Notes under the pieces: generated by a model
Told to the model about the DNA's origin: nothing
The model's database searches: none
Seen by the model: the letters and a program-made list of their open reading frames with translations, nothing else
Shown here: positions 1-20,000 of the stretch, piece by piece
How the letters are laid out: every line of letters starts with the position of its first letter
Numbering within the stretch: position 1 is the stretch's first letter
Made by a program: the position numbers and the translations under genes
Virus record (IMG/VR): IMGVR_UViG_3300042396_000075
DNA from: an uncultured virus (IMG/VR IMGVR_UViG_3300042396_000075)
Lineage: Duplodnaviria > Heunggongvirae > Uroviricota > Caudoviricetes
Reading direction: 5' to 3' (one strand)
DNA length: 20,000 nucleotides

Positions 1-1200
1 ATCAAAGAGAATCTTGAGTTCATTAACTCATACGCTGAAGTTGTCCTATGCTTTGATATGGATGAGGCAGGACAGAAAGCTACTATGGAAGTTGCTGATC
101 TACTTCCTCCGGGTAAGTGCAAGATTGCTAAGCTCCCATACAAGGATGCTAGTGAGTGCTACATGAATGCTCAGACCAAGCAATTGGTATCAGCACTATG
201 GGAAGCACAGCAGTATTCTCCTGATGAGATCATGCACATCTCTAAAGTTATCACAGACTCACAGTCTATGAACCATGCTCGTGTCTATCCCTTCCCTTAC
301 GATGGTCTATCAGAGTTCCTGATTGGTCAGCGTAGTGGAGAGATTACACTATGGGCATCCGGTACTGGGTCTGGTAAGTCTACTATACTTCGTGAGCTTA
401 TGATGCATCACTTAGTAGAGGGTCGTAGTGTTGGGTGTATCATGCTTGAGGAATCTCCACAGGAAACTATGGATGATATGATCAGCTTGATACTTAACAA
501 ACCAGTCCGTGCTATTAGAGCAGGACGAATGATGAATGAATTGCGTACCATGCTTGGCAAGAAACAAATCAACATGGCTATGGTTGATGATCTTACTGAT
601 GAGGAATACGCAGCAGCTAAGGCACAACTGTGTGGTACAAACTTCTATGTGTATGACCACTTAGGTAACAGTGCAATGGCTAATCTGCTGGCTCGTATGG
701 AGTTCATGGCAACCTCCCTCAAGGTGGATGTCATTGTGCTTGATCATATCACCGCCGCTGCTGCAGGACTTATGAGTATGCAGACTAAGGATGTCGAGGG
801 TGGTAACTCAGAGCGTATCATTATTGATACACTCATGAAGGAACTCCGTGCTATTGCTGTGCGTACAGGTGTGCATGTAGACATCGTATCACAACTCAAG
901 AAGAGTGACAAGGCATACGAAGAGGGTGACCGTATTACCCTGCAAGATCTGCGTGGCTCCGGTGCATTGGCATCTGTACCTAACACAGTCATTGCTTTGG
1001 AGAGAGATCGACAGAACACAGATGAGAAGATTGCTAACACTACACTAGTGCGTGTACTCAAGAACCGTCTGACTGGTCGAGCAGGTATTGCAAGTACATT
1101 ATATTATGACCATGTGTCAGGCAGACTAGAAGAAATTGGATTCGCTATTGCTGAGGATGGCTCAGTAGTGTTTGAACCCGAACAACAACAGGAGTTCTAA
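1..1200 (+). CDS. T7 gp4-like primase-helicase (5' end outside window)
   Basis: Frame is open from base 1 (IKENLEFINSYAEVVLCFDMDEAG, TOPRIM DxD motif); Walker A SGTGSGKST; SF4 motifs LEES, VLDHI, VSQL, DLRGSG, KNRLTG. Confidence 0.96.
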   Translation: MKENLEFINSYAEVVLCFDMDEAGQKATMEVADLLPPGKCKIAKLPYKDASECYMNAQTKQLVSALWEAQQYSPDEIMHISKVITDSQSMNHARVYPFPYDGLSEFLIGQRSGEITLWASGTGSGKSTILRELMMHHLVEGRSVGCIMLEESPQETMDDMISLILNKPVRAIRAGRMMNELRTMLGKKQINMAMVDDLTDEEYAAAKAQLCGTNFYVYDHLGNSAMANLLARMEFMATSLKVDVIVLDHITAAAAGLMSMQTKDVEGGNSERIIIDTLMKELRAIAVRTGVHVDIVSQLKKSDKAYEEGDRITLQDLRGSGALASVPNTVIALERDRQNTDEKIANTTLVRVLKNRLTGRAGIASTLYYDHVSGRLEEIGFAIAEDGSVVFEPEQQQEF

Positions 1201-2891
1201 TGAAAGTATGTGTACTTGATATTGAAGGAAATGGTTTAGCTGAGTTGATATTAGATTCTAAAGGTAATCCTCACAAGGAAGTTACTCGTGTATTATGTGC
1301 AGCCACCAAGATTCCTAATCAAGAACCAGTACTTTGGTTAGAACATCAGATGCCAGACCTTGTAAATTACCTCAAACAATTTGATGTTATTATCGGTCAC
1401 AACATCTTGGGGTATGACTACCCGGTCATGCGTAGACTGTACAATATGGCTATGCCTAAGCGTATTGTTGATACACTTATCATCAGCAAGCTAATGCATC
1501 CAGACATCAACACTCACCCATTCAAAGACAACTCACTCAAGTCATGGGGTATACATCTTAACTTTCCTAAGTCAGAGTATACCTTGGGCTGGACTAGTTA
1601 CAACCTAGAGATGGGCAAGTACTGTCAGCAGGACACTCGACTTGGCGAAGCTATCTTCAATAAACAAAAGAGTTTTATATCAGACAACAAAAATATTGTA
1701 GCCTTTGAGCATACAGTATCTACAATTTTAATGGAGCAAGTGTGCAATGGATTTAATTATGACCTTGATGCCGGAGAAGAGTTGTATAAAAACCTTATGT
1801 TGGAAAAGCTTGGTATCGAAGATGAAATGCGTCAAGTCTTCCCTGACCGGGTTATCATTAGACATTCGCCCAAGACAGGCAAGAGACTCAAAGACAAAGT
1901 AGATACCTTTAATCCCGGTTCTCGACAACAAATAGCTAACCGTCTTACCGAAAGGTATGGATGGAAACCACAAGAAACTGAGAAGGGAAACCCAAAGGTA
2001 GATGAATCCGTGTTGGCTGTGTTAGACTATCCAGAAGCAAAGACACTCGTAAAGTATTTCAATGCAATCAAGTTAATGGGTATGGTTGAGGACTGGAACA
2101 GTCGATCAATCAATAGTCGAGACAGGCGTATACATGGCAACATCAATCCACAGGGTGCAGCGACAGGTCGTTGTACCCACAGTCAGCCCAACATAGCACA
2201 GGTAAGTGGTGATCACAGAGCAAGAGAACTCTGGCTATGTGATCCCAAGCAGGTGCTAGTTGGTGCTGACTTGTCGGGGCTAGAGCTTCGTATGCTTGCC
2301 CACTTCATGGCTAAGTATGACAACGGTGAGTATGGTAAAGTACTCCTAACAGGAGACATTCATACACACAATCAGAAGGCAGCTGGACTCAGCTCACGAG
2401 CATTAGCAAAGTCTTTTATCTATGCGTACCTCTATGGTGCGGGTGATAAGAAGATTGCTTTAGTTTGTAGTTGTAGTATTGGTGAGGCTAGGGGATTAAG
2501 AGAACGCTTTCAGAAAGAAATCCCTGCCCTTACTAAGGTGCAGGACATGGTAAAGTATGAGGCACTCAAGCACAAGGGTGTACTCCTGCCTGATGGTAGG
2601 CGTGTACCCGTGCGTAGTGAACACGCTGCCCTCAATACCCTGCTGCAGGGGTCAGGAGCCATCGTAAGCAAGTACTGGATGGTCGAGGCGTTCAAGTCTA
2701 TCAAGGCAGCAGGAGCCAAGCAGCTGGCTTATGTGCATGACGAACTACAGTACTCGTGTCCGGTAGAGACTGCTGAAGGATTCGGTAAGGCTGTTACTGC
2801 TGCTGCTACTACAGCAGGTGAGATGTTAAAGATGAATATTCGTATTGATGCAGAGTACTGCATTGGTAAGTGTTGGGCTGATACACATTAA
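1200..2891 (+). CDS. Family A DNA polymerase (T7 gp5-like) with 3'-5' exonuclease domain
   Basis: Exo motifs DIE, GHNILGYD, YCQQD; FNPGSRQQI; TGR; motif A DLSGLELR; motif B RALAKSFIYAYLYG; NTLLQG; motif C VHDE. TAATG overlap with helicase stop. Confidence 0.97.
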   Translation: MKVCVLDIEGNGLAELILDSKGNPHKEVTRVLCAATKIPNQEPVLWLEHQMPDLVNYLKQFDVIIGHNILGYDYPVMRRLYNMAMPKRIVDTLIISKLMHPDINTHPFKDNSLKSWGIHLNFPKSEYTLGWTSYNLEMGKYCQQDTRLGEAIFNKQKSFISDNKNIVAFEHTVSTILMEQVCNGFNYDLDAGEELYKNLMLEKLGIEDEMRQVFPDRVIIRHSPKTGKRLKDKVDTFNPGSRQQIANRLTERYGWKPQETEKGNPKVDESVLAVLDYPEAKTLVKYFNAIKLMGMVEDWNSRSINSRDRRIHGNINPQGAATGRCTHSQPNIAQVSGDHRARELWLCDPKQVLVGADLSGLELRMLAHFMAKYDNGEYGKVLLTGDIHTHNQKAAGLSSRALAKSFIYAYLYGAGDKKIALVCSCSIGEARGLRERFQKEIPALTKVQDMVKYEALKHKGVLLPDGRRVPVRSEHAALNTLLQGSGAIVSKYWMVEAFKSIKAAGAKQLAYVHDELQYSCPVETAEGFGKAVTAAATTAGEMLKMNIRIDAEYCIGKCWADTH

Positions 2892-2899
2892 GGAGACAC

Positions 2900-3232
2900 A
2901 TGTCTAAATTAGAATTATATATTGCTGGTCCTATGAGAGGATATCCTAACCATAACTTTGAGGCTTTCTATAAGGCTGAGAAGAAGTGGACTAAGAATCC
3001 TGTGGTTGGTAAGATCCACAATCCCGCTAAGATGGATGAGGATGAGGGGTTTGATCCCTCTACTGTTGAGGATTCATTAGATCATCTTCGTGCTTGCATG
3101 AAGCGTGACATTGATGCTATCCTTCAGTGTACTGGTATGGTAATGCTCTGTGGTTGGGAGCATTCGGAAGGTGCGAGGGTTGAACATTCACTAGCTACAT
3201 ATCTAGGGATGCCGATCTTCTATGAAAGTTAA
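2900..3232 (+). CDS. DUF4406-like protein (nucleoside deoxyribosyltransferase-like fold)
   Basis: YIAGPMRGYP..NF.AF, NPA and GWEHSEGARVE motifs typical of this phage family; AAGGAG RBS at 2890-2895. Confidence 0.8.
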   Translation: MSKLELYIAGPMRGYPNHNFEAFYKAEKKWTKNPVVGKIHNPAKMDEDEGFDPSTVEDSLDHLRACMKRDIDAILQCTGMVMLCGWEHSEGARVEHSLATYLGMPIFYES

Positions 3233-3725
3233 TGGAAGAATTGTATTTTATAACTTCAAGAAGGTACAAGGGTGGCGATACTATGCCATTCGTTTACTAT
3301 CTTGGAGCCGTCATACTCATGCTCACATTGAGTTTGATCTGAGTATACCATTTGCTTTTGTAGTGGTAGATCGTAAGCCAGTAAAGGTAATGAGACTTGC
3401 CAATCTTAAACAACTAAAGATAAGCAAGTACTATGAGTTTGATCTAGGATCTATAGACATGAGTGAAGAAGATATTATCTTTGCTTATAAATATAAACCA
3501 CTCAATAGTTATAAGATGCTAGTGTATACACTCATAGGTAAATACATTGGTATGAAACAACCAACCAATTGTATTACTTTTATATGTGACTATTTAAAAT
3601 TCAAAGGTTGGGATACACCCAATCTGTTCAACCCTAAACAACTATGGGAAAGCTTACATGATAACGATAATGATCGGTGGACAAGCAAGAGTCGGGAAGA
3701 CAACACTAGCAAAGTGGATCAGTGA
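3222..3725 (+). CDS. Hypothetical protein, probable permuted papain-like (NlpC/P60 superfamily) hydrolase
   Basis: N-terminal SRHTHAHIEF (His) and later NCITFI (Cys) followed by P..L (NPKQL): the His-before-Cys order of permuted NlpC/P60 enzymes. Pattern recognition only. Confidence 0.55.
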   Translation: MKVNGRIVFYNFKKVQGWRYYAIRLLSWSRHTHAHIEFDLSIPFAFVVVDRKPVKVMRLANLKQLKISKYYEFDLGSIDMSEEDIIFAYKYKPLNSYKMLVYTLIGKYIGMKQPTNCITFICDYLKFKGWDTPNLFNPKQLWESLHDNDNDRWTSKSREDNTSKVDQ

Positions 3726-4398
3726 GTACGCTTATAACAATAAGTATACACCAGTGATTGTTCCCTTTGCTGCTGCCCTTAAGGAAGAGGCGGCTAAGAA
3801 GGGATACACTAAGGATACCAATCAAGAAGAGTATCGTGAGTTCTGTCAGACCCTTGGCTCTACTATGAGAGAACAAGATCCAGACTATTGGGTTAAACAA
3901 TTCCGTATTAAGATTAAGAAACTCTATGAGGAAGAACAAGCAGCCCTAAAGGCTGACCCATCTATCTGGCATGAGAAGGTTATCATTGTGGATGACTGTC
4001 GCTATACCAATGAGATTGCTGCTGCTCGTGACATCCGTGCTCTCACAGTCTTTGTATCAGCAGGTGAGCGTGAACTCCCTGAGGAGTTTGCAGAGTGGAG
4101 AACACATGAGTCTGAAGCACTAGCAATTGCTATTGAGACAGGCAACAAACAATATGAAGACATGTTTCACTACACTCTAAAGAATGATGAGAGTGAGGCA
4201 GCATTCAAAACTAAGTGCAATACAAAGTTTGATGAATGGTTTCACCTACTCTCCGAAGCAATGTTAGATGATTTGTGTAACTGTGAGCTGTGCCTATCCT
4301 CAAGAGAAGACAGACTACCTGATGGAGATACTGTGTTCAAAGAGATCATGGAAATTTTTATAGATAAGGAAGACGATGATAAGCCAACCAAGACCTGA
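3658..4398 (+). CDS. P-loop kinase, deoxynucleoside monophosphate kinase-like
   Basis: GGQARVGKTT P-loop, FAAALKE, R..CQ..G...R...PDYWV and IVDDCRY.NE motifs of the phage dNMP kinase/phosphomevalonate kinase-like group. Confidence 0.75.
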   Translation: MITIMIGGQARVGKTTLAKWISEYAYNNKYTPVIVPFAAALKEEAAKKGYTKDTNQEEYREFCQTLGSTMREQDPDYWVKQFRIKIKKLYEEEQAALKADPSIWHEKVIIVDDCRYTNEIAAARDIRALTVFVSAGERELPEEFAEWRTHESEALAIAIETGNKQYEDMFHYTLKNDESEAAFKTKCNTKFDEWFHLLSEAMLDDLCNCELCLSSREDRLPDGDTVFKEIMEIFIDKEDDDKPTKT

Positions 4399-5155
4399 TA
4401 CTGCTGTGCTTGACGGAGACATCATTGCCTATCGTGCTGCCTTTTGGGCAGATCAAGAAGGCATTGAGTACCTTGCGGAGCGCATTGAACATGATGTCAA
4501 GGCATGGACTCCCGTAGGAGTAACGAAAGTATATGTGGCTATCTCCTGTGATCGTAAAGATAACTTTCGTAGACAAGTGTGGGAACCATATAAAGCTCAT
4601 CGGGATGTAAAGAAACAAGCACCAGATAGTTTATCATACGCTGTTGATTTAATTAAACAGAATGATATACTCTTTGTTCCTACCCTAGAGGCTGATGATA
4701 TTATGGGACTCATGGCTTCGGGTAACAAGGCTATTGCTGTGACCATTGACAAAGATCTCCGGTCTGTACCGGGGTGGCATTGGAACCCAGACAAGGAAGT
4801 TAAACCTCTGGAACTTGATACTTATACCGCTGACTTTAACTTTCACAAGCAATGGATCATGGGTGATACGACTGATAATATCCCCGGTATCTGGAAGTGG
4901 GGACCTGCCAAGGCAGAGAAGTGGCTTAAGTATGTCCATCCCCGTAACTGGACAGCCGCCGTATTGGCAGCTTATGACCAAGCTAAGCCTCAGGAAATGG
5001 ATAGATATGGATATGATTACTGTCTCGCTATGGCTAGGTGTGTACGCATCCTTAGACATGGTGAATATAACAAGAAAACTAAGTCCGTACTATTGTTTGA
5101 CCCAATAGTTGGGGCTACTAAGAGTGATACTCAAGGGAACACTAATGAACACTGA
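4376..5155 (+). CDS. T7 gp6-like 5'-3' exonuclease
   Basis: LDGDIIAY, NFR, YKAHR, LEADD, DKDL, GDTTDNIPGI..WG..KA motifs. Confidence 0.93.
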   Translation: MISQPRPDTAVLDGDIIAYRAAFWADQEGIEYLAERIEHDVKAWTPVGVTKVYVAISCDRKDNFRRQVWEPYKAHRDVKKQAPDSLSYAVDLIKQNDILFVPTLEADDIMGLMASGNKAIAVTIDKDLRSVPGWHWNPDKEVKPLELDTYTADFNFHKQWIMGDTTDNIPGIWKWGPAKAEKWLKYVHPRNWTAAVLAAYDQAKPQEMDRYGYDYCLAMARCVRILRHGEYNKKTKSVLLFDPIVGATKSDTQGNTNEH

Positions 5156-5657
5156 TGTAAACCAATACAACACTGAGTCTTTAACTATTGCTAATCAAAA
5201 CAATTACAATACTTCTACTTATACCCATAGCGATTCTAAGATCCCTATGGTACTCCATGATAGAGACTGTGCTCCAGCCTACCATACCAAGGGTGCAGCC
5301 GGGGCTGATCTTAAGATCACTACGGACACTACGCTACTCCCCGGAGTAGTAACTAGAGTACCCACAGGGGTTAGCTTAGCTATCCCTGAGGGCTATGTAG
5401 GATTACTCTTTATGAGATCAGGTCTTTCTAACAAAGGAATTAACTTAGCCAACTCAGTTGGTGTCATTGATTCTGATTATCGTGGTGAGATTTGGTTACC
5501 ACTTATTAACAATTCAACAATAACACACACTCTTAAACGGGGTGATCGTGTTGCACAGATTGCCTTCATGCCCGTTACACAGTTCTCGTTTGTCTCTGTA
5601 GATAAACTTCCGTTTACTGTGCGAGGCGAAGGTAAGTTTGGGAGTACAGGAGTCTAA
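5145..5657 (+). CDS. dut: Trimeric dUTPase
   Basis: All five motifs: AGADL, RSG, GVIDSDYRGE, GDRVAQI, RGEGKFGSTG. Start moved from TTG 5109 to ATG 5145 (AAGGGA at 5133-5138, overlap with exonuclease stop). Confidence 0.95.
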   Translation: MNTDVNQYNTESLTIANQNNYNTSTYTHSDSKIPMVLHDRDCAPAYHTKGAAGADLKITTDTTLLPGVVTRVPTGVSLAIPEGYVGLLFMRSGLSNKGINLANSVGVIDSDYRGEIWLPLINNSTITHTLKRGDRVAQIAFMPVTQFSFVSVDKLPFTVRGEGKFGSTGV

Positions 5658-7546
5658 TGGATACATTTCAAAAGTTTATTGCTATCAGTCGCTACAGTCG
5701 ATGGATGGATAAAGAGAACCGCAGAGAGACTTGGGATGAGACTGTCGATAGGTGGTGGAATTACTTTACTGGTAAAGCTCCTGTCCTTCTGACACGGACA
5801 GATATCAGAGATGCTATCCTTAATCTAGAAGTACTGCCAAGTATGCGTGGGTTGATGACCGCAGGTCCAGCATTGGATCGTGATCATACTGCCCTATACA
5901 ATTGCTCATACATTGAGATTAATAAAACAACTTCCTTCTCCAACCTTATGTACATTCTTATGTGCGGTACTGGAGTAGGCTATACGGTTGAGCGTAGATG
6001 CACCGACAAACTTGGGACTATCCCAACAATACATAAGATGTTTGATACAGTTATGTTTGTTGAGGATAGCCGCGAGGGTTGGTGTGATGCACTTAACAAC
6101 CTACTTGACAATCTTTATAAGGGTATCCACATTAAGTGGGACACAAGTAAGATCCGTAAGTCAGGTGAAAGATTAAAGACCTTTGGTGGTAGAGCAAGCG
6201 GTCCTGCCCCACTAGAAGAAGTCTTTAGATTTGTAGTACAGACATTCTATTCTGCCCAAGGTCGTAGACTTACGCCCCTTGAGTGCCATGATATCTGCTG
6301 CAAGATTGCTCAGTCAGTCATTGTGGGTGGTGTACGCCGCTCCGCTATGATCTCTCTAAGCGACCTAGCAGACCGTGAGATGGCTACTTGCAAGAGTGGT
6401 GCGTGGTGGCAAGCCTCAAGTCATCGTGCCTTAGCGAACAACTCAGCCATCTACAACGGCAGACCATCAATGGGTCAGTTCCTCGAAGAGTGGACAGACT
6501 TATACAACTCCCATAGTGGAGAGCGTGGTCTTTGTAATCGTGATGCAATGAAGAACATTGCTGTCAAGGCAGAGCGTGGTGAGGATCATTACTATGGTAC
6601 GAATCCATGCAGTGAAATCATCCTACGCCCTAATCAATTCTGTAATCTATCTACTGTTGTTGTCAATGCAACTGATACACAAGAGTCGTTAGAAAAGAAA
6701 ATTGAAATGGCTACCATCATTGGCACTATCCAAAGCATGTTCACTTACTTCCCTTACCTAGCCAAGGATAAGACATGGCAGGATAACTGTGAGGAAGAGA
6801 GACTGCTTGGTGTATCCATGACAGGTATCTTTGATAACAAGTTGATGTCCGGTCTATTAGGACATGGCAGACTTAAGTATGTCCTTGAGGATCTACGAGA
6901 GACAGCCATCAAGACTAACCTTGACTGGTCTAAGAAGCTGGGTATCAATCCAAGTAAATCAATTACTTGTATTAAACCAGAAGGTACAACCTCATGTCTT
7001 GCTTCGTCAGCCAGCGGATTACATCCCCGGTATGCTGAGCATTACTTTAGAAGAGTCCGTATCGACAAGAAGGATCCACTCTACTTCATGATGAGAGATG
7101 CCCAAGTACCAGTAGAAGACTGTGTAATGAACGCAGATTCAACTGCAGTCTTTACCTTTGTTCAGGCTGCTCCATCGGGATCACTAACTCAGAATGAACT
7201 ATCCGCTATTGATCATCTTAATTTATGGTTAACCTATCAAGAGCACTACTGTCAGCACAAGCCAAGCATTACTGTTAACTATGCTGACAATGAGTTTCTT
7301 CCTGTAGGTCAGTGGGTGTGGGATAACTTTGATAAGATTTCTGGTATATCTTTTTTACCTAAGTCTGATCATGTATATGCACAAGCTCCCTTTGAATCTA
7401 TATCGCTAGAAACATATAATGAATTTCCAGTTATAGATGTAGACTTTAACAAGCTATCTCTCTATGAAAAGACTGATACAACAACATCATCTCACACCTT
7501 AGCCTGTACTGCAGGAGCTTGTGAGATAATTGATCTAAGGGGATAA
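5657..7546 (+). CDS. nrdJ: Class II (adenosylcobalamin-dependent) ribonucleotide reductase, monomeric RTPR type
   Basis: YNC, GTGVG, GGVRRSA, TNPCSEI, CNL, KPEGT motifs and C-terminal ACTAGAC redox pair; no beta-subunit gene adjacent. Confidence 0.93.
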   Translation: MDTFQKFIAISRYSRWMDKENRRETWDETVDRWWNYFTGKAPVLLTRTDIRDAILNLEVLPSMRGLMTAGPALDRDHTALYNCSYIEINKTTSFSNLMYILMCGTGVGYTVERRCTDKLGTIPTIHKMFDTVMFVEDSREGWCDALNNLLDNLYKGIHIKWDTSKIRKSGERLKTFGGRASGPAPLEEVFRFVVQTFYSAQGRRLTPLECHDICCKIAQSVIVGGVRRSAMISLSDLADREMATCKSGAWWQASSHRALANNSAIYNGRPSMGQFLEEWTDLYNSHSGERGLCNRDAMKNIAVKAERGEDHYYGTNPCSEIILRPNQFCNLSTVVVNATDTQESLEKKIEMATIIGTIQSMFTYFPYLAKDKTWQDNCEEERLLGVSMTGIFDNKLMSGLLGHGRLKYVLEDLRETAIKTNLDWSKKLGINPSKSITCIKPEGTTSCLASSASGLHPRYAEHYFRRVRIDKKDPLYFMMRDAQVPVEDCVMNADSTAVFTFVQAAPSGSLTQNELSAIDHLNLWLTYQEHYCQHKPSITVNYADNEFLPVGQWVWDNFDKISGISFLPKSDHVYAQAPFESISLETYNEFPVIDVDFNKLSLYEKTDTTTSSHTLACTAGACEIIDLRG

Positions 7547-7549
7547 ACA

Positions 7550-8386
7550 ATGGCAAAACAAAGACAAACATTAACTGGAGCAACAACAGCTCTTGCAAAT
7601 TACAATACACAACTAACAGAATTAAATACAGATATTGCTGGTGTGCAGGGTGGTCTTTTAAACATGGCAAATGTAGGACAAGCATCCTACTATAGTACTA
7701 CTAAAGAGACTGCTCTGACCAAACAAGACTTGCCTAACTTTTCGGATATTTATAACCCGATGTATGCGAAGATGAAAGATGTTCGATTTACTGTAGGTGA
7801 TGATATAACTACAGCAAACAACGATGCTGCTTTCTATGTCTTTAATCCAGAGACTGAAGCAAAAAGACAAACCGATATGCAAATTGATGTTGTTGCTAAA
7901 CAGAACGAAGAGTTTGATTTACAGCAGCAACGTATTACTGAGTTTGTAAAACAATCAGGCGAAGCACAAAAGGATAATGTTTTAGACCAATATCTTGCAT
8001 CAGTAACAAAAAACGCAAACACAGGTGTTATTAAAAGCACAGATGTTGACTTTGATATGAACGCATATGCAGCAGCTGGCAATAGAAACAGAAGTTCTAG
8101 TAGAGTTAATGGAAATAAAATTTATAGTTATAAAGCATCCGAAGAAGTGGCTGCTGCTAGACTACAAGCTTTTAGAGATGCAGAAACCCTGCGCTTTAGA
8201 TCCGATCCTACTATACAAACAGCTCAGGCTACTATATATGCAGCAACACTTGCCGAACAGCAAAAAGAACTAAACAAAAAAATTACTGATGCTGCTAACG
8301 CTGTAAAAAACCTCACACAAAAACAACTTGACGCTGCAGTTAAGGCTGCAGTTAAGGCTGTAAGGAAACCAAAGAAAAAGAAATGA
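7550..8386 (+). CDS. Hypothetical helical/coiled-coil protein with basic C-terminal tail
   Basis: 278-aa ORF, AAGGGG RBS, Ala/Gln-rich, ends KAAVKAAVKAVRKPKKKK; no family recognised. Confidence 0.7.
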   Translation: MAKQRQTLTGATTALANYNTQLTELNTDIAGVQGGLLNMANVGQASYYSTTKETALTKQDLPNFSDIYNPMYAKMKDVRFTVGDDITTANNDAAFYVFNPETEAKRQTDMQIDVVAKQNEEFDLQQQRITEFVKQSGEAQKDNVLDQYLASVTKNANTGVIKSTDVDFDMNAYAAAGNRNRSSSRVNGNKIYSYKASEEVAAARLQAFRDAETLRFRSDPTIQTAQATIYAATLAEQQKELNKKITDAANAVKNLTQKQLDAAVKAAVKAVRKPKKKK

Positions 8387-8571
8387 TCACTAACATCCAA
8401 CAATCAAAGACTCGCTTAGCTCTATCTACCCCAATAGATCTACCTGAAGTTAAACAGTTAATCAAAGATCTGTATATTCAAATAGAAGAGTTAAGAAATG
8501 AAATCAGAAAAGTATCCGAGAATAGACCCAGACCTGATAAAAATTCTGGAAGAACTATACAAGCCCCTTGA
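8383..8571 (+). CDS. Small hypothetical coiled-coil protein
   Basis: ATGA overlap with upstream stop; heptad-like segment LIKDLYIQIEELRNEI; fills the gap to the next gene. Confidence 0.55.
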   Translation: MITNIQQSKTRLALSTPIDLPEVKQLIKDLYIQIEELRNEIRKVSENRPRPDKNSGRTIQAP

Positions 8572-8689
8572 ATACGATGCTGACTGTGAAGAAAGCAAGT
8601 TTGCAAGACGATCTGCATTTAGAGCAGGGCAAATAGAAGTCGTAAACAAATTAAAAGCTGTGCTAAAGCAACAGCAAGGAGGCAAGTAA
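8498..8689 (+). CDS. Small conserved T7-like pre-portal protein
   Basis: P.I...L...LEE.Y ... AFRAGQ..VV..LK pattern recurrent in small genes upstream of the portal in T7-like phages (recalled, not searched). Confidence 0.7.
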   Translation: MKSEKYPRIDPDLIKILEELYKPLEYDADCEESKFARRSAFRAGQIEVVNKLKAVLKQQQGGK

Positions 8690-8690
8690 T

Positions 8691-9023
8691 ATGGGTGGAA
8701 GCCCTAGGATTAGTGGTGGTATGTCATATGCTGAACAAAAGAAACTGATGGATGACGAACGCGCCTTCCAAAAGGAACAGGAAGAAGAGCGTAGAAAAGC
8801 AGCAGAAGATTCTGAGACTCGCCGTGTTGCTAGAGAAGCTGTTGCTATGGCTAGAACCAAGGCAGATGAGCAAGCAGCAGTCCAAACATCCACTGCTGCA
8901 GAACAAGAAGCAATTATGGAAGCTCAGTCACAAGCTGAAGCACAAGGTACTAGAGGTATTCAAGGTGATAACGCTAAAGCATTAGATTTTTATTCCGCAC
9001 TATACAATGGTGTATCTACATAA
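8691..9023 (+). CDS. Small virion/tail-assembly protein (positional analogue of T7 gp6.7/gp7.3)
   Basis: MGG start, charged helical body, AAGGAGG RBS at 8677-8683, directly upstream of portal. Confidence 0.6.
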   Translation: MGGSPRISGGMSYAEQKKLMDDERAFQKEQEEERRKAAEDSETRRVAREAVAMARTKADEQAAVQTSTAAEQEAIMEAQSQAEAQGTRGIQGDNAKALDFYSALYNGVST

Positions 9024-9033
9024 AGGAGTGTAA

Positions 9034-10647
9034 ATGGCAAACAATCTTGTTGAACGCTTCCGAATGTTAGATGCAATGCGAACATCTAAACTATACCGTG
9101 CTCGGCTATGTGCCGCACTAACTGTTCCAAGTCTTCTCCCACCTTCGGGTTGGACGGAAGAGATGGAACTACCACAGCCCACATCATCTGTTGGTGCGAG
9201 AGGTGTGACTTCATTGGCTAGCCGAATGCTATCAGCAATGATGCCATTGAATGACACACCCTTTTTTAAATTTGGTCTTCGGTCTGGTGTAGAACCAACC
9301 GCAGAAATTGGACAGTATCTTGAGACTATGAGTTATCAAGTCTATCGCAAACTTATTGGTACTAACCTAAGAGAAACAATCTTTCAAACAATACAAAATT
9401 TAATTGTAGTTGGAGATTGTTTAGTACATGAGATGGATGACTTTAAGTTTAGAGTTACTCGTCTAGATAACTATGCTGTACAGCGTACTGTTGCTGGAGA
9501 TGTCAATGAAATTATTCATATTGAATATGATCTTGTAGATCCAGAAGCAATTAGTCCTCACTTCTCTTTACCCGAATCCGCTAAGAGAGGTTACAAAAAA
9601 ACATATTGTCAATATCTCAAGGAGGACAATCTATGGAAGTACACAAAGGAAGACGGCGATGGGAACCTACTGACAAGCGGTGTCTACGAAGTATGTCCTG
9701 TGACGGTACTACGGTGGTACGGCATACCCGGAGAAAACTACGGGAGATCGCACTGCGAAGATATCCTAGGCGACCTATCAAGTCTTGATGGTTATACTAA
9801 AGCATTGCTTGATGGCATGGCAGCAGCCTCAGCCTTCTGGATGGGCATTGATCCATCTGGTATTACTGAGGTAGACGATGTTGCTGATGCACCCAATGGC
9901 TCATGGATTCCCGTGAGACAAGCAGATGTATTTGTACTGTCACCATCACAGACAATGAACCCACAGATTTCAGCCGCTCAGACCGCTGTTGAAACTATGC
10001 GTAGAGAAATTGGTCAGGCATTCTTAATGTCTGCCTCCTCACTACCAAGTGGTGACCGCGTAACTGCTACCGCTGTTCGTATGATTGGTTCTGAACTTGA
10101 GACAGTCTTAGGTGGAGCATTCAGTGCTATCGCTAGAGATCTCATGGAACCAATTGTCAAGCGATCTGTATTTTTAATGATTGAAAACGAAGAACTTGAT
10201 ACAAGAATGTATGAACAGTTCTTTGATGATGAAGGTGTATTATCTATTGAAGTAATTACTGGTCTTCAAGCCCTAAGTCGTGACACTGATTTGCAAAAGC
10301 TTATGCAGATGGGCGAGATGGTTCGCAATCTACCTGAGCAAGCAGCCGCTGCATTTAAATGGGAAGAGTATGCTAGAGCGTTGATTACTTCTCTTGGCTT
10401 TGATGCCCGTAATTGGGTACGCTCAGCTGAAGATATTCAGCAAGAGCAAATGATGATGCAACAACAACAGGCTCAGCAGCAGATGGCTCAGGCTTCCACA
10501 CAGGCAACTGCTGGAGCAATGGGTAACATCATGGCACAGGCAGGACAACAAGATCTCGCACAGAATGGTGGACAAGGTATCATGAATGTTCTTCAGAACT
10601 CTGGTGCTGACATGTCTGCATTTACAGGAGGACAACCTAATGGCTAA
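9034..10647 (+). CDS. Portal / head-to-tail connector (T7 gp8-like)
   Basis: SVGARGVTSLASRML..P...PFF, RW..IPGENYGR, RVTAT.VR....ELE..LGG motifs; 537 aa; Gln-rich C-terminus. Confidence 0.96.
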   Translation: MANNLVERFRMLDAMRTSKLYRARLCAALTVPSLLPPSGWTEEMELPQPTSSVGARGVTSLASRMLSAMMPLNDTPFFKFGLRSGVEPTAEIGQYLETMSYQVYRKLIGTNLRETIFQTIQNLIVVGDCLVHEMDDFKFRVTRLDNYAVQRTVAGDVNEIIHIEYDLVDPEAISPHFSLPESAKRGYKKTYCQYLKEDNLWKYTKEDGDGNLLTSGVYEVCPVTVLRWYGIPGENYGRSHCEDILGDLSSLDGYTKALLDGMAAASAFWMGIDPSGITEVDDVADAPNGSWIPVRQADVFVLSPSQTMNPQISAAQTAVETMRREIGQAFLMSASSLPSGDRVTATAVRMIGSELETVLGGAFSAIARDLMEPIVKRSVFLMIENEELDTRMYEQFFDDEGVLSIEVITGLQALSRDTDLQKLMQMGEMVRNLPEQAAAAFKWEEYARALITSLGFDARNWVRSAEDIQQEQMMMQQQQAQQQMAQASTQATAGAMGNIMAQAGQQDLAQNGGQGIMNVLQNSGADMSAFTGGQPNG

Positions 10648-10936
10648 GAAAGTTAATAAAGCTAGCATGTCTTGTAACAAACCCACTAAGTCTCCTAACC
10701 CGAATAAGAAACGGGTAGTAAAGGCTTGTGCTAATGGACAAGAAAAGATCATTCATTATGGGGCAGCAGGTTATGGTAACAACTATAGTCCTGAAGCTCG
10801 TAAGTCTTTCAAGGCTAGACATAAGTGTGATTCCGCAAGTAATAAACTCACTGCTAAATACTGGGCATGCAAAGACCTATGGGGTGGACCCGGTAAGTCT
10901 AAGACATCATGTCCTAAAAATAGAAAATGTAAGTAA
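10640..10936 (+). CDS. Small basic Cys-containing protein (98 aa)
   Basis: AGGAGG at 10626-10631 supports ATG 10640 rather than 10586; KIIHYGAAGY...ARKSFKARHKC...TAKYWAC..LW resembles an uncharacterised family seen in aquatic viruses. Confidence 0.75.
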   Translation: MAKKVNKASMSCNKPTKSPNPNKKRVVKACANGQEKIIHYGAAGYGNNYSPEARKSFKARHKCDSASNKLTAKYWACKDLWGGPGKSKTSCPKNRKCK

Positions 10937-12276
10937 TGAGTTCAAGTAAAGCCTTACAACAGCAGCAATTATTAAATAAAAAACTACAAACTCTGTTGTC
11001 TTCTTCTTTAAAAAAAACAACTGAACTTACAGTTGCTTTAGAAACTAAAGTTCAAACTACAAAGTTTGAAGCAATGTTAGAAGAAAAAGCAGAGGTAACA
11101 CATACACACACATTATCCAATTTAACGCAAAGTGGAGCTACTTTAAATCAAGTACCCCAATGGAATGGAAGCGCATGGGCAGCAGCAAGCGTGGCTGGTG
11201 GGGGCGGTGTTGCATTAGGTGATACCAATACATGGACTGCACTCAACACTTTCTCTGCTACAACCGCATCGACATCATCTGCTACAGGTGCAGTCATTGT
11301 TGCGGGTGGTGTGGGTGTTGCTAAAGACTCCTATATCAACGGACACAAGATTGGTCGTGGTGCGGGAGACTTCGATACCAATATTGCAATCGGTCGGCTT
11401 GCGCTTGGCAACAACACGGGAACATCTGTTACTGCTATTGGTGTTCAAGCGGCAGATGTAAACACGGGTAGCACAGTATTAGCGTTTGGGTATCAAGCGG
11501 CGTACCAAAATAAATCCAATAATCTAGTTTCCATTGGTCCCGGTTCAGGAGTTTCTAACACAGGCGTAAACAATGTTTTTGTAGGTGGCAATGCAGGAAC
11601 TTCCAACAACGCCGCAAACTGCATTGCAATTGGTTTTAATGCTGGTGCAAGCAATCTTGGTGGTGGTCTTACGGCTATCGGCTCTGCGGCAGGTGCTGCA
11701 AATAAGGTAGGCGGTCAATTCTTAGTTGCTATTGGAGCAAGTGCAGGATATGGCAATAATGGATACGGATGTACCGCAATCGGATATGTGGCACTAAGTG
11801 CTAGTTGTTCAGGACACCGAAATACTGTAATCGGTAGTAACGCTATGGATGCTGCCACAACAGCAACTAACAATACTGCTGTGGGCGCACACTCGCTTGG
11901 TGCAGTAACAACAGGCGCGGGTAATACGGCATTGGGTGGCTACGCTTGTGACTTGCTTACTACAGGCAGCAACAATGTAGTCATTGGATTTGAATCCGAT
12001 GTTGCCGCTGTCGGTGACACTAACTCAATCGTCATCGGCAAGGGCGCAGTTGGGCTTGGAACTAACACAACTGTCATCGGCGTAACTGCAACAACATCCA
12101 CCAAACTGTTTGGCTCGTTGCTGATTACAGGTGACACCGTATCAGTTGCCACTCAGAAGACCCCAGCCTCTGCTACAGCAACAGGCACCAAGGGGGACAT
12201 CGTTCACGACACCAACTACATCTATGTCTGCACGGCTACCAACACTTGGAAGCGTGTAGCAATCTCTACTTGGTAA
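10936..12276 (+). CDS. Fibre/adhesin-like protein with ~14-aa Gly/Asn beta-helix-type repeats
   Basis: N-terminal coiled coil, THTH and VPQWNGSAW fibre motifs, many N.AIG..A type repeats, C-terminal TPASATATGTKGDIVHDTNYIYVCTATNTWKR module. Confidence 0.75.
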   Translation: MSSSKALQQQQLLNKKLQTLLSSSLKKTTELTVALETKVQTTKFEAMLEEKAEVTHTHTLSNLTQSGATLNQVPQWNGSAWAAASVAGGGGVALGDTNTWTALNTFSATTASTSSATGAVIVAGGVGVAKDSYINGHKIGRGAGDFDTNIAIGRLALGNNTGTSVTAIGVQAADVNTGSTVLAFGYQAAYQNKSNNLVSIGPGSGVSNTGVNNVFVGGNAGTSNNAANCIAIGFNAGASNLGGGLTAIGSAAGAANKVGGQFLVAIGASAGYGNNGYGCTAIGYVALSASCSGHRNTVIGSNAMDAATTATNNTAVGAHSLGAVTTGAGNTALGGYACDLLTTGSNNVVIGFESDVAAVGDTNSIVIGKGAVGLGTNTTVIGVTATTSTKLFGSLLITGDTVSVATQKTPASATATGTKGDIVHDTNYIYVCTATNTWKRVAISTW

Positions 12277-12279
12277 AAC

Positions 12280-12381
12280 ATGGCAAAAAAAACATACAAA
12301 TGTAACTGTGGTAAGACTACCACATGCACGGGCAAAGACGCTACAAAGATAGTGTACCCAAAGAAAGATAAAAAACAATGA
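12280..12381 (+). CDS. 33-aa Lys/Cys-rich peptide (not in ORF track)
   Basis: MAKKTYKCNCGKTTTCTGKDATKIVYPKKDKKQ; starts 3 nt after upstream stop and ends in ATGA overlap with next gene, exactly filling the gap. Confidence 0.65.
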   Translation: MAKKTYKCNCGKTTTCTGKDATKIVYPKKDKKQ

Positions 12382-12899
12382 TTCATACACACACAATGTC
12401 ACAGTTAAAGACTGTGCAAGAGCCGCTGATTCTTCTTGCGCCAACAGCAAATATACCTAACAATACTACAACTATTCCTAATAACCTGCCTACTACTACG
12501 GCACCAACAAATAGCAATAGTGTTGTAGTAGCTGCTTCAACTTTAAATTACATTAAAATTATTCCATTAACAACAGCAGCAACTGCACAAACTATTCGGG
12601 TAACTGGTTGGAATAAATCAATTGTTGGTGCTACTACATGGTATGTACCACAGTTATTATTCTATGGTTCAATAGCAGCTTTAGGTGCGTCTTCAGTCAC
12701 CATTAACACTGTTGCTTTATTCCCAGCAGCCACTATTAACAAAACACAAGGTGATGCTAAAATTTATAATGCAACATCAGTTAGTTCAACAGCTTTTATC
12801 CTTGTTGATACCTTAGGTTGTGAGCAAATTGAAATTGAATATTTTGCTACAGGTAGTGGTTCAGCAACAGGTGGTAATGCTTTCTATGGAGCAATGTAA
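12378..12899 (+). CDS. Hypothetical beta-rich virion protein, candidate head-fibre base/adaptor
   Basis: 173 aa, Thr/Ala-rich, beta-strand-like pattern, TAATG-coupled to the large fibre gene. Function is inference from position. Confidence 0.6.
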   Translation: MIHTHTMSQLKTVQEPLILLAPTANIPNNTTTIPNNLPTTTAPTNSNSVVVAASTLNYIKIIPLTTAATAQTIRVTGWNKSIVGATTWYVPQLLFYGSIAALGASSVTINTVALFPAATINKTQGDAKIYNATSVSSTAFILVDTLGCEQIEIEYFATGSGSATGGNAFYGAM

Positions 12900-15800
12900 T
12901 GCATCGTAATCGAACATGGACTTTAGATCCTCCTGAATGGAGGACACAACGGAATCGTTTGCTTCCTATAGAAGGAGGAGATGGTTCTACATTGAATTTA
13001 GATTTTACTACGGGTATACTTGATCCACGATTAATATTTAATAGACTGGGTACTGCAACCTTTGTAAATTCACAAGGGTATGTGGCATATGCAAATACTA
13101 ATTTAGTTGTCAATAGCGCGTTAGTTGGACCATCTTCACCGACAAATTGGACAAGTAGTGGATCTTGGGATGCAAGTACTCCTTCTCCGGGTGTAAGACG
13201 AGTTACTACAGGTGCTACAGCACTACAAAAATTCACTAGTTGTGCAGTAAACATTACTCCCGGCATTACATACTCATTTAGTGTATATGTATCTGAAGTT
13301 ACTGGACAACACTATGCAAACACAATAACACCAACTGGAACTGCCGTAGTTTCACAGTACTATCTCAATGGTAGTCCCGTTACTCCTTATATAACAGCAT
13401 CACCGGGTTTAATTACAGCAGTGTTTACAACAACTTCGGGAACTGTAAATGATATTCGTATAGGTATTGGCAGTACGGGCACCAATGTTGCTAATGCTAC
13501 TTGTGAGTTTTCACAACCTAGATGTGTTCCTGGAAATATTGCTCAGCCAACTTATTTTGCAAGTCCAATTGACAAAGCATATCACGCCCCTCGGTTTGAC
13601 TACAGCACTTCAAACATTGGGGAACCAAGGGGATTGTTGATTGAAGGGCAAGCAATAAACCTATGTAGATACTCTGCTGATCCTCAGTTGTGGGTGGGAG
13701 CAACAAACATAACAGCACCAGCTAACGGCAGTGGATTAGCTCCAGATGGTGTTTCAATTCCTAAGCAGCTGATCATGACCTCAAGTTCATATCATGCACA
13801 ACAAACTGCTAGTACACAACCAATAGGCACTTATACTTTTAGTGTTTATTTAAAAGCAGCTACTCCACAACAAGTAGGTATGCGTGTAAATAGACAAATA
13901 GATGGCACCAATAGTAATATGATTATTGCTAATGTTACAACTACTTGGCAACGGTTTTCTGTTTCTGTAACAACTAATGCTGTTGATGTTGTTGAAATAG
14001 ATCTTGATCAGCGTAATTTGGGTGCAGGAAGTTCTGTTCCGGGTCCGGGTGTTGCTGCAACCTTTCTTATGTGGGGCGCACAATTAGAACTTGGATCAAT
14101 TGCAACTGCTCATATCCCTACGGGAGCAAGTGCTGTAACAAGACCCGCAGATTTTATAACATCTGCTTCAAGTGCTGCAAACTCAAAACCAACAGAATTT
14201 AGTGTTGATGATTTTACAGCCAATGCATCTAGTAATACGGCATATACTTATTTAATACAATATGACCGCTTTGCACGAGTTGGTAATGTATACCCAGCAG
14301 CACTTTATGGTCGCACTACTGCTGGAGCAGTACGAGTAGATTTCCGTGATTTTTCTGGAACAAGTATTGAACTAGGGGCTAGTGGACTTAACTGTTTTGC
14401 TAACTACGCTCTTACAAATACTAATCTTAAAGTAGCAATTGCTCAAGATGGAAGTACATTCCCAAGTGGAGCAGTAAATGGTGTTGTTACAACAGCAACA
14501 TCAGGAACAATTGGTACTAGTTCTGGTTGTCAATGGTTGCAAATTGGTAACTCATCAGCAGTTTCTGGATCCTTTAATCCAATTAGAATACAAAAATTAC
14601 AGTGTATTCCCAGACGGCTTTCTAATTTACAGCTACAACAAATTACAGATCCTAACTATATTGCACCTACTTTAGATTTAGATTTTACAGCTATGACTAG
14701 TGGTGCAAATCTAACAGCTAAGGGAATAACCTTTAGCCGTCTTACTAGTGCAACCTTAATTAATACAGCAGGTGTTGTACAATATGCAGAGGCTAATGAA
14801 GTTAGAAACAGCACTATGCTAACTGCATCTAACTGGACTCAAGGAACTACTGGTGGCTCTCCCTCTGTAACAATTAATGGAAATAATACGGTTACCTTTG
14901 CCAGCGTTGCAGGTATAGCCACTTGGGTACAAACATTAGGGCTTAATGCAGGACTGCCTATTTCGTTTTCAATAGAAGTTACTGCATTAACTAATACAGA
15001 CATCCGCGTTAGTGATATGATGGGAGCAGGATTTGGATTTACCGGGCAGACTTATTATTACACAAATACTTCTGGTGTCACAAGTGCAATAAATTCGTTG
15101 ACTGTTGTTTCCAATGTTGGTCTTTATACAGTAACAGCCACAACTACTGGAACAGGTGGCAACAATATTATTTTTGGTACTGGTTGTAATAGTTTTAATA
15201 AAACCGGATCAATAACATTTGCTCGCCCACAGCTTCAATATGGAACCGTTGTTCCACGAACTAACTACTTTCCAAATACATCTACAACAGCTAGTTATCA
15301 AGAACCTCGATTTAATAATGCAGTTGTAACAAGCCGTGCTAATTATATTAAACAATCTAATAACTTTACTATAGCAGGAGGTACACCTTGGGCGCAAAAA
15401 AATGGTACACACTCTGTAACTCTTACAGCTGCTTATGAGTCAGCACCACCCGGATTCAGTGGTACTGCTACAAGAATTACATCAAGCAATGCTGCTGCAG
15501 GTATAACACAAGCTCTTAATGTGCCACTTATTTCTGGTAAACCAATAAGAATTTCATTTTATGTGAAATCAAATGTAGTTACTGCACAAACTTGTATACT
15601 ACAATCAAGTTCTAGTACTTCAGCTGTTGTTACAATACCAACAACATGGACAAGAATTGATGAGATAGCACCATCTGCTATAACTGAAATCACTTTAAAA
15701 GGGTTTATAGATCCACTTGATATATCTATTTATGGTATACAAGTTGAATATGTAACAAGTGGTAATGCTACTGCTTATATCCCTACAACAACCATTGGTG

Positions 15801-16957
15801 CTTTTAGCCGAACAACCAAACCCCGTGGTATATTAATAGAACAACCCACAGAAAATCTTAGTTTACACTCTGGTGTATTGTATGCTGGTAATTGGGGTGC
15901 TTCAGGAGGTATTACTAAATCACAAGATACTTTATTACCAGACCCCTCAGGTGGTAATAATGCTTGTAAAATTACTAAAGAAAGTGGATATCAGTATGTA
16001 GTTGTTAATCAAACTCCAATACCTACATTTACTATTCCTGCTAACTCAACAAAATATCTTACTGCATCTGTGTGGTTAAGAGTAGAAACTAACGGTCAAG
16101 TTCCTTCTATCGGTATTTTTGATCAAGGTGCGACAGCTTTTGGAACACGTTATCAAGCAAGAACAGATAATGATTTAGTTACTATTGCTGGTGGTGCTGG
16201 TGCAGATGCTGATATTACATTTGGATCAGTATTAGATTGGGTACGAGTAAGTGTTACTCGTGTGTTTACAAATGCCACTGCTTCTCCAGTTAGTTTTAGT
16301 AGTTTAGTTTTTTATATTTATCCTAATAGACAGAATACAAATGCCTCTACTATTTATGCATGGGGTGCTCAGGTAGAGGCAGCATCAGGAGCTACTACTT
16401 ATTTACCAACAGTTGCAAGTGCTCTAACCAGATCACTAGAAAGTTGTTATTTATTTGGTTCAAACTTTACCTCATGGTATAACACACTTAATCCTGCAGG
16501 TACTTTCTATATGGAGTTTGATCGTCCTGAAGCAAGTAGTACAACAATGGGAAATCCAGTACCAGTTGGCTTTGGAGATTATTCCCCCGGAAAACTTATA
16601 ATGGCATCTTGTGGAGAATCTAGTATTGGTACAGGTATGTTTGTTGGTATTTGGACTAATATTAATTTCTTTAGTGGTACTATAATAGGCGCAACCACAA
16701 GAAAAGAAAACAACAAAGCAGCATTTGCTTTTAATGGTCCAGCCATGAGAGGTGCTTTAAACACAACTGGTTTAAGTAATCTAATAACAGGTGCTGGTAG
16801 TATGAATACTAAAGAAGTTTTATATATTGGCAGTGATGGAACTATTACTTCTGGCACACCTGCTGGAAGCCGTGATTGGCTTAATAGTAGTGTTCAGCGT
16901 GTTGTGTTCTATCCAACCGAATTCACACCTACCCAACTAACAACAATTGTTTCCTAA
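12899..16957 (+). CDS. Large fibre protein with two tandem head-spike-fibre-like units and multiple carbohydrate-binding-like modules
   Basis: TL.LDFT...F.RL..AT..N..G.V.YA at aa 31 and 591; PRF at 13589 and 15305; PRG.LIE at 13625 and 15821; WGAQ.E...T..PT....TR at 14072 and 16361; YGIQVE...ATAYIPT at 15731. Confidence 0.8.
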   Translation: MHRNRTWTLDPPEWRTQRNRLLPIEGGDGSTLNLDFTTGILDPRLIFNRLGTATFVNSQGYVAYANTNLVVNSALVGPSSPTNWTSSGSWDASTPSPGVRRVTTGATALQKFTSCAVNITPGITYSFSVYVSEVTGQHYANTITPTGTAVVSQYYLNGSPVTPYITASPGLITAVFTTTSGTVNDIRIGIGSTGTNVANATCEFSQPRCVPGNIAQPTYFASPIDKAYHAPRFDYSTSNIGEPRGLLIEGQAINLCRYSADPQLWVGATNITAPANGSGLAPDGVSIPKQLIMTSSSYHAQQTASTQPIGTYTFSVYLKAATPQQVGMRVNRQIDGTNSNMIIANVTTTWQRFSVSVTTNAVDVVEIDLDQRNLGAGSSVPGPGVAATFLMWGAQLELGSIATAHIPTGASAVTRPADFITSASSAANSKPTEFSVDDFTANASSNTAYTYLIQYDRFARVGNVYPAALYGRTTAGAVRVDFRDFSGTSIELGASGLNCFANYALTNTNLKVAIAQDGSTFPSGAVNGVVTTATSGTIGTSSGCQWLQIGNSSAVSGSFNPIRIQKLQCIPRRLSNLQLQQITDPNYIAPTLDLDFTAMTSGANLTAKGITFSRLTSATLINTAGVVQYAEANEVRNSTMLTASNWTQGTTGGSPSVTINGNNTVTFASVAGIATWVQTLGLNAGLPISFSIEVTALTNTDIRVSDMMGAGFGFTGQTYYYTNTSGVTSAINSLTVVSNVGLYTVTATTTGTGGNNIIFGTGCNSFNKTGSITFARPQLQYGTVVPRTNYFPNTSTTASYQEPRFNNAVVTSRANYIKQSNNFTIAGGTPWAQKNGTHSVTLTAAYESAPPGFSGTATRITSSNAAAGITQALNVPLISGKPIRISFYVKSNVVTAQTCILQSSSSTSAVVTIPTTWTRIDEIAPSAITEITLKGFIDPLDISIYGIQVEYVTSGNATAYIPTTTIGAFSRTTKPRGILIEQPTENLSLHSGVLYAGNWGASGGITKSQDTLLPDPSGGNNACKITKESGYQYVVVNQTPIPTFTIPANSTKYLTASVWLRVETNGQVPSIGIFDQGATAFGTRYQARTDNDLVTIAGGAGADADITFGSVLDWVRVSVTRVFTNATASPVSFSSLVFYIYPNRQNTNASTIYAWGAQVEAASGATTYLPTVASALTRSLESCYLFGSNFTSWYNTLNPAGTFYMEFDRPEASSTTMGNPVPVGFGDYSPGKLIMASCGESSIGTGMFVGIWTNINFFSGTIIGATTRKENNKAAFAFNGPAMRGALNTTGLSNLITGAGSMNTKEVLYIGSDGTITSGTPAGSRDWLNSSVQRVVFYPTEFTPTQLTTIVS

Positions 16958-16967
16958 GAAAGATATC

Positions 16968-17279
16968 ATGGATTATCAATTACGAACAGATACTAAAGAA
17001 GAAACTGATGCCGCTCTCGTAGCTGCAGGTATTCTTGCTGAACAAGTAGACGAAGGTGTTACAACCTTAGTCCCTACTGGTTTAGTTGCTATTGATTATA
17101 TCGGCTCAATTTCAAAGTCACCAATTACAGACGAAGAAGGTGTTGTTATTACACCCGGCACAACTGACTCACGATTCCATACAAACATCCGTGTTTGTTT
17201 TGAGATGACGGAAGAACAGATTGAGTTGCTTCCTGTTGTTGATCCCGCACCAGCGATTCCCTATCGCGTATTCGCATAA
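16968..17279 (+). CDS. Small acidic protein associated with fibre gene (candidate chaperone/tip partner)
   Basis: ATG 16968 preceded by AGAAAG; MDYQLR...IDYIG.I...FHTNIR...P.IPYRVFA pattern recalled from genes following such fibre genes. Confidence 0.65.
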   Translation: MDYQLRTDTKEETDAALVAAGILAEQVDEGVTTLVPTGLVAIDYIGSISKSPITDEEGVVITPGTTDSRFHTNIRVCFEMTEEQIELLPVVDPAPAIPYRVFA

Positions 17280-17295
17280 GAAAGGAAAAAACCAA

Positions 17296-17406
17296 ATGAA
17301 GAACCCAATGAAAAAGACTGCACCAAAGAAGGCAGTCTCCCCAATGATGGCTAAGAAAGCCGCTATGGTAGCTAAGAAGAAAACACTTAAGAAGAAGCCT
17401 TATTAA
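17296..17406 (+). CDS. 36-aa Lys/Ala/Met-rich basic peptide
   Basis: MKNPMKKTAPKKAVSPMMAKKAAMVAKKKTLKKKPY with AGAAAGG at 17279-17285; the TTG start at 17221 lies inside the previous gene. Confidence 0.7.
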   Translation: MKNPMKKTAPKKAVSPMMAKKAAMVAKKKTLKKKPY

Positions 17407-17427
17407 ATTTAACGAAAGATACACAAT

Positions 17428-18357
17428 ATGAATGAAGAGACTCCCGATATGATGGAACAATCCCCTGAGACTCCAGTCATGTCTTCGGAACAATCTCTTA
17501 CATCGACTCCAGAGGATGCTCAGCTTGCTCGTGAGAAAGTAGCCTTTGATGCTTATGTAAGAAACCAAGGTATGGCTGTCCCTGAGAATTTCAAGGATGC
17601 CGGAGCTTGGTTTGAGAGTTTAAAGACTGCTCAAAAAGGATACACACAGTCACGACAAGAAGTCGCAGACCTGAAGAAGAAGTATGAAGCAACCCCGTCA
17701 ACTACTAATCCAGTTACGGGACAACCTGTGGTAGAACCTGTGAAGGAAGTAATTCCTTTGTTACCAGAGGTCTTAAAGATTCCAGAGAATAAGGTTGAAG
17801 AGGTAGCCAAGGTAGAAAACATCCCGGCATCCTCAGATGATTGGAAGCAGTGGACCATTGAGTTCACGGCTAACAATGATCTTTCGGCTGAGACATTGGA
17901 AGTCATTAAGAAGAAGACTGGTCTTCCTGATTATGTTGTTAATGAATATATGCAGGGACAGAAGGCTAAGATTGAGATGGCTTATACTAAGGCATCTGAG
18001 TTAGTTGGTGGTCGGGAAGAGTTGAGTAAACTCTTTGTCTGGGCTAGCAAAAATCTCAGTGCTGCAGAACAGGCTTCAGTCAATCAGAACCTAGCATCGG
18101 CATCTTGGGATGTAGCCCTCTATGGGCTTCAGGCTAAGTATGCTAAGACCACACAGACAAGCAAGGGTGCAGAACCCAAGCCAACCGCAAGAGGGCAGAT
18201 CCCTATTGCATCGACTCAGCAGGGTATTGTCGCTTATCAAACTAAGCGAGAGTTCTCTGCAGAGCGTAATCATCCGGGCTTTAACAACGATCCTAAGTAT
18301 CGTGCATATGTTGAGCAGCGGATGATGCGTACTAACTTTGAAAAATTACCCAAATAA
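17428..18357 (+). CDS. Capsid assembly scaffolding protein (T7 gp9-like)
   Basis: Acidic N-terminus, VPENFK, VGG.E....L..WA..NLS..E motif, C-terminal DPKYRAYVEQR; directly upstream of capsid gene. Confidence 0.9.
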   Translation: MNEETPDMMEQSPETPVMSSEQSLTSTPEDAQLAREKVAFDAYVRNQGMAVPENFKDAGAWFESLKTAQKGYTQSRQEVADLKKKYEATPSTTNPVTGQPVVEPVKEVIPLLPEVLKIPENKVEEVAKVENIPASSDDWKQWTIEFTANNDLSAETLEVIKKKTGLPDYVVNEYMQGQKAKIEMAYTKASELVGGREELSKLFVWASKNLSAAEQASVNQNLASASWDVALYGLQAKYAKTTQTSKGAEPKPTARGQIPIASTQQGIVAYQTKREFSAERNHPGFNNDPKYRAYVEQRMMRTNFEKLPK

Positions 18358-18496
18358 TCCGTAACAAGACAGCGGATCGACTGAGGTTAGCCAAAGGGTA
18401 AATCCCCCTTTATGGTAATGGATGACCCTTGGCTAAACTCACTCAACAAAAGACTCCCTTAGGAATAATCGAACGGTTGAGAACTTTTTGTCTTAC
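18357..18496 (+). ncRNA. Candidate structured cis-regulatory RNA in capsid leader
   Basis: Stems: ATCCG 18357-61/CGGAT 18373-77; TGAGGTTAGCCAAAGGGT 18382-99/ACCCTTGGCTAAACTCA 18425-41; ATCC 18402-05/GGAT 18420-23; CTCAAC 18442-47/GTTGAG 18476-81; AAGACA 18366-71/TGTCTT 18489-94. Confidence 0.65.
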
Positions 18497-18541
18497 AATT
18501 TGATATGAATGATATGATCTTTTTTAAGAAAGAATATTACA

Positions 18542-19771
18542 ATGGCTTTTAATAGTACAAATATTATTGCGGCTGATTTTACACTTCCGCGCACTGCAGT
18601 TGGAGATAATACTTCGGGTGGAAACCTTTCGCTTAATAAGCTTTGGCTCCCACTTTGGTCTGGCGAAGTAATCAATGCATATGATCAATTCAATATGTTT
18701 GAAAACATGATTACTAACAAGACTCTTACTGGTGGATACTCATGGGAATTCCCAATTACGGGTACTGTTGGTTTGAATGCATCGTGGAATGCTGGTATTG
18801 AACTTGGTGGTTTTAGTGGTACAACAAACTCATCTGCTACCACTATCAAGGTTAATCTTGATAAGCGTCCTATGGCTGCTCACTTTGAAACCGACAATGT
18901 TGACTTGCTCGTTACTCAGTGGGATTACCGCTCTGAGCTGGCTCGTCAGGCTGGACTCACCCTTGCTAATACCCGTGATCGCCAGATTGTAATGGCACTT
19001 GTAGCAGCTGGTGCATTATCAGCTCAATCACAAGATCCTCGTGGTCTTGCAGCTGCTGCATTCCATGTACCATCCCAGATTAAAAATGCAGCAACTCCTG
19101 CAAATCTTCCAGCCGCAGCTACTGATACTGAAGGACTTCTTATTCTCCAAGCAATTGAGGATTACCTCGTTGTTTGTCAGGAGAATGATGTTGCTATTGG
19201 TAGCGTCTATTGCGCTGTCACTCCAAAGGTCTTCCAAGTTATTCGTTCGCTTGGTATTCCAAGAAGCCCACTTATCAACTCCAATAGTGCTTATATTAAT
19301 ACCCCACTCTTCACTGGTAGTGATGATTACGGTGCTGGTGCTCCAATTTCACAGGGCATGAATATGATGACTGACAGCCTTGATTACATGGGTGTCAAGA
19401 TTGTTAAGACTAATCATATTCCAAAGATTGATCACTCAGCTGCTGCTAATGCAATTGGTGCTGCTAAGTATAACCTCAATACTGGCACTTTTGGTATTTA
19501 TGGTATTCTCTTCCAAGCAGAAGCAGTTGCTGGTCTTTCTCTTATGGGCATGAAGGTTGACACCGTGCAGGATGTTCGCCGCAATACTCAGTTCACCGTA
19601 GGCAGTATGCTTAAGGGTACTGGCGTAATTAAGCCTGAGATGGTCAAGCTTATTACTGCTGGTGCAACTGCAAATAGTGCTGATACTCGTGCATTAGTCC
19701 GTGGTCTATTAGCAACTACCATTGATAACTTTACTGATGGATTTGCTGCTGAATATAAGTCTACTACCTAA
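18542..19771 (+). CDS. Major capsid protein (T7 gp10-like)
   Basis: L.L.LWSGEV..AY, G.S..FP.TG, DYRSELARQAG..LA...DR motifs; follows scaffold and precedes terminator and gp11-like gene. Confidence 0.95.
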   Translation: MAFNSTNIIAADFTLPRTAVGDNTSGGNLSLNKLWLPLWSGEVINAYDQFNMFENMITNKTLTGGYSWEFPITGTVGLNASWNAGIELGGFSGTTNSSATTIKVNLDKRPMAAHFETDNVDLLVTQWDYRSELARQAGLTLANTRDRQIVMALVAAGALSAQSQDPRGLAAAAFHVPSQIKNAATPANLPAAATDTEGLLILQAIEDYLVVCQENDVAIGSVYCAVTPKVFQVIRSLGIPRSPLINSNSAYINTPLFTGSDDYGAGAPISQGMNMMTDSLDYMGVKIVKTNHIPKIDHSAAANAIGAAKYNLNTGTFGIYGILFQAEAVAGLSLMGMKVDTVQDVRRNTQFTVGSMLKGTGVIKPEMVKLITAGATANSADTRALVRGLLATTIDNFTDGFAAEYKSTT

Positions 19772-19821
19772 TGATTACTCTTCTCCTTCATAACAAGTTT
19801 CTATTATTAGTACTAGTTTGA
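19771..19821 (+). CDS. Possible 16-aa hydrophobic mini-ORF
   Basis: MITLLLHNKFLLLVLV, ATG overlaps capsid stop as TAATG; may be chance. Confidence 0.2.
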   Translation: MITLLLHNKFLLLVLV

Positions 19822-19842
19822 ATCGGAGGTGATCGTTTATCT

Positions 19843-19880
19843 ACCCCCGGCTCCCTTAAGTGGGAGTCGGTGGGTTTTTT
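19843..19880 (+). terminator. Rho-independent terminator after capsid gene (position of T7 Tphi)
   Basis: ACCC-CCGGCTCCC / loop TTAAGT / GGGAGTCGG-T-GGGT followed by a T run (19875-19880). Confidence 0.9.
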
Positions 19881-19902
19881 CTAACAACTAAAGGAGGCTA
19901 CT

Positions 19903-20000
19903 ATGGGCTTAATAACTAAGCTACAGGCAATTAATCATATGCTACTGGCTTCAGGTGAGAACCTTGTAGCTGACCTTGAAGGTGAGTCGGGTATTGATAC
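19903..20000 (+). CDS. Tail tubular protein A (T7 gp11-like), 3'-truncated
   Basis: AAGGAGG RBS at 19891-19897; MGLITKLQAINHMLLASGENLVADLEGESGID matches the gp11 N-terminal T.L.A.N..L...GE pattern and position. Confidence 0.85.
   Translation, partial: MGLITKLQAINHMLLASGENLVADLEGESGID

Follow-up and report, generated by a model that had tools for sequence, protein, structure and literature searches.

The head-gene region and the scaffold-capsid gap

The window (the whole stretch of DNA that was analysed, 20,000 nucleotides in length) comprises the replication-to-head region of an uncultured virus, with genes encoding a primase/helicase, DNA polymerase, exonuclease, ribonucleotide reductase, head-tail adaptor (portal), scaffold and major capsid protein, and stems from a 37 kb record estimated to be 55% complete. 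A T7-type RNA polymerase is encoded by all ten near-complete relatives (63-67 kb), the search having covered these relatives; one of them has, in addition to its main polymerase gene, a weaker match to the RNA polymerase family at G010:C1:2375-3475 (717-aa frame, E 5e-30). The capsid protein shares 22-31% identity with phage records, as judged from the 40 listed of 50 matching, and a capsid search aimed at the host found no relative among genome contigs. The scaffold stop codon directly abuts the first of three hairpins (P1, P2 and P3), which lie in the 184 nt gap between the scaffold and capsid genes (Table 1).

Table 1. Positions of the head genes and of the RNA features associated with them in the window.
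Feature	Position	Strand	Basis or remark
Scaffold (head assembly) gene, 309 aa	17428-18357	+	phrog_1052 (E 4e-18), phrog_1018 (E 3e-9); ORF list
P3-motif copy 1, scaffold codons 4-12, GA-[C]-TCC-loop-GGA-[ACAA]-TC	17439-17462	+	codons fixed above background
P3-motif copy 2, scaffold codons 14-24, GAGA-[C]-TCC-loop-GGA-[ACAA]-TCTC	17467-17497	+	
P1 hairpin, begins at scaffold stop codon	18357-18377	+	fold; relatives
Pseudoknot 5' strand AAGACA, in P1 loop	18366-18371	+	complementary to TGTCTT
P2 long hairpin	18382-18441	+	fold; anchor counts; model-fitted alignment
P2 conserved core: AA/G loop, ATCC (18402-18405):GGAT (18420-18423), CC:GG, variable apical loop	18400-18424	+	
P2 internal loop: lone C opposite TAAT	18406; 18416-18419	+	
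P3 hairpin, CTCAAC/GTTGAG	18442-18481	+	family-wide operator-like unit
P3 core GA-C-TCC-CTTA-GGA-ATAA-TC	18452-18470	+	lone C18454 opposite ATAA 18465-18468
Pseudoknot 3' strand TGTCTT	18489-18494	+	pairs with P1 loop
AU-rich spacer and ribosome-binding region	18495-18541	+	SD-like AGAAAG 18527-18532 (SD assignment inferred)
Major capsid protein gene, T7-like, 409 aa	18542-19771	+	phrog_267 (E 2e-19)
Terminator behind capsid gene	19847-19870		terminator scan

Sequence and fold agree in placing the three hairpins where the original prediction had them, and the proposed complementarity between the P1 loop and the strand following P3 was confirmed, with compensatory variants present in relatives. 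The gap is less completely filled than had been supposed, the hairpins stopping at 18481 and the last ~47 nt consisting of AU-rich spacer and ribosome-binding site; the lone C of the P3 core is located 88 nt before the capsid ATG. The perceived likeness between the P2 and P3 apices was not upheld either, the apical loops being unconserved in relatives, and the feature common to both hairpins is instead a 1x4 internal loop. The plus strand of the gap folds at z -3.19 (0/200 shuffles as good) and the minus strand at z -1.96 (8/200 shuffles as good). Among 43 diverged relatives the median z on the plus strand is -1.3, with values below -2 in 13 of them. Since fold stability is modest across relatives, the case for a leader RNA rests on covariation.

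Scanning with the Rfam 15 covariance models returned no match to the leader, in keeping with the earlier view that it represents no known riboswitch or ribozyme; across the whole window (E<=5) a single chance match was returned elsewhere, and at 11 further loci (E<=2) the scan gave a tRNA and one chance match, and no leader family. The assertion that the element lacks a U-tract and is not a terminator was borne out in its second part only: a U-rich run does follow the interrupted P3 (18485-18494, overlapping the pseudoknot strand), whereas the terminator scan called no intrinsic terminator within the gap. One assembled contig of RNA run X1 spans 18250-18547 and continues into the capsid gene, strand, ends and single-transcript status not being readable from it. 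Two candidate explanations of the gap were dropped, namely stop-codon read-through into capsid, as the scaffold frame reaches a TGA eight codons on, and a fixed P2+P3 'ruler' length, as each arm is individually similar in length.

Conservation and covariation of the leader

Two capsid scans yielded 158 loci (contigs partly repeated), 146 with enough upstream DNA for analysis; a scan with the distant capsid P0123 gave no locus, such that capsids at 37-47% identity were left out of the sample. The strict two-core pattern was present in 140 of the 146 loci, and the other six have the same loops by eye. When DNA was scanned blind with the pattern, 116 of 119 matches had a capsid gene downstream, two were unrelated, and one was truncated, yet with a scaffold gene upstream. 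A relaxed pattern proved too loose for metagenome contigs, 4 of 120 matches being real, all in the same context. Model R1 occurred once per genome in six of seven fetched clade genomes, as well as in the window, with none in the leader-less G006; it found 37 of the 43 leader-bearing loci (50 loci given) and 0/6 cultured loci.

Covariation was counted in 31 representatives aligned only on invariant letters. The P2 pair a-1:e is T-A in 21, A-T in 7, G-C in 2 and unpaired in 1, the P2 pair beneath the AA/R loop is C-G in 12, A-T in 8, T-A in 7, T-G in 2 and unpaired in 2, and the outer pair of P3 is G-C in 27 and A-T in 4. In a model-fitted alignment of 37 sequences, which leans towards the structure, 9 of 13 pairs changed on both sides, compared with 4.3 in shuffles (0/500 reached 9). 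RNAalifold recovered only three pairs from a MAFFT alignment because the stems were out of register, and the anchor-based counts were used instead. The pseudoknot strands show compensatory variants (AAGAC/GTCTT, GAGAC/GTCTC, TGTAC/GTACA, GCGGA/TCCGC and GGGAC/GTCCC), and cognate strands paired at -5.36 kcal/mol against -3.82 kcal/mol for swapped strands. None of 20000 permutations did as well in the 38 of 43 representatives used, where many automatically called hairpins were not P1, and 152/20000 did so with wider windows; as the representatives are related, neither these nor the shuffle counts are probabilities. At the level of sequence comparison, these data confirm the leader as a real, conserved, covarying RNA element with a true pseudoknot or closing helix, absent from Rfam.

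The conserved letters are located around the internal loops, with the apical loops varying freely. In P2 they comprise a lone C opposite YAAU above CC:GG, together with an RA/R loop, and in P3 they read RA-[C]-UC...GA-[AHAM]-UY, the bulge being ATAA in 10 of the 31 representatives, ACAA in 10, AAAA in 7, ATAC in 2 and other in 2. The P2-P3 junction measures 0-2 nt in 28/31 and is about 19 nt away from the P2 core and about 12 nt from the P3 core. Distant members (mostly 40-49% capsid identity) show the P3 pattern in 51/60 and the strict P2 pattern in 8/60, which indicates that P3 is a portable unit and P2 a related second site. By eye, P2 takes a P3-type C/ACAA loop in some distant members (e.g. 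L421, L427 and L442), lending substance to the idea that P2 and P3 may be related sites for one ligand. P1 is absent or replaced in some subgroups (L027, L082, L086 and L459), and in L027, L086 and L459 the element appears by eye to be closed by another helix. P1 and the pseudoknot are a clade-specific frame, and the portable unit is the bulged P3 hairpin. In L027, L074, L082 and L148, members of subgroups whose gap has no P1, the strand after P3 apparently (by eye) finds its long-range partner inside the last ~15 scaffold codons, and a translating ribosome would therefore open the long-range helix.

In most of loci L002-L026 the capsid is only 71-83% identical to that of the window, with a nearly identical leader and, where checked, a scaffold 95-99% identical, indicating that between conserved flanks the capsid gene either diversifies or is swapped.

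Copies of the P3 motif at the scaffold start

The tandem pair of P3-motif copies in the first codons of the window's scaffold gene (Table 1) is also present in genomes G001, G002 and G004. In ten of ten clade genomes the strict pattern GACTC-N(1-24)-GAAHAMTC matched only the scaffold start and/or the capsid leader, with 0 matches on the minus strand. With a relaxed pattern, a conserved structured site was found at the scaffold translation start in 32/40 clade representatives (19/27 leader-bearing and 13/13 leader-less), the copy not being present in the remaining 8/27 leader-bearing representatives, compared with 1/137 control windows drawn from later parts of the same scaffold genes. No such copy was found in five cultured genomes that have the motif in the capsid leader (0/5).

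Codon usage was assessed at 22 scaffold-start sites picked by peptide alone. All 22 have the codons ACT (background 0.35), GAA (0.68), CAA (0.53) and TCN (0.72) fixed, and the preceding GAG is used in 8/8 (background 0.32) and ACG in 11/11 (0.10). The stems enclosed by the motif covary (TCCACC/GGTGGA, TCAGCC/GGCTGA and TCAACC/GGTTGA), and several members have the copy 19-41 nt before the scaffold start codon instead of within the coding sequence. Since the copy can lie either in the coding sequence or in the 5' UTR, the motif is not an amino-acid constraint; rather, the fixed codons, the covarying stems and the shift across the start codon indicate that selection acts on the RNA, such that an RNA signal is written into the first codons of a protein. 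The original prediction of a cis element controlling capsid output is sustained as regards a conserved, covarying element tied to the capsid gene, and the scaffold-start copy, which that prediction had not included, provides strong, albeit indirect, support for the scaffold/capsid autoregulation option, whereas RNase III processing and mRNA stabilisation, proposed alongside it, explain in-frame scaffold copies poorly.

A sister lineage without the leader

P3 is present in 95 of 126 unique capsid leaders. In the other 31 the gap measures 6-18 nt, and the scaffold stop leads straight into the Shine-Dalgarno (SD) sequence in nearly every one. Leader-less loci numbered 44/69, and all 24 unique leader-less scaffold starts keep the P3 motif. 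In a tree of 68 N-terminal capsid pieces, three leader-less rows group with two leader-bearing rows (support 96/98), which suggests that the leader was lost in the leader-less lineage. In this lineage, which is without the leader but has the scaffold copy, there is tight coupling between the scaffold stop and the capsid start. Leader-bearing and leader-less sister lineages constitute a natural pair.

The ribosome-binding region and a possible anti-SD helix

GGA, mostly as GGAG, is present in the ribosome-binding region of 42/43 representatives, the window type being the exception. The capsid-leader P3 does not overlap the ribosome-binding site; in about half the clade, an alternative helix between the P3 5' strand and the SD sequence is possible. 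Cognate anti-SD pairs beat partner swaps, with 51-61/20000 after thinning (61/20000 at 29 representatives; control region 19178/20000), and the helix is favoured in 19/43 pseudoknot-free ensembles, the window not being among them. Support by position is confined to one column, with Fisher p values of 0.12-0.49 after thinning, and in 16 cultured leaders the pairing is without support (4597/20000 swaps).

A possible anti-SD alternative, taken with the pseudoknotted multi-stem fold and the invariant internal-loop bases, is reminiscent of a self-cleaving ribozyme or a small-molecule riboswitch. However, beyond the lack of an Rfam match, the minimal hairpin stands alone at scaffold starts, without P1, P2 or pseudoknot, the unequal distances of the P2 and P3 cores from their junction disfavour docking, and a capsid gene offers no metabolic logic, all of which renders such an identity most improbable.

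Reach into cultured T7-like phages

The same bulged hairpin precedes the capsid start by 68-108 nt in 17 of 24 cultured or GenBank Autographiviridae (0.21 expected from shuffles), a count obtained from phages that were no random sample and with a detector that was loosened after the sequences had been seen, the first version having returned 5/24. The count includes WH11-B (L593:426-531), in which the annotated capsid start at 531 looks too far downstream; the start was moved to the first in-frame ATG (426), placing the motif at -108. The carriers are phages of Pelagibacter, Prochlorococcus, Synechococcus, roseobacters, Rhizobium, Ralstonia and Pseudomonas, and their hairpins are usually tipped UNCG or UGAG, while among the 24 examined the motif is absent from the capsid leaders of T7, phi15, phiITL-1, SVOphi44, Cd1, Paku and YIMV22061. 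The cultured-type detector matched 1/120 coding windows; the loosened version finds only 17/43 clade leaders, with 2-7 matches per clade genome on the plus strand. A single detector match in T7 (L611:6802), just upstream of the Tphi terminator, is at about the background rate and is probably due to chance.

Since the detector was tuned after sight and is weak on clade leaders, a blind scan with one 19-letter form of the motif provides the better evidence. This gave at least 120 matches, and a T7-like capsid gene lies downstream in 116 of the 120 listed, three of the other four being near the end of the available DNA. Among the matches listed, the motif C is at a median of -88 to the capsid start (89 of the 116 loci, with start assigned). 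When a control bulge was substituted in this hairpin, the scan gave four matches, with 0 upstream of a capsid gene. In several cultured phages, BOESR1, CRP-804 and TRX32-1 among them, the motif-bearing leader does not follow a scaffold gene, and this, together with the 0/5 scaffold copies, limits the logic of a shared operator to the clade. By eye, L582, L584, L588, L596, L597, L602 and L603 have a second hairpin, which frequently contains a bulged A, at a distance of 30-45 nt on the upstream side of the C/AHAM hairpin; it is a possible analogue of P2.

The occurrence of the same motif across phages of diverse hosts, at a near-constant distance to the start codon, would suit a host factor, such as the 30S subunit, S1 or some other protein that binds RNA, which enhances or adjusts translation of the two head proteins made in the greatest amounts. 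However, 185,579 GTDB genomes contain no true copy of the one, narrow, clade-type pattern searched (two matches were judged chance), and a stable hairpin at +13 to +45 would be expected to hinder initiation, and a host factor accordingly appears rather improbable.

Promoters and the transcriptional context

A 13-14-nt repeat, ATAGTTGGGGCTAC (window 5105-5118), is present in four copies in the record, on the coding strand only, with similar copies in relatives; it resembles a T7/SP6-type promoter and is a probable promoter for the phage RNA polymerase. The copy at 5105 is the nearest and last found before the head module, 13 kb upstream. Within 1.2 kb of the capsid start, no putative-promoter copy was found in ten genomes (best matrix score <=6.1 vs 20-38 for seed copies), the matrix fitting G007, G008 and G010 poorly, where a diverged promoter is possible. 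The T7 and phi15 records, conversely, annotate a phage promoter just before the capsid gene. The leader shares with the T7 phi10 promoter/leader its genomic position and the need to over-produce capsid, but differs in that T7 is without the motif and the clade without a promoter copy at the capsid gene.

The absence of the motif from the two phages with an annotated promoter, the distance of the nearest putative promoter and the terminator behind the capsid gene would fit a processing or stabilising signal, in which a cut by a host or phage nuclease at or close to the hairpin, or a pseudoknot that blocks 5'-3' decay, yields a stable capsid message extending to the terminator, as a functional stand-in for the T7 phi10 promoter. 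The distance from motif to ATG resembles that of a transcript 5' end, and P2 is, by the general requirement, long enough for RNase III, the T7 sites for which are single long hairpins. Set against this, copies occur both before the SD sequence and inside the scaffold coding sequence, such that one cut would have opposite outcomes, and the short scaffold copies have no long stems. Moreover, LUZ100 carries the bulged hairpin as well as a local promoter, phi7, about 600 nt upstream (PMC10134795). Processing or stabilisation is credible but unlikely.

Action at the level of transcription, as a put-like antiterminator, pause site, weak attenuator (P3 with the U-rich run) or second class of promoter, was also considered. 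The two abutting hairpins resemble HK022 put in having adjacent stems, and the two locations match those of T7 phi9 and phi10; unlike put, the leader is 13 kb from the nearest putative promoter. Variable spacer length and covarying stems argue against a fixed double-stranded DNA site, copies downstream of a start codon cannot be the promoter of that gene, and a different repeated motif looks like the phage promoter. In addition, the leader-less lineage retains structured elements behind the capsid gene. A transcriptional role therefore seems improbable.

A proposed translational operator shared by two head genes

In the clade the hairpin occurs at only two head genes, and at the scaffold gene it can fall before or after the start codon, a pattern best read as the mark of one translation-acting factor. 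The hairpin is probably a signal to which a protein binds, keeping the output of the two main head proteins in balance, and, judging from the distribution and form of the motif, it could well be an operator that acts on translation and has a head protein, probably free scaffold, as its reader, in the manner of P22. The 8/27 leader-bearing representatives with no copy at the scaffold start, and the existence of a whole lineage that manages without the leader, speak against such an operator.

Such an operator would sit on the long late transcript and act in cis. The unit would be a hairpin in which a lone C faces an A-rich bulge of 4 nt (R-[C]-stem-loop-stem-[AHAM]-Y). A single trans-acting factor would read it, most likely one of the head proteins of the phage; unassembled scaffold is the most logical candidate, because an excess of scaffold would be expected to slow its own synthesis. 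Occupation of the site at the scaffold start (+13 to +45 or -41 to -19) would hinder ribosome loading, and free scaffold would thereby limit its own production. The capsid gene, uncoupled by a 150-200-nt gap and lacking a promoter of its own, would carry its own site or sites, P3 and the related P2, which P1 and the pseudoknot would hold apart from the ribosome-binding site. As bound P3 cannot form the helix with the SD sequence, activation is the likeliest direction of effect on capsid, and spare scaffold would then turn scaffold synthesis down and capsid synthesis up.

Granted an operator, scaffold is somewhat favoured as the ligand, capsid is an unlikely one, a small basic phage protein is slightly less likely again, and any other ligand would be a surprise. 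With respect to capsid, the chances of activation are roughly even, repression is rather doubtful, and a decoy or localisation role is more doubtful still. Small lysine-rich ORFs are located just before the scaffold gene (window 17296-17406) and after the portal gene (10586-10936), and similar lysine-rich peptides are present just before scaffold in 6/10 genomes in the stretch examined; these small proteins are candidate RNA-binding ligands.

The wider proposition of an operator common to the Autographiviridae, in which unassembled scaffold represses its own gene and activates capsid translation in place of the T7 capsid promoter, is possible but on balance unlikely. If true, RNA feedback would set head-protein stoichiometry, with the window leader an elaborated two-site, pseudoknotted form. 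Many T7-like phages are without a promoter copy at the capsid gene. The motif is a small, defined, mutable RNA signal, located in one clade at precisely the two head genes; in cultured cyanophages, pelagiphages, roseophages and other phages it precedes the capsid gene. Head-gene balance thereby becomes open to direct testing, for which a hairpin of ~25 nt, purified head proteins and phage-host pairs already in culture would suffice.

Relationship to described elements

The balance between scaffold and capsid is known in outline, through autoregulation in P22 and separate promoters in T7; Wyckoff and Casjens are said to have reported, in 1985, autoregulation of the P22 scaffolding protein (gene 8). 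P22 scaffold is likewise implicated in translational autoregulation in a more recent source (10.1101/2022.12.13.520362). As with P22 gene 8, a structured site at the scaffold start could let free scaffold limit its own synthesis in the clade. Unlike P22, the clade is of T7-like phages with a defined covarying motif, and its capsid leader holds a further site set within a pseudoknotted frame.

T4 gene 43 and the MS2 coat hairpin are autogenous operators, with recognition of a bulged hairpin. The T4 gene 32 pseudoknot is a further autogenous phage operator, and resembles the leader in being a pseudoknot upstream of an AU-rich stretch and ribosome-binding site (PMC10690425). In contrast to gene 32, gene 43 and MS2, the pseudoknot of the leader closes around two long hairpins, conservation resides in the letters of the 1x4 internal loops, and the P3 motif tags two different genes; in contrast to gene 32, the gene downstream is that for the major capsid protein rather than a single-strand-binding repressor. 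The leader is, by its sequence features, an uncatalogued element, probably of the phage translational-operator type.

The C-loop motif, which is known from rRNA and from the thrS operator bound by ThrRS, is defined by two crossing non-canonical base triples and has an asymmetric loop in which a (C/U/A)-A-(A/C) triplet precedes a U-A pair. The clade P3 is similar in sequence, with an asymmetric loop, triplet and U-A pair, although the pair above would be an A-C mismatch in P3, and the pair below is usually G-C in cultured copies.

Fremin et al. 2023 (PMC10690425) list five unnamed candidate RNAs upstream of PHA00201 capsid genes (DNAVirus_231, 3706, 3823, 3864 and 5397). Like the leader, these come from aquatic IMG/VR phages and precede the PHA00201 major capsid domain; they are 43-80 nt long and are listed as lying within 25 nt of the start, as opposed to 68-108 nt for the P3-type core. 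What is available of that description gives no mechanism or scaffold-start copy, and the supplementary files searched contain 0 motif matches, although the cultured-type hairpin may be among, or overlap, the candidates. A literature search, with most subscription papers outside its reach, found no description of a P3-type motif. New here are the scaffold-start copies, the reach into cultured Autographiviridae, the leader-less sister lineage and the absence of a promoter copy nearby.

A second conserved element behind the capsid gene

A second conserved element, at window 19769-19882, comprises tandem stops, an imperfect hairpin, then ATCTA and then the terminator. The 3' arm of the hairpin carries GGAGGTGATC (19825-19834), the complement of the 16S rRNA 3' tail, with no start codon behind it. 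The element may act as a ribosome trap, stabiliser or terminator modulator. It is present in 33/35 distinct downstream sequences, and by eye its GTGATC-N3-6-ATCT core is also present in the leader-less lineage.
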